Of a DNA stretch of 39,579 nucleotides, positions 1-39,579 are shown piece by piece. Positions within the stretch are counted from its first letter, which is position 1, and the number at the start of each line of letters is the position of its first letter. The notes beneath the pieces were generated by a model that was given only the letters and a program-made list of their open reading frames with translations, was not told the origin of the DNA and searched no databases. The stretch is from a virus. The position numbers and the translations under genes are program-made. Location: the UHGV virus genome UHGV-0251828. The stretch is one strand, 5' to 3'.

Positions 1-134
1 ACGACGGGCACGACGTATCGGGCGCGGCGGCGGAGCTGACCACCATGTTCTGCTACATCGTCGGTGTGAGCAAATGCCTGCGTGATATCCAGACGCACGC
101 GGAGTACATCAACGACAAGGCAGGGTTCTTCTGA
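1..134 (+). CDS. 3' end of a CDS entering from the window edge; probably the C-terminus of the Bro-N antirepressor-like CDS at 39003..39579
   Basis: Open frame from position 3 to TGA at 132-134; the 577 nt of the terminal ORF leave 1 nt that completes a codon with positions 1-2; no stop in the joined frame. Confidence 0.45.
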   Translation, partial: DGHDVSGAAAELTTMFCYIVGVSKCLRDIQTHAEYINDKAGFF

Positions 135-142
135 CGGGCGGC

Positions 143-165
143 GGCACAGGGATGTGCCTTTAAAT
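143..165 (+). terminator. intrinsic terminator-like hairpin after the wrapped CDS
   Basis: GGCACA-GGGA-TGTGCC stem-loop followed by TTTAAATAATT. Confidence 0.4.
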
Positions 166-206
166 AATTCTGTACAGATTGCAGACTGTGGGTGAATAGC
201 GTACTA

Positions 207-221
207 TTACCTCAAGGGTAA
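207..221. promoter_or_regulatory. operator-family site TTACCTCAAGGGTAA overlapping a candidate promoter
   Basis: Perfect TTACC-N5-GGTAA; TTGCAG (179-184), 17-bp spacer, TACTAT (202-207) immediately upstream. Confidence 0.55.
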
Positions 222-281
222 ACGGATTGGTTTCATTTTTATTAATCCGTGTAATGAACTTATGAGATATGAGGTAATGTC

Positions 282-461
282 ATGCGAAACGAAAAATTGC
301 AGATGCGTAGAGCGCAAGCTGCCGCAAGACGTTCTTTCAATGGAAGCGTAGAGTGCGTAAAAGTTACTATGACAAAAGATCACGCAAGTCGCGTATCCCG
401 CGCTTTCTTTGATTCTCGTAACAATAAGGAAAATTATGAGTTCGTCTGCGTCGCAGAATGA
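282..461 (+). CDS. hypothetical 59-aa protein with Arg/Ala-rich N-terminus; overlaps next gene by 26 nt
   Basis: ATG with GAGGT Shine-Dalgarno 7 nt upstream; not in ORF track (<60 aa); hand-translated MRNEKLQMRRAQAAARRSF... Confidence 0.35.
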   Translation: MRNEKLQMRRAQAAARRSFNGSVECVKVTMTKDHASRVSRAFFDSRNNKENYEFVCVAE

Positions 462-981
462 TAAAAATCAAATTGTCAGATATAAGGGTCGAGTATTGCA
501 TACGCAAAATTTCTCGGCCCTTTGTGCATCTGATCTTGAGCTGAAGAAAGTATCTGATGCCTTTACCCAGTATTGGAAAACGGGATACCATCCATCTCTT
601 GGTAAAGATGCTGCATTTGCTCGTCCGACAGAAATGCTTAAACTAAATGTCAGGCATACTCATGTCGATAACCAAGACTATATTCCAGAAGATAGTGATA
701 AAAAACACACTGGTAAAAAATCATCTTGGGATGCATGGAAAAAAATAGCGTCTGTGCAAGTAAAATGCATACCAACAAGTAATTGCTTTTTAGTTTATTC
801 GGTAAATCACAATCGTGATGCGCTGGTTATGTTTTTTGTTGACGCAGATGCCCACAACATAACTGAGCAAGAAGAGTTTAAAGAGGCAGCAATCACTATC
901 AGTTATCAATTCTTTGAGAAAACAAAAACAGAACCAATGCCTTTAGAAGAAGATCTTTTTTCTGATAAATGGAAGGAATAA
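436..981 (+). CDS. AT-rich accessory protein, 181 aa; possible YafO-like toxin fold (from memory)
   Basis: ATG at 436 with AAGGA SD (track ORF 409..981 starts at an upstream TTG); motifs VRHTHVD and FLVYSV...DADAH; terminator directly downstream. Confidence 0.6.
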   Translation: MSSSASQNDKNQIVRYKGRVLHTQNFSALCASDLELKKVSDAFTQYWKTGYHPSLGKDAAFARPTEMLKLNVRHTHVDNQDYIPEDSDKKHTGKKSSWDAWKKIASVQVKCIPTSNCFLVYSVNHNRDALVMFFVDADAHNITEQEEFKEAAITISYQFFEKTKTEPMPLEEDLFSDKWKE

Positions 982-1003
982 GCCCGCGCCGCGGGCTTTT
1001 TTG
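981..1003 (+). terminator. intrinsic terminator
   Basis: GCCCG-CGC-CGGGC hairpin followed by TTTTTT. Confidence 0.7.
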
Positions 1004-1074
1004 TGGACGAAACAAAAGTCAGTGCTACACTCATTGACGCCACATTGAGGTGGATTATAGATGGAAATTTCACA

Positions 1075-1236
1075 ATGAAAAAAGCATTTGCTGCACTGTT
1101 CGTTTTGTTGTCTCTGGTAGCTTCAACTCAGGCCTTTGCCGGTCGTTGTCAGCACGACAGCGATACTGCCGCTGACGGCTCCCGCTGCGGTGGGCGTTCT
1201 GCGGATTCCCGCCCGGGTGGCGGTGGCATTCGTTAA
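1075..1236 (+). CDS. small secreted peptide (53 aa; predicted Sec signal peptide, ~31-aa mature part with 2 Cys)
   Basis: MKKAFAALFVLLSLVASTQAFA signal-peptide-like N-terminus within track ORF 1003..1236; TTGACG -35-like hexamer at 1034-1039; weak SD. Confidence 0.4.
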   Translation: MKKAFAALFVLLSLVASTQAFAGRCQHDSDTAADGSRCGGRSADSRPGGGGIR

Positions 1237-1259
1237 AAACAAGGCCGCGAAAGCGGCCT
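1235..1259 (-). terminator. intrinsic terminator ending the minus-strand virion operon
   Basis: GGCCGC-GAAA-GCGGCC hairpin; T-run on minus strand (A-run 1235-1241 on plus). Confidence 0.6.
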
Positions 1260-1271
1260 GTGACATGTCAC
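1260..1271. repeat. perfect 12-bp palindrome GTGACATGTCAC, copy 1 of 3
   Basis: Exact match; contains the stop codon of the 1268..1564 gene; abuts the terminator hairpin. Confidence 0.8.
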
Positions 1272-1564
1272 GTTCCTTTTCTGAATGATAGCCGTTCGAA
1301 AAATGATGACATTCCACCGCAGACAATAGCAAAGATGATCCCACCAAAGAAGAGAAGGCCAGCCTGCCACCACTCCCACCGCCATACATCCACAGCGCCA
1401 ATCATACCAACAATCGCTCCAACAAACGGAATATAACTCACGACAAAAGCAACGGGAGCTGCAATTACCCAGTGCAACCCCCACCATGATTCAAGCCCAG
1501 CCATAATTGCTGCCAACTGAAAAAGACCAACGACGATATAAACAATGAATCCTATAGCTTGCAT
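1268..1564 (-). CDS. small membrane protein (98 aa, about 3 predicted TM segments)
   Basis: Track ORF; ATG with AGGTGA SD; hydrophobic segments. Confidence 0.6.
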   Translation of the reverse strand: MQAIGFIVYIVVGLFQLAAIMAGLESWWGLHWVIAAPVAFVVSYIPFVGAIVGMIGAVDVWRWEWWQAGLLFFGGIIFAIVCGGMSSFFERLSFRKGT

Positions 1565-1576
1565 GTAGTCACCTAT

Positions 1577-1750
1577 TTACCCATTAAAAATCAGAGGCCT
1601 CCCCTCAATAAGGCTTGCAACAAGAACTACTCCCTGCACAACAAAGATGAACCAGCAAATAGCTTGAGTCTGAGGGTTAAGAAAATATTTGTAGCGGTCA
1701 ATAAATAACAATCCACCAGAAATTATCACACTCAAAATAATTAAAAACAC
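1577..1750 (-). CDS. small hydrophobic protein (~57 aa), GTG start
   Basis: Hand-translated; AGGAAG SD 5 nt before GTG; two hydrophobic stretches; below ORF-track size cut-off. Confidence 0.3.
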   Translation of the reverse strand: MFLIILSVIISGGLLFIDRYKYFLNPQTQAICWFIFVVQGVVLVASLIEGRPLIFNG

Positions 1751-1759
1751 AACACTTCC

Positions 1760-4234
1760 TTATTGCGGAGTGACATCCTGAGGTCGCCACCAGTATGTCT
1801 GGTTAAACTCTTTCTTCGAACGTTGCTCCATTTTACGCAAATAGCCTGGTGAAAAATACTCCTGCATCTGGTTAAAGATCATGTGATCGAGAGCCGCCTT
1901 CAAGTACCAGAGATTCGCACCAGGCATCAAACCTTTCCCCAGCTTCACCAGATCACCACCAGTCTGCTCACTCTTCCCTTCCACAGCATTTAACGGTATG
2001 CCCTGAGCAATCTTCACTACGTCATCAACCAGACCAGCTACCGGGCCAAGCATCGACGCCAGCGCGCCGCTTCCGTACCTAGTGTGATCTGACAATAAAA
2101 AGTCACCATAAAGGCCAAGACCACCACCTTTCAGTAGAGCACCAAGCCAGAATTTTGCGGCATCTTCTCCTGTCATCTCTCGAGGATTACGACCAGACGC
2201 AAGGTCGTTAAGTTGTTGCGACAAAGCGCCAAGAATGGTCGTACTGGCAATAAACGTCGCAATATATGCCGCACGCCCACCAGCAGACGGCATACCCATA
2301 GCGCGTGACCAGTGACGCATAACAACCGAGATAGGGAACGATTTAAACAGGAAAACACTTCTCGTTAATTCACCTTTCCATGTTCCACGCTGAATACCAG
2401 AACCGGTTATCAGTTGCTCACGTGCTCCCGGTGTAATAACAGCCATATCAACTTCTTCAGTTACGGCACCGAGCAGTTTACGCATTGCCTCAAATTTCAC
2501 GCGTTCAGGCTCACCAAGATGTTTAACTGCTGAATCAGGGATACGCATAATGCTTTCCGGTGTCAGCATCGTATTATTACCGTTCCCCCAGTCCTCCTGT
2601 TGCGCCAGCTTCCATACGCTCCAGTCTGTGTCAGTAATCCCTTTGCTTTTCAGGATACGAAAATCAGAGTCATCGAGGCTACGAAGGTCTGGTGTTCGTG
2701 ACACTACTTCTCCCAGGCTTCCCATCATGGTTACGCCATAGGCGCGCTTGTGCGCATCTGACCATGCTGTAAGCCCACTGGCACGCATTACCGCCGTTGC
2801 CGCCCAACGAGACACTGACGGCCCCATATTATCCATCGCCCAGCGGTTAACGCTGCCAAGTAGAGATTCCATCGCCAGACCAGCGCGGCGCGCCCGCGCA
2901 AGTTCTGTACGGTTCGTTGGGTCCATAGCTTCAAGCTGGTTGCGGAATAACTGGTTCATTGGAAGGTTGGTAACCTTCGCAGACAGATACATGGTTCCAA
3001 GATCAGAGAACGATGACAGCAACGCGGATCCGAGTCTGCTGGCAACCAGCCAGTTGCGGATATTGTCAGACCATCGCGCGATGTGCGGATTCGCTACAGG
3101 CTGTGTCTTTCCGGAAATAAAGTTGTACAGATTCTCTGTGTTGTTCGCCAGCCGCTCGACTTTACCGGTTTTACTCGGGTTAGCTGTTGCCGTTTCTGCC
3201 TTAACCTGATCAAGAAGGGAGCGGAAAACATGATCGGGGTTTGGACCATATGTTTCCACCAGTGCAATATCTTTACTGATACCTTCCAGGTGACCGACCA
3301 TGATTTCCCATAGAGAGCGATCGCCATAAAGTTGCTGATATTGCAGATAGGAATCTGCATCTTTGAAATGTATCTGTCGTGATGCATTACCACGGTTAGC
3401 ACGTGCGCCGGAAATTCGCATTCCGGTATCAGTAAGCTTATTCAGCCCACCAGTAGCGATCGTGTTATAAGCCTCTCCAAGAAATGCAGACAACTCGGCA
3501 TCGTTCATCAGTTGTCCATCGGCTCGGATATAATATTTGCGATCCAGCTTACCTATAACATCGCTAACCCACTTATCCTTTGATACCGCCCCAACCTTTT
3601 CCATAGAATGATGTTGAGGGATCCCCCAGTTTTCGAGATAGCCAATGTCCCCACCAGCATCATTAAACCTGCGGCGCAGTAGCTCTGTCACTTCTCTCCA
3701 CGCCTTAGCACCTTTTCTTGCTTTAGCATTGCCAGTATTTTGCCCCCGCATTTCATATACCAGGTCACGTACGCCCGCTTCATCTTCAAACAGACCAAAA
3801 AAGCGAGGATCAACTGCTTCGAATGCCTCCTGCAATTGACTCAATGCATAATCACGGGTGGCTTTTGTTCTGGATTCAACAGAGAGGAAATTCGATTTAC
3901 CGTCTGCATTAAAAGCAATAGTACGGTTAAGAGCGCCAAGTTTCCCATCAGCCCCTTGATAGCTATTGATAAATTTATCCAATCTCTGACGTGCGGCTAT
4001 AGTGAGGGCCACACGACGTTTCTTTAATGCCGCTTCTCGCTGTAATTCTTCAGATGCCAATTGTGCTGCACGATATAGCCGCTCTGATTCGGAAAGTTGT
4101 CTCCACGACATCGGGTCATCACGAGCAATGGAGCGCATATTTCGATAAATGCGGTCTTCAATGTTCTGTATTTCTCGCGCCGTTAACGTGCGCTGCGCCG
4201 CCTGCTGGACCGCTTGTATACATTCCTGTCTCAT
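1760..4234 (-). CDS. internal virion/ejection protein (T7 gp16-like position)
   Basis: 824-aa track ORF; GAGAGG SD; last large gene of the virion operon. Confidence 0.75.
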   Translation of the reverse strand: MRQECIQAVQQAAQRTLTAREIQNIEDRIYRNMRSIARDDPMSWRQLSESERLYRAAQLASEELQREAALKKRRVALTIAARQRLDKFINSYQGADGKLGALNRTIAFNADGKSNFLSVESRTKATRDYALSQLQEAFEAVDPRFFGLFEDEAGVRDLVYEMRGQNTGNAKARKGAKAWREVTELLRRRFNDAGGDIGYLENWGIPQHHSMEKVGAVSKDKWVSDVIGKLDRKYYIRADGQLMNDAELSAFLGEAYNTIATGGLNKLTDTGMRISGARANRGNASRQIHFKDADSYLQYQQLYGDRSLWEIMVGHLEGISKDIALVETYGPNPDHVFRSLLDQVKAETATANPSKTGKVERLANNTENLYNFISGKTQPVANPHIARWSDNIRNWLVASRLGSALLSSFSDLGTMYLSAKVTNLPMNQLFRNQLEAMDPTNRTELARARRAGLAMESLLGSVNRWAMDNMGPSVSRWAATAVMRASGLTAWSDAHKRAYGVTMMGSLGEVVSRTPDLRSLDDSDFRILKSKGITDTDWSVWKLAQQEDWGNGNNTMLTPESIMRIPDSAVKHLGEPERVKFEAMRKLLGAVTEEVDMAVITPGAREQLITGSGIQRGTWKGELTRSVFLFKSFPISVVMRHWSRAMGMPSAGGRAAYIATFIASTTILGALSQQLNDLASGRNPREMTGEDAAKFWLGALLKGGGLGLYGDFLLSDHTRYGSGALASMLGPVAGLVDDVVKIAQGIPLNAVEGKSEQTGGDLVKLGKGLMPGANLWYLKAALDHMIFNQMQEYFSPGYLRKMEQRSKKEFNQTYWWRPQDVTPQ

Positions 4235-4239
4235 TTAAT

Positions 4240-6042
4240 TTAACCTCTCAAGAAACACGCCACAGCGACATCAAACAGGCTGGAATCCTGTATTGCCTGC
4301 TCACTTTCCCTGTTCGCTTCATCCAGTACTTCACGCGCGCTGCGCGATTGTGGATTACCATCATCATCCAGCACGGTGATTATCATGTCCGGAGATTCAA
4401 GCAGCGAGTCTTCAGCTATACGCAGATCAATATCTCCTGCCGGATCTGCCATCATTTTTTGTTCTGTCTGTTGCAATATCTTACCGGGCTCAAAAGGAGC
4501 TACTTCGTCTGGCGTCCTGACCTCTGCTGTTTTATAGAATGAAACAGCCTGAGCATTAAGTTCACTTTCTGCCTGCTGTCGCCGTGCCAGTTCTGCTCGA
4601 GCTTCAAAAAACTGACCGCCAGGCTCATGCGGTGCCAACGCGTTACGGGAAAATTCCAGGCGTTCTTGTGCCTGCCGGATTCGTTGGTCAATATCGCGCA
4701 GTCTGGCCTGTTTATCTGATCGAGCACGAGATAAAGCCTTACCGCTACCGGTTGGCTCTTCTGCAAGAATTTGTGCGCGCTGTTCAGTGAGATTTTCAAT
4801 AATTCGTTGGCTATTAGCGATTTCAGACTGGTAAACCTGTCTATCGCCACGCGGCAAAAGCTGCGCGGCCTGTTCTTCAAGCAACCGATTTTCTATAGCG
4901 CGCGCCGTTACTCCATCATCTACAGATGACAGAGCCTCATTAACTGCCTGAGACAGCAGACTCTTGCGCCCAGGAATTTCACTGAAAGATGCAGACTCAA
5001 CAATGCTGGCAACGTCTACAGGCCTCCCCTGGCTAACATCAGACATGGCTTTTCGCAGAGCCTGAATGTGCGAATTACGCGAAAGCACGTTGATCGGAAC
5101 GCCGGGCGCAATATCAATTTCAGCATGATGAGCGGCATTCGCCGCCAGTGCAGCATCGATATCAACTGGTGAAAAATTTGGTGCGTTTGTAGACTCGCCG
5201 CGAGAGTTAATAAATCTGCCGACACCACCAAACGCCACCCCAAGAACAGCATCAATAGCAATTGCCTGTCGATCCAACACATCATACTGGTTAGCCATTT
5301 CGCTATAGCCACCATCACGAAGCGTTTTTGCAGTAAGCCCACGCTGTGCCATACCGAACGCAATATTTGTACCTGCGGCATAGGCAATATCTGGCGTTGC
5401 ACGTACTGCTGTTGCTGCGGCGCGTCGCACTGAACTCTCACCCGTCCGCGCAAGCTGAGCCGCCACACCTTCCGCCAGCGCACCACCAGCACGTAACCCG
5501 AGGCTCATAGGGATCAGTGTTCCGGCACCAGCAGTAATGCCCTGCACTAATCCCGCTTCCTGCGCCGTCCTGAAATCAACACCCTGTGCTGTCAGCCGTT
5601 CAAACTCAGAAAAACCCTGTAGCGAAGTTACCGCCGCTGCACCTCCGACAGGACCTCCGAGCGTTGTACCGACAACAGCCTGCCCGCCCATATCGAACAA
5701 CCCATAAAGAACCTGCCCGGCGGTTCCGGTTGTCGCGGCATCAGGCGTCAGCCGCTTAACCTGCTGCTCTGCTAGTTTTCTCTGCTCAGCAATGTATGAA
5801 ACTGAAGTGTCATTGAGCGAGGTGTTTTCGTTAACAAACTGAGCAATCGGGGATACGATTTTATCCATCCCTGCCCATAGCAACTGATCTGGCTTTGCCA
5901 CCAGCCCGGAGTACAAACCAGACAATGCCGCTCCTACAGCATTGTCGAAAAAACCAACATCGCTGTTAAAGCCAGCTGGATTTGATGCTGCTTCGTCAAG
6001 CTGCTGATTCTGGTTTACTGGATTAAGGCCAAAGTAACTCAT
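4240..6042 (-). CDS. internal virion/ejection protein
   Basis: 600-aa track ORF; ATGA overlap with upstream gene; Gly/Ala-rich. Confidence 0.75.
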   Translation of the reverse strand: MSYFGLNPVNQNQQLDEAASNPAGFNSDVGFFDNAVGAALSGLYSGLVAKPDQLLWAGMDKIVSPIAQFVNENTSLNDTSVSYIAEQRKLAEQQVKRLTPDAATTGTAGQVLYGLFDMGGQAVVGTTLGGPVGGAAAVTSLQGFSEFERLTAQGVDFRTAQEAGLVQGITAGAGTLIPMSLGLRAGGALAEGVAAQLARTGESSVRRAAATAVRATPDIAYAAGTNIAFGMAQRGLTAKTLRDGGYSEMANQYDVLDRQAIAIDAVLGVAFGGVGRFINSRGESTNAPNFSPVDIDAALAANAAHHAEIDIAPGVPINVLSRNSHIQALRKAMSDVSQGRPVDVASIVESASFSEIPGRKSLLSQAVNEALSSVDDGVTARAIENRLLEEQAAQLLPRGDRQVYQSEIANSQRIIENLTEQRAQILAEEPTGSGKALSRARSDKQARLRDIDQRIRQAQERLEFSRNALAPHEPGGQFFEARAELARRQQAESELNAQAVSFYKTAEVRTPDEVAPFEPGKILQQTEQKMMADPAGDIDLRIAEDSLLESPDMIITVLDDDGNPQSRSAREVLDEANRESEQAIQDSSLFDVAVACFLRG

Positions 6043-8552
6043 TGCGGAATATCTCCGGAGAATCTCTGACGCTTCTGTGTCAGATTAAGAACAACGGGAG
6101 AACCATCATCTTTCAGCAGATAACCAGTACCAAGTTTCACCAGGTACTGACTATCGCCGTAACTTTGCAAACCATACTGACCAGGCGGTGTTTTTATCCC
6201 GGAGCCGACAACTTGTTCATTCCAAGCCTGATTAACCTGCTTATCGAATTGCTCTGCAGACATTCCCCACGGCAAAAGGACATTCCCCATTCCGTTATAG
6301 TCATGCACGCCACCTGTAGCTACGTTAACAGCCTGTTTCCAGACATCATTGTCAATTTCGCCTGGTACCACGCCTTTTTTCGCCATCACACCAGCGTAAT
6401 AGTCCTTTGCGATCTCGTATGCCATTGATGCCCCCTGAGCATCACCAGCAAATGCATCCTTCACCATGTCAGAAAACTCAAGGCGAAGATCAGCATCTTT
6501 AGGCATCGGAATACCTTTCGCATCATCAGTACCTTTACGAGCAGCCGCGCCAGCAAGAATTGTCTGCGCAGCGGTTTCAGGAGACACGGAAACATCCGGA
6601 TTAAACCAGTTTTTTTCTGCCAAAATACCACTAGGCTTATCCATCAGTATCCCGGCAACGGCAGCAGATGGAGCGTTGGCACTGATCTGCTGTAGTGCTG
6701 ACATATACACCTGCCCACCACCAGTGCTTTGCCTGATGGTATCGAGATATGCTGCCTGTTGGGAAACTGGCGCATCACGAAAGAAAACACCGATTTGATT
6801 GGCCTCGTCTTTGGAAAAGAACGTCAGTGGAGTGCCATATGACTTGGCAAGATCACTAACCTGAGCGGCACGCAAGGCAACGCTCTGTCCAAAGTTATCC
6901 TTATTGCTCATGTCGATAGGCTTTGCCTGTCCGGCGGCAAGAGAGAACTGCACAGGATCCGATTGCCGCTGCTTTATCACCTGATTTGCAGCCGAAACAA
7001 CGTTGTCATAAAGAGCTGCGCGAGCCGCATAACCCTCCCCTGTCTCACCAGTATCTGGGCGCAATTGCTCAACATATGCTGTAATGCTGCTTGTCGGCAT
7101 GTTGCGGAAAGAGCCTATATACTGTCCGGCGATCTGCGTATTTCTGAACTCGGTATATCGCAGGTTTCCTTCTCTGACGCCATAAGCTGCAATAAAATCA
7201 TCCTCACCTGGTGGGTTAGGAAATTCAACGCCACGCATATACGCAGCCGTCGCATCGCGAACCCGGCTGTCGAGCATCGTTTTATATTCAGCCTGCTGTT
7301 GTCTGGCTAGTGCATCAGTCTGTCGCAACACGCTGGCCTGATCTGATTCACTTAAAGCATCGAACCAGGCTACACCGGTATAACGTTTATTTTTTGTCGG
7401 TAGCTGAGAAAGCCCCAGCGCGGCACTAACACCATCAGTTAACTGCTGATCACTGTATGGCTGGCTACCGTTTTCATGATGGATAATGGCTGCACAAAGC
7501 GCCTTCAGGGTATCAGGATTTGATGCATCGAGAGGCTCATCAGCAGAAACGCCAAGTTGTTCGCACACTGCTTTGATATACGACATAGTGTCATTTTTAT
7601 CAGTAGGCGGTGCCCAGCGATTAATTATCTCGCTGACGGTATCAATACCCTGCCGCTGATACGACATCAGGTTCCGCCCTAATGCACGAATACCGTGTTC
7701 AGGGGTTTCGAATTTGGCAAAGCGACCATCATCACCAGTCTGCCCAACCCACGGATTAGTTTTGCTGTATTCAAGATTGCCGGGGTTATTGTTGCGTATA
7801 CCGCGGGTACGATCGGAAGAGCCACTATCTGCTACAGCACGGCGAGATCCAACAGCAGTATCGCTTAACTCGCCGTTTTGCTGTCTTACCTGAAGATAGT
7901 TTGCTCCAATAGCATTTTGAGCAGTTGCTTTTGCTGTTGCTTCTTTAAACTCGATTTTCTTGGCCCGAATCTGCTCGTCGCTCCAGCCATGCGCAATGCC
8001 GTAATCCTCAATTTGCTGGAAAGTTTGCTTATTAGCCAATACGTATGCGGCGTTGTCGCCATACAATGCTGCGGCATTTTTACCATTGTTCAGCAGCGTA
8101 GCCTGAAACTGACCTTCTTCGTAGGCATTTATTTGCCCTATCTCGTGCCGCCCGGCCTGCGTAGTGAACTGAATACGCTGCTGCTGTGCCTGCTGCATGA
8201 AAGCATTACGAGCCTGTTCATCTTGCAGCGACATAGCCAGTTGTTCGACCTGAGCATCAAACTGCTGCGTATACTCCTGACCTTTTCCAATAGCATTTTT
8301 CCCTTTCAGGTTAAGCAAACCTGTTTCAGGGTTATTCAGCAGATCGCTGCTTATCTGACTGAGGTTAAGAGATGCCTCCTGTGCCAGAGCGATATTGGCA
8401 CGCTGTTTTGCCTGACCAAAAACATCAATTGCCTCTGTCCCTGCCCGAACAAAAGCATCACCAATACCTGGCTGAGAAAACGTCTGCAAGCCTGCTGACT
8501 GAACTCCACGACTCTCAACCTGACGTCCGGATACTGTTGGTACAACTGGCAT
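6039..8552 (-). CDS. internal virion protein (T7 gp15-like position), ~837 aa
   Basis: Track ORF 6039..8627 trimmed to ATG at 8552 (GGAGG SD, TAATG overlap with upstream stop). Confidence 0.75.
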   Translation of the reverse strand: MPVVPTVSGRQVESRGVQSAGLQTFSQPGIGDAFVRAGTEAIDVFGQAKQRANIALAQEASLNLSQISSDLLNNPETGLLNLKGKNAIGKGQEYTQQFDAQVEQLAMSLQDEQARNAFMQQAQQQRIQFTTQAGRHEIGQINAYEEGQFQATLLNNGKNAAALYGDNAAYVLANKQTFQQIEDYGIAHGWSDEQIRAKKIEFKEATAKATAQNAIGANYLQVRQQNGELSDTAVGSRRAVADSGSSDRTRGIRNNNPGNLEYSKTNPWVGQTGDDGRFAKFETPEHGIRALGRNLMSYQRQGIDTVSEIINRWAPPTDKNDTMSYIKAVCEQLGVSADEPLDASNPDTLKALCAAIIHHENGSQPYSDQQLTDGVSAALGLSQLPTKNKRYTGVAWFDALSESDQASVLRQTDALARQQQAEYKTMLDSRVRDATAAYMRGVEFPNPPGEDDFIAAYGVREGNLRYTEFRNTQIAGQYIGSFRNMPTSSITAYVEQLRPDTGETGEGYAARAALYDNVVSAANQVIKQRQSDPVQFSLAAGQAKPIDMSNKDNFGQSVALRAAQVSDLAKSYGTPLTFFSKDEANQIGVFFRDAPVSQQAAYLDTIRQSTGGGQVYMSALQQISANAPSAAVAGILMDKPSGILAEKNWFNPDVSVSPETAAQTILAGAAARKGTDDAKGIPMPKDADLRLEFSDMVKDAFAGDAQGASMAYEIAKDYYAGVMAKKGVVPGEIDNDVWKQAVNVATGGVHDYNGMGNVLLPWGMSAEQFDKQVNQAWNEQVVGSGIKTPPGQYGLQSYGDSQYLVKLGTGYLLKDDGSPVVLNLTQKRQRFSGDIPQ

Positions 8553-9097
8553 TATAATCCTCCGGGTAATCTGGTTCCTGCTGCTGCCCCGATTGGCGCA
8601 GGAGTGCTTTGAGTAAACGGACTCCACGTCCCACCAAACATCTGGTACGCACCGTATGCCTTCAGAGGCGCAGTGAGCAATGTTGTTGCTGCTCCCACAT
8701 TCACCTGTTTACGGGCTGAACTGGCTTCTGCTTTATAGTTGGCAGCCTGAACCTGATAACCGTAAGCCTCGCGTTGCGCGTTATTCACCGTCGTCAGAGA
8801 ATCAAGAGCGCCAAACTGGGCAGTGTCGCCAAATATATCCAGCGCGTTACCTGTAGATAAATCAGCGCCGGTAGCCCCCATTGTCGCCGCCTGTGTACCA
8901 AGCCGCTGTCGGGTCTCTCTGCGCCGTTGCTCAGCTTCAGCGTTACCTCTGTTTATTGCATCATTTGCCTGAGCTGTGGCTATATCTGCGTTCGCTTCTG
9001 CAACCTTCGAGGCATACTTTCCCTGTTGGTACTGGGTGTATGCCTGAATGCCACTCATGGCGAGCATTGCGCCACCAGCAATAACCGGATCGCACAT
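8552..9097 (-). CDS. internal virion protein B-like (181 aa)
   Basis: Track ORF; translationally coupled; Ala/Gln-rich with N-terminal hydrophobic segment. Confidence 0.65.
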   Translation of the reverse strand: MCDPVIAGGAMLAMSGIQAYTQYQQGKYASKVAEANADIATAQANDAINRGNAEAEQRRRETRQRLGTQAATMGATGADLSTGNALDIFGDTAQFGALDSLTTVNNAQREAYGYQVQAANYKAEASSARKQVNVGAATTLLTAPLKAYGAYQMFGGTWSPFTQSTPAPIGAAAGTRLPGGL

Positions 9098-9561
9098 TAT
9101 TTTCTCTCCATGTGAAATCTGTGGAAATTAAGACCAAGAGCACCATAAGGCGCGGCTTCTTCAAGCCTGAATCCAAGCCAGTGCAGCCATGCTTTGGCAA
9201 CATGGTTTCGCTCGTCGACGTAGTTTTCCAGGCGCGGATAAACTGCCAGCATCTGCTGCAATACCGGGCGGCAGTGGCGCAGAAATGTCTTCTGATATTT
9301 TTCAATACGGCTTGTCCCGACCAGCCATGGCGTACCATTGCCACCGATCATTGACGCCGGAGATACACCAAACATGGTTACCAGTTCTCCGTTCGCAAAT
9401 CCTGACCAGGCCATAGTCGCAGTGCGCAGACCAACACGCAGCGCATCTTCGGTAGTCATCAGCGATACCGCATACAGTTCGTCAATATCAGCCTGACGAA
9501 CATCCGGCAAAATCATCTGAAGATGCTCTTCGGTTGCGGGAATAATTTGAACATCGATCAT
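9097..9561 (-). CDS. internal virion protein A-like (154 aa)
   Basis: Track ORF; start overlaps upstream stop. Confidence 0.6.
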   Translation of the reverse strand: MIDVQIIPATEEHLQMILPDVRQADIDELYAVSLMTTEDALRVGLRTATMAWSGFANGELVTMFGVSPASMIGGNGTPWLVGTSRIEKYQKTFLRHCRPVLQQMLAVYPRLENYVDERNHVAKAWLHWLGFRLEEAAPYGALGLNFHRFHMERK

Positions 9562-12026
9562 CAGAATCCCCCAACAGTAAGGCGAGGAATAACGGCAAGA
9601 ACAGACAGCGGCAACGGATCAAGCTGACGGATTTTTACACGCCCGTTTTTGCCCCAGTTACTGTCCAGTTTCACTTCTACTTTTCCGGTAGCATCATCAA
9701 CAGGATCATCGTAGAACTCGAATTCACGCTGTGGATATTCGTACCATTTACCGCCGGGCGTAGTCGCCCAGATGCCGCGACTGGCATTCACAACCAGAGT
9801 AACGGAGGGGATCACCTGTTTTTTGTCCAGCAGCGTTTCCTGTCCGTTAATGTTGATATCCAGTGTTTCGAATTCAGCAGTTATTGGCAGGCCGATGTGC
9901 ACTACAGCCCCCGGAGATTCCAGCGTGACGGCACCTCCGGAAACCACTTTCTGTGGTTCCACGTTCGCATCAGAGAGAATGTTTACGGTCTGGCCTTCAA
10001 GATGAGACAGGCCTCCAAATGTCCGGCGCGCCATCTGCCAGTTCGTGGTGGCCACATTCCTGAGGGATGGCGGGACGTTCCTGTTAGCACGAACCACTAC
10101 AGCGGTATTACTGGTTACAGAAATAATGTCGCAACGTAATTCTTTTGACACCTCATCGCCAGTATCAGGTCCGGTATAAGGGAACTGTAGTTGCGCGCCG
10201 ACATCACTACTGGTGAAGTACGCACCACCAGAAACACTGATTGTATATTCCGCGCGGTAATCCCATTCGCCAGAACCACCAGTGATGATCATCGTTCTGT
10301 CAGACGTATTTCTTCCATCATAGCTAAGGCCAGAATCAACAAAGAAAGCATCTTCATCGCTGGTAAATAAACGGCTGGACAGTCGCTCGATGTATCTCAC
10401 TGTTTGCCCGTTAACGGTTCGGTTAACGACGAAATACACCGCATCTTCATTGCCTTCGCTGATACTGCATGTGCTTTCATATTTTCCGGTACTGGATTGT
10501 GGTGCCCATGCAAAAACCTGCTGATCACGCAAATAGGTCATCACCAGTAATTTACCGTCATCACGAATGCAGAAGGCACTGGAGTAAGGGACAATCGAGA
10601 AGCACCAGTCAACAATGCTGTGCTTCTGAAAAAGATGATTGGCAAGGATGGTCAGGTCGTTCCCCTGATAGCCGTCAACATCGAATGAGTAGGCCAGATC
10701 ACGGACAACGCTGCCTTTCTCCTGGACGAACAGAGCAATATTCGCCACGGCAATTGGCGGGACGTTGCTTGAGCCATTTGATCCCTGAGAGCTGAATGCA
10801 AATGATGATGGGGTTAACACTTTGTTCTGGTCGCCGGTGATGACGTACTCACCTCCGGAAGTCAGCGCCACCAGAGAACCAACATCAATCAGGTGGCGGA
10901 TCTCATTAACCTGACGTCCGGCATAGGTGTAGATAATTCTGTCGTCATCCTGCGTAGGATTGCTTTTGCCAAAATCCTTATAATCCCCGGTACGGCTGGC
11001 CCAGATAGTCTGAGGAAACGCAGTCGATGCGGCGAAGTAAAGACGTTGTTGATAATAAACAACAGTGCCAGGATAACCATTAACACTGTTCCAGGCATAT
11101 TTAGCCCATTTATAGCTGGCATTATCCTCGCCAACGACCTGCGAAGGGATATAGGAAATCACCTCGGCAGTTGCAGTAGTTCCATTTGCAGCAGTGATAC
11201 GGGCAATGCCAAAACCACTGTGCAGATATTCCCACTCAATGCCAGTATCATCATCACCGGATCCGCCCCAGCCATCCCATGATGTGCCTTCTGTATGCGA
11301 AGGGCGCAAAGTACCTGTTTTGCCTGCTGTAACGGCGCGATAGTAGTTACTGTCTGCACGGCGAATATCGCCAATCGACGTACTCTTACTGGTTTCCCAT
11401 ACCGGCACAGAATCCACTGCAGGCTGTTCCAGATAGAACAATTTGCCTACCTGCTCCGCGCCAAAAATAGAGGCGCTTGCCGTTAACGTAATTGTCCCGG
11501 TGCTGGCGCTGGCATAAACCGTCACTGACTCGTCAATATTGATATCTTCAAATGGCCCGTTCTTCGTTACCACATCAACCAGTTGCCAGTTGTCATGAGC
11601 ATATCGGCGCAACTCTTTCGGCGGGTATGCCGGGTGAACCAGCGTAAGCACGTCGGCGCTTTGCGTGAATTTAATTCGGAACAGATCGGCTTCAGTATAT
11701 GGCGTGGCAATTTCATAAATAACATTGCTGCTGTTCAGCACCAACGCACCATCTTTGATAACGCGCATGTACTGGTGTCCGAACTCCAGAGCATAGGTCT
11801 GAACCGTCGAGAACTGGAACGGGATCAGGCGGCATTTCCGATTTGGGTATTTGGCGGCACCGACAAAACGCGTACCAGGTCGATTCTCAACGCCGCCATA
11901 CTGCCGCACGATAAAGTTATCGCACTTGCGCAATGCCACCTGGTACTTCGCCATGTCAATACGCCCGTACAACGACGGTCCAATCTCACCACCGGCAAAG
12001 CTGGGCTGGATCCAACTGATAGCCAT
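9561..12026 (-). CDS. tail tubular protein B-like (821 aa)
   Basis: Track ORF; size and position after tubular A-like gene. Confidence 0.7.
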   Translation of the reverse strand: MAISWIQPSFAGGEIGPSLYGRIDMAKYQVALRKCDNFIVRQYGGVENRPGTRFVGAAKYPNRKCRLIPFQFSTVQTYALEFGHQYMRVIKDGALVLNSSNVIYEIATPYTEADLFRIKFTQSADVLTLVHPAYPPKELRRYAHDNWQLVDVVTKNGPFEDINIDESVTVYASASTGTITLTASASIFGAEQVGKLFYLEQPAVDSVPVWETSKSTSIGDIRRADSNYYRAVTAGKTGTLRPSHTEGTSWDGWGGSGDDDTGIEWEYLHSGFGIARITAANGTTATAEVISYIPSQVVGEDNASYKWAKYAWNSVNGYPGTVVYYQQRLYFAASTAFPQTIWASRTGDYKDFGKSNPTQDDDRIIYTYAGRQVNEIRHLIDVGSLVALTSGGEYVITGDQNKVLTPSSFAFSSQGSNGSSNVPPIAVANIALFVQEKGSVVRDLAYSFDVDGYQGNDLTILANHLFQKHSIVDWCFSIVPYSSAFCIRDDGKLLVMTYLRDQQVFAWAPQSSTGKYESTCSISEGNEDAVYFVVNRTVNGQTVRYIERLSSRLFTSDEDAFFVDSGLSYDGRNTSDRTMIITGGSGEWDYRAEYTISVSGGAYFTSSDVGAQLQFPYTGPDTGDEVSKELRCDIISVTSNTAVVVRANRNVPPSLRNVATTNWQMARRTFGGLSHLEGQTVNILSDANVEPQKVVSGGAVTLESPGAVVHIGLPITAEFETLDININGQETLLDKKQVIPSVTLVVNASRGIWATTPGGKWYEYPQREFEFYDDPVDDATGKVEVKLDSNWGKNGRVKIRQLDPLPLSVLAVIPRLTVGGF

Positions 12027-12631
12027 CAGGACAACCTCGCAATGGTAAACTCATCAACCGGTGGCTGTGGTTCCTGTGATTCATTCTGGCTATGCGAGCC
12101 AGCACTAAGAATCACGCGATTGTACATATTGAGGGCAAACGTACCGAGGTCTGCATTCCCAGTCAGCGCCATGTTAATAGCTGCCGCAAGACGCCAGGCC
12201 AACGCCTCCATAAAAATGGCATCAAACATGTTCACATCTGTAACGCGAGAGACATACTTGAGCCATGCCTGAGGCTGGTCTGTGTAGATCAACTTTCCTG
12301 TTCCGTTGGTGTCTGCACCAACTTCGCACTGAACGCGCATTGCTGCTGTTGGATTGCGTACACCAGGAAGCATAATTTCAGTAATGCGCAGACAATCTGA
12401 CGGGTACTGGTACGCATATTCCCAGTCAGGCGGTGGATTGCTCGTATCTGCAAGCGCCACGCGTTTGGTAGCAAAGTTCCAGTCAAAATCAGAAAGCACA
12501 GCATCACGGCAGGCCTCAAAGTGCAGCGAACATTCCCCCGCTTCCTTGCTGGCTTCCGTCAGGCTGTTAATGCTGCGGCTGTTGCCAATATTGGACAGCG
12601 CACGATTACAGATCTCTACTACAGAGGCCAT
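12026..12631 (-). CDS. tail tubular protein A-like (~201 aa)
   Basis: ATG at 12631 with GGAGG SD (track ORF starts at GTG 12634). Confidence 0.6.
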   Translation of the reverse strand: MASVVEICNRALSNIGNSRSINSLTEASKEAGECSLHFEACRDAVLSDFDWNFATKRVALADTSNPPPDWEYAYQYPSDCLRITEIMLPGVRNPTAAMRVQCEVGADTNGTGKLIYTDQPQAWLKYVSRVTDVNMFDAIFMEALAWRLAAAINMALTGNADLGTFALNMYNRVILSAGSHSQNESQEPQPPVDEFTIARLS

Positions 12632-12954
12632 CACTCACCTCCGTTACCGTACAGAGTTTCAGCCGCTGATTTTTCTACATCCCCGGAAACAGGAGCGATC
12701 GCCATATCAGTGATCTGCAGATCGGCGCTGCGATTAACACCATCGTCAGTTTCTCTGGCAGACAGGCCTCGAATAACAGCCTTTGCAGTTATCATCACTT
12801 CTGTTCCGACGCCCTGAGGTTGCGCCTTCAGCTTATTCAATGTGTCGTTATTAAGAGTGATGCACAGCCCCCACGGGTATTCATCGCGAGTTCTGGTTTC
12901 TCCGCTCTCATCCTGGTAGCTGTCAGTGCCGGTTTTGAGGTTTACGAGTTCCAT
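12631..12954 (-). CDS. hypothetical virion protein (~107 aa)
   Basis: ATG at 12954 with AGGAG SD (track ORF 12631..12960). Confidence 0.5.
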   Translation of the reverse strand: MELVNLKTGTDSYQDESGETRTRDEYPWGLCITLNNDTLNKLKAQPQGVGTEVMITAKAVIRGLSARETDDGVNRSADLQITDMAIAPVSGDVEKSAAETLYGNGGE

Positions 12955-12965
12955 ATACACTCCTG

Positions 12966-12986
12966 CAATAAAGGGGCCGAAGCCCC
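12966..12986 (-). terminator. intra-operon hairpin (possible attenuating terminator after capsid-proximal genes)
   Basis: GGGGC-CGAA-GCCCC stem-loop with short U-tract on minus strand. Confidence 0.35.
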
Positions 12987-13004
12987 TTGTCTGATCCGCG
13001 AGGC

Positions 13005-13340
13005 TTACACGCCCAGTTCTTTACGCTTATCTGCGATCTTCTCGCGGAGCGTTTCGGCTTTGGCGTTATGGTGTGGCTTCTCGTTAAAGAGCAATTCGTA
13101 CTCTTCACGGAGCTTATCCAGTTCACCATCATCTGACACATCGTTGATGATTTTGGTGCTGGTTGCTGCCATTGACACCTTTCCTGCAACTTTTGCTTTT
13201 GCCTGTCTGGCTGTATCGTTAACAGGTTCCAGTGCGCTACCAGGCTCACCTTCGTATTCGATTTCTGCCCCCTCCGGCCACAGAGTGTTATGGATATGAG
13301 AGAGGCGCAGAACGCGGTATCTTGGTTTCTCACCTGACAT
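13005..13340 (-). CDS. hypothetical virion protein (~111 aa)
   Basis: ATG at 13340 with AAGGTG SD (track ORF 13005..13349). Confidence 0.5.
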   Translation of the reverse strand: MSGEKPRYRVLRLSHIHNTLWPEGAEIEYEGEPGSALEPVNDTARQAKAKVAGKVSMAATSTKIINDVSDDGELDKLREEYELLFNEKPHHNAKAETLREKIADKRKELGV

Positions 13341-13350
13341 CGATATCACC

Positions 13351-13788
13351 TTAACCAGTTACTTTTGAGCGGATCGGATACGGCGTATTGGCATCAACAT
13401 CAAGACTGATACCAGCAGTGAATTCGCCAGCCGTTAGTGGGCCAGTTGCGACGGAGTAGTTAACACGCAGATATCGCTGAACACCGGCAGGCACCTTTGC
13501 AGAAACAACTCGTTTACCTGCTGTCAGGGCGGTCTTTGCCAGTGCGCCACTATCATAAATAGTGGTCCATGAGCTGTTATCCTCACTCGTCTGCAACTGG
13601 ATGTTTACAGTTGCATCACCGCTTGCCGCGGCGGCTGTGTTAACCAGCGCCCAAAACTCAAGCGGGTAACCCACGCCGATATCACGACGTTTTCCGTCAA
13701 TTGGACCGAGATCGATTACGTCAGTAGAAGCCGCGGTATTCGTAACCGCCTGAGCTTCGGAGAACATCAACAGTTTGTCGGTGATCAT
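13351..13788 (-). CDS. putative capsid decoration/structural protein (145 aa)
   Basis: Track ORF; GGAGA SD; directly downstream of major capsid gene. Confidence 0.5.
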   Translation of the reverse strand: MITDKLLMFSEAQAVTNTAASTDVIDLGPIDGKRRDIGVGYPLEFWALVNTAAAASGDATVNIQLQTSEDNSSWTTIYDSGALAKTALTAGKRVVSAKVPAGVQRYLRVNYSVATGPLTAGEFTAGISLDVDANTPYPIRSKVTG

Positions 13789-13839
13789 CTTCTTTCTCCA
13801 TTAGTGGGTCTGTTACGACCCACAGGTTAATAACAGGCG

Positions 13840-14832
13840 TTACACCACGCGGGCTTCTGTTTCCAGAAGCGCATCAGTTTCACGGATTGGTACACCACGG
13901 AATGAAGTCCACCACTCGCCTTCAGTCTCTTTTACGCTGATAGCCAGAGATGTTTTCTCCAGAGATTGCAGATCAAGAGCCTGGCCTACAGTGCGGTTCA
14001 TGTAGAACACCGGGCGGCCCATGCCACGGTTTGGAATGCGATGCAGTGCTTTAACCATCAACTTCGCAATATTTGCGGCAGAGGAAGGTTCTGAAAGATT
14101 GCTGACATCGATGTTTGCAATGCGAACAACATAACGCCAGTCACGCAGAGCAAGTCCGTTATCCCATTTATAATGGGTGCGATAGCCTTCGTACTTGCCG
14201 CCATTAGCATCTTCCAGTGTCACCTGGCCTTTATCTTCCATCTGGATGCCAGCCTTCTGCCCTTTCGGGAAGATGCCATGCACGGTGTTTTCGCCCCACA
14301 CCACTAACCAGATTGAGGTGTTATCTGTACCCGTGCCACCAGCATCAATGATGTTCTGAGCATTACCCGCAGACAGGCTGGAATAGCGGGAGGACAGTCC
14401 CATAAACTGCTGAGGGTTAACGCTGGAATCACCATAAAACAGCGTCTGCGCCATCTGCTGATTCATCGCTTCAATAAATGCGCGGTCTTCAGACAGGCGG
14501 AATTCGGCGGTATTGCCGTTCAGATCAGCCAGTGACTTATCGACTTCAGCATAGGTTTCCAGCATGCCCACGGAATCGGTTACCTGCACTGTGGTTGATT
14601 TGCTTGGCTGTACGCCATAGTTCAGCAAACGCCAGGTAGCTGAAGGTAAACCAGAACGAATGGTGGTTCGGTGTCCGGTAGGAAGGTTCCCTTCGACAAA
14701 AGGCATATCCTGAAGGATCGGGTTAGTTTGACCGAGAAGCTCGATAATCTTATCGACTTTCCCGTTTGGATCGACGCGCTTACCCCAGTCAGCCAGCGTT
14801 AGCGCAGTTAAGCCTTTAACAGCCATTGTCAT
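13840..14832 (-). CDS. major capsid protein (330 aa)
   Basis: Track ORF; position after scaffold; size typical of T7/epsilon15-type capsid. Confidence 0.8.
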   Translation of the reverse strand: MTMAVKGLTALTLADWGKRVDPNGKVDKIIELLGQTNPILQDMPFVEGNLPTGHRTTIRSGLPSATWRLLNYGVQPSKSTTVQVTDSVGMLETYAEVDKSLADLNGNTAEFRLSEDRAFIEAMNQQMAQTLFYGDSSVNPQQFMGLSSRYSSLSAGNAQNIIDAGGTGTDNTSIWLVVWGENTVHGIFPKGQKAGIQMEDKGQVTLEDANGGKYEGYRTHYKWDNGLALRDWRYVVRIANIDVSNLSEPSSAANIAKLMVKALHRIPNRGMGRPVFYMNRTVGQALDLQSLEKTSLAISVKETEGEWWTSFRGVPIRETDALLETEARVV

Positions 14833-14840
14833 TTCCTCTC

Positions 14841-15536
14841 TTATTTGCCATAGAGCACTTCGGCCGCACTACGCTGGCCTTCATTACCACCGGTGACCAT
14901 GCCATCTTCAGACATCGCCTTTCCGATTTTCACGAACGTTTTGACCAGATCAGGGTGATTACCCAGCCCGGTGGTGTTCAGATATTCTTTGAGTTCAGGT
15001 GTCCCGAACTGGTCAAGCGCATGCTGTGCGGCGCTAAGGTTAGAAATCAACTTGTCGCCACCGATTTCTTTGTCAGCTTTTACATCCGCAGCCCACTGCT
15101 CGGTTGTTTTCTGCCAGGCTTCTGCCTGGCGCTGCTGAACACCTGCCAGAATCTTCGGATAAGCATCAACCAGCTTTTGCGCTTGCTCGTTGGTCAGGTT
15201 AAGTTCTCGCGCCACCGGCTCGAATTCCTTCAACGCTTCTGTATCCAGCTCTACGCCTTCGGCAGCCTGAAACTCGTACTTCTCAGGCGCACCCTCTGGT
15301 TTATCGCCGTCCTTTTTTTCATCCTGCTTATCGTTTTCAGGCTTTTTGTCATCAGCAGGTTTATCGCCATCAGCAACAGGTTGTGGCTTATCACCTTCCT
15401 GTTGTGATGGATCACCAACTGGAGCAGGGTTATCACCTGCAGGCGCTGACGGTTCTGACGCAGCCGGAGCTGCTCCACCATCGACTGGTTGCTCATTGCA
15501 AAGACGGCTATACAGCAAACGCTCAAATAAATTCAT
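14841..15536 (-). CDS. scaffolding protein
   Basis: Acidic, low-complexity, Pro/Asp/Lys-rich; ATG at 15536 with AGGAG SD. Confidence 0.7.
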   Translation of the reverse strand: MNLFERLLYSRLCNEQPVDGGAAPAASEPSAPAGDNPAPVGDPSQQEGDKPQPVADGDKPADDKKPENDKQDEKKDGDKPEGAPEKYEFQAAEGVELDTEALKEFEPVARELNLTNEQAQKLVDAYPKILAGVQQRQAEAWQKTTEQWAADVKADKEIGGDKLISNLSAAQHALDQFGTPELKEYLNTTGLGNHPDLVKTFVKIGKAMSEDGMVTGGNEGQRSAAEVLYGK

Positions 15537-15538
15537 GA

Positions 15539-15835
15539 TCACTCCTGTTCACTGGCCTCTTTGGCCATCTTCAAATACTGTTCAGGGCAATGCGCCATAA
15601 CGCGCTGAAACAGTTCCAGCGCCAGATTGCGTTGCCCCTCATTAAATGCCATTGCCATAGCGTCCATCGGTGAGATAGCGGAAAACACACGGCCTTTCTC
15701 CAGCACCGACCAGACAACGCGACGCCCCTGTTCACTGCTCATGACAAAGCGAATGTCATCAATTTCACGCTGTGCCATGTCACGTTGCTTACGGGCGTTT
15801 TCTTCTTTCAGTTGATCGTCTTCGTAATCTGTCAT
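15539..15835 (-). CDS. hypothetical protein (98 aa) between portal and scaffold
   Basis: Track ORF, coupled to portal stop. Confidence 0.5.
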   Translation of the reverse strand: MTDYEDDQLKEENARKQRDMAQREIDDIRFVMSSEQGRRVVWSVLEKGRVFSAISPMDAMAMAFNEGQRNLALELFQRVMAHCPEQYLKMAKEASEQE

Positions 15836-17511
15836 TGTGATTGCCCACCCTGACCACTAACTGCATTCGCCATAGCTGACAAAACACTCGGATCCGAAGT
15901 TTTAGCTTCGCTTAGCGTCTTGGCACCCTGTGCCGCCGCCATCCCCATCGCCATCATTTGTTGCTGCTGTTGCTGCTGTGCCCGTTGCTGGCGAGCCTGC
16001 TCAACCTGTTCCTGCGGAACAATGACGGTTGGAGACACTCCGGACATATCAGCGAATGCATCGATCGCCTGATCAACGTTGAGTTTGTCGAGAGCTTCTG
16101 GTTTCGCTTGCGCAAGTTGACCAATGAAGTTAACCGTGGACGCCAGACTGGACAGGCCGATAGACTTCTGCGCCTGAGCCATGACGGAAATGTATTCGAC
16201 CTTCAGGGGCATGCCTTCCATCGCGTCAGGCGGTGGCGGCAGCATGTTTTTACGCACCATCATCGAGAAAGCGCGGTCAATGAGAGGATTAAGACATTCG
16301 TCGTTCAGACGCTCCAGAACCGGCCCCAACATCAGAAGTTTTTCTTCTTTCATTTCGATCACCGCTTCCACAGGCATCGAGCGGGTATTGATGTTCTGCA
16401 ACATCATGAACAGATCGACAAAGTAGGCGCTGTTAATGATTTGACGAGTGTCCTGAATGTCTGCCACCAGATCTGCTGTACTGGGGTTAACCAGATAAGC
16501 AGGCCTGAAACCATCCTGACCAGTAATCTGATCGATATACGTGATGTCGCCAGGAAGAAGGGAGGCGCGCTGATTCTTGAGGGAAGTCGGAGCAACCATC
16601 GGCGGATTGGTGGCTTTATCAATCAACTGCGACTTGCGCTTCTGAAGAAGCTGCAATGCCTTAACAGGTCCAAGCGCCAGCATACCCGGGCATGATGATC
16701 CATAAACATCTTCGCCGTTAACTTCCCAGCGCGGAGCCATAATTGGAAACTCATCGAATCCGGATTCACGTAACAACTTGTCGTTGTCGCCACCAACCTC
16801 GTAATAAACCGATTTGAATGGCTTGTTCTTGCTATCCAGCTTCGATGTATCGCGGTCAATGTTCGGGTAAACCGAATGCATCACTTCAATCCACTTCTCG
16901 TAGGTGCCGCTTTCCCACATGCTTTTTACGGATTCGCTGACGTTATTTAGTCCGAATTCCTGAACAAGCTGACGAACAGTCATAGAGAACTTGCGAAAAC
17001 AGGTGTCCACACTGCCACGAGGTGAGTTAGCCAGGTAGTAACTGCCTATCGGGAATGGCATTGTGCGAATGATGTCCTCGTCATCCTCCATCACTGCCAT
17101 TGCACCAGTGCTGTATGTGCCGAGGCTTCCGTATAACTGCGGCAGCGACTGATAGAGATTCGACTTATTGAACATATCGTTCATGCGGTTCTGCACCGCC
17201 TCAAGCCACAACTTAACAGGGCCATAATCCATCATTTCAGGATCTGGCGTAGCCAGGCGAAACCACGGACGCGCGGGGCTTGTGATGCCTGACATCATGC
17301 CGCTGGCGAGAGTGCGCGCCGCCATAGTCCCGGTCGAATCAATAATGCGTGTATTGCGTCGATCGTTACGGTTGACCTCAGAAGTCAGAAAGCGGGAACC
17401 ACGCGGGTTGATGTAATCACTCAACTCGCGCCAGTGCGGCTCGAACGACTGACGCTCGCTTTCAAGTTGTGCGAACTGTTTGTTCAATCGCTCTTTAGTT
17501 GTTTCCGCCAT
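15832..17511 (-). CDS. portal (head-to-tail connector) protein
   Basis: 559-aa track ORF downstream of terL; size and position. Confidence 0.85.
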   Translation of the reverse strand: MAETTKERLNKQFAQLESERQSFEPHWRELSDYINPRGSRFLTSEVNRNDRRNTRIIDSTGTMAARTLASGMMSGITSPARPWFRLATPDPEMMDYGPVKLWLEAVQNRMNDMFNKSNLYQSLPQLYGSLGTYSTGAMAVMEDDEDIIRTMPFPIGSYYLANSPRGSVDTCFRKFSMTVRQLVQEFGLNNVSESVKSMWESGTYEKWIEVMHSVYPNIDRDTSKLDSKNKPFKSVYYEVGGDNDKLLRESGFDEFPIMAPRWEVNGEDVYGSSCPGMLALGPVKALQLLQKRKSQLIDKATNPPMVAPTSLKNQRASLLPGDITYIDQITGQDGFRPAYLVNPSTADLVADIQDTRQIINSAYFVDLFMMLQNINTRSMPVEAVIEMKEEKLLMLGPVLERLNDECLNPLIDRAFSMMVRKNMLPPPPDAMEGMPLKVEYISVMAQAQKSIGLSSLASTVNFIGQLAQAKPEALDKLNVDQAIDAFADMSGVSPTVIVPQEQVEQARQQRAQQQQQQQMMAMGMAAAQGAKTLSEAKTSDPSVLSAMANAVSGQGGQSQ

Positions 17512-17525
17512 TTCAATGACTCCGG

Positions 17526-17732
17526 TTACTGACCAAGTAGCGTTTTACCGCTGGTATTAGCGGTTGATGTGTCGCCCTGAGAACCGGTAAGCAGCGTAGA
17601 ACTACGACCAGCAGCAGCGCGACGGCGACGAGTTTCTTCGTCGCGGGCATCAACAACGGCGGCATCCTGCTCCTGTGGTGCTGCCTGAACTTCTGGTGTT
17701 GCAGGCACTGATGGTGAGCTACCCATGCACAT
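17526..17732 (-). CDS. small hypothetical protein (68 aa)
   Basis: Track ORF; GGAG SD; the 12-nt initiation context CGGAGTCATTGA is duplicated before the portal start. Confidence 0.45.
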   Translation of the reverse strand: MCMGSSPSVPATPEVQAAPQEQDAAVVDARDEETRRRRAAAGRSSTLLTGSQGDTSTANTSGKTLLGQ

Positions 17733-17822
17733 ATCAATGACTCCGTACGCAATTAAATTATTACCAATTTAACCACATATGATTTATTTATCGTAGGCAG
17801 TTGACATTTAACGAACAAATTA

Positions 17823-17837
17823 TTACCTTTTAGGTAA
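17823..17837. promoter_or_regulatory. operator-family site TTACCTTTTAGGTAA (perfect 15-bp palindrome) at a plus-strand promoter
   Basis: TTGACA at 17801-17806 upstream; transcription would run toward the tRNA. Confidence 0.55.
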
Positions 17838-18159
17838 GTAAAGAATTCATTCCGGTTATTAACCTGACTGGCTTGTCGTTAAATTGAACAGGTGGGGTGA
17901 GCTTTTATTTTGAGCAGTACGGTGTATGGCACATGCGCCGATAGCGGTCTGGATACGTTTAAGGGGCACCCTCCCTTGCTCGGGCAAACGAACCAGGTAG
18001 CCGGAATGTGCAAGTCGAGCGGTTTTATTCCGCGCACGGGAATTCACCATCCCGGCGATTCGGTGTGACGCCTCGGAAGAGACGAGGGTACAACGCTGAG
18101 AGCATTTATGGAGCCGCGACAAAGTGTGGCGACTTAACAGGCTAAGTGCTCTCAGCGTT

Positions 18160-18236
18160 GTGGCATTAGCTCAGTTGGACAGAGCAACCGCCTTCTAAGC
18201 GGTTGGTCGCAGGTTCGAATCCTGCATGCCACGCCA
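18160..18236 (+). tRNA. tRNA-Arg (anticodon TCT)
   Basis: Hand-folded cloverleaf: 7-bp acceptor GTGGCAT/ATGCCAC, D-stem GCTC/GAGC, anticodon stem ACCGC/GCGGT with loop CTTCTAA, T-stem GCAGG/CCTGC, T-loop TTCGAAT, encoded CCA. Confidence 0.9.
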
Positions 18237-18279
18237 GAATCACGCTTAAGGACCGTGATGCCAGAAGTTCCAGGTGCTT

Positions 18280-18323
18280 GGCGGTGATGGTTTCCCTTGA
18301 AGGACTATCACCGCCCTTTTTAC
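18280..18323 (+). terminator. hairpin plus T-run downstream of tRNA
   Basis: GGCGGTGAT...ATCACCGCC stem with 18-nt loop followed by CTTTTTAC. Confidence 0.4.
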
Positions 18324-18399
18324 AGCAGGACGCCATTACGATGACTTCATGCTGTAAACCAGTACAGCCACGGAAGGCATAACTCATTGCTTCCAGTTC

Positions 18400-18424
18400 G
18401 CCCGGTTCGCCGGGCATTTTTTTA
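18400..18424 (+). terminator. intrinsic terminator-like hairpin abutting the next gene's SD
   Basis: GCCCGG-TTCG-CCGGGC hairpin followed by an 8-T run. Confidence 0.55.
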
Positions 18425-18434
18425 AGGTGAGATT

Positions 18435-18806
18435 ATGAACGACCAGCAAATCGAAAAAGAAATCGTTGAGAAAGGCAAAACTGCTCCGCGCGTTACGCCA
18501 GACCATATCGAAAGCATTATTGCTCAGGAGGCATATTTCACAGCAGAGGATGGTGCCTTTGGCAAAGCCATAAAAGCGAAACATACTGGCGGATATGTAA
18601 ACTACCAGCCGCACGAATCACTTTCTATGCTGACGTTCTGCGTCCTGGTGCTGCGCAACGGCTTCACCGTCACCGGAGAGAGCGCCTGTGCAAGCCCGGA
18701 AAACTTTGATGCAGAAATTGGTCGGAAGATTGCCCGGCAGAATGCTGTAAACAAAATCTGGATGCTTGAAGGTTACTTGCTGAAGCAGAAGTTAAGCGAG
18801 CAATAA
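18435..18806 (+). CDS. accessory protein of the phage Gp49/Sf6-gp66-like family (123 aa; from memory)
   Basis: Track ORF; AAGGTGA SD 6 nt upstream; opposite strand to flanking packaging genes. Confidence 0.65.
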   Translation: MNDQQIEKEIVEKGKTAPRVTPDHIESIIAQEAYFTAEDGAFGKAIKAKHTGGYVNYQPHESLSMLTFCVLVLRNGFTVTGESACASPENFDAEIGRKIARQNAVNKIWMLEGYLLKQKLSEQ

Positions 18807-18810
18807 CACC

Positions 18811-18822
18811 GTGACATGTCAC
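18811..18822. repeat. perfect 12-bp palindrome GTGACATGTCAC, copy 2 of 3
   Basis: Exact match, 5 nt after the Gp49-like stop and 4 nt before a terminator hairpin. Confidence 0.8.
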
Positions 18823-18826
18823 AAAC

Positions 18827-18854
18827 AGCCAGCCTATGAGCTGGCTTTGTTTTA
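18827..18854 (+). terminator. intrinsic terminator of the tRNA/Gp49-like island
   Basis: AGCCAGC-CTATGA-GCTGGCT hairpin followed by TTGTTTTA. Confidence 0.65.
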
Positions 18855-18896
18855 TCCTCACCAGAGGATATCAACGACATTATCCCCACCAGCGGA

Positions 18897-20372
18897 TTAA
18901 GCATAGGGATCGTAATCTGTAATGGCCTTTCCTTGCTGGTTCTGCTGACCTAGAATTCGCAGACGCTTCGACACAGGGAACGCAAACGTCAGCAGTAGCG
19001 CATCGCCTTTACCAGGAGAACGCCCAAGCCGCTCCTTGATATCTTCCTTCGGTTCGATAACGATTTTACCGTCCACTCGAACTTTGTACTCTGCCGCAGA
19101 CAGGTCGTCCGCTGTTTCCTGGTCATCCAGCATGCCGCCCAGCCTCAGCCATGTCTTGCATGAGTTGAACATCTCCCCACGCTTGTTGAGCATCTGCGGG
19201 TCAGTAGACGCGCCACCGAACGGAACAAGTTGCCATGTACGACCCCAGCCATCACCGATTGACTTCAGACCAGTTCCGTAACCGAAGTCGATGAACACTG
19301 CGTCAGCCTGGTACTGGTCTTCAAAGTCAGCGATACGCTTCGCCATAATCAGATCGTCAGTGGTCTTGTTGCCAGTCCACAGCACCTTACTGTGCAGCCC
19401 CTGCCGCAGGTATATCACAGCGTCATCAACGCCGGAGTATGCCGGGTCAACGCCGATTATCACCGGAGCATGTGCAACCTGCGCAGCGGTTACCACCCGT
19501 TTCATTGCCTCGTCAGTAAGGCCGGTAGGGATAAACTGCAATTCAGATGCATCAGGAAATATGCCGCGCACACGGATTTTAACGAAGTCGCTGTCTTCCC
19601 CGTAGTCATCAACCCATTTCTGCAACTGCTGTTTGTTAGTACCTTCCACCGTCCGGCTGTCAATCTGCGCAGTTTTCCAGCGGTGTTTGTATTTGCGGAA
19701 ACATTCGCGAAAACGCCCGGTATTACGTGTAGGGTTTCCGAACGCCACCCAGATAATCTCAGTGTCTTCGTCCGTTAGCGCACCCTCGGCAACTTCCCAC
19801 ACCAGATCCGCAATGTTCGACGCTTCATCGAATACCACAATGATGCGTTTGCGCTCGTTGTGTAGTCCGGCGAATGCCTCAGTGTTGTGCTCAGACCAGG
19901 GGATTGCGTCAGCTCGCCACCGCTTGTCGTGTCCAGGATCATTGCTGTACATCGCGGTAGCGGTACAGGTAAACCAGTCTTTCGTGATAGCAAGGTTCGA
20001 CCACTTGATAATTTCCGGCCAGGTCTTCGTTCGTAGCTGGTTGTCGGTGTTGGCGGTCACCACAACCTTACAATCCTCGCAAGTGGACATGCCCCAGTTG
20101 ATCAGCATTGAGATGAATGCGGATTTACCAATACCGTGACCCGAAGCACGTGCCAGCATAAGCGGCTGATAGCGAGTCTCTGGATTCTGCAGGTGATCAC
20201 GTATCTCTCGGAACGCATCAGCCTGCCACTGACGTGGACCGGTGGCATGTGCCAGTTCAGTCCCATCTTCCCCCCACGGGAACGCATAGAGGGCATAGCC
20301 AAGCGGATCGTGAGTGAACCCTGCAATATCCTCGATCAACTGCTCTTCAGGAGATAACGCTGCATCTGTCAC
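18897..20372 (-). CDS. terL: terminase large subunit
   Basis: 491-aa track ORF; GTG start overlapping terS stop (GTGA); AGGATGG SD. Confidence 0.85.
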   Translation of the reverse strand: MTDAALSPEEQLIEDIAGFTHDPLGYALYAFPWGEDGTELAHATGPRQWQADAFREIRDHLQNPETRYQPLMLARASGHGIGKSAFISMLINWGMSTCEDCKVVVTANTDNQLRTKTWPEIIKWSNLAITKDWFTCTATAMYSNDPGHDKRWRADAIPWSEHNTEAFAGLHNERKRIIVVFDEASNIADLVWEVAEGALTDEDTEIIWVAFGNPTRNTGRFRECFRKYKHRWKTAQIDSRTVEGTNKQQLQKWVDDYGEDSDFVKIRVRGIFPDASELQFIPTGLTDEAMKRVVTAAQVAHAPVIIGVDPAYSGVDDAVIYLRQGLHSKVLWTGNKTTDDLIMAKRIADFEDQYQADAVFIDFGYGTGLKSIGDGWGRTWQLVPFGGASTDPQMLNKRGEMFNSCKTWLRLGGMLDDQETADDLSAAEYKVRVDGKIVIEPKEDIKERLGRSPGKGDALLLTFAFPVSKRLRILGQQNQQGKAITDYDPYA

Positions 20373-20962
20373 TGATTGCCATCCTGACGTTCTTTCAGTC
20401 TCTTCCTGGCTGCCGCTATGCGATCAGCAATTGTCACATTCACATTAACATCCAGGCGTTCTTTGAATGCATTGACATCGACGTGCTTACCAATCAGCTC
20501 AAGGTTCTTCACCTTGTCAGGCCATTTAATTTTTTTGAGGATTGTCTCTATCGAATCCTCGTTCATGTTCATGATGGTCGATGACAGATCAAAGCCGCTA
20601 AGCGTAGTGCGCCAGATTTTCGGCCACTCGCGGATTGGCTTAAGGCCCCCATCATCGTTGAGGATATCAATCACGTCCATCTGGTCGATCTCCACCAGGC
20701 GCATGAGAACGTAATCAGCACTGACACGCATTCGTTTGTTGCGCTCTTCCATCAGCTCGGCAATCCGTTTTTGAATGCGTTCATCGCGCATCATGACACT
20801 GGCTTTAACTGCCGCTGTATTTGGGGAGAATCCTGCGTTAATCGCTGCCTGAGTCTGGTTTTCAGGCGTTTTGATGTATGACTGGCAATAAGCCTCCTGC
20901 ATTGCTGTTAGTGGCTTAAATTGCGTTGATTTACGTTTATAGGTTTTAGGTTCAGCAGGCAT
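20369..20962 (-). CDS. terS: terminase small subunit (~197 aa)
   Basis: Track ORF 20369..21043 trimmed to ATG 20962 (GGTGG SD); the TTG-start extension would cover the upstream terminator. Confidence 0.65.
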   Translation of the reverse strand: MPAEPKTYKRKSTQFKPLTAMQEAYCQSYIKTPENQTQAAINAGFSPNTAAVKASVMMRDERIQKRIAELMEERNKRMRVSADYVLMRLVEIDQMDVIDILNDDGGLKPIREWPKIWRTTLSGFDLSSTIMNMNEDSIETILKKIKWPDKVKNLELIGKHVDVNAFKERLDVNVNVTIADRIAAARKRLKERQDGNQ

Positions 20963-21008
20963 CGTAACCACCGTGGTAATAGTTACCGTTGTGGTAATAG
21001 TACCATGC

Positions 21009-21034
21009 AAAATAAAGCCGCCATAGTTGGCGGC
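21009..21034 (-). terminator. intrinsic terminator between early region and terS (tR'-like position)
   Basis: GCCGCC-ATAGTT-GGCGGC hairpin followed on minus strand by TTTATTTT. Confidence 0.6.
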
Positions 21035-21075
21035 AGTATTCAAAACACATCAAATTCATCATGCATAATCTACTC

Positions 21076-21087
21076 GTGACATGTCAC
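21076..21087. repeat. perfect 12-bp palindrome GTGACATGTCAC, copy 3 of 3
   Basis: Exact match; contains the stop codon of the 21084..21422 gene; ~40 nt 5' of the terminator on the transcribed strand. Confidence 0.8.
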
Positions 21088-21422
21088 ACTATTAATTTCG
21101 TTTCATGCCAGCCTTTGGTCACCCAACATTGCGAGTCACCATTGCACGGGCATGAATTAACTGGAACTCTCTCGCCGCACTTACCGCAACGTTTTCTGCT
21201 GATCGATTTTATACGCCCGCGCACGCGTACATCATCCTGGCGGATCAGTAACGCTATATACTCACCAAATTCGTAAGGCGCACGCCCGGGGCGACGCGCG
21301 GCACAGTTACGCTCAAGCATTTCAATTTCCTGAGCATCAAGCACAATCTCCAGCTTACGCACACCAGATGCAGCTTGTCTGGCTCTCTGAGCGGCTTTGC
21401 GCTCTGCTGCTGATTTAGCCAT
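21084..21422 (-). CDS. Arg-rich N-terminus plus Cys-rich C-terminus protein (112 aa); candidate late-gene regulator
   Basis: Track ORF; AGGAAA SD; N-term AAERKAAQRARQAASG, C-term CGKCGERVPVNSCPCNGDSQC; last gene before terminator and terS. Confidence 0.6.
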   Translation of the reverse strand: MAKSAAERKAAQRARQAASGVRKLEIVLDAQEIEMLERNCAARRPGRAPYEFGEYIALLIRQDDVRVRGRIKSISRKRCGKCGERVPVNSCPCNGDSQCWVTKGWHETKLIV

Positions 21423-21765
21423 TCTGATTTTCCTGCATCATGAGAAATACAATCATGGCGGCTCGGAGTGGATTATTCGCATGAAAGCAAATGTTCTCGG
21501 TATTAAAAACAGCTGACCACTCACCGCGAGATTGGTGGCAGGTTAGACTGATTTTATTATCAACAATAATAGGCCATGCATCCGATGGATTATTGCAGTA
21601 GTCAGGTAAAGGGTTTAATGGCTCAAAAGTTGTATCAGTATTTCCGTAATACCATTTGTTGGTGTTATTCCCTGATGTTTCCGGTTTACACGCCCAAAGG
21701 CCTTTAAAAATTATGTCTCCTACCATTCTGTTAATTTCAAAATCACTTAACTGTGAATAGTCCAT
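21415..21765 (-). CDS. hypothetical protein (~116 aa)
   Basis: Track ORF 21415..21912 trimmed to ATG at 21765 (TGATG overlap with upstream stop). Confidence 0.5.
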   Translation of the reverse strand: MDYSQLSDFEINRMVGDIIFKGLWACKPETSGNNTNKWYYGNTDTTFEPLNPLPDYCNNPSDAWPIIVDNKISLTCHQSRGEWSAVFNTENICFHANNPLRAAMIVFLMMQENQNG

Positions 21766-22706
21766 CACTTCACCTCCTGCAGCGGTTCGGGTAGCGGCAT
21801 CCAGAACAAGGCGTTCCCTAACCACGATAAAGTGCCGTCGCTCAACTCCACGTATTCCCCTTGTACCTGTCCTGCCATATACTCGCCGTGCTTTGAATAA
21901 ATTAAAATCCAATCATCTTGAGGGGGCATTCGCTCACTACAGCTTATCCAACCATCCGGAGTTACCGGAGAGTTGCCCGATAGTGCATTCTGCTCCAGTG
22001 ATGCTTTTACAAACCACGCTGCCTGAACTATAACGCCATGAATCCAGCGCAAATCAGCATCGCGATCTTTCTTTTTCATCTTTTCGCCACTTAAGGCCTT
22101 GCTTATGTGGCTGCGTACCAGGTCTTCATGTAATTCCTTCGCCTCCTCAATGGTGAAACCACCAGGCAGAAGAGCCGGAGTTACCGGAGAGCTGGTTGAC
22201 GCTTCCGGGATTTCCCGAAAATTATTGGTTGACGAATTCTTGCTTTCCCGAAAGTTTCCGGACTGAAGCATGGCGGTGCGGCAGGCGTTCCATATTTCGG
22301 CAGCAATATCGCGCTCGCTATCGGTTAATTTGTACGTGGAAACATAGCCAGAGAGCATTTCTACGTTTTCCGGAGTTGCTTCTTCCGGCACTACCGGCGC
22401 TGGCAAGGCAGCGTGATAGTAGAGTGGCATAGTTTTGTACAGTGGTTCGCCAGGACTTCTGTCAACCTGATTCCATTCTTCAACCCAGGCATCAACAACC
22501 GCTTTGCTGGTTGATACATGTTCTTCTGAATCTACATTTTGTCCTGATATACAGAACATAACTGCCTCTGCTTCCAGCGATGCCAGCGCGATACGAAACA
22601 CATTAGCAAGCAGGCTGTCTGAAGATTGGTTATCGTGCGCCGGGTCGCTCAGGAAGCCTGTGATGAATGATTTAATCTCCGCACGTTCTTTGGTAATAGT
22701 GGTCAT
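21765..22706 (-). CDS. hypothetical protein (313 aa) with DUF551-like C-terminus (from memory)
   Basis: Track ORF; GAGGA SD; ATGA overlap with upstream gene. Confidence 0.6.
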   Translation of the reverse strand: MTTITKERAEIKSFITGFLSDPAHDNQSSDSLLANVFRIALASLEAEAVMFCISGQNVDSEEHVSTSKAVVDAWVEEWNQVDRSPGEPLYKTMPLYYHAALPAPVVPEEATPENVEMLSGYVSTYKLTDSERDIAAEIWNACRTAMLQSGNFRESKNSSTNNFREIPEASTSSPVTPALLPGGFTIEEAKELHEDLVRSHISKALSGEKMKKKDRDADLRWIHGVIVQAAWFVKASLEQNALSGNSPVTPDGWISCSERMPPQDDWILIYSKHGEYMAGQVQGEYVELSDGTLSWLGNALFWMPLPEPLQEVK

Positions 22707-22912
22707 TTATTAATCCTCAAAACTTTATGCCCGGGCGCAAAAGCACGCGTTTTGTCTTTGCTTATTCGCCAGCCATCCTTGCGCGCCTCTTTTGCACAGC
22801 CAGCCCATGACGTACCGATATACTCACCGAAGTCTGGTGATTGATATTTACCATTTGTACACTGGCGACAATCACAGTAGAGATGCATGGTGTAACTTGC
22901 GGCAATAGCCAT
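22703..22912 (-). CDS. small Cys-rich hypothetical protein (~69 aa)
   Basis: ATG at 22912 with AAGGAG SD inside track ORF 22703..23020. Confidence 0.5.
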   Translation of the reverse strand: MAIAASYTMHLYCDCRQCTNGKYQSPDFGEYIGTSWAGCAKEARKDGWRISKDKTRAFAPGHKVLRINK

Positions 22913-22913
22913 A

Positions 22914-23105
22914 TCAGGCTCCTTTAGTGCGCAAGTGGTTTTTCCAGCGGTTTTGCGCCGCGCTGCGCTTATCTTTGATTCCCTCTCTGGCAATTCCAGA
23001 AAATGAAAACAACACCACACAGCGATTGCTAACTCTCAACCACTGGCTGGGATAGCAAAGTCTGTATACACGGGAGATAAGCATCTTAGCTTTACGGTTT
23101 TTCAT
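22914..23105 (-). CDS. small basic hypothetical protein (63 aa), N-terminus MKNRKAK
   Basis: Track ORF; start embedded in an exact 19-bp repeat; no SD (would need coupling). Confidence 0.3.
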   Translation of the reverse strand: MKNRKAKMLISRVYRLCYPSQWLRVSNRCVVLFSFSGIAREGIKDKRSAAQNRWKNHLRTKGA

Positions 23106-23278
23106 CGCACTGCGTACCCCTTCTCTCGTCTGTTACGCGACGCGGTGGGTTTATAGTTAAATGCGAATACCACCCTACCAAACATGCCGATCACCGCCCG
23201 TTTGTGATTGCTGATTGGTAGCTTCTCGTACCCCGTCGAACGCGATAAAAGAAGTAATTTTGCTTTACGGTTTTTCAT
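23102..23278 (-). CDS. small basic hypothetical protein (58 aa), paralogous N-terminus MKNRKAK
   Basis: Hand-translated; AGGAGA SD 8 nt upstream; ATGA overlap with next ORF. Confidence 0.3.
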   Translation of the reverse strand: MKNRKAKLLLLSRSTGYEKLPISNHKRAVIGMFGRVVFAFNYKPTASRNRREKGYAVR

Positions 23279-23450
23279 CGTTTTGCTCTCCTGCGTCTCT
23301 TTGCTGCTCGTCGTGCCGCTGCAATACCGGTATGGCGGCGCTTTGGTGCCGGGATGATGTTGTCAGTCATCAGGACATGTGGCTTTGCAATTAGCGCAGA
23401 AGCCCAAAAACGAGTCGGGTACGGTAACAAGCCGATACATGCCACACGCA

Positions 23451-23990
23451 CTACTCACCTCCGTTGATGCGAATGCCAGCGGCGCGTAATGCGTGTTCTA
23501 GGTCAATCAGGTAAAGCCAACTGCCATTTTCTTTAGGTATCATGACATGTCGCTCATCTGCATTTATCGGGTGTCCATATCGAAGGTCGTAGCGAGTCGG
23601 TAATTGAACTTCCCGTGCTTCCAGTTCTGCTATGCGCTTACTTCCATCCGCGATTACTCCCTCGTAATATTCACGCTGCTCGTTGAGTTTTGATTTTGCT
23701 GCTTCAAGCTCAACGCGCAGCTTCCCTACCGTTAGCGCAATATCCTCGTTCTCCTGGTCGCGGCGTTTGATGTATTGCTGGTTCCTTTCCCGTTCATCCA
23801 GTAGTGCCAGCACGGTTTCTGGTCCGGCCAGAAATTTGAAGGCGTTGAGCGCATCAATATCCACACCGTAATCTTTAAGTTCCTGTTCACTTAACAAATC
23901 ATCATCAGCTGGCAACATTAACAGGCGTTCCATTGCTGGAATTGCACGTTCCGCCGCCTCACGCAGTGCCTGATAGTCAATTTCGCTCAC
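23451..23990 (-). CDS. coiled-coil nin-region protein (Ead/Ea22-like by composition)
   Basis: 179-aa track ORF; GTG start in GTGA overlap with AGGAGG SD. Confidence 0.55.
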   Translation of the reverse strand: MSEIDYQALREAAERAIPAMERLLMLPADDDLLSEQELKDYGVDIDALNAFKFLAGPETVLALLDERERNQQYIKRRDQENEDIALTVGKLRVELEAAKSKLNEQREYYEGVIADGSKRIAELEAREVQLPTRYDLRYGHPINADERHVMIPKENGSWLYLIDLEHALRAAGIRINGGE

Positions 23991-24487
23991 TGTTTGCCTC
24001 CTTTGCGAAGCTGGCCGGCGAACAAACGTACACTAGACGCTTCACTGCGTAGAAACTTAACGGCATAATCAAAACCACCTCGTTCTGCGTCGTCTGCTGC
24101 GTTGTCGAGGTTATCTGCGTACATCTCCACGCCCTGCGCCCGTACTTCAGCCAGAAAAGCATCGGTGGCTGGGGTGTCAACACGGATGCTGTCGCGCAAG
24201 ATGAAAAATGCATTGAGCATTCCAGTCTCTGGCACTTCATCCTGATGCTTCTCATACGCATCAAGAGCCTTCATCATCTCATGTCCGAATGGTTGAGGGT
24301 GCGCAGCCTTCAGCCCCGCATTCTCCGCTGCCAGCGCATTAGCACGCACCAATTGCACTTCCAGTTGCGTTGCCAAATCGCTGATCAGCTTTGCCACACT
24401 GCGCATATCAACGGCACCACATTCTGCTTTCAGTTCCGAAGCCATCTCATGCCCGGCGGCAACTAACCCTTTGATATTACTTTCCAT
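23987..24487 (-). CDS. hypothetical protein (166 aa)
   Basis: Track ORF; GAGGG SD. Confidence 0.55.
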   Translation of the reverse strand: MESNIKGLVAAGHEMASELKAECGAVDMRSVAKLISDLATQLEVQLVRANALAAENAGLKAAHPQPFGHEMMKALDAYEKHQDEVPETGMLNAFFILRDSIRVDTPATDAFLAEVRAQGVEMYADNLDNAADDAERGGFDYAVKFLRSEASSVRLFAGQLRKGGKQ

Positions 24488-24548
24488 CTTTACCCTCGCT
24501 TATCCACATAACTTATTGATTACATTGATAACTAAAAAGATCGTCGAT

Positions 24549-24893
24549 TCAGAACTCTTCGATGTTCCAGCCACCACCTGCTTTCTTTGGTTTAACCGTT
24601 ACCCCGATGATTCGGAACGGATACTGATCTGCGGCGACTTTGGTTTTCACCCTGGCGTCGTCGCTCCAGAAACCTTTCACTTCGTGCAGTTCCATCTCGC
24701 CGGTGGCGAGCATCACAGCAAAATCGGGCGTATAGAACGTGTTGTCAGCTAACCGCAGCTTGATACCCTCAAATCGATACCAGACGATTTCTCCTGCACG
24801 TTTACGCAGCTCAAGGTGCTGGCAATACGCAGATTCTGTTTTGTTCATCTGGCCTGTTTTGAGTCGACCAAGAGCCTGTATCTGTTTTCTCAT
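24549..24893 (-). CDS. hypothetical nin-region protein (114 aa; DUF1064-like from memory)
   Basis: Track ORF; AAGGGG SD overlaps an operator-family site. Confidence 0.55.
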   Translation of the reverse strand: MRKQIQALGRLKTGQMNKTESAYCQHLELRKRAGEIVWYRFEGIKLRLADNTFYTPDFAVMLATGEMELHEVKGFWSDDARVKTKVAADQYPFRIIGVTVKPKKAGGGWNIEEF

Positions 24894-24896
24894 GAT

Positions 24897-24911
24897 TTAC
24901 CCCTTAGGTAA
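24897..24911. promoter_or_regulatory. operator-family site TTACCCCTTAGGTAA at an internal minus-strand promoter
   Basis: Perfect half-sites; minus-strand TTGATT-N17-TTTAAT promoter-like hexamers immediately upstream. Confidence 0.5.
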
Positions 24912-24958
24912 TTAAAAACCACATAAGACACGAAATCAATAGATTTTAGAATATTTTA

Positions 24959-24973
24959 TTACCTCAAAGGTAA
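24959..24973. promoter_or_regulatory. operator-family site TTACCTCAAAGGTAA
   Basis: Perfect 15-bp palindrome 62 bp from the 24897 site (same spacing as the 27978/28040 pair). Confidence 0.5.
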
Positions 24974-25010
24974 TTATCGAGACGTAAAAAAATGCGCTAT
25001 CGCGCTGGTA

Positions 25011-25811
25011 TTACTTGATAAATCCTGACGCCTTTCCCCGCCTGTATTCCTCCATCAGCCACTGCGCCGGTGTTATTCCCCCAAGGGTGGCGGCGTTAGG
25101 CATGCACCCGAAACTTCGCCCTGGTGGATGGTAAACGTCTCTCCCTGTGTCCGGAGGCGTACTCATGGGTTCTGGCTTTGCCTGTATGCTGATCACCGGA
25201 TCGGGTATCTGCTGTCCGGAAGCTACCTTTTTCGCCCAATCATCGAGCAGCCTGCGCGCGTGTTTCTCAACCTCAATCTCGCTAAGCTGGCGCTGATACA
25301 TTGCACGGCGGGTATCACATACGACCCAGTACATAACCGGATGTCGCCACGGGAATCTTTCGGGACCACCAGGATATAAACTTTTTTCCTTGCTGTACCG
25401 GTGAAACTCCGCCATCACATCGTCAATGGTGACGCCAAGAACCATCTTGCTGTCTTTGCACCACTTGATGAATTGCCCAGGCGACGGCCAGAACGGAGAT
25501 TCACTGGCGCGGGCGTGGCGCATACCTGCAGAAACCTGTTCACGGGTTCGGATCCCCCCTTCGGCAAACGCAGCAATCCACTGCTGTTTTGCAGCAACTT
25601 CCTGCTCTGGCGTCTTCAGGTTGGTTACCACTGCCGCCGGAAACAGTTGTTTCAGCTGTTTGAAAAGGGCATCAACAAGCCTCTCTGCTGACATGTTCAC
25701 CACGTTATCATTGTTGGTGTACTGATGCTCATAACCTGACATGCGAGAAAGGGCTTCTCCGTCACGGTTTTGTATCGCGGTAAAAACGTTGTTCACAAGA
25801 AATCCTCCCAT
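25011..25811 (-). CDS. replication protein P-like (helicase loader)
   Basis: Motif WIAAF..GIRTREQVSAGMRHAR..PFWPSPGQF matches the lambda P motif as recalled. Confidence 0.8.
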   Translation of the reverse strand: MGGFLVNNVFTAIQNRDGEALSRMSGYEHQYTNNDNVVNMSAERLVDALFKQLKQLFPAAVVTNLKTPEQEVAAKQQWIAAFAEGGIRTREQVSAGMRHARASESPFWPSPGQFIKWCKDSKMVLGVTIDDVMAEFHRYSKEKSLYPGGPERFPWRHPVMYWVVCDTRRAMYQRQLSEIEVEKHARRLLDDWAKKVASGQQIPDPVISIQAKPEPMSTPPDTGRDVYHPPGRSFGCMPNAATLGGITPAQWLMEEYRRGKASGFIK

Positions 25812-26584
25812 GCTTCAGGGCTGTTCCAGTGCGGAACGTTGTTATCAGGTAATGTTGATTGCTTCTGTCTGCTAATCTGCAGCCGCCTTGCCAGCTTCTG
25901 CTCCCACTGTGCCTGATGGTATGCCTTACCCTCAGCCATCCAGTAAATTCTGAACTCTGCAAGTTCCTGTGCCGTTGGCAGACTATCCAGGTAGATTCCC
26001 TGCAATGAGCTTTTCCGAAGAAAGTCATCTGATGGCTGCCATTGTTCATGCATGACAAATTTGCCTAATTGCCCTGGCCCACCAGGAGGAACAAAGTTAT
26101 TCATCACGGCGTTGTTTGCGCCGGGGTCATGAGGCACAGAACCTCGGGTTTTTGTCCTGCTCTCCCTCTCTTGGTTAAATGACTGGTTATATGACTGGTT
26201 CTGGATCCCGTTTTTGGGATCATTCAACATCCCGTTTTTGGGTATATTCCCGTTTTCGGTAACATTACCGTTTTCGGGTTCATTACCCCCTTCCCGGTTG
26301 CCTTTAATGTTCCCGTTTTTGGTTATATTAAGAGAGAAAACCCGCACTCTTTTCGTCGCTCCCTTTCTCTCTCCGGTATCTGAAATAAGCCCCATTTTCA
26401 TGAGCGATATAAGTCCGGCCTGCACGGTTTTTTTATTCAGGCAAGTGTCTTTAACGAGGCGTTCTATGCTGGGGTAGCAGAGGTTATATTCATCGGCTCT
26501 GTCAGCCATCGAGAGCAGTATGAGCTTTAATGATGAGCTACCTGGATCTGTCTCCCAGGCCCAATCTGTTGCATGTCTGCTCAT
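25793..26584 (-). CDS. replication initiator O-like protein with internal origin iterons
   Basis: Track ORF; GGAG SD; repeated Pro/Asn/Gly-rich block encoded by DNA iterons. Confidence 0.75.
   Translation of the reverse strand: MSRHATDWAWETDPGSSSLKLILLSMADRADEYNLCYPSIERLVKDTCLNKKTVQAGLISLMKMGLISDTGERKGATKRVRVFSLNITKNGNIKGNREGGNEPENGNVTENGNIPKNGMLNDPKNGIQNQSYNQSFNQERESRTKTRGSVPHDPGANNAVMNNFVPPGGPGQLGKFVMHEQWQPSDDFLRKSSLQGIYLDSLPTAQELAEFRIYWMAEGKAYHQAQWEQKLARRLQISRQKQSTLPDNNVPHWNSPEAWEDFL
26197..26317. other. candidate origin of replication: 5 iterons (consensus TCCCGTTTTTGGG) followed by AT-rich tract
   Basis: Iterons at about 26197, 26221, 26239, 26257 and 26302; TGACTGGTT direct repeat just upstream. 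Confidence 0.65.
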
Positions 26585-26599
26585 GATTAATCTCCGCTA

Positions 26600-26836
26600 T
26601 CAGCTTGAGTGTTGTGGGGAGGAATTAATCATGATCTGCTTAATCTCTGCCCTGATGCGACGGTTTGATTCCATGGTGCACTCAACACAGTGTCCGTTGT
26701 AAACCCAGCGTTCACTGTCATGTCCATGCTTACATGGTTTTCCGGTGTAGTAGCGTTTAAGTCCGCGCTTTGCGGCATCAATACGTGTAATGATTTCCAT
26801 GGTAAGCCCTGTTATTAGTATTGGGATTACGGTCAT
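26600..26836 (-). CDS. small Cys/His-rich protein (cII-position gene); start uncertain (26836 or 26800)
   Basis: Track ORF 26600..26863; motif CKHGHD...HCVEC. Confidence 0.4.
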   Translation of the reverse strand: MTVIPILITGLTMEIITRIDAAKRGLKRYYTGKPCKHGHDSERWVYNGHCVECTMESNRRIRAEIKQIMINSSPQHSS

Positions 26837-26880
26837 TTTGTGCTGACACAAAAAAAAGATCAACCAGATTTGGTTTTTTA

Positions 26881-26895
26881 TTACCTTTGAGGTAT
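26881..26895. promoter_or_regulatory. operator-family site TTACCTTTGAGGTAT (one mismatch)
   Basis: Between the Cro-like gene and the next early gene. Confidence 0.35.
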
Positions 26896-26904
26896 GAATA
26901 GATA

Positions 26905-26928
26905 TGAAAAGACCGCCGGGTGGCGGTC
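26905..26928 (-). terminator. tR1-like hairpin downstream of the Cro-like gene
   Basis: GACCGCC-GGGT-GGCGGTC stem-loop with 4-U tract on minus strand. Confidence 0.4.
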
Positions 26929-26950
26929 TACAGAGGGTTGTGGCTGGATA

Positions 26951-27181
26951 TCATGAGTAGAAGAAGTATGCCAGTTCTGCTTTTGAGCGCAGCCATTGTC
27001 TTGTTTTACAGGCTTTAAAAAGCCCATTCATCAATACCTTACCTGGCATTTTGCGCTTACCTGTTAAGTGAGTCTGGATATAGTGACTCGTCGTTCCGGC
27101 TTCCTGTGCGAAGGCTTCACGCTCATCCGGAGTAAGTGCAAGCCAGTGCTTTTTGAAATCGAAATGTCCGTTATCGCTCAT
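26951..27181 (-). CDS. Cro-like early regulator (76 aa)
   Basis: Divergent from the repressor gene across a three-operator region. Confidence 0.55.
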   Translation of the reverse strand: MSDNGHFDFKKHWLALTPDEREAFAQEAGTTSHYIQTHLTGKRKMPGKVLMNGLFKACKTRQWLRSKAELAYFFYS

Positions 27182-27217
27182 AGCTATTGCCTGATATTTA
27201 TTTCAGATAATAAATAT

Positions 27218-27280
27218 TCACCCATAAGGTAACAAAAATCAAGAATAGTTACCTATGAGGTGCATTTACCTGTTGGGTAA
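27218..27280. promoter_or_regulatory. right-operator region: three operator-family sites
   Basis: TCACCCATAAGGTAA (27218-27232), TTACCTATGAGGTGC (27249-27263), TTACCTGTTGGGTAA (27266-27280) between divergent Cro-like and repressor genes. Confidence 0.65.
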
Positions 27281-27335
27281 TATTGCTTTAAATTGAATCA
27301 TCTACTGATTCATATATGAGGCGATTTTCCAGAAA

Positions 27336-27920
27336 ATGAAAAGTATCCAGGACGTCCGCAGGCAAAATCTCAACGACTTGATCGACCGTGAATTCAATGG
27401 TGTTCAGACGCGGATGGCAGAAAAACTTGGAACTCAGGCAAATCTGGTAAACCGCTGGGCTCTTGGCAAGAAGGTTATCGGCGACCAGGTTGCGCGAAAA
27501 ATTGAAGCTGCCGCCAATAAACCCCGTAACTGGCTTGATATTGATCGTTCGCTTTCTCAGGAGGGTTTTCAGCCTGTCGGCCCGAGCGATATAGGTCAGC
27601 TGGCGGCTCACAACCTGGAACGCTGGATGAGCGAAAGCCGCGACCTTTCAACACAGGGAAAACTTCACCGCGCATCCGGCGTCGCCCAGGTGACAATCAG
27701 CCGTCTGTTAAACAATGAGGTCAGCGTTTCCATTTCCACCCTGGAGAATGTTGCATCCGCATTCGGGCGTCACGGATATGAATTACTGATTCACCCGCAC
27801 GACCCCGCGACTATCAACTATGACCGCTCGCGCTACGCATTGTTACCTGAAACAGAGAAGGCAAAGATCGAAAGTTACATTGAATTTGTCATCAACCAGA
27901 ACGAAAAAAGCAAACAATAA
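27336..27920 (+). CDS. prophage repressor with two XRE-type HTH-like segments and no recognisable S24 peptidase domain
   Basis: 194-aa track ORF; position divergent from cro; strong terminator downstream. Confidence 0.75.
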   Translation: MKSIQDVRRQNLNDLIDREFNGVQTRMAEKLGTQANLVNRWALGKKVIGDQVARKIEAAANKPRNWLDIDRSLSQEGFQPVGPSDIGQLAAHNLERWMSESRDLSTQGKLHRASGVAQVTISRLLNNEVSVSISTLENVASAFGRHGYELLIHPHDPATINYDRSRYALLPETEKAKIESYIEFVINQNEKSKQ

Positions 27921-27941
27921 AACTATAGTTTTCAGCAAGTA

Positions 27942-27967
27942 AGCCGCCTTCTGGCGGCTTTTTTATT
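27942..27967 (+). terminator. intrinsic terminator after repressor gene
   Basis: AGCCGCC-TTCT-GGCGGCT hairpin followed by TTTTTATT. Confidence 0.7.
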
Positions 27968-27977
27968 GCCAGACAGA

Positions 27978-27992
27978 TTACCTTATGGGTAA
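27978..27992. promoter_or_regulatory. left-operator site TTACCTTATGGGTAA
   Basis: Perfect half-sites, upstream of TTGACA at 28012-28017. Confidence 0.6.
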
Positions 27993-28039
27993 TTTTTTTA
28001 ACTCATATCTATTGACATCAAACCAGATACGCATAATTA

Positions 28040-28054
28040 TTACCTCAACGGTAA
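28040..28054. promoter_or_regulatory. left-operator site TTACCTCAACGGTAA overlapping the early-left promoter
   Basis: Perfect half-sites; TTGACA (28012-28017) with 17-bp spacer to an AATTAT -10-like element. Confidence 0.6.
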
Positions 28055-28073
28055 CAGACCGAGGTGACAAGTT

Positions 28074-28226
28074 ATGCAGTGGAAAATCATCAACGGTTGG
28101 TACTGCGTTACTGCATGCGGATTCATGAGCTGGAAGTTCCGCACCTTACAGGAAGGCATTAAGTGGGCTTTCGTCAGCAAAGAAGCTCGCGATGTGGCCA
28201 ACGATAACGAGATATGGGAGGGCTGA
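28074..28226 (+). CDS. first gene of early-left operon, 50-aa Trp-rich hypothetical protein
   Basis: Hand-translated; GAGGTG SD; below track size cut-off. Confidence 0.4.
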   Translation: MQWKIINGWYCVTACGFMSWKFRTLQEGIKWAFVSKEARDVANDNEIWEG

Positions 28227-28228
28227 TA

Positions 28229-28528
28229 ATGAACGTTAATCAGCAGAAAAATCTTCAAAAAATCATGCTGGCATTCGACAAGGACTACCGCCTGTCAGAA
28301 CAGCTATATGACCGACAAGTTGAACTGATTGAGAGTATCCGGCTTCATCAACTGGCCTCAACTTTCGATGTTGTAACAGGCAAAGGCGTTCGTCAGGAAG
28401 TGCTGGAGGCTGCTAAAGACAGCCCTGAGTTCGAAGAACTGATGGATGCCTACCGGCGCGAGGCAATGGCAATTATCGCCCGCTGGGATCTGGCGGATCA
28501 GCTTGATGGACAGAGGGACGCGGCATGA
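28229..28528 (+). CDS. hypothetical protein (~99 aa) directly upstream of exonuclease
   Basis: ATG at 28229 with GGGAGG SD (track ORF starts at 28214). Confidence 0.55.
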   Translation: MNVNQQKNLQKIMLAFDKDYRLSEQLYDRQVELIESIRLHQLASTFDVVTGKGVRQEVLEAAKDSPEFEELMDAYRREAMAIIARWDLADQLDGQRDAA

Positions 28529-29346
28529 ATCCGGGAATTTATTTCGATATCAGCAACGAAGACTACCACGCCGGTGACGGCGTGAGTAAGTCGCAACTGG
28601 ACATGGTTGCCAAGAATCCGGCGCTTCTTAAATGGGTTCAGGCAGCACCAGAAGACGAAGAGAAAAAGTCTGCACTGGATATGGGAACCGCATTGCACTG
28701 TCTGCTTCTGGAGCCTGGAGAGTTCGACAAACGCTTCATTGTTTCACCGAAATTCGATCGTCGGACGAAACAAGGTAAAGCTGACGAAGAGGCATTTCTT
28801 CGTGATGTGGCGGATATGGGGATTACGGTACTTGATGCCGAGCAGTGGCGGAAACTGGAGCTGATGCGTGATAGCGCAATGGCTCACCCGGCGGCACGCT
28901 GGATGCTGGAAGCACCTGGTTACTGCGAAGCATCAATGTACTGGAACGATGAAGAGACGGGTGAGTTGTGCCGAATTCGTCCAGACAAATGGCTAAACGA
29001 GCACAACGTGATCGTCGACGTGAAAAAGGTTGCAGATATGGACCGTTTTGCACGCCACATCGAGGAATTCCGCTACCACGTGCAGGACGCAATGTACCGC
29101 GAAGGCGCAATGAGGGTTACTGGTCAGCCACATGGTTTTTTCTTTCTTGCCGTGAGCGAAAGCATTGATTGTGGTCGGTATCCGGTACGCGTGTTCGGGC
29201 TGGATGCGCCAGATGTCGATGCCGGGCACGCTCTGTTCCGCCGGGATCTGAATACCTATCACGAATGCCGCATCAACGATGAATGGGGCGGAGTGGAAAT
29301 CATTAAACGCCCTGACTGGGCACGTAAACAGGATATGTACGTATGA
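28525..29346 (+). CDS. recombination exonuclease (YqaJ/lambda-Exo-like PD-(D/E)XK)
   Basis: 273-aa track ORF; ATGA coupling to RecT-like gene; motif IVDVKKV. Confidence 0.75.
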   Translation: MNPGIYFDISNEDYHAGDGVSKSQLDMVAKNPALLKWVQAAPEDEEKKSALDMGTALHCLLLEPGEFDKRFIVSPKFDRRTKQGKADEEAFLRDVADMGITVLDAEQWRKLELMRDSAMAHPAARWMLEAPGYCEASMYWNDEETGELCRIRPDKWLNEHNVIVDVKKVADMDRFARHIEEFRYHVQDAMYREGAMRVTGQPHGFFFLAVSESIDCGRYPVRVFGLDAPDVDAGHALFRRDLNTYHECRINDEWGGVEIIKRPDWARKQDMYV

Positions 29347-30224
29347 GCAATGATATCGCAATCACATCACAACCAGGCGCAACTGTAGGCACTGCTGCGG
29401 CAATCTTCAGCCCCGAGGGCATGAATCAACTGGTGCGTTTCGCGGAGTTGATGTCACAAAGCAAAGCGACTGTACCGAAACATCTTGAAGGCAAACCTGC
29501 CGATTGCCTGGCGGTGACCATGCAGGCGGCACAGTGGGGAATGAACCCGTTCGCCGTGGCGCAGAAAACGCATGTGGTAAACGGGACGTTAGGCTACGAA
29601 GCACAGTTGGTAAACGCGGTCGTATCCTCTTCCAGCCTGCTGGCGACACGCCTGAATTATCGCTGGAGCGGTGACTGGTCGAATGTTAACGGCAAAACAG
29701 ATAAATCACCGAATCTGACGGTAACTGTGTCAGCAGTTCTTAAAGGAGAAGCAGAACCCCGTGAGCTTACCATCAGTATGGCGCAAGCCGGAGTGCGTAA
29801 CTCTCCATTGTGGGAACAGGATCCGCGCCAGCAGCTTGCCTATCTTTGCACGAAACGATGGGCTCGCCTGCACGCTCCTGATGTACTTCTCGGTGTTTAC
29901 ACCCCTGACGAATTACAGGAAACGGCACCGCGCGTTGAGCGAGACATTACTCCGCAAACGACTACTGCTGCGGGAATGAACAGTCTGATCAACGCTAAAC
30001 CAGTGAAAAAGCCTGATGAGCAAACGCGTAAAGCGGATAGCCGTGAACCAGAAGAAATGCTGATGGCCTTTACCAGCGCAGCGATGAATTACAGCACTGT
30101 CTCCGAACTGGATAAGGCTTACAAATACATTGCACAAAAACTTTCAGATGATGACGAACTGCTGGCAAAAGCCACCGACGTTTACAGCGTTCGTCGGGAA
30201 GAATTAAACGAAACATCTATGTAA
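29343..30224 (+). CDS. recT: RecT-family single-strand annealing protein
   Basis: 293-aa track ORF paired with exonuclease. Confidence 0.75.
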   Translation: MSNDIAITSQPGATVGTAAAIFSPEGMNQLVRFAELMSQSKATVPKHLEGKPADCLAVTMQAAQWGMNPFAVAQKTHVVNGTLGYEAQLVNAVVSSSSLLATRLNYRWSGDWSNVNGKTDKSPNLTVTVSAVLKGEAEPRELTISMAQAGVRNSPLWEQDPRQQLAYLCTKRWARLHAPDVLLGVYTPDELQETAPRVERDITPQTTTAAGMNSLINAKPVKKPDEQTRKADSREPEEMLMAFTSAAMNYSTVSELDKAYKYIAQKLSDDDELLAKATDVYSVRREELNETSM

Positions 30225-30273
30225 CCACCACCGCGGCGCCACGTGTGCCGCACTGCAACCAAGAGAGGTATTT

Positions 30274-30522
30274 ATGAAAGGTGCATTAGATAAGAAGAAA
30301 CTCCTGGCGGTGGTGCCACTGTCATGGAGCACTATCGACCGTATGGAGCGCGCAGGGGAATTTCCTAAACGCTGGTATATCACTGACAAACGCTGCGCAT
30401 GGAACCGTGACGAAGTTGAGCGTTGGCTTGATGAACGTCAGGCAGCAAGCCCGGCAGAGTTCCAGGGTAAAAAGCCTCCTGTTCAGCAACGTGTATATCG
30501 TCCTGTGAGCAACGCTGCATGA
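30274..30522 (+). CDS. AlpA-family HTH DNA-binding protein (possible excisionase/regulator)
   Basis: 82-aa track ORF; GAGAGG SD. Confidence 0.6.
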   Translation: MKGALDKKKLLAVVPLSWSTIDRMERAGEFPKRWYITDKRCAWNRDEVERWLDERQAASPAEFQGKKPPVQQRVYRPVSNAA

Positions 30523-30631
30523 GTGTGCTTCTAAGGCACTGGAGCAAATGGTCAGGATGGTACTTATTCCTGGCCTCTGTTTCAGCATGGCTTTATCTGC
30601 TGGCATTAATTTTCAGAGAGGGTTGGATTAA

Positions 30632-30931
30632 GTGAGAAAGTTAAGCCGACTTGAAAAATATCACATGAACAAGGTTTCAATGCGCAGTCCGTCAAAGATT
30701 GTCGCCGTTACTCCTGCGGCGATAGAGATCGAAAAACGCGCGATTGAAAGAGAGAAAAAAGGGCAGTTCCGCATTGCCGCTCACCTTTGGCTTCAGTGTA
30801 TGGATGTTGCTTCTGGTGATGTTGAACGTGCAAGGATCGCGGTTCGCAGGGACCAATGTATCACAAAAGGTAACGGCCTTCGCCGTGGCGACTATAGCGG
30901 CATAGGATGTTGCGGGGTGGTTTATGACTAA
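30632..30931 (+). CDS. PerC-like putative transcriptional activator (tentative); start uncertain
   Basis: Track ORF with GTG start; alternative ATG at 30665; motif KGQFRIAAHLW. Confidence 0.4.
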   Translation: MRKLSRLEKYHMNKVSMRSPSKIVAVTPAAIEIEKRAIEREKKGQFRIAAHLWLQCMDVASGDVERARIAVRRDQCITKGNGLRRGDYSGIGCCGVVYD

Positions 30932-31574
30932 GAAATACACGCTAATCTATGCAGATCCACCATGGGTATACCGGGACAAAGCCGCAGATGGTAATCGCGG
31001 TGCCGGTTTTAAATATCCAGTTATGAGTGTGCTGGATATCTGCCGCCTTCCTGTGTGGGATTTGGCCGCTGAAAACTGTCTGTTGGCCATGTGGTGGGTG
31101 CCAACACAACCACTCGAAGCACTAAAAGTTGTTGAAGCCTGGGGATTTCGTCTTATGACCATGAAGGGCTTCACGTGGATAAAATGTGGTAGTCGACAAC
31201 CAGATAAACTGGTTATGGGTATGGGACACATGACTCGCGCCAATAGTGAAGATTGCCTGTTTGCGGTAAAGGGAAAACTACCTCCGCGCATTAATGCAGG
31301 GATCGTTCAGTCATTTACCGCACCGCGGCTTGAGCACTCAAGAAAACCAGATGTCGTTCGTGAAAAACTTGTGCAATTGTTAGGCGATGTTTCTCGCATT
31401 GAACTGTTCGCCCGCCAGTCGTCTCATGGCTTCGATGTTTGGGGTAATCAGTGTGAAGACCCGGCAGTGCAACTACACCCTGGATACGCGTTGGATATTG
31501 CCAGATTAACAAATGCATTCAGCAATGCTCCGCTGTCACCAACAGACAACCAGGGGCGGGAGCGTGCAGCATGA
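30924..31574 (+). CDS. MT-A70-family N6-adenine DNA methyltransferase (orphan)
   Basis: N-terminal IYADPPW motif; 216-aa track ORF; no adjacent restriction gene. Confidence 0.8.
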   Translation: MTKKYTLIYADPPWVYRDKAADGNRGAGFKYPVMSVLDICRLPVWDLAAENCLLAMWWVPTQPLEALKVVEAWGFRLMTMKGFTWIKCGSRQPDKLVMGMGHMTRANSEDCLFAVKGKLPPRINAGIVQSFTAPRLEHSRKPDVVREKLVQLLGDVSRIELFARQSSHGFDVWGNQCEDPAVQLHPGYALDIARLTNAFSNAPLSPTDNQGRERAA

Positions 31575-31765
31575 ACAGGGCATCACCAGCAGATTTAAGG
31601 AAATGCCTTGAAACTGCAAACATGCTTGCACACAGCGGGATCAGGTTTGTTCCAATTCCCGCTGCCACTGATGCTGAATTTGCAACACTGTCAGCAATAT
31701 TCGCAGATAAAATTGAATCACTGGCAGCAGAAGCCGAGATGGAAGAAAATCAGCAGAATAATTAA
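31571..31765 (+). CDS. hypothetical acidic protein (64 aa)
   Basis: Track ORF, ATGA coupling. Confidence 0.45.
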   Translation: MNRASPADLRKCLETANMLAHSGIRFVPIPAATDAEFATLSAIFADKIESLAAEAEMEENQQNN

Positions 31766-31768
31766 ACG

Positions 31769-33019
31769 TTATTCCCCCGCCATCCACTTCTCAAACTTCG
31801 ACGGGGAGAACGGAATCAGATCCGTATGCTCCCCGTTAATCCAGGAATCAATCATATCGGCCCACTGCTGCAACATGTAGGCGCGCTGTCTGGCGTATTC
31901 CGCTTTGTTATATACGGCGCGCACACCTTTCTGCTCATGTGCCAGAGCCTTTTCAATCCAGTCTGAAGGATAACCAGCCTCATGCAACAACGTACTGGCT
32001 GTACGGCGCATATCATGTACAGTGAAGTCCTGAATATGCTCACCATCTTCATTTATTATATTCACCGTTCTGTCGATCAGAGAGTTCAGCGCGGCATTAG
32101 ATAATGGCTTCCGGAAATTGTAACGACCAGGAACCAGATATTCACTTCCACCAGCGCACATCTGCAACCCGACCAATATATCCTGAGCCTGTTTAGGCAG
32201 GTAAATAACGTGCGCCCGGCTTCCCTTCATGCGGTCTGAAGGAATTGTCCATGTCCATTTTTTAAAATCTATTTCATCCCACGTTGCATTGGTGAATTCG
32301 CCTTTACGAACCATAGTGATAAGCACCAGCTTTAAAGCCATTTTCATAGTGCCCATAGCACCAATGGCATCCAGCGTGCGGAAGAACAGGCCAATTTCTT
32401 CTGGTGTCAGTGTTCGCTCTCGTGGTTTAAATATGGCGATAGACGAAGGTTTAATGTCAGCCGCAGGATTAAACAAACCATGACCACGGTCATTGGCGTA
32501 ACGGTATACGCTGCTGATTATTTCCCTGGCCTGTACTGCTGTTGCCCGACCACCGCGTTCGACAATCCGGTCACACAAATCACGAACCATCGATGTGGTA
32601 ATTTCAGCCATCATTTTGTTGCCAAGAACCGGAAGTATGTCACGGTCGATCACTGCCTGCTTCATTGCGCGGGTACTTTCAGCCAGGATGACGTGTTTCA
32701 TATAACTGTCGGTATGTACCGCAAACGTTTCGGCACCACGAATCTTTTTGATACCGTCACGTTTAGCCGCAGCCGGTGACTGGCCTGCTTTAAGCAGCTT
32801 CTTTGCAGCAATCAGTTCTTCTCGCGCTTCTGCCAGGCTGACACCGTCACGCCCATACTGCCCGATTACCAGTGTTTCGCGGCGACCGTTGATACGGTAG
32901 TCATAGCGAAACGAGACCGTACCTGACGTAAGCACAGCTACATACAGCCCGTCACGATCGGAGACCTTGTACAGTTTTTCCTGCGGCTTGAGGTTTTTTA
33001 ATTTTGTATCGGTAAGCAC
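31769..33019 (-). CDS. int: tyrosine integrase (P4-type)
   Basis: 416-aa track ORF with GTG start; size and composition typical of P4-family integrases. Confidence 0.85.
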   Translation of the reverse strand: MLTDTKLKNLKPQEKLYKVSDRDGLYVAVLTSGTVSFRYDYRINGRRETLVIGQYGRDGVSLAEAREELIAAKKLLKAGQSPAAAKRDGIKKIRGAETFAVHTDSYMKHVILAESTRAMKQAVIDRDILPVLGNKMMAEITTSMVRDLCDRIVERGGRATAVQAREIISSVYRYANDRGHGLFNPAADIKPSSIAIFKPRERTLTPEEIGLFFRTLDAIGAMGTMKMALKLVLITMVRKGEFTNATWDEIDFKKWTWTIPSDRMKGSRAHVIYLPKQAQDILVGLQMCAGGSEYLVPGRYNFRKPLSNAALNSLIDRTVNIINEDGEHIQDFTVHDMRRTASTLLHEAGYPSDWIEKALAHEQKGVRAVYNKAEYARQRAYMLQQWADMIDSWINGEHTDLIPFSPSKFEKWMAGE

Positions 33020-33061
33020 AATTCACCCGTATAGAAACCATTTTCATGACGGTATGAGAGT

Positions 33062-33076
33062 ATACCTTTAAGGTAA
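33062..33076. promoter_or_regulatory. operator-like site ATACCTTTAAGGTAA upstream of int
   Basis: One mismatch to TTACC-N5-GGTAA. Confidence 0.35.
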
Positions 33077-33130
33077 TACCGTCACCTGTACCGCCGAAAA
33101 ATATGGTGTAGAGTGAATAGAAATGAATAC

Positions 33131-33163
33131 ATAAAAACAAAAACCCTCTGTAAAAACAGAGGG
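33131..33163 (-). terminator. strong intrinsic terminator ending the lysis operon
   Basis: CCCTCTG-TAAAAA-CAGAGGG hairpin followed on minus strand by TTTTTGTTTTT. Confidence 0.75.
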
Positions 33164-33313
33164 TTGAGTTAGTATCTGAATAGGAATGATTTGCTATGAG
33201 TTAGCTGTTAATCATTCCCACTCAATTATTTACGACATGCATAATTAATTGACTGATAACAACTTTCTGCAACATGATTTTCACCGTACCGTTTTATATA
33301 CCGTCACCGAAAA

Positions 33314-33811
33314 TCAGTACCACGATTTTTGCTTCTTCAGTGAATCGTATTGCTGTTCGCAGGATTCTCCTGCAATCCGATACTTTTCAGCCTCAGCTGC
33401 TGTTGCGTTGTAAACTCGGTTGCTTTCTTCAAGCATGTCGGCGAGCACACCGATGACCTTGCTGGCTGGCGTGCCAGTGGGGAAAGATCCGGTATAGTGT
33501 TCGGCGAGTCGCTTGGTTTTGTCAAGCTCGGCGCGCAGGCTGTCAGCAGCGGCATTAGCATGCTCAGCATCAACACGCGCCACATCGATACGGGATTGTG
33601 TTTCACGTTCAATTTGTGTTTTCTCCTGATCACGTTGTGACCTGGCCTTATCATCAGCCTGTTTCTGATCTTCCTGTGCCTGCGCATACCCGGCGTCGTA
33701 CTGACGACTGCCGTGTGCATTCCAGGCTACAACTCCTGATATGACCAGAACAGCAAGCATCGCCATGATAACCAACTGTTTCCAGTATGCTTTTGCGAAT
33801 GCCCAGATCAT
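33314..33811 (-). CDS. Rz-like i-spanin
   Basis: 165 aa; N-terminal TM segment then charged coiled-coil; start overlaps endolysin stop. Confidence 0.65.
33337..33585 (-). CDS. Rz1-like o-spanin lipoprotein embedded in the Rz frame; start uncertain
   Basis: Alternate frame inside Rz; signal peptide with lipobox LTAC and Pro-rich mature part. Confidence 0.45.
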   Translation of the reverse strand: MWRVLMLSMLMPLLTACAPSLTKPSDSPNTIPDLSPLARQPARSSVCSPTCLKKATEFTTQQQLRLKSIGLQENPANSNTIH

Positions 33812-34437
33812 ACCGCCAGCACCTTACTGGCAGTGATGTATCGCGCGCGCCGGTCATCAATGCCGTTCCGGCCACCATTGATAAGCAGAGTTACACGTGC
33901 AATATCTCCGGTATACTTCATGCAGCCTTTGCTGGAGAAGAACCACGCCGCGCTACGAGCCGCGTATTCGTCCTGCGCCAACAGTTCAGGATTCTCCAGC
34001 AGGTCCACTTTCAGGCCGTTTCCGCAATCACGATAGTTATTCAAACCGGTAATCTGGATAAGTCCGCGACCTCGGTAATTCCAGCCATCGCCGGGGGCAT
34101 TGTTCCCCATGCGTTTGCTGTACACCAGATTTGCGATCGCACGCTGGCGCTCGAGTGGTAATGGCGGTTCACCAGCACGGCGACCCAGTGCGTTGGCCTG
34201 TCCCTGAGTGAGACGACCGGCACGAACGAAGTTAGCCAGTCCGGTGACGCTGTAATTGAAATTCTCCTGCAACCTGGTGAAGCCTCCAGACTCATGCCCG
34301 ACCTGAGCAATAAACATAGCCTGATCTTCTGGTTTGCTGATACCAAACTCTCTCATCGCAGAAGTTATATACGAGAACCAGCGTGCAGCCAGCGCCTCGC
34401 TGATACCAGCAGCTCGCTGGAATTGTTTAATCTCCAT
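33808..34437 (-). CDS. endolysin (GH19-type by motif, from memory)
   Basis: Track ORF 33808..34602 trimmed to ATG 34437 (GAGGT SD); motif QVGHESGG...GRGLIQITG. Confidence 0.75.
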
Positions 34438-34735
34438 GTTTAGACCTCGATACTTTGAAAATTTGAACGACGTTACCGCGCGTTTTAATAACCGCAGCGA
34501 GCATGACAGCGTTGATAATGACCTCAGATAAATCCACAGCCATTGGCGTGCGGAACCAGATTGCATAGGCAACACGAATCGGAATACTGGCCGCAGCAAC
34601 AATCAGGAAATAAGCAAGCCACCCCCCCCATCTTCGATGTTGAGATCCGTTACGCCGGAATGTGACAACGCGAATTGCTATGCCAGTACAAATAACTGCA
34701 TTGGTGATAAGCAAAAAAAACTCATGCGTTACCAT
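34427..34735 (-). CDS. small membrane protein (holin or antiholin-like, 102 aa)
   Basis: Track ORF; GGGAG SD; two hydrophobic segments; overlaps endolysin start. Confidence 0.5.
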
Positions 34736-35126
34736 CGTCTTTTCTCCCCGGAATTAACTCGCGTGGATTATCGGAACGGTGGTAGAGCCATATACCAATA
34801 CGCACAGCAACAATTGCTGACACGAATGCGCCAGCAGAGAAAACAATCCCTTTTTCAAAAGAGTCCTGCGTGATAGTAGGGATCAGGCTGGCTATGCCGA
34901 TAAGAATTGATGCTGCTGGTTTATAAAAAAGAAGGCCGCAGAGAAAGCTAAGCATCGATAAGAGTACGCGACGATGAATTGGGTACTCTACCGCAGAGGT
35001 AACAAAAATTACCGCACCAGCCAAAGACCCTAAAGCAACCTCAGGAGGAACTCCTGCTATAACCGCAGCAAGAGAACTCATGCTAAGCCATTGATTTAAA
35101 GATTCACTGGTTAGTTGAGCTGACAT
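34722..35126 (-). CDS. holin-like membrane protein (~134 aa); start uncertain
   Basis: Track ORF 34722..35159; ATG candidates at 35126 and 35138; 3-4 hydrophobic segments and charged C-terminus. Confidence 0.5.
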   Translation of the reverse strand: MSAQLTSESLNQWLSMSSLAAVIAGVPPEVALGSLAGAVIFVTSAVEYPIHRRVLLSMLSFLCGLLFYKPAASILIGIASLIPTITQDSFEKGIVFSAGAFVSAIVAVRIGIWLYHRSDNPRELIPGRKDDGNA

Positions 35127-35383
35127 AATGTGCACCATATTTTGTATATACAGATCCACTTAAACTGTCAGCTAATTATACACAACAAACCATATAAGAA
35201 TAATTATTACTCAATATTATTCTTGATTATTCGTATTTATCCGGTGCGCCGTAAAAACCAGTTCTTCTTGGCGTAGAGGATGTCAAGAGAATTAAATGAT
35301 AATTACATTGTTGATAAGTGGCGTCCTTGCCGTGGTAATTACTAAACTTATGATTTCTCCGCCATGCCTGATATGGAAAATAA

Positions 35384-38233
35384 TTACTTATTTTTTTCCA
35401 TTGGTTCAGCCTTATTGAGTTGTTCCTTAAGCTTATTCCATGCTGAATCCTCAGGCATCTGTACTCGCACAGAAACGAACTGATTAGCAGGAATGTCGAT
35501 CGGGTCACCGTTCGAAACACCAGGGATGTCGTTACGTGCAAAAACTGGCGAGTTATCATGAGTGCGGTGAAACGTTTTCACCAACACAGAGCCATCTTGG
35601 TTAACAACATAATCCAGCCAGATGAGCGGCTGCTTGTTTCGGTCCTGCGGTATTTCAAATCCACCATCAATCCCCCCCCATGAAGCATCTGCATTCAGAC
35701 CTACGCAACCCTCAATCAGATATTCCCCCAATGCCAGCCGTGTGACGGTTACCCCATCTGATTCGCGATTTGTTTCACTACTACCGTCTGAGAAAATCTT
35801 CACAACCGGAGAGGCTTTTTTGATGAAACCACTTGAATCGACGGTCGTGTTCAGCGACGACCATGCCTCAGCCCAGCCTGTGTTACCTGCGCGAATAGCA
35901 TCGTCTGCGTAGCGGAAGAACAGTTTTGATGTTGTGGACATGAATATCTGCAACACACGGTTTTTTGCATATCCTGACTCCCATAATGCTCCGTTACCTG
36001 TTCCTTCTGGCTGCCAGTTTGTCACCCCACCTGCAGCTCCTACACTTACACCAGTAGACCAGTCTCCAGCAAATTCTGGAAGATTTAGTGAGTTAGGTGA
36101 GCGAATTGATACATCAACCAGACCAGGGGATCCGAGAATCGACATGCTGCGGGAGGACACCTTAGTAAAAGAGTTGTACCCGCCGTTTTTGGAAATCCTT
36201 CCTGTATAATTATTAGCCCTGTTAGTTCCATTAACTGTAATTTCCCAGGTATCGCCGTTGATGAAGTCGATCTGCAATAGGCAGAATGCTGGCAGCGTCA
36301 TCTGTCCTGGCGCAGATGGCCCACCTTCAAACAGTGGCATATCCTGTTCAAGATATGTCACATATCTACCTGCATCTGTATTCCGCAAATAGTCACAAAT
36401 AGCCTGTGCCGATGTAAATAGCGCAATACCATCAGCCGGGTTTACAGGGTGACGGCCAGCGTTAATCACCCTTCCGCGAGGGTTAAATAACTGTGATGAG
36501 GCATTGGATAGCGGAGTCATGTCTACTGTTCCAGGTTCATTAGATGGACAGTTAGCGCGAATGATGTTTAAAGTCCTATAATTTGATCCGCCCCCATTGT
36601 CATAGCGAATAGACTGTAGAAGATACAATTCCTCAGAGCCAGAAATATCACAAGACTGCACCCCCTCATTTTCAGTGGAGTAAACACTCTTCCCTGAATA
36701 ACTATCCCAGTATGTTTTGAAATCTGCAGGTGACAGCAGGTACTGACCTAATTCTGAACCATTAAGGCTGTACTCAATATAACCCTGCAACCCTGCGAAA
36801 GTATTTCCAGATCCCGCCGTGGTAGATGCACCAATACCAGCAAATATCCGTTGAGAACCAAGAGCGACACCCTGCCGTTTTGGTTTACCGGCTCCGCGAC
36901 CTCCAACATTTGCATCAACCGTAATAGTCCCCATTGGACTGTAAGATCCTTCTATAAGGCTGTTAATATCCAGTGTGTTAAAGATATTGGATACACCTGT
37001 CTCAACATCAAAAATTTTCGGCCAACCCATATCCGCATTTTCGTATATCAGGGTATTACCAAAGCCACTAAACTGATATCGCACTCCAAGGCGTGTTGAT
37101 TCAGTGAAGTTTGTAATCTGCGTTTTATCAACCAGCGTACGCGGATCTTCGATAGGGTAAATTCTGATAGTGCGAGATGGGCTGTACGGCAGCAGGATGT
37201 AACGCTGTCCTGCCACTCGGTAAACGTGGATGCCTTCTGGTGCACCAACGTTATTCGGAAAATGAAGACGTGTTACCAATGCTCCTGTTACCCAGTCATG
37301 CACCGTAACCCATACCGATGCGGGGTCTAGCGTCTGCCAGCCGATGTATACCATTCCATCATTGCTGTCTATGTAAATCCCCTGAAATCCCATGGTCGTG
37401 TAACCATACTGATCTTTAAGATCTGCGGTAATCTCATCGTCTATGATGCTGAATTCTAATTTCCAGTTCAGCGGCCTACGCGTACCACTGACATGCCTGG
37501 AAATATGAGACAGGTAGCTTTTTTTCCCTCCGGCCAAAATGTAACGCGAGGTTATTTCTGTCACTATGCCGACTGCAGCAGGAGTAACACGATAAACAGC
37601 CCCATTAATCCTGACAAAGTTTGAAATGGTTTTTATCTCATACCCGACAGACATGTCCAAGCGAGAGCTGTCATATTTGCCATTAGCGAGATCTGTAACA
37701 TACATTGCGTTGTCGATGTTATCAGGCCTAACTACCCCACTATATAAGTCTTGCACATATTTTTTTGTTACAGCATCCTGAGAGTTCTTCGGATCGGCCA
37801 AATTGGAAATTCTGTTTTGCTTTGCATCGTAATATTTTGCAAGCAAAGATGGTTTCATCAATGCACGTCTGAACCACCCAAAACATCGCTGGATCAGCAT
37901 CGTCAGGTAGTCAAATGCATCTTCATGAACTTCGGGGAAAAATTTTCCCTGATTGCGAAGATCAGTCTCCTGCACCACATCAAGCACACGCTCTATCGTG
38001 ATTCGCCAGCCAGCAGCAAGCGGCGACGGAAGAACCACTGCACCGCCACTATAAGTTCCCGCCCCTGTTACTGTATAACCAGCATCCAGCACTAGTTCTG
38101 TTACGTTACCGTTAAGGTCAGACACCTGAACAACCAGGTCGGATTTTTTGAAAATACGGAAGGTATACGGAAATGATGTCGTAACGCCGTTACCTGTGTA
38201 TTCGTTGTGGTCAACTTCGGTTGAGACCGTCAT
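35384..38233 (-). CDS. tailspike protein
   Basis: 949-aa track ORF; GGAG SD; Ser/Gly/Asn-rich central region. Confidence 0.85.
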   Translation of the reverse strand: MTVSTEVDHNEYTGNGVTTSFPYTFRIFKKSDLVVQVSDLNGNVTELVLDAGYTVTGAGTYSGGAVVLPSPLAAGWRITIERVLDVVQETDLRNQGKFFPEVHEDAFDYLTMLIQRCFGWFRRALMKPSLLAKYYDAKQNRISNLADPKNSQDAVTKKYVQDLYSGVVRPDNIDNAMYVTDLANGKYDSSRLDMSVGYEIKTISNFVRINGAVYRVTPAAVGIVTEITSRYILAGGKKSYLSHISRHVSGTRRPLNWKLEFSIIDDEITADLKDQYGYTTMGFQGIYIDSNDGMVYIGWQTLDPASVWVTVHDWVTGALVTRLHFPNNVGAPEGIHVYRVAGQRYILLPYSPSRTIRIYPIEDPRTLVDKTQITNFTESTRLGVRYQFSGFGNTLIYENADMGWPKIFDVETGVSNIFNTLDINSLIEGSYSPMGTITVDANVGGRGAGKPKRQGVALGSQRIFAGIGASTTAGSGNTFAGLQGYIEYSLNGSELGQYLLSPADFKTYWDSYSGKSVYSTENEGVQSCDISGSEELYLLQSIRYDNGGGSNYRTLNIIRANCPSNEPGTVDMTPLSNASSQLFNPRGRVINAGRHPVNPADGIALFTSAQAICDYLRNTDAGRYVTYLEQDMPLFEGGPSAPGQMTLPAFCLLQIDFINGDTWEITVNGTNRANNYTGRISKNGGYNSFTKVSSRSMSILGSPGLVDVSIRSPNSLNLPEFAGDWSTGVSVGAAGGVTNWQPEGTGNGALWESGYAKNRVLQIFMSTTSKLFFRYADDAIRAGNTGWAEAWSSLNTTVDSSGFIKKASPVVKIFSDGSSETNRESDGVTVTRLALGEYLIEGCVGLNADASWGGIDGGFEIPQDRNKQPLIWLDYVVNQDGSVLVKTFHRTHDNSPVFARNDIPGVSNGDPIDIPANQFVSVRVQMPEDSAWNKLKEQLNKAEPMEKNK

Positions 38234-38318
38234 GTTAAATCTCCAGATAGTCGCAGCACCCGTTGCGCCGCATATCTGGTTATTCTATTACCTGAAAAAC
38301 CACATATGGATAGAAAGA

Positions 38319-38334
38319 CTGTGAATATGAACAG
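38319..38334. promoter_or_regulatory. LexA (SOS) box-like CTGTGAATATGAACAG
   Basis: Fits CTGT-N8-ACAG with AT-rich centre. Confidence 0.55.
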
Positions 38335-38337
38335 ATA

Positions 38338-38352
38338 TTACCTTTCGGGTAA
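38338..38352. promoter_or_regulatory. operator-family site TTACCTTTCGGGTAA between two LexA boxes
   Basis: Perfect half-sites. Confidence 0.55.
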
Positions 38353-38391
38353 TTTGCAAAACGTGCTGGATAGCAAACAAATTATTTGATA

Positions 38392-38407
38392 CTGTATAAA
38401 TATACAG
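38392..38407. promoter_or_regulatory. LexA (SOS) box CTGTATAAATATACAG
   Basis: Near-consensus CTGT-N8-ACAG palindrome 23 bp upstream of the 38415 ATG; TTGATA just 5'. Confidence 0.7.
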
Positions 38408-38429
38408 TTATTGCATGGAGAAGATTAAG

Positions 38430-38687
38430 ATGCAGCAGTATCACTATCCACTGGAAGACGGATTTACCGAAAGGATTCACACGCCGGGAGGCGTCAGGTC
38501 ACTGGTGGAAGGATCGCACTTGATGAAATTACTCCGGGATCTCGATAAGGATGGATTTAATGTCGATGGCCCACTTGCCGAACTGACTGCACTGATTAAC
38601 TACGTCACCAGCTCACAGATGTCTATGCGGGATCTGCAAACACATCTCGACTATTGTGCCGAACAATTACGAAAACAAACCAGATAA
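38430..38687 (+). CDS. SOS-regulated small protein (~85 aa), candidate small antirepressor
   Basis: ATG at 38430 with GGAG SD (track ORF starts at 38415). Confidence 0.5.
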   Translation: MQQYHYPLEDGFTERIHTPGGVRSLVEGSHLMKLLRDLDKDGFNVDGPLAELTALINYVTSSQMSMRDLQTHLDYCAEQLRKQTR

Positions 38688-38718
38688 GGTTTGCAATTAC
38701 CAAGTGGAGTGCTTATAT

Positions 38719-38733
38719 TTACCTTTGCGGTAA
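38719..38733. promoter_or_regulatory. operator-family site TTACCTTTGCGGTAA
   Basis: Perfect half-sites between the small SOS gene and the Bro-N gene. Confidence 0.55.
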
Positions 38734-38823
38734 ATTTACATAGCACTCCTCTTGTGCCATAGTAATCGGGCACTGGCAAAATCCAGTGCCGGGATTGGCG
38801 TCCCGAGTTACTAAGTGGCGCAT

Positions 38824-38847
38824 ACCACGCCAGACGTGGTTTTTTTA
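38824..38847 (+). terminator. intrinsic terminator-like hairpin in the leader of the Bro-N gene
   Basis: CCACG-CCAGA-CGTGG hairpin followed by TTTTTTT. Confidence 0.5.
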
Positions 38848-39002
38848 TGCGTTAAGCACAGCTATATCCGAATTATGGTGGGCTGGGCAGGGGTCCGAAA
38901 GGACGCCGGTACCACTTAGGCCGGTACGCCAACCTTGTCCAGTTCACCACCAGTAATTGGCGTTGCGGTGGTGATTAAAATCACTAAGTGGAGATAACCA
39001 CC

Positions 39003-39579
39003 ATGGCTAATGCTCAAACTGCCATCTTCAAATTTGAATCTGTTAACCCTATCCGTTCCATCATTATCGATGGCCAACCATGGTTTGTAGCCCAAGACGT
39101 TTGTAGTGCGCTGCGTATCCAAAACGTCACCCAAGCACTTGAAAAACTGGATGATGATGAAAGGTCTATGTTCAACATAGGGCATGAACATCGTGCAATT
39201 TTTGACAGCCGAGTAAAAGAGATCAACATCATCTCCGAGTCAGGCCTCTACACACTGATCCTCCGCTGCCGCGACGCAGTGACACCAGGCACTATCCCAT
39301 ACCGCTTTCGTAAATGGGTTACAGGTGAGGTTCTTCCTCAGATCCGCCGCACCGGAAGTTACATTAAAAACTCGCTCCCGCAGGAAGAGCGCATAAAGAT
39401 GGTTGCCGACCAGGTAGCCAACGCCACAGCATCAGCAGTGATGCAGGCGATGAAGATAGAGAACAAAACCTACAGTGCCCCACTGAAGCCCGGCTACCGC
39501 AGCCTGATTCATTCGCCGTCTGGTGTTCTCGGCCTGACGGAGAACTCACTGCTGATGAATCTGCTGAACCAGTTACAGG
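39003..39579 (+). CDS. Bro-N/KilA-type antirepressor-like protein, 3'-truncated by the window edge
   Basis: 192 codons without stop; GGAG SD; motif NPIRSIIIDGQPWFVAQDVCSAL. Confidence 0.7.
   Translation, partial: MANAQTAIFKFESVNPIRSIIIDGQPWFVAQDVCSALRIQNVTQALEKLDDDERSMFNIGHEHRAIFDSRVKEINIISESGLYTLILRCRDAVTPGTIPYRFRKWVTGEVLPQIRRTGSYIKNSLPQEERIKMVADQVANATASAVMQAMKIENKTYSAPLKPGYRSLIHSPSGVLGLTENSLLMNLLNQLQ

Follow-up and report, generated by a model that had tools for sequence, protein, structure and literature searches.

A predicted ribbon-helix-helix and zinc-knuckle protein of epsilon15-type phages and a strictly spaced palindrome at transcription-unit boundaries

Described systems and the place of the locus

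In phage lambda, the gene for Q is the last of an early operon and is followed by a DNA site right downstream, a terminator and the late genes (the Q/pR'/tR' layout), and the Q protein has zinc-binding cysteines. The N-terminal segment is Arg-rich in the N proteins of lambda and P22 and in the Nun protein of HK022, all of them small and basic phage proteins, and Nun binds zinc at its C-terminus. Most characterised proteins of the ribbon-helix-helix (RHH) fold are repressors; Arc, Mnt, CopG, omega and ParG act on short symmetric operators, and RHH proteins such as the omega repressor bind inverted 7-bp units. MatP, which occurs in Enterobacterales, Vibrionales and Aeromonadales, is an RHH protein with a basic helix before the beta-strand, a four-helix bundle and a coiled coil. 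The consensus of its site, matS, is GTGAC[AG]N[TC]GTCAC (PMC3603311, PMC8669397). TraR and YbiI, which bind in the secondary channel of RNA polymerase, combine, in this order, a long helix, a zinc finger of the form C-x2-C-G-x2-[IL]-P ... C and a short C-terminal helix. The locus described here shares features with each of these systems. The literature searched contained no functional study of the epsilon15, phiV10 or N15 gp46 protein or of the DNA motif that accompanies them, and the sequence of the motif appeared in no paper found.

The window, i.e., the whole 39,579-nt stretch of UHGV virus genome UHGV-0251828 that was analysed, is approximately a complete genome of an epsilon15/phiV10-type (Uetakevirus) temperate podophage, and its minus strand carries most of the genes. 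The gene under study encodes a protein of 112 aa that begins MAKSAAERKAAQRARQAASGVRK. The initial annotation had described a basic N-terminus and a Cys-rich C-terminus, a stop codon inside the third copy of a palindrome and, beyond it, a terminator and then terS, all of which we found in place (Table 1). The gene closes the early-right operon, which comprises cro, replication genes and nin-like accessory genes (NinX, DUF551), and it is followed by its own palindrome, the terminator, a pair of operators, terS and terL, so that terS is the next gene. The ATG at 20962 that opens terS matches the annotation in relatives, and the terminator begins 41 nt past palindrome copy 3. The operators between the terminator and terS have homologues that are annotated as repressor-binding in the epsilon15 record, and the same operator type was also found at OR and OL. 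A weak promoter-like sequence, TTGCAT-17-GGTAAC, overlaps them (read by eye), and each late block carries repressor-type operators at its 5' end, possibly together with a promoter.

Table 1. Coordinates of the features in the window
Feature	Coordinates	Strand	Remarks
Palindrome copy 1	1260..1271	.	holds TGA of the last structural-block gene (1268-1564, -)
Palindrome copy 2	18811..18822	.	between terL and a reverse-oriented cassette (tRNA-Arg + phiV10 p03 homologue)
terS, small terminase subunit, first late gene	20369..20962	-	Pfam Terminase_2, E = 2.5e-29
Two overlapping repressor-type operators	20964..20998	.	ATTACC-N5-GGTAAT family; between terminator and terS
Intrinsic terminator	21009..21034	-	stem 21034-21017, GCCGCC-AACTAT-GGCGGC, 6-nt loop, then TTTATTTT at 21016-21009
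Palindrome copy 3, putative primary operator	21076..21087	.	GTGACATGTCAC; TGA stop 21084-21086 inside
Gene for the 112-aa protein, predicted RHH + Cys4 zinc knuckle	21084..21422	-	PHROG 536; stop codon included

The protein family and its predicted fold

The 112-aa protein matches PHROG 536 ('transcriptional regulator') over its full length (E = 5.2e-54, residues 1-111). This family includes epsilon15 gp49, phiV10 p55 and N15 gp46, and the epsilon15 record itself lists gp49 as similar to N15 gp46. The epsilon15 homologue is 77% identical to the 112-aa protein, and the identity to N15 gene 46 is 35% (tblastn). Searches of Pfam, NCBIfam and PDB sequences with the single protein returned nothing significant; the weak match in NCBIfam was to a LexA-regulated protein model (E = 0.045). 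A word-indexed search yielded 749 homologues, and just 150 clusters emerged when 1.84 billion representatives were scanned exhaustively with HMMER, thus the PHROG 536-type family is small. Longer or fused members (P0244, P0121 and others) appear to result from gene calls that joined them to neighbouring genes, and they gave no functional hint.

Conservation is concentrated in a few positions. C79, C82, C91 and C93 are invariant and C99 is nearly so among 54 close homologues; in a set of 56 diverse members, invariance is strict for C79 and C82 and nearly so for C99, P87, G95, R8, R13, E54 and L59, with a fourth Cys usually near position 91. Both the C-x2-C ... C ... C cluster and the P-Y-x3-E-Y motif that are conserved in the family are present in the 112-aa protein, whose basic N-terminal residues are K3, R8, K9, R13, R15, R22 and K23. 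From the 54 close homologues, AlphaFold first produced a poor model (pLDDT 67) with meaningless Foldseek matches. The model from the 56 diverse members reached a pLDDT of 89.9 and consists of a helix at residues 5-19, an extended segment at 20-29, helices at 30-42 and 52-75, a Cys-rich loop and a helix at 100-108. The predicted structure thus contains the beta-strand, helix, helix succession of the RHH superfamily (CopG/Arc/MetJ); curated RHH models match the family weakly and in few members (RHH_5 2/56, RepB-RCR_reg 2/56).

In this model the Arg-rich N-terminal stretch is a basic helix that runs into the beta-strand of the RHH core. The predicted fold therefore argues against a free Arg-rich RNA-binding peptide, which is how the initial annotation had read the N-terminus by likeness to N-type antiterminators, and the sequence has no match to N. 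Moreover, in the viable SPN1S clade the basic Arg-rich N-terminal helix has been replaced and all three palindromes are retained (copy 1 corresponds to 19662 and copy 2 to 2174), which means that the helix is not the indispensable element it was proposed to be. Two further open reading frames had been likened to this N-terminus. The 59-aa ORF at 282-461 does start Arg/Ala-rich, but profile comparison finds no relationship to the 112-aa protein. The supposed 31-aa ORF near 23370 is the C-terminal part of a 58-aa ORF (23275-23451), in which the Arg/Ala-rich stretch is C-terminal, not N-terminal.

The Cys-rich C-terminus had been called a zinc ribbon, a label for which we substitute a predicted Cys4 zinc knuckle. 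There is a weak likeness between the C-terminal half and a DksA-type zinc finger: TraR/YbiI entries were the top three PDB profile matches (E = 0.05-0.18; hhalign 41%), and the long helix, the finger and the short C-terminal helix follow one another in the same order. In contrast to TraR and YbiI, the fourth zinc ligand lies elsewhere and the long helix belongs to the RHH core; no Pfam DksA/TraR match appeared at E up to 10, and the curated model did not recover the C-x2-C-N17-C-x2-C finger of DksA/TraR. The TraR/DksA-like finger is therefore retained as a weak lead from sequence comparison. The protein resembles the RHH repressors in its predicted fold and in the short symmetric operator beside it, but it differs from them in the additional conserved Cys4 zinc knuckle and C-terminal helix. 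A further difference lies in the placement of the putative operators, the primary one on the gene's own stop codon instead of a promoter, and the sites generally at the 3' ends of transcription units.

The palindrome and its distribution

The perfect 12-bp palindrome GTGACATGTCAC is present in three exact copies in the window (Table 1), where about 0.002 copies of an exact 12-mer would be expected in 39.6 kb by our own arithmetic, and it is the sole repeated perfect palindrome of at least 10 bp. Copy 3 extends to the 14-mer TGTGACATGTCACG at 21075-21088; its context, TGTGACA on one side of the centre and TGTCACG on the other, contains the inverted repeat GTGAC-N2-GTCAC and can be read as two inverted 7-bp units, as in the heptads of omega. 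Copies 1 and 2 lie between convergent genes. At copy 1 a terminator hairpin (1258-1243) with a T-tract (1242-1235) on the minus strand starts 1 nt later, and a bidirectional terminator hairpin (18827-18846) lies 4 nt from copy 2, which is downstream of that hairpin in the direction of the late genes. All three copies form the left edge of regions that vary among relatives. Epsilon15 has the three copies of GTGACATGTCAC at homologous places as well, copy 1 corresponding to its position 19517 and copy 2 to 2142.

The association of the palindrome with the protein family was examined in 75 further IMG/VR loci round family genes, 1.32 Mb in total. The loci were scanned with single distant members; the alignment of the distant members had no stretch conserved enough. 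In these 1.32 Mb we found 122 exact occurrences of GTGAC-N2-GTCAC against 1.26 expected, and none of the same half-sites with spacers of 0, 1, 3, 4, 5 or 6. Lambda, which lacks the family gene, has no N2 site. In most of the 75 loci the motif starts 1 nt before the stop codon of the family gene, and in others 4-5 nt after it. The distant homologues sit in unrelated phages, namely N15, a P2-like Yersinia phage and phages of Vibrio and Aeromonas. N15 carries three copies, one of which holds the TGA of gene 46; Vibrio phage VPHZ6 carries two, one beginning 1 nt past the stop codon; and Vibrio phage K303 carries three, one directly 5' of the ribosome-binding site of terS. The Aeromonas phage has four copies of the variant GTGACCGGACAC, in the P2-like Yersinia phage a single exact copy lies 33 bp from a near copy, locus L174 from another phage type shows the motif in the same arrangement, and loci L094-96 also carry it. 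Departures from the rule were a sub-lineage that has lost the own-stop site and kept the protein, the terminator and the other copies, and the distant lineage L170, in which no copy of the motif was found.

The two central bases carry further information on what reads the site. They are uniform within each genome in N15, VPHZ6, the Aeromonas phage and the epsilon15-type phages, and they differ between phages of one host (AT in this E. coli phage, TG/CA in N15); K303, L168 and L097 have a second motif variant beside the main one. A central dinucleotide that is set per phage and differs within one host points to a phage-encoded reader, not a host factor. To our knowledge, the operators of CRP, FNR, LexA and LacI-type host regulators do not fit the palindrome in spacing or half-sites. 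The named hosts of phages with a family gene belong to Enterobacterales, Vibrionales and Aeromonadales, with one Paraglaciecola entry besides, and phages of Pseudomonas and Acinetobacter with a related terL were absent from the family-gene matches.

The palindrome was also considered as an RNA element and rejected in that capacity. As RNA it can form a hairpin of 4-5 bp at -2.9 kcal/mol (z = -0.5), no better than shuffled sequences, and an Rfam search over 21010-21095 gave only an rseX-like match below threshold (29 bits against 50). The symmetry covers the whole 12-mer, its centre included, and where centre and flanks are asymmetric, the sites point either way with respect to transcription. 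The Aeromonas variant would put an A-A mismatch into the hairpin and break the pairing, and it is kept in all four copies. Together with the RHH fold, the marginal hairpin, the full symmetry, the mixed orientation and the mismatch favour recognition of double-stranded DNA. We infer from the co-occurrence of palindrome and family that the 112-aa protein binds this motif, presumably as a dimer on a symmetric operator. Very probably, the 112-aa protein is a site-specific RHH/zinc DNA-binding protein whose cognate site is the strictly spaced palindrome on its own stop codon and at other transcription-unit boundaries; of all the statements made here this has the best support.

Possible roles at transcription-unit boundaries

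The sites are found near terminators more often than other gene ends. A terminator lies within 45 nt of 39 of 101 unique sites, compared with 374 of 2092 long-ORF ends, an approximately 2-fold difference (Fisher p = 3e-6) in a set of sites that are not phylogenetically independent; about 60% of the sites have no terminator within this distance. In several lineages a terminator follows the own-stop site by 20-23 nt and its hairpin sequence differs, and the terminator hairpins of several relatives share a CCGCC/GGCGG core. All 34 phage records that have an epsilon15-type terL (at least 78% identity) contain the family gene, and its nin-like neighbours vary. In five other phage types it likewise closes the early region, with lysis or packaging genes next in line, and this position was noted in Vibrio, Aeromonas, L174-type and L098-type phages. 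The L098-type phages have a site on either side of the family gene, which is placed there between the genes for the protease and the major capsid protein; a strong terminator comes directly after one of these two sites. Since the 112-aa protein is encoded in every epsilon15-type record, as the last early gene and with its site by the terminator that precedes terS, it is the obvious candidate for a late regulator.

The early-right operon would yield the 112-aa protein as its final product, and we hypothesize that the protein then occupies the boundary sites. By prediction it has the basic helix, an RHH core for dimerisation and DNA reading, the long helix and the Cys4 zinc knuckle, and its cognate site would be GTGAC-N2-GTCAC. 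One such site is kept on the gene's own stop codon or at most 5 nt from it, and the others stand where transcription units end; in the window these places are behind terL and behind the structural block, each beside an intrinsic terminator. The bound protein would change the passage of RNA polymerase at these places, and in the version that we prefer, polymerases coming from the early operon would pass the neighbouring terminators and go on to transcribe the packaging and structural genes, so that a local late switch tethered to DNA would take the role of lambda Q. Control of polymerase at the boundaries is plausible, and an effect on termination, whether it promotes or blocks read-through, is speculative. 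The full explanation, a DNA-binding regulator that alters polymerase passage at transcription-unit boundaries, possibly as the early-to-late switch, is a tentative proposal with a reasonable, though not the better, chance of being right.

Several observations speak against a simple antiterminator. Most sites have no terminator nearby, some directly precede a ribosome-binding site (those of N15, the Aeromonas phage, terS of K303 and the class B loci), and copy 2 lies past its hairpin. The late blocks have operators of their own, possibly with promoters, and late transcription may therefore do without read-through. Where a relative has a UmuD-like gene inserted behind the site, the stretch from the site to terS contains no terminator, and the Q-type layout seen in the window, with the gene directly upstream of a terminator preceding the late genes, is absent. 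Further points against are the Q homologue that N15 encodes besides gene 46, the loss of the own-stop site in one sub-lineage, the motif-free lineage L170 and the SPN1S clade without the basic helix.

The same sites could serve a boundary insulator or a plain repressor, with the palindrome-bound protein as a roadblock that reinforces the ends of units or silences accessory cassettes, the candidates being the tRNA-Arg/p03 cassette, an antirepressor cassette and the UmuD-like gene, and without a positive role in late expression. In favour of this reading, the variable cassettes of which the sites form the left edge are often reverse-oriented; the order of hairpin and then site holds at copy 2 and, read in reverse, at copy 1; and each late unit has an operator-bearing 5' region of its own. 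One group has a site 6 nt upstream of the -35 of a LexA-box promoter, and the prevalence of repressors among characterised RHH proteins points in the same direction. However, occurrence in 34 of 34 epsilon15-type records exceeds the expectation for an accessory insulator, the own-stop site is upstream of its terminator, not downstream, and the position of sites relative to promoters is not fixed. We regard this reading, the silencing of the named cassettes included, as unlikely, while giving it serious weight.

It is a good deal less probable that the family acts as a MatP-like architectural protein, with matS-like sites serving to bridge or compact phage DNA or to counter host SMC-type complexes (MukBEF or related defence). 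MatP and the 112-aa protein are both RHH proteins, the latter by prediction, with a basic helix before the beta-strand; the half-sites GTGAC...GTCAC are identical; and the sites are few, dispersed and intergenic. The host range points the same way, as the named hosts, with the one Paraglaciecola entry besides, belong to orders that have MatP, and the Pseudomonas and Acinetobacter phages with a related terL are missing from the family matches. Against these likenesses, the phage motif lacks one central base of matS, its spacer being 2 bp long where that of matS has 3 bp, and strictly so (122 N2 sites and no N3 site in 1.32 Mb). The phage protein has 112 residues and a zinc-knuckle C-terminus in place of the four-helix bundle and coiled coil of MatP. 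With an hhalign probability of 0.4% and no BLASTP match, homology to MatP was rejected at the sequence level, and since the spacing is also strictly N2, MatP is kept as an analogy. Moreover, the own-stop site and the position before the late genes fit a regulator better. A phage-encoded minimal MatP analogue, which would use matS-like sites with a 2-bp spacer to organise or bridge phage DNA or to evict SMC-type complexes, would explain the matS half-sites, the hosts from MatP-bearing orders and the carriage of the family by linear-plasmid prophages like N15; in this specific form we consider the idea slightly more doubtful again.

A strict Q-like antiterminator is quite improbable. The palindrome would then be the Q-binding element in the spacer of a late promoter, from which a short terminated RNA is made without the protein, and the protein would load on the paused polymerase and carry it past the terminator. 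The parallel with lambda Q and tR' that the initial annotation had drawn holds for position, i.e., last early gene, site, terminator and terS, and both proteins have cysteines for zinc; the weak likeness of the zinc knuckle to the polymerase-binding finger of TraR/YbiI (E = 0.05-0.08) would also suit this reading. A promoter as in the layout of Q, pR' and tR' is less apparent. Promoter-like sequences that include or adjoin the palindrome can be found (TTAATA-17-TAGATT, read by eye, and GTGACA-18-CATGAT), and some relatives have -10-like hexamers right after the site, e.g., TATAAT in L105. But a sigma-70 search round the palindrome revealed no convincing promoter between the 112-aa gene and the terminator, only several weak alternatives, none of them conserved. 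The promoter-like match near the palindrome scored only 9/12, such matches are no commoner than in shuffles, and several close relatives have G in place of the key A, the second base of TAGATT. With no conserved promoter over the site, a strict Q/pR'/tR' architecture is doubtful. Unlike Q, moreover, the locus has no demonstrable pause element, its additional sites lie where convergent genes meet, a place at which one would not expect a promoter, and many sites of the family have no terminator nearby. The 112-aa protein, a predicted RHH protein, has no relation to Q in sequence or fold, with no match to Q of lambda, 82 or 21 in Pfam, PHROG, NCBIfam or PDB sequences, and the Pfam search for a DksA/TraR domain was likewise negative.

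The weakest candidate, and one we find scarcely credible, is an N-type antiterminator whose Arg-rich N-terminus would bind the palindrome RNA as a boxB-like hairpin and modify polymerase processively: the Arg/Ala-rich N-terminus, the ability of the RNA to pair and the transcription of the site within the early operon agree with it, but the RHH fold is one that binds double-stranded DNA and takes up the basic segment, the target behaves as a symmetric DNA site by every feature of the hairpin given above, the SPN1S clade has kept its sites without the Arg-rich helix, and neither a boxA-like element nor homology to N or Nun was noticed.

The epsilon15/phiV10-type phages serve as typing and reporter phages for Salmonella and E. 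coli O157, and no late-gene regulator is named for them in the records or papers examined. The pairing of the protein with its site, which is strictly N2-spaced and of which one copy falls on the stop codon of the gene itself, is seen again in N15-like and P2-like phages and in those of Vibrio and Aeromonas, and it would form a small regulon. If, as in the regulator of polymerase passage that we favour, terminators are modulated from an adjacent DNA site, antitermination or insulation would work here in another way than with N, Q, put RNA and RfaH; if the family instead proves MatP-like, it would link phage biology to the machinery of chromosome organisation.

Gene insertion and terminators at the palindromes

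In two groups of relatives, extra genes lie after the own-stop palindrome, i.e., the copy of the GTGAC-N2-GTCAC site placed on the stop codon of the family gene, which encodes the predicted RHH and Cys4 protein and precedes terS. One group carries a UmuD-like gene inserted upstream of terS, predicted to be driven by a consensus-like promoter (TTGACT-17-TACTGT) that follows the palindrome and overlaps a LexA box (TACTGTTTAAATATACAGTA). A second group has another extra gene (product MPKIRYDLEDM...), the ribosome-binding site of which abuts the palindrome. The spot after the own-stop palindrome is a gene-insertion hot spot. In the window, the tRNA-Arg gene and the phiV10 p03 homologue form a reverse-oriented cassette between terL on one side and the portal-side genes on the other, and the cassette has palindrome copy 2 at its end, along with a bidirectional terminator.

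The L098-type phages, a distinct type with the family gene, have palindromes on both sides of the 190-aa gene located between the protease-like and major capsid genes, with a strong terminator 4 nt after the second palindrome, just upstream of the capsid gene. Vibrio phage K303 has a single true matS-type site besides its three N2 sites; its spacer is 3 bp long, as in matS, the site of E. coli MatP. Here, too, the site includes the stop codon (TGA) of the gene before it, and a hairpin comes next.

The interval between the own-stop palindrome and the terminator contains a mini-ORF in the window and in close relatives with the 41-nt spacer; it is absent from epsilon15 and other relatives with a 20-23 nt spacer. 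An rseX-like Rfam match over 21010-21095 was sub-threshold (29 bits, E = 0.17).

Features of the window (locus named where the feature lies in a related phage)
Feature	Position	Strand	Remark
Own-stop palindrome and gene-insertion region	L112 10340-10800		also many IMG/VR relatives
tRNA-Arg, anticodon TCT	18160-18236	+	
phiV10 p03 homologue	18435-18806		adjoins tRNA-Arg
matS-type site GTGACACCGTCAC, 3-bp spacer	L091 19491 (Vibrio phage K303)		
Two palindromes	L098 15501 and 16115		arrangement also in L109, L117, L127, L131
Mini-ORF, 8 codons, MHDEFDVF	21040-21066	-	palindrome-terminator interval
isrK and C4 antisense RNA matches	38770-38846 and 38871-38954	+	Rfam, gathering level
59-aa ORF	282-461	+	phrog_6685
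ORF, unknown function	409-981	+	phrog_1651
Family gene, Salmonella phage SPN1S	L176 1429-1737		
ATTACC-N5-GGTAAT sites	20964-20998, 17822, 38337, 27265, 27977, 28039, 24896, 24958, 206, 38718		motif scan

Basic N-termini

The family protein of the SPN1S clade (SPN9TCW, SPC32H/N, SPNIS2) begins with MATTTTRRQNLLELELVLD..., its basic N-terminal helix being swapped for other sequence, apparently through recombination with an upstream gene fragment; SPN1S keeps all three palindromes intact despite this replacement. The 59-aa ORF opens with basic sequence rich in Arg and Ala and continues into a strand-like segment, VECVKVTM, a combination reminiscent of an Arc-like RHH protein; profile comparison with the 112-aa family protein found no relationship. 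It lies just upstream of ORF 409-981, where phiV10 has a Bro-N protein gene, in a plus-strand cassette that runs on at the window start and is preceded by the isrK and C4 matches. This region looks like an antirepressor module of the P1/P7 type, controlled by antisense RNA.

Repressor-type sites and the late units

ATTACC-N5-GGTAAT is a second repeated inverted repeat in the window, with 16 matches at up to two mismatches against approximately three in shuffled sequences. Copies in the cI-cro interval and others located downstream of cI resemble OR and OL, and homologous sites in the epsilon15 record are annotated as repressor-binding. Since the repeat also occurs closely upstream of terS, the portal-side block and the tailspike gene, the late units appear to be directly controlled by the prophage repressor.

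What the first reader, a model, noticed from the sequence alone, without database searches (positions are those of the whole stretch)
22914..23450. Run of tiny basic ORFs with ATGA overlaps and an exact 19-bp repeat
Successive minus-strand ORFs of 31 aa (ending ...RRAAKRRRRAKR), 58 aa and 63 aa; the latter two both start MKNRKAK because the 19-mer GCTTTACGGTTTTTCATCG occurs at 23087-23105 and 23262-23280. Each start overlaps the previous stop. Could be paralogous micro-proteins or a regulatory RNA region.
Basis: seen in the sequence. Interest (0 to 1): 0.4.

Follow-up and report, generated by a model that had tools for sequence, protein, structure and literature searches.

The report
Tandem tiny basic phage genes
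The region holds a tightly packed run of real but tiny, very basic phage accessory genes, two of them old paralogues of one small enterobacterial-prophage family, and the 19-bp repeat is simply that family's conserved gene start; this is ordinary for phage accessory regions and the genes' function is still unknown.

Summary
The observation largely holds. One 19-mer copy lies at 23089-23107, not 23087-23105. The "31-aa" ORF is the tail of a conserved 58-aa ORF that starts at GTG 23451.

The window is a phiV10-like (Uetakevirus) E. coli phage. The ORFs sit in the accessory part of a minus-strand operon, between the replication and terminase genes, just downstream of an Ead/Ea22-like gene.
- ORF A belongs to phrog_13831.
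- ORFs B and C both belong to phrog_1380. This is a narrow Enterobacteriaceae-prophage family of about 60-aa proteins (pI about 11.5) with a predicted alpha-beta-beta-beta-alpha fold.

The family has an invariant N-terminus (MKNRKAK), an SNR motif and a conserved C-terminal SAAQNRWKNH helix around a hypervariable core. It occurs as shuffled arrays of 1-3 cassettes with ATGA overlaps.

The 19-mer is the codons of the conserved N-terminal peptide plus the junction. Synonymous variants occur in relatives, so the constraint is on the protein. pN/pS in the called frame is 0.14-0.45.

No RNA family or unusual RNA structure was found. No fold or sequence homologue of known function was found. My best guess for function is nucleic-acid binding, which is inference only.

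Verdict: a known kind of thing, of low to moderate interest.

The parts
23275..23451 (-). ORF A, 58 aa and pI 12.0, starting at GTG 23451. The N-terminal half is hydrophobic. The tail, KRRHTGIAAARRAAKRRRRAKR, is nearly invariant and arginine-rich. Its last codons carry the AGGAG that precedes B.
   Evidence: ORF listed. Matches phrog_13831 at E 2.9e-41 over 1-58/58. 86 database relatives of 56-58 aa. Alignment A5 shows the conserved start and tail. ATG/GTG interchange at the start across loci. pN/pS is 0.57 from only 5 distinct sequences, which is weak.
23102..23278 (-). ORF B, 58 aa and pI 11.6. A phrog_1380 cassette of core type 'd' with the 'inner' tail ...NRREKGYAVR. Its stop lies inside the ATGA of C.
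   Evidence: E 5.8e-23. Cassette typing. pN/pS 0.40 in the called frame, n=8. AlphaFold2 model with pLDDT 73 and alpha-beta-beta-beta-alpha topology.
22914..23105 (-). ORF C, 63 aa and pI 11.5. A phrog_1380 cassette of core type 'b' with the 'terminal' tail SAAQNRWKNHLRTKGA. The tail's codons contain the AAGGAG of the next gene.
   Evidence: E 1.3e-32.. pN/pS 0.45 overall, n=23; in codons 1-10 pN = 0 while pS = 0.20. AlphaFold2 model with pLDDT 74: H4-16, E20-26, E29-34, E39-44, H49-60.
23262..23280 (-). 19-mer copy 1: 2 nt of junction plus ATG AAA AAC CGT AAA GC, the start of B. It holds the ATG in frame 0, a TGA in frame +1 (the stop of A), and a TAA in frame +2.
23089..23107 (-). 19-mer copy 2, the start of C. 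Its TGA is the stop of B.
22703..22912 (-). ORF D, 69 aa counted from ATG 22912. Cys-rich, phrog_926. It is the commonest gene found downstream of the cassette array.
   Evidence: E 5.5e-37, 1-69/69. One search shows the junction ...AAGGAGnnTGAtATG. pN/pS 0.17, n=19.
23451..23990 (-). Ead/Ea22-like gene immediately upstream. In other phages its 3' end abuts the cassette array directly, with no ORF A in between.
   Evidence: Pfam Ead_Ea22 at E 4e-38. Upstream junction contexts. P0169.
22900..22975 (-). Conserved 3' island: the C tail, the Shine-Dalgarno sequence and the start of the next gene. Similarity to other phages begins or ends here.
   Evidence: One search shows the same tail joined to at least 8 different downstream genes. 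HSP end-points cluster at 22900-22919 and 22960-22979.
23070..23150 (-). Conserved island spanning the tail of B and the head of C.
   Evidence: HSP end-points cluster at 23070-23109 and around 23150. Junction contexts.
23250..23310 (-). Conserved island spanning the tail of A and the head of B.
   Evidence: HSP end-points cluster at 23240-23259 and 23290-23309. Junction contexts.

Best explanation
Shown:
- The region is a run of real, tightly packed small protein-coding genes (A, B, C, then D). It lies in the accessory, 'nin/ea-like' part of a minus-strand operon of a phiV10-like temperate E. coli phage.
- B and C are old paralogues, about 35% identical in protein and 47% in DNA outside the first seven codons. 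They belong to one narrow family (phrog_1380) of about 60-aa, extremely basic proteins.
- The family has three conserved elements around a hypervariable core: the N-terminal peptide M(K/N)NRKA(K/R), a central R(I/V)SNR turn, and a C-terminal helix SAAQNRWKNH.
- The exact 19-bp repeat is the coding sequence of that conserved N-terminal peptide plus the 2 nt before the ATG. It is not a separate DNA or RNA element.

Inferred from the sequence layout:
- The ATG-AAA start gives an ATGA overlap with whatever ORF reads into it. The same 19-mer also carries a TAA in the third frame. An upstream ORF in either other frame therefore ends within 14 nt of the start codon.
- That layout suits termination-reinitiation (translational coupling). 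The Shine-Dalgarno sequences of B and C sit 10-11 nt from the ATG, which is rather far. The start regions are A-rich and unstructured.

Shown by comparison across phages:
- The family exists as arrays of one to three cassettes in different combinations.
- The same core can carry either the 'inner' tail (...GYAVR, stop inside the next ATGA) or the 'terminal' tail (...RTKGE, containing the next gene's Shine-Dalgarno sequence).
- The conserved ends are joined to many different neighbouring genes.

Inferred: the conserved ends double as short homologies at which phage recombinases reshuffle cassettes. The window itself encodes a RecT plus a PDDEXK exonuclease.

Function is inferred only, at roughly 35-40% confidence. 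These would be early-expressed small proteins that bind nucleic acid through the two conserved basic helices. That inference rests on a net charge of about +13 to +14 in about 60 residues and on the N/Q/R-rich conserved motifs.
For: Identity of the phage and the operon:
- Closest relatives are Uetakevirus phages.
- Neighbouring genes are DnaT-like, lambda P-like, DUF1064, Ead/Ea22, DUF551, NinX and TerS on the same strand, with overlapping or abutting ends.

Family membership: phrog_1380 and phrog_13831, full-length matches.

Coding:
- 75 distinct cassette DNAs have no internal stops. Lengths are 58-63 aa.
- pN/pS in the called frame is 0.14 (n=16), 0.45 (n=23) and 0.40 (n=8), the lowest of all six frames in each group.

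The constraint on the 19-mer is on the protein:
- Codons 3-7 show synonymous variants (AAC/AAT, CGT/CGC/CGA, AAA/AAG, GCA/GCT/GCC) while the peptide stays the same.
- In the C-type group, codons 1-10 have pN = 0 with pS = 0.20. That pS is higher than in the core, 0.06.
- A word-free HMMER search, which does not depend on the N-terminus, still finds M(K/N)NRKA(K/R) in distant members.

Old paralogy: in the window, B and C are 19/21 nt identical in codons 1-7 and 47% identical elsewhere.

Arrays and shuffling:
- 50 loci have 1 copy, 32 have 2 and 1 has 3, counting the window.
- There are 9 core types. Arrays seen are d-b (the window), e-b, a-b, c-b, d-i and e-c-b.
- Cores a and c occur with both kinds of tail.
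- Many different upstream and downstream partners are joined at the same junction sequences.
- Similarity break-points cluster at the edges of the conserved ends.

Recombinase: RecT and a PDDEXK (DUF3799) protein at 28525-30224. Published work shows that phage recombinases of this general kind recombine short or diverged homologies (abstracts of PMC2327257 and PMC3945230). The model of 'boundary sequences' at gene junctions is cited in PMC3233612.

Structure and charge:
- Two independent AlphaFold2 models share the alpha-beta-beta-beta-alpha topology, with pLDDT 73-74.
- pI is 11.5-12, with 15-16 K+R against 1-2 D+E.

No RNA element.
Against: - There is no direct evidence of translation or of coupling; both are read from sequence.
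- Selection on the window's own cassette types is only moderate: 0.40-0.45 overall and 0.93 in the core of the C-type group. ORF A rests on 5 distinct sequences (0.57). Some copies could be decaying.
- The loci were collected with the peptide pattern MKNRKAK. Invariance of that peptide within the locus set is therefore partly by ascertainment.
- The whole neighbourhood is mosaic. Break-points at cassette ends are expected wherever conserved and variable DNA alternate, and do not by themselves prove targeted recombination.
- The functional guess has no homology support. Foldseek against PDB and BFVD gave nothing significant. The family profile against PDB sequences gave 0 hits. Pfam, NCBIfam and PADLOC gave nothing.
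- The AlphaFold2 models are of only moderate confidence (pTM 0.46-0.48).
Confidence: 0.75

Rival explanations
1. The small proteins are inhibitors or decoys aimed at variable host or competing-phage proteins, for example anti-defence or exclusion functions. The conserved helices would form a scaffold and the hypervariable beta-sheet core would set specificity. Carrying two or three different cassettes would widen the range of targets.
For: - The core is hypervariable between conserved ends.
- Arrays combine different cores.
- pN/pS is near neutral (0.93) in the core of the C-type group while the ends stay constrained.
- The genes sit in an accessory region that close relatives such as PAS61 lack entirely.
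- They spread across lambdoid, phiV10-like and phage-plasmid backbones.
Against: - No match to any PADLOC model and no structural match to a known anti-defence protein.
- The 61-aa group shows plain purifying selection in the core (0.15).
- The high core ratio in the C-type group is largely two haplotypes (FSF versus YLY). That looks like allele exchange rather than repeated positive selection.
- Extreme positive charge fits nucleic-acid binding at least as well.
Confidence: 0.2
2. The conserved ends matter mainly as DNA. They would be 'boundary' or linker sequences kept because they let modules recombine, and the ORFs between them would be of little or no use to the phage.
For: - The same 20-60-nt islands are joined to many unrelated neighbours.
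- Break-points cluster at the edges of these islands.
- Copy number varies from 1 to 3.
- Selection on the window's cassette types is moderate to weak.
- The boundary-sequence model exists in the literature (PMC3233612).
Against: - Synonymous variation in the N-terminal codons leaves the peptide unchanged, and pS there is higher than in the core.
- The three motifs persist in distant members whose DNA is no longer alignable.
- pN/pS is 0.14 across the whole ORF in the 61-aa group.
- The predicted fold is consistent between paralogues.
Confidence: 0.1
3. The 19-bp repeat marks a recent tandem duplication within this genome.
For: - Two adjacent ORFs of the same family lie head to tail, 173 nt apart.
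Against: - Outside the first 21 nt, B and C are only 47% identical in DNA and about 35% in protein.
- Each is far closer to cassettes in other phages (90-100% identity) than to the other.
- B-type and C-type cores occur separately and in other combinations.
- Only 3 of 5426 complete E. coli genomes carry this exact pair.
Confidence: 0.03
4. The region is a regulatory or structured RNA, and the ORFs are incidental.
For: - The sequence at the starts is short, repeated and A-rich, and the ORFs are tiny.
Against: - No Rfam family matches; the only hit is a snoRNA model at E 0.54, outside the ORFs.
- Folding energy is not different from shuffles for the whole region (z = -0.95) or for the junctions.
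- The substitution pattern is that of coding sequence.
- No promoter-like or terminator-like sites beyond chance.
Confidence: 0.02

Closest known systems
PHROG families phrog_1380 (B and C) and phrog_13831 (A). Annotated relatives include phiV10 p49/p50/p51, 'VT2-Sa p08' and Min27 ORF09.
   Same: Full-length profile matches. phiV10 has the same A-B-C-D order, and its record already notes that p51 resembles p50 and VT2-Sa p08.
   Different: The families carry no function. Many database entries start too far upstream (82-103 aa). The 933W record does not annotate the cassette at all. The window's particular pair of cores (d then b) is rare.
Short conserved 'boundary sequences' at gene junctions of mosaic lambdoid phages. 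This is the Susskind-Botstein modular model and the HK620 analysis of Clark et al. 2001, as cited in PMC3233612.
   Same: Short conserved stretches straddle start and stop codons and are flanked by unrelated genes in different phages. Break-points lie at their edges.
   Different: Here the conserved stretches lie inside coding sequence and are constrained at the protein level. They are therefore not mere linkers. I did not read the HK620 paper itself; the comparison rests on a secondary citation and on my own recollection.
Small early proteins of the lambda / Stx-phage exo-xis region: Ea8.5, Orf55, Orf60a, Orf61, Orf63, and the genes downstream of ea22.
   Same: In Stx phages the cassette sits in exactly this region, just downstream of the ea22-like gene. 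The literature describes that stretch as a variable set of genes with duplications (PMC8614690). The genes are small, non-essential and early-transcribed.
   Different: No sequence or fold relationship to any of the named proteins was found. In the window the module sits in a phiV10-type operon, between replication and terminase genes, rather than between exo and xis.
Translationally coupled genes with ATGA stop/start overlaps, a textbook feature of bacterial and phage operons.
   Same: The overlaps at A/B and B/C are ATGA, and every cassette in 83 loci starts this way.
   Different: Coupling itself was not measured. The extra TAA in the third frame inside the 19-mer is my own observation from the sequence and is not an established signal.
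HicA toxins and the dsRBD fold, which have alpha-beta-beta-beta-alpha topology, about 60 aa and a basic character.
   Same: The order of secondary-structure elements and the size are the same in both models. The top, non-significant Foldseek hit for B is 1whz, which I recall to be a HicA-family structure.
   Different: Foldseek E is 0.48 and TM-score 0.34. No Pfam HicA or dsrm match. No conserved histidine in the sheet.

Membership tests
phrog_1380 (phage protein family of unknown function) | Significant match to the family profile over its full length | tested here: met
   B: E 5.8e-23 over 1-58 against profile positions 1-60 of 62. C: E 1.3e-32 over 1-62 against 1-61 of 62.
phrog_1380 (phage protein family of unknown function) | Shared motifs M(K/N)NRKA(K/R), R(I/V)SN(R/H) and (S/T)A(A/S)(Q/R)NR | tested here: met
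   Alignments A1 and A2. B has SNH and TASRNR; C has SNR and SAAQNR.
phrog_13831 (ORF A) | Significant match to the family profile over its full length | tested here: met
   E 2.9e-41 over 1-58 of 58. This holds only for the 58-aa reading from GTG 23451.
Protein-coding gene (as opposed to a chance ORF) | Frame kept open in relatives, and fewer non-synonymous than synonymous changes in that frame only | tested here: met
   The signal is strong for the family (0.14), moderate for the B and C types (0.40-0.45), and weak for A (0.57, n=5).
Protein-coding gene (as opposed to a chance ORF) | Ribosome occupancy or a detectable protein | not testable with these tools
   No expression data are available. 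No paper mentions these ORFs.
Translationally coupled operon genes | Stop of the upstream gene overlaps or abuts the start of the next, on the same strand | tested here: met
   TAGTG at Ea22/A, ATGA at A/B, ATGA at B/C, and TGAtATG at C/D.
Translationally coupled operon genes | Downstream translation depends on upstream translation | not testable with these tools
   This needs reporter fusions with upstream nonsense mutations.
Mosaic 'boundary sequence' junctions | The same short sequence at a gene junction is flanked by unrelated genes in different genomes | tested here: met
   At least 8 different downstream genes and at least 6 different upstream contexts share the junction sequences.
Mosaic 'boundary sequence' junctions | Recombination actually occurs within these sequences | tested here: inconclusive
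   The same cores occur with different tails, and break-points cluster at the island edges. The same pattern would, however, arise from selection after random recombination.
Structured or regulatory RNA (any Rfam family) | Covariance-model match, or folding energy beyond shuffles | tested here: not met
HicA / dsRBD-like fold | Significant structural or profile similarity and a conserved catalytic His | tested here: not met
   There is no invariant His in the sheet. Only the order of secondary-structure elements agrees.
Known anti-phage defence or solved-structure families | Profile match | tested here: not met
   PADLOC gave no hits, PDB sequences gave 0 hits at E<=10, and Pfam and NCBIfam gave none.

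The most novel reading that the evidence does not exclude
phrog_1380 may be a purpose-built cassette system: a small scaffold with two conserved basic helices and a hypervariable sheet. Its gene ends would have evolved to serve three purposes at once. They would encode functional peptide, act as a frame-independent docking junction (ATG, TGA and TAA within 14 nt at the 5' end, and a built-in Shine-Dalgarno sequence at the 3' end), and provide homology for recombinase-driven swapping. Temperate enterobacterial phages could then assemble and exchange arrays of specificity variants in an arms race, for example against host defences or rival phages.
Probability: 0.12. Interest if true: 0.6.

Novelty: new member of a known kind. 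Interest (0 to 1): 0.25.

Why it matters
It matters modestly.
- It fixes the gene calls. Gene A is 58 aa, not 31. Gene C is 63 aa, not the 82-103 aa of many database entries.
- It shows the repeat is a conserved gene start, not a regulatory element.
- It documents a tidy example of cassette shuffling at protein-constrained gene ends. The family is present in about 12% of complete E. coli genomes, including Stx phages and phage-plasmids.
- If the proteins turn out to have a defined target, the natural set of core variants would be a ready-made specificity series.

Tried and rejected
- Rfam scan of 22000-24600 at E<=1: one chance-level snoRNA hit, outside the ORFs.
- Whole-region and junction RNA folding: no signal.
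- Promoter and terminator scans: at chance level.
- Pfam, NCBIfam and PADLOC on A-D and on 27 family members: nothing usable.
- Family profile against PDB sequences: 0 hits.
- Foldseek of both AlphaFold2 models against PDB, and of the C model against BFVD: nothing below E 0.001. The best BFVD hit is just a family member from phage Av-05.
- The HicA/dsRBD idea, prompted by the shared topology: rejected on hhalign probability 0.2% and lack of the catalytic His.
- A possible relationship between the tail of A and the cassette tails: hhalign probability 0.1%.
- Species-representative genomes: a peptide-pattern scan and a degenerate DNA scan for AAQNRWKNH both found no family member. The family appears absent from the chosen representatives rather than widespread.
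- Full-text literature search for the family names, the motif and relatives' locus tags: 0 papers.
- The recent-duplication reading: rejected on 47% DNA identity outside the first seven codons.

Full report
**What is in the sequence**

On the minus strand there are four abutting small ORFs:
- A: 23275-23451, 58 aa from GTG.
- B: 23102-23278, 58 aa.
- C: 22914-23105, 63 aa.
- D: 22703-22912, 69 aa from ATG.

A's GTG overlaps the stop of the upstream Ead/Ea22-like gene by one base (TAGTG). It follows GGAGGTGA. The A/B and B/C junctions are ATGA overlaps. C and D are separated by one base (TGAtATG), and AAGGAG lies inside C's last codons.

The 19-mer CGATGAAAAACCGTAAAGC occurs exactly twice, at 23262-23280 and 23089-23107. 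Chance expectation is 0.02 even when three mismatches are allowed.

- It matches phrog_13831 end to end.
- Relatives mostly have ATG where the window has GTG.
- The internal Met that would start the 31-aa form is not conserved in diverged relatives.

**Where it sits**

The window is a phiV10-like (Uetakevirus) E. coli phage. The ORFs lie in a same-strand, gap-free series: a DnaT-like gene, a lambda-P-like gene, DUF1064, an Eae-like gene, the Ead/Ea22-like gene, A, B, C, D, DUF551, NinX, and then the small and large terminase subunits. This is the accessory stretch between the replication and packaging genes.

A close relative, PAS61, has a different gene set here and lacks these ORFs. [quoted passage not shown] The literature describes that stretch as a variable set of genes with duplications (PMC8614690).

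**The family**

B and C both match phrog_1380 over their full length. A word-free HMMER search of 1.84 billion representative proteins found only 44 clusters. Named members come from Escherichia, Salmonella, Citrobacter, Phytobacter and Grimontella. Two scans of one genome per species found none. DNA like B+C occurs in 656 of 5426 complete E. coli genomes, and nearly half of the places are on plasmids; the same pair occurs in only three genomes.

Alignments show three conserved elements around a hypervariable core:
- an N-terminus M(K/N)NRKA(K/R),
- a central R(I/V)SN(R/H) motif,
- a C-terminal (S/T)A(A/S)QNRWKNH segment.

The proteins carry 15-16 Lys+Arg against 1-2 acidic residues, giving pI 11.5-12. 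AlphaFold2 models of C and B, each built on a 27-sequence alignment, give the same helix-strand-strand-strand-helix topology. Confidence is moderate (pLDDT 74 and 73).

**Coding or not**

I extracted every cassette from 83 loci, giving 75 distinct DNAs. None has an internal stop, and lengths differ by whole codons. Summed Nei-Gojobori estimates give the lowest pN/pS in the called frame for each group:

| Group | n | pN/pS in called frame |
|---|---|---|
| 61-aa | 16 | 0.14 |
| C-type | 23 | 0.45 |
| B-type | 8 | 0.40 |

In the 61-aa group four of the five other frames score 1.5-1.7; the fifth (-1) scores 0.23.

D gives 0.17. A gives 0.57 from only five sequences, which is weak. A's open frame, conserved start and nearly invariant tail across 86 relatives support it better.

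The RNA alternative finds no support. There is no Rfam family match. The whole-region fold has z = -0.95. The junction folds have z between -0.9 and +1.0, and the two cassette starts fold worse than shuffles, so they are open.

**What the 19-mer is**

It is the two bases before the ATG plus the codons of MKNRKA and the first two bases of the next codon. Across cassettes, codons 3-7 show synonymous alternatives while the peptide does not change. In the C-type group, codons 1-10 have pN = 0 but pS = 0.20, which is higher than the core's 0.06. The constraint is therefore on the peptide, not on the DNA.

The loci were collected with the MKNRKAK pattern, so this is partly circular. The profile search, which did not require that pattern, recovers the same N-terminus in distant members.

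In the window, B and C are identical at 19 of 21 nt in codons 1-7 but only 47% identical elsewhere. They are old paralogues placed side by side, not a recent duplication.

One further feature can be read directly from the sequence. The 19-mer contains ATG in frame 0, TGA in frame +1 and TAA in frame +2. An upstream ORF in either other frame therefore stops within the first 14 nt. In relatives both cases occur: A-type genes end at the TGA, and Ea22-type genes end at the TAA (...EQNDEKP*; P0169, contexts).

**Arrays and mosaicism**

Among the 83 loci, counting the window, 50 have one cassette, 32 have two and one has three, always with ATGA overlaps. Clustering the cores gives nine types. Arrays seen are d-b (the window), e-b, a-b, c-b, d-i and e-c-b, plus singles.

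Cassettes that are followed by another cassette end ...QNRRKKGYAVR, with the stop inside the next ATGA. Last cassettes end ...SAAQNRWKNHLRTKGE, and this tail contains the next gene's AAGGAG. Cores a and c occur with both tails, and a database member carries the window's B core with the terminal tail (P0062).

The terminal tail is joined to at least eight different downstream genes. The 5' junction is joined to several different upstream genes. End-points of HSPs at 85% identity or more between the window and the other loci pile up at the edges of the conserved ends: 22900-22919, 22960-22979, 23070-23109, about 23150, 23240-23259 and 23290-23309.

This fits exchange by homologous recombination at short shared sequences. 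That model has been discussed for lambdoid phages (PMC3233612) and is supported by work on phage recombinases (abstracts of PMC2327257 and PMC3945230). The window encodes RecT and a PDDEXK nuclease. The surrounding genes are mosaic too, so this is suggestive and not proof.

**Function**

Nothing known matches:
- Pfam, NCBIfam and PADLOC gave no hits.
- The family profile against PDB sequences gave no hits.
- Foldseek against PDB and BFVD gave nothing significant.

The shared topology with the HicA/dsRBD fold prompted a direct test. hhalign gave probability 0.2%, the best Foldseek E was 0.48, and there is no conserved sheet histidine. I reject membership.

My committed guess is that these are early small proteins that bind nucleic acid through the two conserved basic helices. 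It rests only on charge, on the Asn/Gln/Arg-rich conserved motifs and on the genomic position, and I put it at roughly 35-40%.

The main functional rival, at about 20%, is a protein-targeting inhibitor with a specificity-determining variable core. The near-neutral core of the C-type group (0.93) hints that way. It is, however, largely two haplotypes (FSF and YLY), and the 61-aa group's core is under plain purifying selection.

**Verdict**

The 'paralogous micro-proteins' reading is right and the 'regulatory RNA' reading is wrong. The genes belong to catalogued phage families of unknown function. Their tandem similarity is already noted in the phiV10 record. The layout (tiny overlapping genes, mosaic junctions) is typical of temperate-phage accessory regions.

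The cassette architecture, with protein-constrained ends that also serve as junctions, is a neat detail that I did not find described. It does not lie outside known kinds. Interest: 0.25.

Noticed in passing
window 18160-18236 (+): A tRNA-Arg (anticodon tct) gene lies next to the terminase genes. It probably explains why 64 Synechococcus phage records matched the 18000-30000 query.
   Followed up: partly
window 22703-22912 (-): ORF D is 69 aa, belongs to phrog_926 and is Cys-rich (CxCxxC, a later Cys, and His). It is under clear purifying selection (pN/pS 0.17, n=19) and is the commonest gene downstream of the cassette array. It may be a small zinc-binding protein. The longer 105-aa GTG reading overlaps C and is probably wrong.
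   Followed up: partly
window 22193-22223 and 22226-22256: An adjacent 31-nt direct repeat at 77% identity lies inside the DUF551 gene (21765-22706, minus). It encodes a repeated ...NFRE... peptide segment.
   Followed up: no
L001 (phiV10) 1515-1787; L084 (933W) 2484-2771; proteins P0001-P0030: Database gene calls for this family are inconsistent. Many entries (82, 90 or 103 aa, including phiV10 p51) start upstream, inside the preceding cassette, in a different frame from that cassette. The 933W record omits the cassette and stretches L0068 (D-type) over it. Some 102-103-aa entries fuse an Ea22 N-terminus to a cassette.
   Followed up: partly
window 23275-23340 (-): A's nearly invariant tail, KRRHTGIAAARRAAKRRRRAKR, looks like an arginine-rich RNA-binding peptide of the lambda N or Rev kind. 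Part of it is dictated by the AGGAG and the junction that serve the next gene. The resemblance is from memory and was not tested.
   Followed up: no
window 23451-23990 and 23987-24487 (-): Two adjacent genes each match pieces of the same Ea22-type PHROGs (phrog_250 and phrog_368). They look like a split or recombined Ead/Ea22 pair. The region is highly mosaic across phages.
   Followed up: no
E. coli plasmids such as NZ_CP172188.1 27790-28154; phage RCS47: The Ea22 / small-ORF / DUF551 module is also carried by plasmids of about 90-100 kb and by the P1-like phage RCS47. It therefore moves between lambdoid, phiV10-like and phage-plasmid backbones. 340 of 774 matching places are on plasmids.
   Followed up: partly

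Follow-up and report, generated by a model that had tools for sequence, protein, structure and literature searches.

Organization of the int-Rz intergenic region

The window, that is, the whole stretch of 39,579 nucleotides analysed here, is a virus genome (UHGV-0251828). In the window, an intergenic region (33020-33313) is located between an integrase gene (int) and an Rz-like spanin gene. An earlier note on this DNA had proposed that the region contains a phage attachment site (attP) with an arm-site/core/arm-site organisation, lying between int and the lysis terminator. The features that we assign to the locus are collected in Table 1.

Table 1. Features of the int-attP-Rz locus, with coordinates of the window and the strand where one applies
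Feature	Position	Strand	Basis
AlpA-family small HTH protein, candidate excisionase (recombination directionality factor)	30274-30522	+	Pfam Phage_AlpA
int, P4-type heterobivalent tyrosine integrase	31769-33019	-	Pfam domains
Intragenic arm-like site ATACCGTCACG, perfect, Int codons R87-D88-G89-I90	32751-32761	+	Codon conservation
Intragenic arm-like site ACACCGTCACG, one mismatch in this phage, Int codons D58-G59-V60	32841-32851	+	Codon conservation
Int-proximal arm, inverted arm-type site TGACGGTAT	33047-33055	+	Inverted copy kept in relatives
Palindrome TACCTTTAAGGTA, probable phage-repressor operator	33063-33075		TACC-N5-GGTA family
Int-proximal arm, full arm-type site ATACCGTCACC	33076-33086	+	9/11 columns invariant in 9 phages
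Int-proximal arm, partial arm-type site GTACCGCC	33088-33095	+	TACCG 12 bp from full-site TACCG
Second copy of conserved motif, TGAATAGAAATGA	33114-33126	+	10/13 columns invariant; 63 bp from the copy at 33177
Intrinsic terminator in attP	33142-33165	-	10-bp stem and T-run; fold z = -5.5
Conserved block between core and terminator	33177-33209		Invariant columns, RNA fold
Common core (attP = attB), AATCATTCCCACTCAAT, 17 bp	33210-33226	-	Junction mapping; exact 17-mer once in the window
Probable strand-exchange region TCCCACTC, reverse complement of GAGTGGGA	33216-33223	-	Inferred position
Candidate IHF site WATCARNNNNTTR, between core and Rz-side arm sites	33246-33258	-	Consensus match
Rz-side arm, partial arm-type site GTACCGT	33286-33292	+	6/7 columns invariant
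Rz-side arm, full arm-type site ATACCGTCACC	33298-33308	+	10/11 columns invariant in 9 phages
Rz-like spanin gene	33314-33811	-	Stop borders the intergenic region 33020-33313

The Int protein contains the domains Arm-DNA-bind_3 (PF13356, 3.3e-20), Phage_int_M (PF22022) and Phage_integrase (PF00589), and Int proteins of 98% identity occur in phiV10-like phages. The AlpA-family ORF scores 23.1 bits with Pfam Phage_AlpA, barely above the cut-off of 21; by its family, the encoded protein would be the likely excision factor.

No record is identical to the window, which as a whole is related in mosaic fashion to vB_EcoP_ZX5 and phiv142-3. A search of the window for terminal redundancy found none. 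The intergenic region shares 93-96% identity with that of phiV10-like E. coli phages and 83-87% with that of epsilon15, SPN1S, PAT1 and Tyrion, all of them members of Uetakevirus. For the int-attP module, homology to the type phages amounts to 83-96% identity across 98-100% of the region. The gene order Rz - attP - int is the same in the window and in the Uetakevirus type phages. Homology to the phiV10 group stops at approximately 33325, just past the last arm repeat, and a different lysis cassette follows from there, so that int and attP behave as a single module.

Prophage junctions at guaA define a 17-bp core

Of 5426 complete E. coli genomes, 569 carry the int-side sequence, and prophages at guaA are found in approximately 1 in 10 E. 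coli genomes. In most of the matches listed, the int-side homology ends at window position 33226, beside an annotated guaA. The Rz-side match starts at 33210. We read attL and attR in one lysogen (NZ_CP145703) and attB in the empty site of K-12. The comparison of the lysogen with the empty site revealed an identity block of 17 bp, which is the common core. The phage site reads ctgtt AATCATTCCCACTCAAT tatttac and the host site reads ggtca AATCATTCCCACTCAAT ggtagc, and both junctions of this lysogen are the expected attP/attB hybrids. The earlier note had advised a comparison with host genomes for a short identical core; such a block is found at the 3' end of guaA, and the lysogen junctions fall at 33210-33226, inside the proposed region. 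Its reading of 33020-33313 as attP is thereby borne out.

The core (ATTGAGTGGGAATGATT, an exact 17-bp match on the minus strand that is common to the 3' end of guaA) reads ATT GAG TGG GAA TGA tt on this strand, which corresponds to the final four codons of guaA, its stop codon (33212-33214) and two further nucleotides. With these four codons and the stop present in the core, integration leaves GuaA unchanged. The junctions, the core, the preservation of guaA, the exchange of terminators described below and the conservation of the motifs are established by comparing sequences. In the reaction that we propose, the P4-type Int would recombine the 17-bp core with the identical 3' end of host guaA. 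Knowing that the phage integrates at guaA and spares the gene helps annotation, the delimitation of prophages at this locus and the construction of integration vectors.

We conclude, with a probability of about 93%, that the region is the attP of a temperate podophage of the epsilon15/phiV10 type, within the genus Uetakevirus (epsilon15/phiV10/ZX5-like). The finding is correct but ordinary, as the site has been described previously for close relatives. In ZX5, the same 17-mer was verified as attP/attB by junction PCR and Sanger sequencing, and according to the same paper this attachment sequence is also proven for phiV10 and epsilon15 (PMC9782041).

Within the core, the probable strand-exchange region is flanked by the heptamers AATCATT (33210-33216) and AATTATT (33224-33230), which form an imperfect inverted repeat around CCCACTC. 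The two heptamers would fit core-type half-sites bordering a putative 7-bp overlap. GIsul2, a guaA-targeting island, has the core recombination motif GAGTGGGA (PMC9376610), and this motif falls inside the core of the window at 33216-33223. In alignment A2, all the guaA-linked relatives, some of which end guaA with TAA or TAG, have only GAGTGGGAAT of the core in common. Several distant relatives also adjoin the 3' end of a guaA gene, including Dechloromonas and Gallionella MAGs. An attachment site of the tRNA type is ruled out, the only tRNA of the window being a tRNA-Arg at 18160 and the core lying in guaA.

Arm-type sites flanking the core

The arm-type motif is a repeated ATACCGTCAC, which is GACGGTAT on the int strand. 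The 11-bp direct repeats reported at 33076 and 33298 are confirmed at these positions as ATACCGTCACC, a sequence with exactly two copies in the 39.6-kb window; when the 294-bp region was shuffled 1000 times with dinucleotides preserved, seven of the shuffles contained a direct repeat of at least 11 nt. An inverted partial copy had been placed at 33046. The copy is present, although its coordinates were off by one (Table 1). As an 8-mer, GACGGTAT/ATACCGTC has five copies in the whole window, four of which are within 32751-33305.

Each full site is accompanied by a partial one. On the Rz side, TACCG of the partial site is located 12 bp upstream of TACCG of the full site, and tandem pairs in distant relatives are also spaced by 12 bp. 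Measured from the core, the Rz-side tandem pair lies at 60-98 bp, and the tandem pair and inverted copy on the int side lie at 115-163 bp. With arm-type repeats flanking the 17-bp core on both sides, the arm-site/core/arm-site organisation suggested before holds. In the GenBank record of epsilon15, the homologous arm positions already carry a protein_bind annotation, 'integrase'.

We compared the region among nine diverged relatives, and the Rz-side arm was compared among nine GenBank phages only. The invariant columns amount to 9/11 and 10/11 in the full arm sites, 16/17 in the core and 4/4 in each of the TACC and GGTA halves of the palindrome, and to only 59/134 in the unassigned rest of the intergenic region. 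A scan of IMG/VR for diverged attP sites of free phages returned only relatives of 98-99% identity, mostly prophage calls starting at int.

The int side was followed further, in a survey covering 53 loci of related integrases in species-representative genomes, where the identity of Int ranges from 27% to 90%. Upstream of int, the layout consists of a GACGGTAT tandem pair (12 bp), an inverted copy and, often, a direct copy near the start codon. It is kept in Enterobacterales, Morganella, Oceanimonas, Tolumonas and Chromobacterium, and by motif search it is also found in relatives from Cupriavidus, Rhodocyclaceae, Caulobacter and Phenylobacterium, the flanks of which cannot be aligned. Tandem pairs of the form GACGGTA-N5-GACGGTAT are located at the same place in the Morganella, Oceanimonas, Edwardsiella and Chromobacterium relatives. 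The inverted ACCGTC copy at the position of 33047-33055 is present in all 17 sequences of A2, and also in Alpha- and Betaproteobacterial relatives. In relatives of only 47-63% identity (Morganella, Oceanimonas, Cupriavidus, Caulobacter and Phenylobacterium), GACGGTAT occurs three to five times within approximately 200 bp upstream of int; by our own estimate, chance would give an 8-mer approximately 0.006 times per 200 bp on both strands.

Intasome assembly presumably proceeds as in lambda, with the GACGGTAT sites bound by the N-terminal arm-binding domain of Int. Every assignment of a protein to a site in this attP is made by analogy, and the same applies to the candidate IHF site. Its consensus match is the single one in the region, and there are eight in the whole window. 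At the aligned position, three of nine relatives match the consensus perfectly, five differ from it at one base and epsilon15 differs at four, and IHF features are annotated near this position in the epsilon15 record.

A terminator within attP

The lysis terminator had been taken as a boundary of the site, which is not the case: the terminator sits within attP, between the int-proximal arm sites and the core. Its stem is paired in 100% of cells in 16 relatives. We compared it with the host guaA terminator, taken from the K-12 attB and from the copy beside attR in the lysogen. Both 10-bp stem halves are identical to those of the host terminator, and the loop alone differs. In the free phage, the terminator at 33142-33165 closes the late/lysis operon; in the lysogen, it closes guaA before int, and the host guaA terminator comes to lie behind Rz and the phage lysis genes. 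Both transcription units thus have a terminator, whether the phage is integrated or free.

An operator-like palindrome in the presumed int promoter region

An operator-like site at 33062-33076 had been counted among the elements of the attP architecture. The palindrome itself is present (33063-33075), but judging from its sequence family it most likely serves as an operator for the phage repressor, within the presumed int promoter region, rather than in recombination. The pattern TACC-N5-GGTA has 13 copies in the window, compared with 0.2 expected, and none of 100 shuffles reaches 13. The copies are mostly intergenic, with two between the cro-like and repressor genes and two just downstream of the repressor gene. 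In epsilon15, there are also 13 copies, of which 7 coincide with annotated 'repressor' binding sites. The repressor Rep of the window (27336-27920) is a homologue of SPC32H Rep (PDB 5D50, E = 3.5e-42). In relatives, TACC and GGTA of the attP palindrome are invariant and the central five bases vary, as in the family consensus. The palindrome is absent from the distant non-phage relatives in A2.

Because the terminator lies directly upstream, int needs its own promoter within 33020-33141. A sigma-70 scan of the int strand gave no good promoter. By manual inspection, we notice a candidate with a good -10 element, TATACT (33064 to 33059), a poor -35 element and a 15-bp spacer. The candidate -10 element overlaps the palindrome, and arm sites are located on either side. 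Such a placement of the palindrome between two arm sites would probably put int under the control of both Int itself and the phage repressor. For KplE1 intS, a promoter embedded in attL overlaps arm-type sites, with negative autoregulation of the integrase gene (PMC2951348). By analogy, Int and the phage repressor would probably both act as repressors of int in this phage.

Arm-like sites inside int

Two further arm-like sites are located inside int, at a distance of 360-460 bp from the core, and both are annotated as integrase sites in the GenBank record of epsilon15. The site at 32841-32851 is degenerate in this phage and perfect in most relatives. Among 17 aligned relatives, the codons at this site are nearly fixed (D58 GAC in 15/15, G59 GGT in 16/17), and the same holds for the site at 32751-32761 (R87 CGT in 14/15, D88 GAC in 14/14, G89 GGT in 16/17). 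At other conserved D, G and R codons of Int, the commonest codon is used in only 29-82% of sequences, and at the non-motif R-D-G of Int codons 22-24 the codons vary freely. Ranking the motif codons within their amino-acid classes gives approximately 1 in 2900 by our own arithmetic. The codon usage suggests that the intragenic arm-like sites are under selection at the DNA level, exerted on synonymous codon positions.

Inverted repeats, the conserved block and alternative explanations

A 9-bp inverted repeat with an 18-bp spacer had been reported at 33183-33218, and it is found as GGAATGATT (33183-33191) and AATCATTCC (33210-33218). A single inverted repeat of at least 9 bp occurs in 81 of 1000 shuffles, so it is unremarkable alone. 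The repeat extends to an imperfect one of 15-24 bp. This phage has a perfect 9-bp version of this core-like repeat, which is imperfect in most Uetakevirus relatives. The left arm belongs to the conserved block 33177-33209, where TGAATAGGAATGA(TT) makes an inverted core-like copy; the block also holds a small palindrome, GCTA-N5-TAGC (33193-33205). This block could be a binding region for accessory proteins (RDF, IHF or Int), or it could form an RNA hairpin with the core.

Two of the alternative explanations conflict directly with the prophage junctions. One takes the inverted repeat 33183-33218 as the core itself, with strand exchange in the 18-bp spacer. It would account for the perfect 9-bp repeat, since a tyrosine-recombinase core is expected to show inverted core-type sites. 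The junctions, however, put the identity between phage and host at 33210-33226, and neither attB nor attR contains 33183-33209. Among the nine relatives, seven have an imperfect left arm, and an 18-bp spacer far exceeds the overlap regions of tyrosine recombinases, which are 6-8 bp long. Only the right arm of the repeat, then, is inside the core, and the spacer and left arm belong to the int side. Already refuted by the junction sequences, this explanation has almost no chance of being right. The other holds that the region is a regulatory intergenic one only, with a terminator, an int promoter and an operator, and that the repeats are operators or chance. The terminator is present, and the palindrome at 33063-33075 does belong to an operator-like family. 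Yet prophage junctions lie inside the region, repeats of this length are rare in shuffles, and the arm motif is kept beside related integrases in unrelated mobile elements that have no operator palindrome. As the sole explanation of the region, regulation is also refuted already and is highly improbable; the functions of regulation and recombination overlap here.

A further alternative concerns RNA. The inverted repeats 33047-33084 and 33176-33226 might be minus-strand RNA elements, namely RNase III hairpins controlling int expression or the stability of guaA mRNA, and not protein-binding DNA sites. Both fold better than shuffles on the minus strand (z = -2.9 for 33047-33084; -21.2 kcal/mol and z = -6.1 for 33176-33226), and the epsilon15 GenBank record labels RNaseIII sites at the window equivalents 33046-33084 and approximately 33169-33205. 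In the helix 33176-33226, the sole variation that preserves a pair is G-U to G-C, fitting a transcribed strand. On the other hand, 7 of 16 sequences lose one central pair of this helix, and since guaA coding fixes one arm, covariation in it gives no information. In 33047-33084, each substitution in the relatives breaks a pair and none is compensated. The arm 8-mer is also found in direct repeats, at other spacings in distant relatives, and beyond the core, observations that an RNA stem would leave unexplained. Because compensation is missing and the motif is used as direct repeats elsewhere, we read 33047-33084 as two protein sites, and the hairpin explanation of this arm-site inverted repeat is rejected. 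A search of Rfam for known RNA families gave nothing near threshold. As a replacement for protein-binding sites, the RNase III explanation seems unlikely to us; an RNA role of the 33176-33226 hairpin could be compatible with attP function and is no replacement for it.

We notice that this core-containing hairpin covers the guaA stop codon. The core-like motif TGAATAGRAATGA has two copies in attP, at 33114 and 33177, and a third near-copy is located at 26895, beside an operator and a terminator. Neither the conserved block 33177-33209 nor the motif TGAATAGNNATGA is among the parts with an assigned role, and we counted both against the attP explanation.

A possible regulatory role of the attP arm

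With the attP reading of the region in place, it is conceivable, although we would put the odds somewhat against it, that the attP arm also acts as a regulatory hub, through the nested operator, the selected intragenic sites, the swap of terminators and the core-containing hairpin. If so, the operator nested over the int promoter would let immunity directly gate the synthesis of Int, and possibly intasome assembly on attL. The arm motif GACGGTAT of the whole family, together with the nested operator, the intragenic sites and the exchange of terminators, would add detail on the coupling of immunity to integrase expression and to excision in these phages. We found no description of these hub features in the literature examined. 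The regulatory details are the only parts that might be new, as increments on a well-understood paradigm.

Comparison with known attachment systems

Among its relatives, the site is closest in design to attP of epsilon15, phiV10 and ZX5, with the same 17-bp core, arm repeats, terminator and position approximately 190 bp upstream of int. Over the region, identity is 93% with phiV10 and 84% with epsilon15, and nothing essential differs. The differences from these three phages are the Rz/lysis cassette and the degenerate intragenic site at 32841-32851.

The arrangement resembles lambda attP in its heterobivalent integrase, short common core, tandem arm sites on one side and a candidate IHF-like site between. 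In lambda, the arm-site distances are comparable, at approximately 60-100 bp on one side and approximately 115-165 bp on the other, with room for accessory proteins in both systems. Unlike in lambda, the integrase is of the P4 type (Arm-DNA-bind_3), the arm motif is GACGGTAT, the target is within the end of a protein-coding gene, and one arm contains the terminator together with the presumed int promoter. A further difference is the RDF candidate, which is of the AlpA type and located approximately 2.5 kb away instead of adjoining int.

As in the IntS-TorI system of KplE1/HK620, int reads away from the target gene. For this reason, the int promoter must sit in the attL/attP arm and overlap arm sites. 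The target is guaA here and tRNA-argW in KplE1/HK620, the integrase and RDF are also different, and, in contrast to KplE1, an extra repressor-type palindrome is present between the arm sites.

GIsul2 likewise inserts at the 3' end of guaA, with the motif GAGTGGGA within the core, and carries an alpA gene (PMC9376610); it is a resistance island, whereas the element studied here is a phage. For the kinship of the GIsul2 integrase, a tblastn search of plasmids gave many matches at 23-36% identity, none of which was tied to GIsul2.

The satellite P4 integrates at a tRNA-Leu gene. It shares with this phage the domain architecture of the integrase, and the attP lies immediately beside int in both; the Int of phiV10 is annotated as cd00801 INT_P4.

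Operator-like palindromes and the motif shared with attP

The 13-bp palindrome TACC-N5-GGTA, of which the predicted operator near int is one example, occurs 13 times in the whole window, against 0.2 copies expected. Most copies lie in intergenic promoter regions, and the extended form TATTACC...GGTAAT is frequent among them. Epsilon15 also carries 13 copies, only seven of which are annotated as repressor sites. Spread across the genome, this family is reminiscent of a repressor regime with many operators.

The interval between the cro-like gene and its neighbor holds an operator palindrome, with TGAATAGATATGA directly behind it and a GC-rich terminator hairpin after that. The motif TGAATAGATATGA occurs twice in attP, and the order of terminator, motif and operator upstream of int matches that of the cro-side region.

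Features in the window and in related records
Feature	Position	Strand	Remark
TACC-N5-GGTA copies	208, 17824, 20984, 24898, 24960, 26882, 27267, 27979, 28041, 33063, 34989, 38339, 38720
Palindrome, TGAATAGATATGA and hairpin	26882-26930		flanked by the cro-like gene and the following gene on the minus strand
Mosaic breakpoint	33314-33330		columns 322-354 of alignment A1
ORF holding ATTCCCACTCAAT	9561-12026	minus	821 aa, structural protein
Internal core copy ATTCCCACTCAAT	11228-11240		exact over 13 nt
tRNA-Arg (TCT) gene	18160-18236		no relation to the attachment site
IS200C in the E. coli lysogen	NZ_CP145703 (L002), 5560-6018
Records from chicken E. coli and duck isolates	NZ_CM142789.1 (L144), 4435915-4439315
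Further records of this set			NZ_CM142782.1, NZ_CP079771.1, NZ_CP079768.1

Integrase lineage and mosaic structure

The arm motif GACGGTAT is kept by integrases 47-58% identical to that of the window, in Dechloromonas (L035) and Gallionella (L040) metagenome-assembled genomes and in Caulobacter and Phenylobacterium (L048/L057). The Dechloromonas and Gallionella loci adjoin a guaA 3' end carrying an identical ATTGAGTGGGAATGA. Together, these observations make it appear that the guaA-targeting integrase lineage spans several proteobacterial classes.

The int-attP module of the window is nearest to phiV10-type phages, and its Rz/lysis cassette is common to PAT1, Tyrion and BUCT711. A mosaic breakpoint falls immediately past the last arm site.

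Internal core copy and the phage in host records

An internal copy of the attP core, ATTCCCACTCAAT, reads I-E-W-E in frame and is oriented like the real core. The E. coli lysogen carries it too, and epsilon15 lacks it. This copy is probably a coincidence; it could be a pseudo-att site.

In the same lysogen, an IS200C is inserted immediately outside the Rz-side prophage junction, with yfgI on one side and the host guaA terminator on the other. The int-attP-Rz junction is intact and unrecombined in two chicken E. coli chromosomes. Each of these records has three matching places, which suggests either tandem lysogens or misassembly. In two duck isolates, the phage is a separate circular record of 41,027 bp.

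Follow-up and report, generated by a model that had tools for sequence, protein, structure and literature searches.

We analysed a viral genome of 39,579 nucleotides (UHGV-0251828; this whole stretch is called the window below) and found in it what is most probably a two-armed anti-repression module, both arms of which would inactivate the same non-cleavable prophage repressor, Rep. The first arm is the small gene ant, which has a predicted LexA box over its promoter; the second is a Bro-N::Ant fusion gene preceded by two RNA elements, isrK and C4 (Table 1).

The window is a circularly permuted genome of a phiV10/epsilon15-like podovirus, and phage HEMP4 matches it collinearly across the junction of end and start, with one substitution. 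Conservation was followed in two sets, an alignment of 12 genomes (nine E. coli/Salmonella/Enterobacter phages and three Klebsiella phages) and 109 related IMG/VR contigs. Promoters were called by a heuristic scan with an approximate scoring scheme, and their start sites are predicted; the LexA heterology index (HI) is approximate, with a matrix built from known LexA sites.

Table 1. Positions of the module's features and of related genes in the window
Feature	Position	Strand	Details
tailspike ORF	35384-38233	-	from the ORF list
predicted tailspike promoter	38282..38310	-	-35 TCCATA (38310->38305), 17-nt spacer, -10 TAGAAT (38287->38282)
distal LexA-like box GACTGTGAATATGAACAGAT	38317..38336	.	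CTGT-N8-ACAG core 38319-34; weak, unconserved
Rep operator ATTACCTTTCGGGTAAT	38337..38353	.	TTACC-N5-GGTAA core 38338-52; between the divergent ant and tailspike promoters
predicted ant promoter	38367..38395	+	-35 TGGATA (38367-72), 17-nt spacer, extended -10 TGaTACTGT (38387-95)
proximal LexA (SOS) box TACTGTATAAATATACAGTT	38390..38409	+	CTGT-N8-ACAG core 38392-38407; near-consensus
ant, 85-aa antirepressor	38430..38687	+	SPC32H Ant orthologue; SD GGAG 38417-20
second Rep operator TTTACCTTTGCGGTAAA	38718..38734	.	TTACC-N5-GGTAA core 38719-33; abuts -35 of isrK promoter
predicted isrK/C4 operon promoter	38735..38763	+	TTTACA-17-(TGc)CATAGT; promoter scan
isrK-like leader sRNA	38770..38846	+	Rfam RF01394, 67.2 bits (gathering score 50)
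C4 target copies in isrK leader	a1 38795-801, b1 38811-18	+	exact complements
isrK intrinsic terminator	38824-46	+	hairpin 38824-40, then T-run
C4-type antisense RNA	38871..38954	+	Rfam RF01695, 66 bits (gathering score 45), full-length
C4 loops	b' 38912-19, a' 38926-32	+	b' CCACTTAG, a' ACGCCAA
C4 targets a2 and b2	38957..38993	+	a2 38957-63, b2 38984-91; b2 overlaps SD GGAG (38990-93) of Bro-N::Ant gene
Bro-N::Ant gene, 5' part	39003..39579	+	codons 1-192 plus 1 base
Bro-N::Ant gene, 3' part	1..134	+	second half of Ant-like domain; stop TGA 132-134
rep, 194-aa prophage repressor	27336..27920	+	PDB 5D50_A 'Repressor', E 3.5e-42

The small ORF encodes an Ant-type antirepressor

A first-pass annotation of this DNA had pointed to an ORF of about 85 codons, which is indeed present downstream of the LexA motifs. 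Its product matches PDB 5D50_E 'Anti-repressor protein' (E 1.4e-46, residues 2-84 aligned), being about 85% identical to the crystallised SPC32H Ant (PDB 5D50), and it also matches phrog_450. By homology, the question of its identity is settled: the 85-aa ORF is Ant. A Pfam match to DUF724 was sub-threshold and was discarded as noise once the PDB match had appeared. The gene order, with tailspike on the minus strand and ant on the plus strand, is the same as in SPC32H, whose syntenic gene is annotated ant.

The rep gene lies about 10 kb away from the ant module. In a Pfam search Rep showed HTH domains only, and the S24 autocleavage (peptidase) domain was absent. According to secondary literature, self-cleavage of LexA leads to production of SPC32H Ant, an inhibitor of the repressor (PMC7380047), and Ant, itself a tetramer, disrupts the Rep tetramer by binding two Rep dimers (PMC9638917). 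The identity of about 85% to the crystallised partner suggests that Ant of the window would likewise bind Rep and free it from DNA. In the phage collection searched, only 35 records contain the Ant domain, all from Rep-type, epsilon15/phiV10-like phages, and no third Ant-like copy was found within the window.

A conserved LexA box covers the predicted ant promoter

The motif CTGT-N8-ACAG has four matches in the window, against 0.46 expected. The proximal box, with two mismatches to the 20-nt consensus, is the sole site of this quality in the genome (0 expected), and its approximate HI of about 1.5 is the best of 39579 positions. It is kept in the nine E. coli/Salmonella/Enterobacter genomes of the 12 aligned, including SPC32H and epsilon15, and is degenerate in the three Klebsiella phages; 107 of the 109 IMG/VR contigs have it intact. 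The sibling phages SPC32N and SPC32H show a C>A difference within it. Two further matches, at 13810 and 18352, have approximate HI values of about 20 and 14 and are unconvincing as LexA sites.

The proximal box lies over the predicted ant promoter, on its -10 element and on its start, which the heuristic scan places near 38402. This promoter is the top plus-strand prediction in the nine non-Klebsiella genomes, and in 12 of 12 its hexamers stand in the same alignment column with 17-bp spacing, the spacer sequence being variable. Another candidate, TTGCAA-17/18-CAAATT, whose -35 the operator would abut, scored lower and had no positional conservation beyond close relatives; it is kept as a minor possibility. 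LexA would bind at the proximal box and ant would be SOS-inducible, for which the base difference between SPC32H and SPC32N is an indirect pointer. Together with the homology of Ant and a Rep without S24 domain, the conserved box speaks for the earlier proposal of an SOS-controlled antirepressor module outside the immunity region, as far as sequence can tell.

An isrK-C4 antisense switch is predicted upstream of the Bro-N gene

The terminator-like hairpin announced by the first-pass annotation was found again, followed by a T-run, in a stretch containing two curated Rfam RNAs, isrK and C4. The predicted isrK/C4 promoter is kept in the seven of seven relatives, and its predicted start near 38770 is where the Rfam isrK match begins. 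TTGCAA-17-TATATT (38691-38719) was rejected as the isrK promoter, being conserved in the E. coli relatives only, whereas TTTACA-17-CATAGT is present in all seven. In Stx phages, the family RF03163 'c4-a1b1' and isrK overlap.

The C4 loops a' and b' are exact 7- and 8-nt complements of a1/b1 upstream and of a2/b2 downstream. At the a2/b2 target element the predicted duplex has an energy of -12.6 kcal/mol, and the fold of the 241-nt stretch 38770-39010, which contains C4, has a z of -5.3. The pairing covaries among phages, with at least seven b specificities and two a specificities, all compensated: the best pairing is with self in eight of nine phages for b1 and in nine of nine for b2, and the mean duplex energy is -12 kcal/mol for self versus -5 kcal/mol for non-self. 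In addition, the isrK-C4 tandem lies upstream of antirepressor genes in 11 other phages. Supported by this covariation, isrK and C4 are by all sequence signs a P1-type antisense switch over the ribosome-binding site of the Bro-N gene.

No ORF, icd-like or other, lies in the stretch from C4 to the Bro-N::Ant start, and b2 sits on the SD of the antirepressor gene itself. An ORF from the ATG at 38875 has 14 codons; its stop, a TAG within the b' loop, is still about 85 nt away from the antirepressor ATG. The acceptor stem of C4 is tRNA-like and ends in ...CACCACCA, a hint of possible RNase P processing.

The first-pass annotation had overlooked isrK, C4 and the Ant-like end of the Bro-N protein; what it had listed as another operator, a hairpin and a Bro-N gene makes up a separate RNA-controlled cassette of the P1 immI/IsrK type that went unrecognised there.

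Rep operators between the divergent promoters and at isrK

Ten TTACC-N5-GGTAA operators occur in the window against 0.01 expected, among them the two sites reported earlier at 38338-52 and 38719-33. The first of these is kept in all 12 relatives and in all 109 contigs, and the epsilon15 record has a protein_bind feature, 'repressor', at the homologous site. It overlaps neither predicted promoter and lies upstream of both -35 elements, with its centre at about -57 for ant, where it spans -49 to -65, and at about -70 for the tailspike gene. Since the operator lies outside the predicted core promoter of ant, the dual control by LexA and Rep proposed earlier is no more than a possibility; Rep may act through this site on ant, on the tailspike gene or on the two together, or the site may take part in looping.

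It is conceivable, though we hold it to be somewhat improbable, that this operator (here together with the distal LexA-like box) mainly controls the divergent tailspike promoter and silences it in the lysogen, perhaps by bridging of a Rep tetramer to the TTACC half-site beside the tailspike -10. The oppositely oriented ant module parts the tailspike gene from the other structural genes, which implies that it needs its own promoter. Indeed, a leftward promoter is predicted at the same position in 12 of 12 relatives, as TYCATA-17-TAGAAT, and a conserved TTACC half-operator abuts its -10. Moreover, Rep forms tetramers, and its tetramerisation domain is similar to those found in looping regulators (PMC9986798). 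However, with its centre about 70 bp upstream of the predicted start the operator does not occlude this promoter either, SPC32H and epsilon15 are without a full second operator nearby, and late genes may rely on an activator instead.

The second operator is found at the same offset in the seven of seven relatives with the cassette. Its centre at about -44 of the isrK promoter fits either repression or activation, and any direction of Rep's effect, here or at the operator near ant, is inferred. An activating role of Rep at the isrK promoter, and perhaps at ant as well, like that of lambda CI at PRM, seems unlikely to us; similarly doubtful is the extension that the lysogen makes the IsrK/C4 immunity RNA with ant poised and LexA-blocked. 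In their favour, both operators abut -35-like hexamers (GGTAAT/TTGCAA and GGTAAA/TTTACA), whereas those at the lytic-type promoters (17823 and 28040) overlap the -10, and an antisense RNA is useful only when made in the lysogen. Yet the argument is purely geometric and repressors at -35 to -50 are common too, Rep is known solely as a repressor, and the TTGCAA by the ant operator differs from the conserved ant -35 of the promoter scan.

The distal LexA-like box is rare and weak

The claim that two LexA boxes flank the first operator holds for the motif, since both CTGT-N8-ACAG sequences are present, but not for the equivalence of the two. The distal box, with an approximate HI of about 10.1, ranks second in the genome, and relatives score 15-22 at this place. 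It is missing from the 98%-identical HEMP4 and from phiV10, ZX5, SPC32H and epsilon15; among the 109 contigs just 6 carry the complete motif, which a single T>C change separates from a common haplotype. Most likely it is the product of a chance point mutation, and its poor conservation speaks against a true second SOS box. Tandem LexA boxes are thus no conserved design here, because the distal one is weak and rare. Cooperative tandem SOS boxes occur at the lexA, recN and colicin promoters, and the known cooperative pairs are adjacent or overlapping. In the window the boxes lie 73 bp apart from centre to centre and do not form such a pair of neighbouring, conserved boxes.

It is accordingly very unlikely that the two boxes bracketing the Rep operator act jointly and give the ant promoter a compact switch with two inputs (LexA AND Rep). 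The distal site does rank second to the proximal one on the LexA matrix, it lies about seven helical turns from it, and the operator between them is strongly conserved; however, the box is missing from 103 of the 109 contigs, the spacing is unlike that of the known adjacent or overlapping pairs, and the operator stands at -49 to -65 of a conserved ant promoter.

The Bro-N protein carries a second Ant-like domain

The Bro-N gene wraps the window, as had been proposed: the ORF read across the junction encodes 236 aa, in line with the HEMP4 collinearity. The Bro-N domain (Pfam PF02498) covers residues 17-112 (E 6e-20, 72.1 bits against a cut-off of 25.6), and an Ant-like C-terminal domain begins near residue 153. 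Over residues 155-228 the identity to Ant is 43% (E 3e-16), and the C-terminus also matches 5D50_E (E 2.2e-13) and phrog_450 (E 6e-36). The alignment of the domain shared by Ant and the fusion is gapless with 16 invariant columns, and across relatives the Ant-like C-terminus is constant whereas the N-terminal domain is swapped. From this comparison the C-terminus of Bro-N::Ant is a paralogue of Ant, suggesting that the fusion protein may bind Rep as well.

Which of the two ORFs is the true antirepressor had earlier been left undecided; homology answers that it is both, because the small ORF is the Ant homologue and the C-terminus of the Bro-N protein is Ant-like. That the Bro-N protein would be the physiological antirepressor and the small ORF accessory or unrelated is highly improbable: in the database annotations of most relatives it is indeed the Bro-N gene that is labelled 'anti-repressor', with 'hypothetical' for the small ORF, but the small ORF is the close homologue of a protein crystallised with Rep, SPC32H, epsilon15, PAT1, BUCT554 and 13 of 91 E. 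coli-type contigs carry ant without a Bro-N gene, and in phiV10 the Bro-N::Ant gene is split.

A second antirepressor with an Ant domain is present in 77 of the 91 E. coli-type contigs, in 76 of these 77 under antisense RNA control.

A model for the two arms

In the favoured two-armed reading, the SOS arm would work as in SPC32H. Host LexA bound at 38390-38409 would cover the ant -10 and start; because LexA self-cleaves, under RecA stimulation, ant would be transcribed after DNA damage. The 85-aa Ant would then bind Rep and dismantle its DNA-binding tetramer, the Rep operators scattered over the genome would be freed and the prophage would be induced.

The RNA arm would resemble P1 immI, N15 immA and Gifsy-1 IsrK. 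The promoter beside the second Rep operator would drive an isrK-like leader, mostly ending at its own terminator, and read-through transcripts would give the C4 antisense RNA and the Bro-N::Ant mRNA. C4 would pair through a' and b' with a2 and b2, of which b2 covers the SD of the fusion gene, so that the second antirepressor would stay untranslated; a1 and b1 in the leader would be decoy copies.

There is no terminator between ant and the isrK leader, so the ant RNA made during the SOS response would run on to the isrK terminator and have a1 and b1 in its 3' UTR. A feed-forward loop from SOS to the antisense RNA could follow, in which the ant RNA titrates C4 and unlocks Bro-N::Ant while the loss of Rep alters the output of the isrK promoter; we consider this a speculative and rather unlikely addition. 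If true, the switch would be committed through two proteins sharing the same Rep-binding domain.

The analysis indicates that E. coli phiV10-like phages, among them O157 typing and reporter phages as well as one from an O103:H25 outbreak strain, would use an SPC32H-type LexA/Ant/Rep induction switch, and that most contigs (77/91) would back it up with the second antirepressor, nearly always (76/77) under P1-style antisense control. This may be of use for predicting or engineering the induction of phiV10-like prophages, and it explains misleading database labels such as 'hypothetical protein' for ant and 'Ash family protein' over the C4 RNA.

Comparison with known systems

The SOS arm is already known from epsilon15/SPC32H-type phages, and the mechanism is not of a new kind; the new twist, an adjacent RNA-controlled antirepressor with the same repressor-binding domain, is modest. 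Antirepression by Rep, Ant and LexA in SPC32H was reportedly described by Kim and Ryu in J Virol in 2013 and by Kim et al. in PNAS in 2016, with the structures PDB 5D4Z/5D50. The same system is also present in epsilon15, with Ant as gp19. The window shares with SPC32H the orthologues of Ant (about 85% identity) and Rep, an ant gene divergent from the tailspike gene, and a LexA box over the ant promoter with an upstream Rep operator, both conserved. It differs by an extra weak LexA-like site and by the isrK-C4-Bro-N::Ant cassette downstream of ant; where the Salmonella phages have an ant terminator, the window has read-through into this cassette.

With P1/P7 immI (c4 - icd - ant) and N15 immA (small processed RNA - antA - icd - antB) the window shares a C4-family RNA with a'/b' loops, a1/b1 upstream and a2/b2 downstream of it, a ribosome-binding site under b2 and, further downstream, an antirepressor gene. 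Another shared trait is a promoter associated with a prophage-repressor operator (PMC8201110). Unlike these phages, the window is without an icd-like coupling ORF and has b2 on the antirepressor's own SD.

In Gifsy-1 IsrK-orf45-anrP, the antirepressor needs the translationally coupled orf45 (Hershko-Shalev et al. 2016, PMC4825925). Both loci have an isrK-family sRNA with its own terminator, a complementary processed RNA (STnc1160, comparable to the C4-like RNA) and then an antirepressor gene, whereas the promoter of the window carries a Rep operator and the orf45 counterpart is cut to 14 codons by the stop in the b' loop. An ORF of this length is too short for the orf45 coupling model, which was rejected for the window, and the details of the IsrK mechanism must therefore differ from Gifsy-1.

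Small antirepressors under direct LexA control that are encoded outside the immunity region and act on a non-cleavable repressor include 186 Tum, Gifsy GfoA/GftA and N15 AntC (PMC3121763), and ant of the window follows the same logic, the comparison being one of control logic. N15 moreover pairs such an SOS-controlled antirepressor, the LexA-controlled antC, with an RNA-controlled one (PMC4488713). Compared by layout, the window differs from P1 and N15 in that its two antirepressor genes lie side by side and both encode a homologous repressor-binding domain.

Genome identity and anatomy of the region

Over the 1.38-kb region the match is 98% to Escherichia phage HEMP4 and ~93% to phiV10, TL-2011b, ZX5 and related phages, with remoter matches to Salmonella phages epsilon15, SPC32H and SPN1S and also to Enterobacter and Klebsiella relatives. 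As the junction between the end and the start of the window reproduces the HEMP4 arrangement, one substitution aside, the sequence identifies the window as the complete, circularly permuted genome of an epsilon15/phiV10-like (Uetakevirus) temperate podovirus, cut within its Bro-N gene. The anatomy described in the first-pass annotation is real: we recovered both CTGT-N8-ACAG strings (four in the window, 0.46 expected by chance), both operator sites (TTACC-N5-GGTAA occurs 10 times, 0.01 expected), the small ORF, the terminator-like hairpin and the Bro-N gene wrapping the window.

Features of the ant/Bro-N::Ant module and its repressor gene (window positions)
Feature	Position	Strand	Remarks
rep, repressor gene	27336-27920	+	194 aa
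Predicted leftward promoter toward tailspike	38310 to 38282	-	TYCATA-17-TAGAAT; kept in 12/12 phages
Distal LexA-like box	38317-38336
Rep operator	38337-53		TTACC-N5-GGTAA at 38338-52
Predicted rightward ant promoter	38367-72; 38387-95	+	TGGATA, 17 nt, TGnTACTGT; same alignment column in 12/12 phages
Proximal LexA box	38390-38409		TACTGTATAAATATACAGTT
ant	38430-38687	+	85 aa from ATG; SD GGAG 38417-20
Second Rep operator	38718-34		TTACC-N5-GGTAA at 38719-33
Predicted isrK-cassette promoter	38735-63		TTTACA-17-TGcCATAGT; kept in all seven cassette-bearing relatives
isrK	38770-38846		Rfam, 67 bits (gathering score 50)
a1	38795-801		isrK hairpin loop; complement of a'
b1	38811-18		isrK linker; complement of b'
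Terminator-like hairpin	38824-40
C4 antisense RNA	38871-38954		Rfam, 66 bits (gathering score 45)
b'	38912-19		C4 loop, CCACTTAG; complementary to b1 and b2
a'	38926-32		ACGCCAA; complementary to a1 and a2
a2	38957-63		complement of a'
b2	38984-91		complement of b'; overlaps Bro-N gene SD GGAG 38990-93
Bro-N::Ant	39003-39579 + 1-134		236 aa

A single conserved LexA box overlies the predicted ant promoter

Tandem LexA boxes had been proposed, but the two sites are unequal. The proximal box has two mismatches to the E. coli 20-mer consensus and is the only site in the genome with three or fewer (0 expected). With an approximate heterology-index (HI) matrix, built from 20 known E. coli LexA sites, it scored 1.5, ahead of every other of the 39,579 positions; next came the distal box at ~10.1, yet this is a weak score. 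When the tailspike-ant intergenic regions of 12 phages were aligned, the proximal box was kept in nine E. coli, Salmonella and Enterobacter genomes and degenerate in three Klebsiella phages, and the distal box was seen in the window only, the HEMP4 equivalent being CCCATAAATACGAAAAG. We also scanned IMG/VR with the conserved flanks and obtained 109 contigs, among which the proximal box is intact in 107 (HI 1.5-3.0) and the full distal motif is found in six; a tandem of LexA boxes is not a conserved design. Because the distal box is rare, weak and one T>C change away from a haplotype found nine times in these contigs, it is best read as having arisen by chance within a polymorphic spacer.

Promoters were scored for sigma-70 by a rough scheme based on literature hexamer frequencies. 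The predicted ant promoter has the highest plus-strand score in the nine non-Klebsiella genomes, and its spacer is constant in length and variable in sequence across the 12 phages. Its -10 element and predicted start near 38402 fall within the LexA box, and as predicted this is the classic occlusion arrangement.

The deposited genomes of the sibling Salmonella phages SPC32H and SPC32N show just two differing bases across the 3.35-kb locus. One of them (C>A, locus position 1570) turns ACAG, the right arm of the proximal box, into AAAG in SPC32N, a natural SOS-box mutant at ant; presumably this change underlies their differing lysogeny behaviour.

Both ORFs encode predicted antirepressors

Over 83 of its 85 residues, the product of the small ORF aligns with the PDB 5D50 chain named "Anti-repressor protein" (SPC32H Ant; E 1.4e-46), and the syntenic tailspike-adjacent gene of the SPC32H record is annotated ant. 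The window also encodes a homologue of SPC32H Rep (5D50_A, E 3.5e-42), in which a domain search of the 194-aa protein found HTH domains and did not find an S24 autocleavage domain. According to papers citing the SPC32H work, SOS induction and LexA self-cleavage in SPC32H lead to Ant production and repressor inhibition (PMC7380047), an Ant tetramer captures two dimers of Rep and so dismantles the Rep tetramer that binds DNA (PMC9638917), and the tetramerisation domain of Rep is the Ant contact (PMC9986798).

Which ORF is the true antirepressor had been left undecided; by homology, the answer is both the small ORF and Bro-N::Ant. Over residues 155-228, the Bro-N protein shares 43% identity with Ant (BLASTP E 3e-16), its C-terminal residues match crystallised Ant (E 2.2e-13), and its C-terminus and Ant belong to the same PHROG family (phrog_450, E 6e-36). 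When divergent Ant orthologues are compared with divergent fusion C-termini, the shared domain has no internal gaps and 16 invariant positions. Of the 91 related contigs that extend far enough, 77 have this second Ant-like domain beyond ant, on its downstream side; 13 of these 77 retain the linker and the Ant-like domain behind an N-terminal part that does not resemble Bro-N. A further 13 of the 91 carry ant alone, as do SPC32H and epsilon15. The window holds exactly two copies of the Ant domain, and in the phage collection this domain occurs in 35 records, every one epsilon15/phiV10-like, a narrow range that fits a repressor-specific "warhead" domain.

In phiV10 (L001 2300-2979), Bro-N::Ant is divided between two genes, p23 (194 aa) and p22 (29 aa), and similarity to the Ant-like domain is spread over two reading frames; in this reference phage, then, either the second antirepressor carries a frameshift or the deposited sequence contains an error. 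The Ant orthologues of two Klebsiella phages (L007, L011) contain a segment, DGHDVSGAAAEL, which, its last residue excepted, matches the Ant-like domains of the fusions and is identical to the window's copy. The other Ant orthologues are unlike them at this segment, and this hints at sequence exchange between the ant and fusion paralogues.

Rep operators

The Rep operator between the two predicted divergent promoters is kept in 12/12 genomes and 109/109 contigs, and its homologue in the epsilon15 record is annotated as a repressor-binding site. It lies upstream of both -35 elements (centres ~-57 and ~-70), so that Rep control of ant is plausible rather than established; this site could act on the tailspike promoter, on both promoters or through DNA looping. 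The second operator adjoins the -35 element of the isrK-cassette promoter. It lies inside a longer palindrome (38706-38749, GGAGTGCT ... AGCACTCC), whose arms are perfect over 18 bp in phiV10 and which would form a long hairpin in read-through ant RNA.

Elsewhere, Rep operators occur as two pairs, each exactly 62 bp apart (24897-24973 and 27978-28054), a layout that suggests tetramer bridging of paired sites, and as a cluster upstream of rep with one full and two degenerate copies (~27215, ~27247, 27266). The operator at 28040 overlaps the -10 of a TTGACA promoter; that at 17823-17837 likewise overlaps the -10 region of a promoter with the consensus TTGACA, and a phage-encoded tRNA-Arg(UCU) follows ~330 bp downstream (18160-18236). 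A third nearby operator (207-221) lies just past the Bro-N::Ant stop, ahead of ORFs 282-461 and 436-981. The larger is weakly YafO-toxin-like (23.4 bits, just below the Pfam cut-off of 25) and is a candidate for a Rep-controlled, toxin-antitoxin-like accessory gene ("moron").

An isrK-C4 cassette precedes the fusion gene

The isrK-C4 tandem is also found upstream of antirepressor genes in phiV10, ZX5, Tyrion, two Klebsiella phages, Hafnia yong2, Yersinia vB_YpM_41, Salmonella 118970_sal3 and Stx phages, the Rfam "c4-a1b1" family overlapping isrK in the last. The b' loop has at least seven sequences across phages, with b1 and b2 altered to match, and a', a1 and a2 covary too. Predicted duplexes have a mean energy of -12 kcal/mol for self versus -5 for non-self pairs, the self pair being the best in 8/9 phages for b1 and 9/9 for b2. 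The region (241 nt) folds far better than shuffled sequence (z = -5.3), and the predicted start of the cassette promoter is the 5' end of the Rfam isrK match.

The same element has been studied in Gifsy-1 as IsrK/STnc1160, where the upstream ORF orf45 is required for translational coupling (PMC4825925). In contrast, the equivalent frame in the window has just 14 codons (38875-38919) because the b' loop contains a stop codon; with so short a frame, direct occlusion of the antirepressor's own SD would be more likely than Gifsy-1-type coupling.

In two relatives, "Ash family protein" CDSs overlie the C4 RNA gene (ZX5, L005 2150-2263; Hafnia yong2, L012 988-1671) and are probably RNA genes mis-called as proteins. 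Five b' sequences occur among otherwise near-alike E. coli phiV10-like contigs (IMG/VR, L019-L127), a variety that suggests P1/P7-style RNA-level heteroimmunity types inside one phage group.

Proposed mechanism and comparison with known systems

We propose a module with two arms. In the first, LexA would keep ant off; after DNA damage LexA would be lost, and the Ant produced would inactivate the non-cleavable Rep. In the second, the Rep-operator-associated promoter would give an IsrK-like leader RNA, and read-through past the leader would yield C4 RNA and the fusion mRNA, with C4 blocking translation of the fusion antirepressor and the leader carrying decoy sites. No terminator was predicted between ant and the isrK terminator, so an ant transcript with C4 decoys is possible; that such an SOS-induced transcript titrates C4 and links both arms is speculation. 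The scheme joins homologies, motifs, conservation and covariation, which are observed, to protein-DNA and protein-protein binding, the points at which transcription starts and the direction in which Rep acts, which we infer.

In the literature searched, we did not find described two antirepressor genes side by side, or a homologous repressor-binding domain common to both antirepressors with an exchangeable fusion N-terminus. Adjacent antirepressors with a common domain modestly extend what is known; the two-arm module belongs to known kinds and is no new type of system. Its SOS arm is the direct orthologue of that of SPC32H, within the general LexA-antirepressor logic of phage 186 and the Gifsy prophages (PMC3121763). 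Its RNA arm belongs with the C4/IsrK cassettes as one of their family and shares the c4 logic of P1/P7 (PMC8201110). N15 likewise has, in one phage, a LexA-controlled antirepressor, antC, and a small-RNA-controlled anti-immunity operon, immA (PMC4488713).

Follow-up and report, generated by a model that had tools for sequence, protein, structure and literature searches.

The end of the viral sequence analysed here, a 39.6-kb window (39,579 nt) from an epsilon15-like podovirus assigned to Uetakevirus, raises the question of how an antirepressor gene is controlled. In Uetakevirus (epsilon15, phiV10, ZX5, HEMP4), the choice between lysis and lysogeny has been treated as a matter of repressor and antirepressor proteins, and the control of the antirepressor itself has been left open (PMC9782041). 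Overexpression of the Bro-N antirepressor of ZX5 (ORF4) shifts this phage towards lysis, and the ZX5 paper makes no mention of an RNA regulator (PMC9782041). By megablast, ZX5 matches window positions 38300-39579 with 94% identity over 81% of their length, which is a DNA-level match and not a protein comparison. The antirepressor gene of the window, hereafter ant, lies on the plus strand, as do the RNAs, pairing sites and isrK promoter described below; it starts with the ATG at 39003, and not at 39004, behind a Shine-Dalgarno (SD) sequence GGAG at 38990-38993, and is cut by the window end at 39579. Its product matches Pfam Bro-N at 72 bits and PHROG 130 'anti-repressor Ant' at 1e-50, and the complete antirepressor of the near-identical phage HEMP4 (locus L131) has 236 aa. 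In Uetakevirus records, the sole annotation at the segment preceding this gene is 'terminator'.

We propose, with a probability of roughly 80%, that this segment is an antisense-RNA immunity module of the P1 immI type that sets the antirepressor level. A preliminary description of the locus had labelled it a possible RNA switch in the ant leader. Pairing with the SD region, competition by the upstream copy and a short transcript, all proposed there, are supported by homology and covariation, while a ligand-type or purely cis-acting switch is not supported, and the arrangement corresponds to the module known as immI in P1 and as IsrK in Gifsy-1. A permissive Rfam search of 38650-39100 for aptamer or riboswitch families returned only isrK, C4 and c4-a1b1. 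The locus holds a known system that had been correctly caught and that is unannotated in Uetakevirus; mechanistically, it is of no new kind.

The promoter-proximal part of the module is an IsrK-type small RNA at 38770-38846. The Rfam model RF01394 (isrK) aligns there over its positions 1-77 of 77 and reaches 67.2 bits, where the gathering score is 50. The predicted parts are hairpin 1 (38770-38789), hairpin 2 (38790-38805), a linker that is single-stranded and, at the 3' end, a Rho-independent terminator. The terminator hairpin, already pointed out in the preliminary description as following the upstream repeat copy, is real: its stem, of only 6 bp, occupies 38824-38840, its T-run 38840-38846, and an independent terminator scan agrees. 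A short regulatory transcript ending at this terminator had also been suggested and is predicted here as well, the RF01394 match ending at the same place. Model RF03163 (c4-a1b1; Weinberg et al. 2010, PMC2864571) overlaps isrK at 38757-38809 with 44.3 bits (E = 4e-10), below its gathering score of 46.7, which VT2-Sakai, P27 and P1 pass. This model likewise covers the promoter-proximal part, hairpins 1 and 2 and site a1, but it stops before b1 and the terminator, both of which are within the isrK model.

The IsrK-type RNA carries two sites that recur in the ant leader. Site a1, TTGGCGT at 38795-38801, lies in the loop and 3' arm of hairpin 2, is identical to a' and complements a2; it corresponds to IsrK nucleotides 26-32, where the Gifsy-1 mutations G28A and G31A fall. 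Site b1, CTAAGTGG at 38811-38818, lies in the linker, is identical to b' and complements b2. It stands 5 nt upstream of the terminator stem and at about -60 from the C4 5' end, the latter position being shared by most related loci. By analogy with P1 and Gifsy-1, we infer that a1 and b1 would act as decoy copies of the ant target sites. An anti-terminator joining GUGG of b1 to CCAC in the terminator's 5' arm was considered by eye and dropped, as it has 4 bp only and phiV10-type sequences do not conserve it.

Between this small RNA and the gene lies a C4-type antisense RNA. Model RF01695 (C4) matches 38871-38954 over its positions 1-87 of 87 with 66.0 bits, against a gathering score of 45, and the predicted mature RNA (GGTGGG...CACCACC) has 75 nt, at 38877-38951, by analogy with the P1 c4 RNA, whose boundaries were taken from the annotation of the P1 record. 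The minimum free energy (MFE) fold of 38877-38951, at -43.1 kcal/mol, shows a long closing stem enclosing two hairpins, a fold that the preliminary description had not seen. Both the 9-nt loop of hairpin 2 and the 7-nt stretch 3' of this hairpin are unpaired in this fold; the former holds b2, CCACTTAG at 38912-38919, which complements b1 and b', and the latter is a2, ACGCCAA at 38926-38932, which complements a1 and a'. After the closing stem, an unpaired ACC(A) tail resembles a tRNA acceptor end and, as a feature of the modelled fold, is suggestive of processing from a longer precursor. The P1 c4 RNA, of about 77 nt, is reportedly processed from a longer precursor by RNase P, in work by Hartmann et al. 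from 1995.

The targets of this RNA are found in the ant leader. Site a', TTGGCGT at 38957-38963, begins 5 nt past the predicted C4 3' end and sits 20 nt upstream of b', CTAAGTGG at 38984-38991, which overlaps the first two bases of the ant SD. In the leader MFE fold, a hairpin at 38967-39002 is formed by GGTGGTGAT (38967-38975) and ATAACCACC (38994-39002) and presents b' and the SD in its loop. By eye, this pairing is kept with changed bases in phiV10 (AGTGGT/ACCACT) and in locus L003 (GGTGATC/GATCAC), and its 5' arm GGTGGTGAT has an alternative partner in the C4 3' end, TCACCACC at 38944-38951. Folding, which had been suggested as a check, gives the leader as a whole an MFE z-score of -4.75, but sequestration of the SD by b2 is absent from this fold, nested folds being unable to represent the proposed contacts. 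Cofolding of C4 with the leader returned unchanged monomer folds, which is expected because loop-loop contacts are pseudoknotted and not nested, and it is uninformative on the interaction. A duplex energy calculation, which ignores intramolecular structure, gave meaningless long duplexes and was not used as evidence.

All four elements named in the preliminary description exist, although the coordinates then given were shifted by one base. The second triad, formed by TTGGCGT at a1 and a' and its complement ACGCCAA at a2, had been missed. Within the window, the 9-mer ACTAAGTGG has exactly 2 copies (38810-38818 and 38983-38991; 0.11 expected), and the 8-mer CTAAGTGG, which is 100% complementary to CCACTTAG, occurs 3 times over both strands, always inside the element. 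These single-window statistics are modest, since three copies of the 8-mer were reached in 2/100 shuffles and TTGGCGT is not enriched across the window. This, and the mechanical ORFs that overlap the region, would suit chance repeats, or a small protein-coding ORF that happens to contain the repeats (e.g. 38786-38956, 56 aa), and it is the comparison with related loci that decides the matter.

This comparison covers 40 classes of sequence, taken from phage records (P1 included) and from viral contigs, with 30 b2 loop alleles and 15 a2 alleles. The isrK-C4 tandem is present in 9/9 phage loci found by DNA similarity, and an annotated antirepressor comes next in most of them. In most classes, the b2 loop has a perfect complement of 7-10 nt both at about -60 and at +31 to +53. 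As aligning hypervariable sites would require building the alignment from complementarity itself, cognate and non-cognate pairs were compared as a less circular control: the longest Watson-Crick run at the b site is 8 vs 4 nt upstream and 9 vs 4 nt downstream (medians), and that at the downstream a site is 7-8 vs 4. The a site lies at +3 to +10 of the C4 3' end in 40/40 classes, mostly at +5 to +7, and in 35/40 classes b' either overlaps the start codon or has its end 0-16 nt ahead of it. The flanks in the window and in phiV10 are about 92% identical, and a GT-to-AA change in all three copies of the b site separates the two, the window and the HEMP4 type having CTAAGTGG and the phiV10 type CTAAAAGG. 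The survey further shows, at the level of sequence, that the a and b specificity sites reassort.

The repeats are not due to chance because their three copies co-vary across 30 alleles, by compensatory three-way change at fixed positions; the a triad co-varies likewise. Furthermore, two independent covariance models match above their curated cut-offs, and the ORF that begins at the AUG at the C4 5' end varies among classes from 3 to 37 codons, or is open to the end of the examined stretch, which is incompatible with a conserved protein. The comparative data thus refute the chance or coding explanation, to which we attach practically no weight. By the same evidence, the pairing that had been proposed between CCACTTAGG and the SD-containing CACTAAGTGGAG is supported, the complement being the hairpin-2 loop of a C4 RNA that scores above the RF01695 cut-off and the sites co-varying. 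Competition by the upstream direct copy gains support as well, in that this copy lies in the single-stranded IsrK linker and the three sites change together, which is consistent with a role as competitor.

A consensus scan places a putative sigma-70 promoter of isrK at 38735-38763 (TTTACA, 17 nt, TGC-CATAGT), a candidate with a 9/12 match, an extended -10 and a predicted start at about 38770. It ends 7 nt 5' of position 1 of the Rfam isrK model and is kept in phiV10 and two Klebsiella phages. With transcripts, C4 processing, the sign of the regulation and the function of IsrK as a decoy all taken over from P1 and Gifsy-1, the antisense module would operate as follows. Most transcripts from this promoter would end at the terminator (38824-38846), giving the 77-nt IsrK-type small RNA, while read-through transcripts would run through C4 into the ant leader and gene. 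C4 would leave b2, in a hairpin loop, and a2, in the unpaired stretch beside it, free to pair with b' at the SD and with a', and this pairing would block ribosome binding, so that no antirepressor would be made and lysogeny and immunity would be kept. IsrK, with its exact a1 and b1 copies, would rival the ant leader as a partner of C4, whether in cis in read-through transcripts or in trans as the short RNA, and this competition would tune or relieve the C4 block. Immunity specificity would be set by the a and b site sequences. Counting against this mechanism, the predicted helices are short (8 bp for b2:b' and 7 bp for a2:a') and b' reaches no further into GGAG than its first two bases.

The same sites could also work within a single molecule. 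In a purely cis-acting leader switch, b2 and a2 would pair with either a1/b1 or a'/b' and so decide access to the ant SD, with no processed C4 acting in trans; such a device would follow a Gifsy-1-like 'structure A / structure B' logic and is compatible with the immunity-module explanation. All six sites are indeed on one predicted transcript, and a promoter scan predicts no separate C4 promoter in the window. The long isrK-orf45-anrP transcript of Gifsy-1, translationally silent by itself, is activated by the cis IsrK mutations G28A and G31A. Further possible alternative pairings (TCACCACC/GGTGGTGA, GGTGGTGAT/ATAACCACC and ATGGTGG/CCACCAT) would also serve a switch of this kind. On the other hand, the C4 fold with its tRNA-like closing stem, which scores as RF01695, is conserved beyond what a cis switch needs, and the homologous P1 RNA is a processed repressor acting in trans. 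A stable Salmonella RNA (STnc1160) accumulates from the C4 position, and in some related loci (L104, L117 and L123) a promoter of the TATAAT type separates C4 from the IsrK terminator. An exclusively cis-acting switch is therefore unlikely in our estimation.

The antisense module that we favor has its closest model in P1 and P7, where the c4 RNA pairs around the ribosome-binding site, blocks ant synthesis and determines heteroimmunity (PMC12197685; PMC8546580). The immI region of these phages shares with the present locus the order of promoter, a1, b1, terminator-like hairpin, C4, a' following C4 by 3-7 nt, b' at the next gene's ribosome-binding site and antirepressor, as well as the C4 fold with its pairing sequences in the hairpin-2 loop and the adjacent single strand. 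The layout of the P1 record is identical, with a1, b1, the c4 RNA and then target sites, there called a2 and b2, annotated as 'repression of icd ant translation'; a1 and b1 are termed 'putative' targets only. The upstream region of P1 aligns with the isrK model over its full length but, at 35 bits (E = 5e-6), falls short of the gathering score (50), whereas the window has a full IsrK (67 bits). The a/b sites of P1 are TTGACAG/GTTAGTG, as against TTGGCGT/CTAAGTGG here, the antirepressor is a Bro-N protein here and Ant1/Ant2 in P1, and P1 is a plasmid prophage while the present phage is a 39.6-kb podovirus. Moreover, a search for a coupled leader ORF of the icd or orf45 type found none between C4 and ant in the window. 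The published coupling mechanisms, which involve icd in P1 and orf45 in Gifsy-1, are therefore not transferable unchanged; since b' is directly on the ant SD, control need not pass via translational coupling or Rho.

Gifsy-1 provides the second model. Its isrK-orf45 (STnc1160)-anrP region also has an IsrK with three hairpins and a terminator, a C4-type RNA and an antirepressor gene, and its short IsrK acts in trans to switch on translation of the antirepressor that follows (Hershko-Shalev et al. 2016, PMC4825925). Only for this Salmonella Gifsy-1 IsrK has it been shown that the RNA binds Hfq and that the long isoform is activated in trans (PMC4825925). The IsrK mutations G28A and G31A were combined there with compensatory C162U and C159U (PMC4825925); positions G28/G31 and C162/C159 map to a1 and a2 here, so that the experimentally validated pairs G28-C162 and G31-C159 have their counterpart in the a1:a2 helix, offset by one nucleotide. 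The Gifsy-1 mRNA arises by terminator read-through, as we propose here. Unlike the present locus, Gifsy-1 exerts control via orf45, which starts from the AUG at the C4 5' end and is coupled to anrP; here the corresponding frame, from the ATG at 38875, stops after 14 codons at the TAG at 38917-38919, inside the b2 loop. The target here is the ant SD, and no antQ-type gene is known to be linked to it.

A further comparison bears on the level at which C4 would act. The CI RNA of satellite phage P4 is a processed structured RNA that lies between upstream and downstream target copies (seqA/seqC), an analogy cited by the Gifsy-1 authors and drawn here from its description. While CI brings about premature transcription termination of replication genes, the downstream target here is the ribosome-binding site of the antirepressor. 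C4 could nevertheless act on nascent a1/b1 (seqA-like) and a'/b' (seqC-like) mainly through premature termination, placed at the IsrK terminator or Rho-dependently in ant, and not through a translation block. The Gifsy-1 authors regard IsrK as structurally homologous to P4 SeqA and liken STnc1160 to CI RNA, models C4 and c4-a1b1 share Rfam clan CL00128, and b1 lies close to the terminator stem. A translational block of P1 icd is also said, in work by Biere, Citron and Schuster from 1992, to lead to Rho-dependent termination before ant. Termination as the main mode of action is made improbable by b', which occupies the SD or start codon in nearly every class, a signature of translational control, and by the terminator scan, which found no terminator between a'/b' and the ant start. 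Constitutive STnc1160 in Gifsy-1, moreover, failed to counteract IsrK as the termination model predicted. A block of antirepressor translation by a small RNA is known from sar RNA in P22 immI, which prevents its start (PMC12197685); sar is, however, a true cis-antisense RNA, transcribed across the ant ribosome-binding site on the other strand, whereas C4 here is encoded upstream on the same strand and would pair through short loops.

The C4/IsrK module offers a concrete and testable account of Ant silencing in lysogens. It predicts heteroimmunity between phages that are about 92% identical and differ at the b site, CTAAGTGG type versus CTAAAAGG type. The covariation survey also joins two literatures, on Salmonella IsrK and on P1 c4, that a 2025 review lists apart. 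A bolder reading, which we put forward as tentative and short of probable, is that IsrK and C4 may be halves of one conserved RNA circuit with three sites. The short RNA would be a sponge dedicated to the antisense repressor, and the two independently reassorting addresses (at least 30 b and at least 15 a alleles) would make up a combinatorial immunity code among co-resident prophages. In the present phage, this circuit would target the ant SD itself, with no leader peptide involved, beside a stand-alone copy of the antirepressor C-terminal domain under LexA-box control and an operator belonging to a genome-scattered set. If true, a small podovirus unrelated to P1 would have a multi-part immunity system like that of P1.

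In P1 immI, the Oc4 repressor operator lies beside the promoter; similarly, an operator-like palindrome TTACC-N5-GGTAA at 38719-38733, nested in a longer palindrome at 38701-38754, abuts the -35 of the putative isrK promoter. This motif has 16 copies in the window, against 0.48 expected, two of them between divergent repressor-like and cro-like genes, and by its placement it may serve as an operator. A putative LexA-box site is at 38392-38407. For a 90-aa ORF, the assignment to DUF724 was discarded, as the Pfam match is sub-threshold; PHROGs and BLASTP were informative for this ORF. A repressor candidate of 194 aa is encoded at 27336-27917.

The segment between the 90-aa ORF (38415-38687, plus strand) and the Bro-N gene, which we read directly, belongs to a well-described family (P1 immI / IsrK-C4) that is unannotated in Uetakevirus. 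Indeed, an Rfam scan of the entire window at curated thresholds returned three matches, two of which lie in this segment on the plus strand: a full-length isrK (RF01394, 38770-38846, 67.2 bits against a gathering score of 50) and a full-length C4 antisense RNA (RF01695, 38871-38954, 66.0 bits against 45). The third is a tRNA gene elsewhere (18160-18233, plus strand, 73 bits), whose anticodon loop, read by eye as CUUCUAA, would give the anticodon UCU (Arg). A permissive Rfam search of the segment placed RF03163, 'a1, b1 targets of C4 antisense RNA', just below threshold at 38757-38809 (44.3 against a cut-off of 46.7) and found no family besides these three.

The window is an almost complete genome of an epsilon15-like podovirus, and in this region its closeness to Uetakevirus members is 98% identity for Escherichia phage HEMP4 and about 92% for phiV10, TL-2011b and ZX5. 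The phiV10 record carries here only a 'terminator' and the Bro-N CDS. The protein encoded downstream matches Pfam Bro-N and PHROG 130 'anti-repressor Ant' at 1e-50 and is, by sequence family, an antirepressor. Overexpression of the ZX5 Bro-N antirepressor (ORF4) lowered the prophage titre a thousand-fold; that paper mentions neither an RNA regulator, nor operator details, nor LexA (PMC9782041).

The preliminary description had proposed an RNA switch or a short regulatory transcript in the antirepressor leader, and every sequence element on which it relied is present, one base away from the position it gave. ACTAAGTGG occurs as a direct repeat at 38810-38818 and 38983-38991, its only two copies in the window (0.11 expected), and the exact complement of its 8-mer CTAAGTGG lies at 38912-38919. 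The Shine-Dalgarno sequence of ant, GGAG (38990-38993), stands nine bases upstream of the ATG at 39003, from which the reading frame gives a clean translation and the Bro-N match. The terminator (stem 38824-38840, T-run to 38846) is that of IsrK; the upstream copy (b1) falls within the single-stranded IsrK linker, and the complement (b2) forms the loop of the second C4 hairpin. A second triad of the same geometry, which had escaped the preliminary description, consists of direct copies of TTGGCGT at 38795-38801 (a1, in IsrK hairpin 2) and 38957-38963 (a', five bases 3' of C4), with the complement ACGCCAA (a2) at 38926-38932, single-stranded and immediately 3' of C4 hairpin 2. Folded alone, C4 adopts the long closing stem and two hairpins typical of the family, leaving b2 and a2 unpaired.

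A blastn search with 38741-39010 matched 241 phage records, among them those of Stx phages, of phages of Klebsiella, Yersinia and Salmonella, and of the SfV 'immunity region'. In all nine phage loci fetched, isrK is followed by C4, both above the Rfam cut-offs, and most have an annotated antirepressor 3' of the pair. Viral contigs, scanned with the conserved 5' end of C4, yielded 120 stretches; from these, the phage loci and the window, 99 C4 copies were parsed. Once P1 is added, they reduce to 80 unique sequences, which fall into 40 classes and comprise 30 hairpin-2 loops and 15 a2 sequences. In most classes, the b2 loop has a perfect 7-10 nt complement about 60 nt upstream of the C4 5' end and another at +31 to +53 downstream, and a2 has a 7-nt complement at about -76; downstream, all 40 classes have a 7-8 nt complement of a2 at +3 to +10 (+5 to +7 in most). 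The longest Watson-Crick run at the b site has a median of 8 upstream and 9 downstream for cognate pairs, against 4 at either site for non-cognate ones, and at the downstream a site it is 7-8 against mostly 3-5.

The cleanest single example is phiV10, whose flanks are about 92% identical to those of the window but whose 270-bp segment is just 79.6% identical: its b1/b2/b' read CTAAAAGG / CCTTTTAG / CTAAAAGG against CTAAGTGG / CCACTTAG / CTAAGTGG here, the same two-base change appearing in all three copies. A locus of the comparison set, L003, shows the matching change at the a site (TTGGTCT / AAGACCAA / TTGGTCT). The alleles of the a and b sites also reassort: the loop of the window is combined with ACGCCAA here and with AAGACCAA in L029. 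In 35 of the 40 classes the downstream b copy ends 0-16 nt 5' of a start codon or overlaps it; in two further classes it lies just within the coding start, and in one the gene apparently starts with GTG. This is strong comparative evidence that the triads function by RNA-RNA pairing and act at the initiation of translation. Chance repeats or a coding ORF are excluded by these comparative data, and the interpretation first offered for the leader was essentially right, with isrK and C4 above Rfam cut-offs, covarying sites and b' at start sites.

Transcription would start from the putative promoter at 38735-38763 and partially read through the IsrK terminator; C4 would be processed from the transcript, translation of ant would be repressed, and IsrK would compete. 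In P1, c4 is reportedly processed by RNase P (Hartmann et al. 1995). A purely cis-acting switch and a P4-like control of termination are both variants of the same base-pairing system and are compatible with this scheme. In the ant leader, GGTGGTGAT (38967-38975) can pair with ATAACCACC (38994-39002), which places b' and the Shine-Dalgarno sequence in an apical loop, or alternatively with the C4 3' end, TCACCACC; the first pairing is retained with altered bases in close relatives, and the modelled hairpin is likely a kissing-loop target.

The P1 GenBank record annotates exactly the same layout: promoters P1c4/P2c4 with the C1 operator Oc4, 'putative a1' and 'b1' sites and a 77-nt c4 RNA, then sites a2 and b2 ('repression of icd ant translation'), icd and ant1/ant2. 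The covariation rule holds in P1. Since the P1 upstream region scores above the c4-a1b1 cut-off and aligns along the whole isrK model, terminator-like hairpin included (35 bits, E = 5e-6, under the gathering score of 50), IsrK appears to be equivalent to the a1/b1 element of P1. The c4 RNA of P1 and P7 is described as repressing Ant synthesis in trans, by pairing around the ribosome-binding site, and as the determinant of heteroimmunity (PMC8546580; PMC12197685). In Gifsy-1, two RNAs come from the isrK promoter, the short sRNA and, by read-through, an isrK-orf45-anrP mRNA; the latter is translationally silent and is activated in trans by short IsrK, the IsrK mutations G28A and G31A are compensatory with downstream C162U and C159U, and a stable RNA, STnc1160, accumulates 3' of IsrK (Hershko-Shalev et al., PMC4825925). 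Nucleotides 26-32 of IsrK, numbered as in Rfam, correspond to the a1 site (38795-38801 here), and the partners of the mutated positions map to a2 with a one-base offset; these experiments thus validate the a1:a2 helix of the family.

Variation from known members is, by sequence, minor: the ant Shine-Dalgarno sequence appears to be targeted directly, with no leader ORF. While the direct target is the leader gene icd in P1 and, in Gifsy-1, orf45, which starts at an AUG overlapping the C4 5' end, in the window the corresponding ATG (38875), which likewise overlaps the C4 5' end, opens a frame of 14 codons (38875-38919) closed by a TAG within the b2 loop, and it is the Shine-Dalgarno sequence of ant itself that b' overlaps; control of ant is therefore probably direct, without translational coupling. 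Among the 40 classes the length of this frame varies between 3 and 37 codons, or no stop occurs within the stretch examined, a variability which argues that the peptide is not conserved.

In some viral contigs (loci L098, L113, L025 and L051) the complete isrK-C4-target module is present twice, at a distance of 650-1300 nt, and the two differ in their a and/or b alleles; these would be tandem immunity modules in a single element. In L104, L117 and L123 the IsrK terminator and C4 stand further apart, and the spacer has a TGGTATAAT- or GGTTATAAT-type -10 element, so that C4 may have its own promoter in some lineages; the 24-nt spacer of the window has no predicted promoter.

The palindrome TTACC-N5-GGTAA (at most one mismatch) occurs 16 times in the window against 0.48 expected, as 15-nt sites at 207, 17823, 20965, 20983, 24897, 24959, 26881, 27218, 27266, 27978, 28040, 33062, 34988, 38106, 38338 and 38719. 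Most copies are apparently intergenic, at least two (20965, 20983) and probably 38106 being inside mechanically listed ORFs; two lie where a repressor-like gene (27336-27917) and a cro-like gene (26951-27178) diverge, another abuts the isrK promoter, and a further copy precedes the 90-aa ORF. Scattered over the genome in this way, the sites resemble a set of operators and recall the C1 operators dispersed in P1. A long imperfect palindrome at 38701-38754 (arms CAAGTGGAGTGCTTATATTTACC / GGTAAATTTACATAGCACTCCTCTTG; perfect over 17 bp in phiV10) encloses the operator-like site at 38719 and also overlaps the isrK promoter at its -35. A fourth, degenerate b-like copy, AATTACCAAGTGGAG (38695-38709), is contained in its left arm. 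The palindrome may be an extended operator or, as RNA, a hairpin terminating the transcript of the 90-aa ORF.

Just 5' of this ORF lies a perfect LexA-box core, CTGTATAAATATACAG (38392-38407), kept in phiV10 as CTGTGTATTTATACAG; a second CTGT-N8-ACAG (38319-38334) is not conserved. The ORF product belongs to PHROG 450 (unknown function) and, over 78 aa, shares 44% identity with residues 151-228, the C-terminal domain, of Ant, the full-length sequence of which was taken from HEMP4. The LexA-box core and this likeness suggest a putative SOS-controlled, stand-alone antirepressor-like module beside the RNA-controlled Ant.
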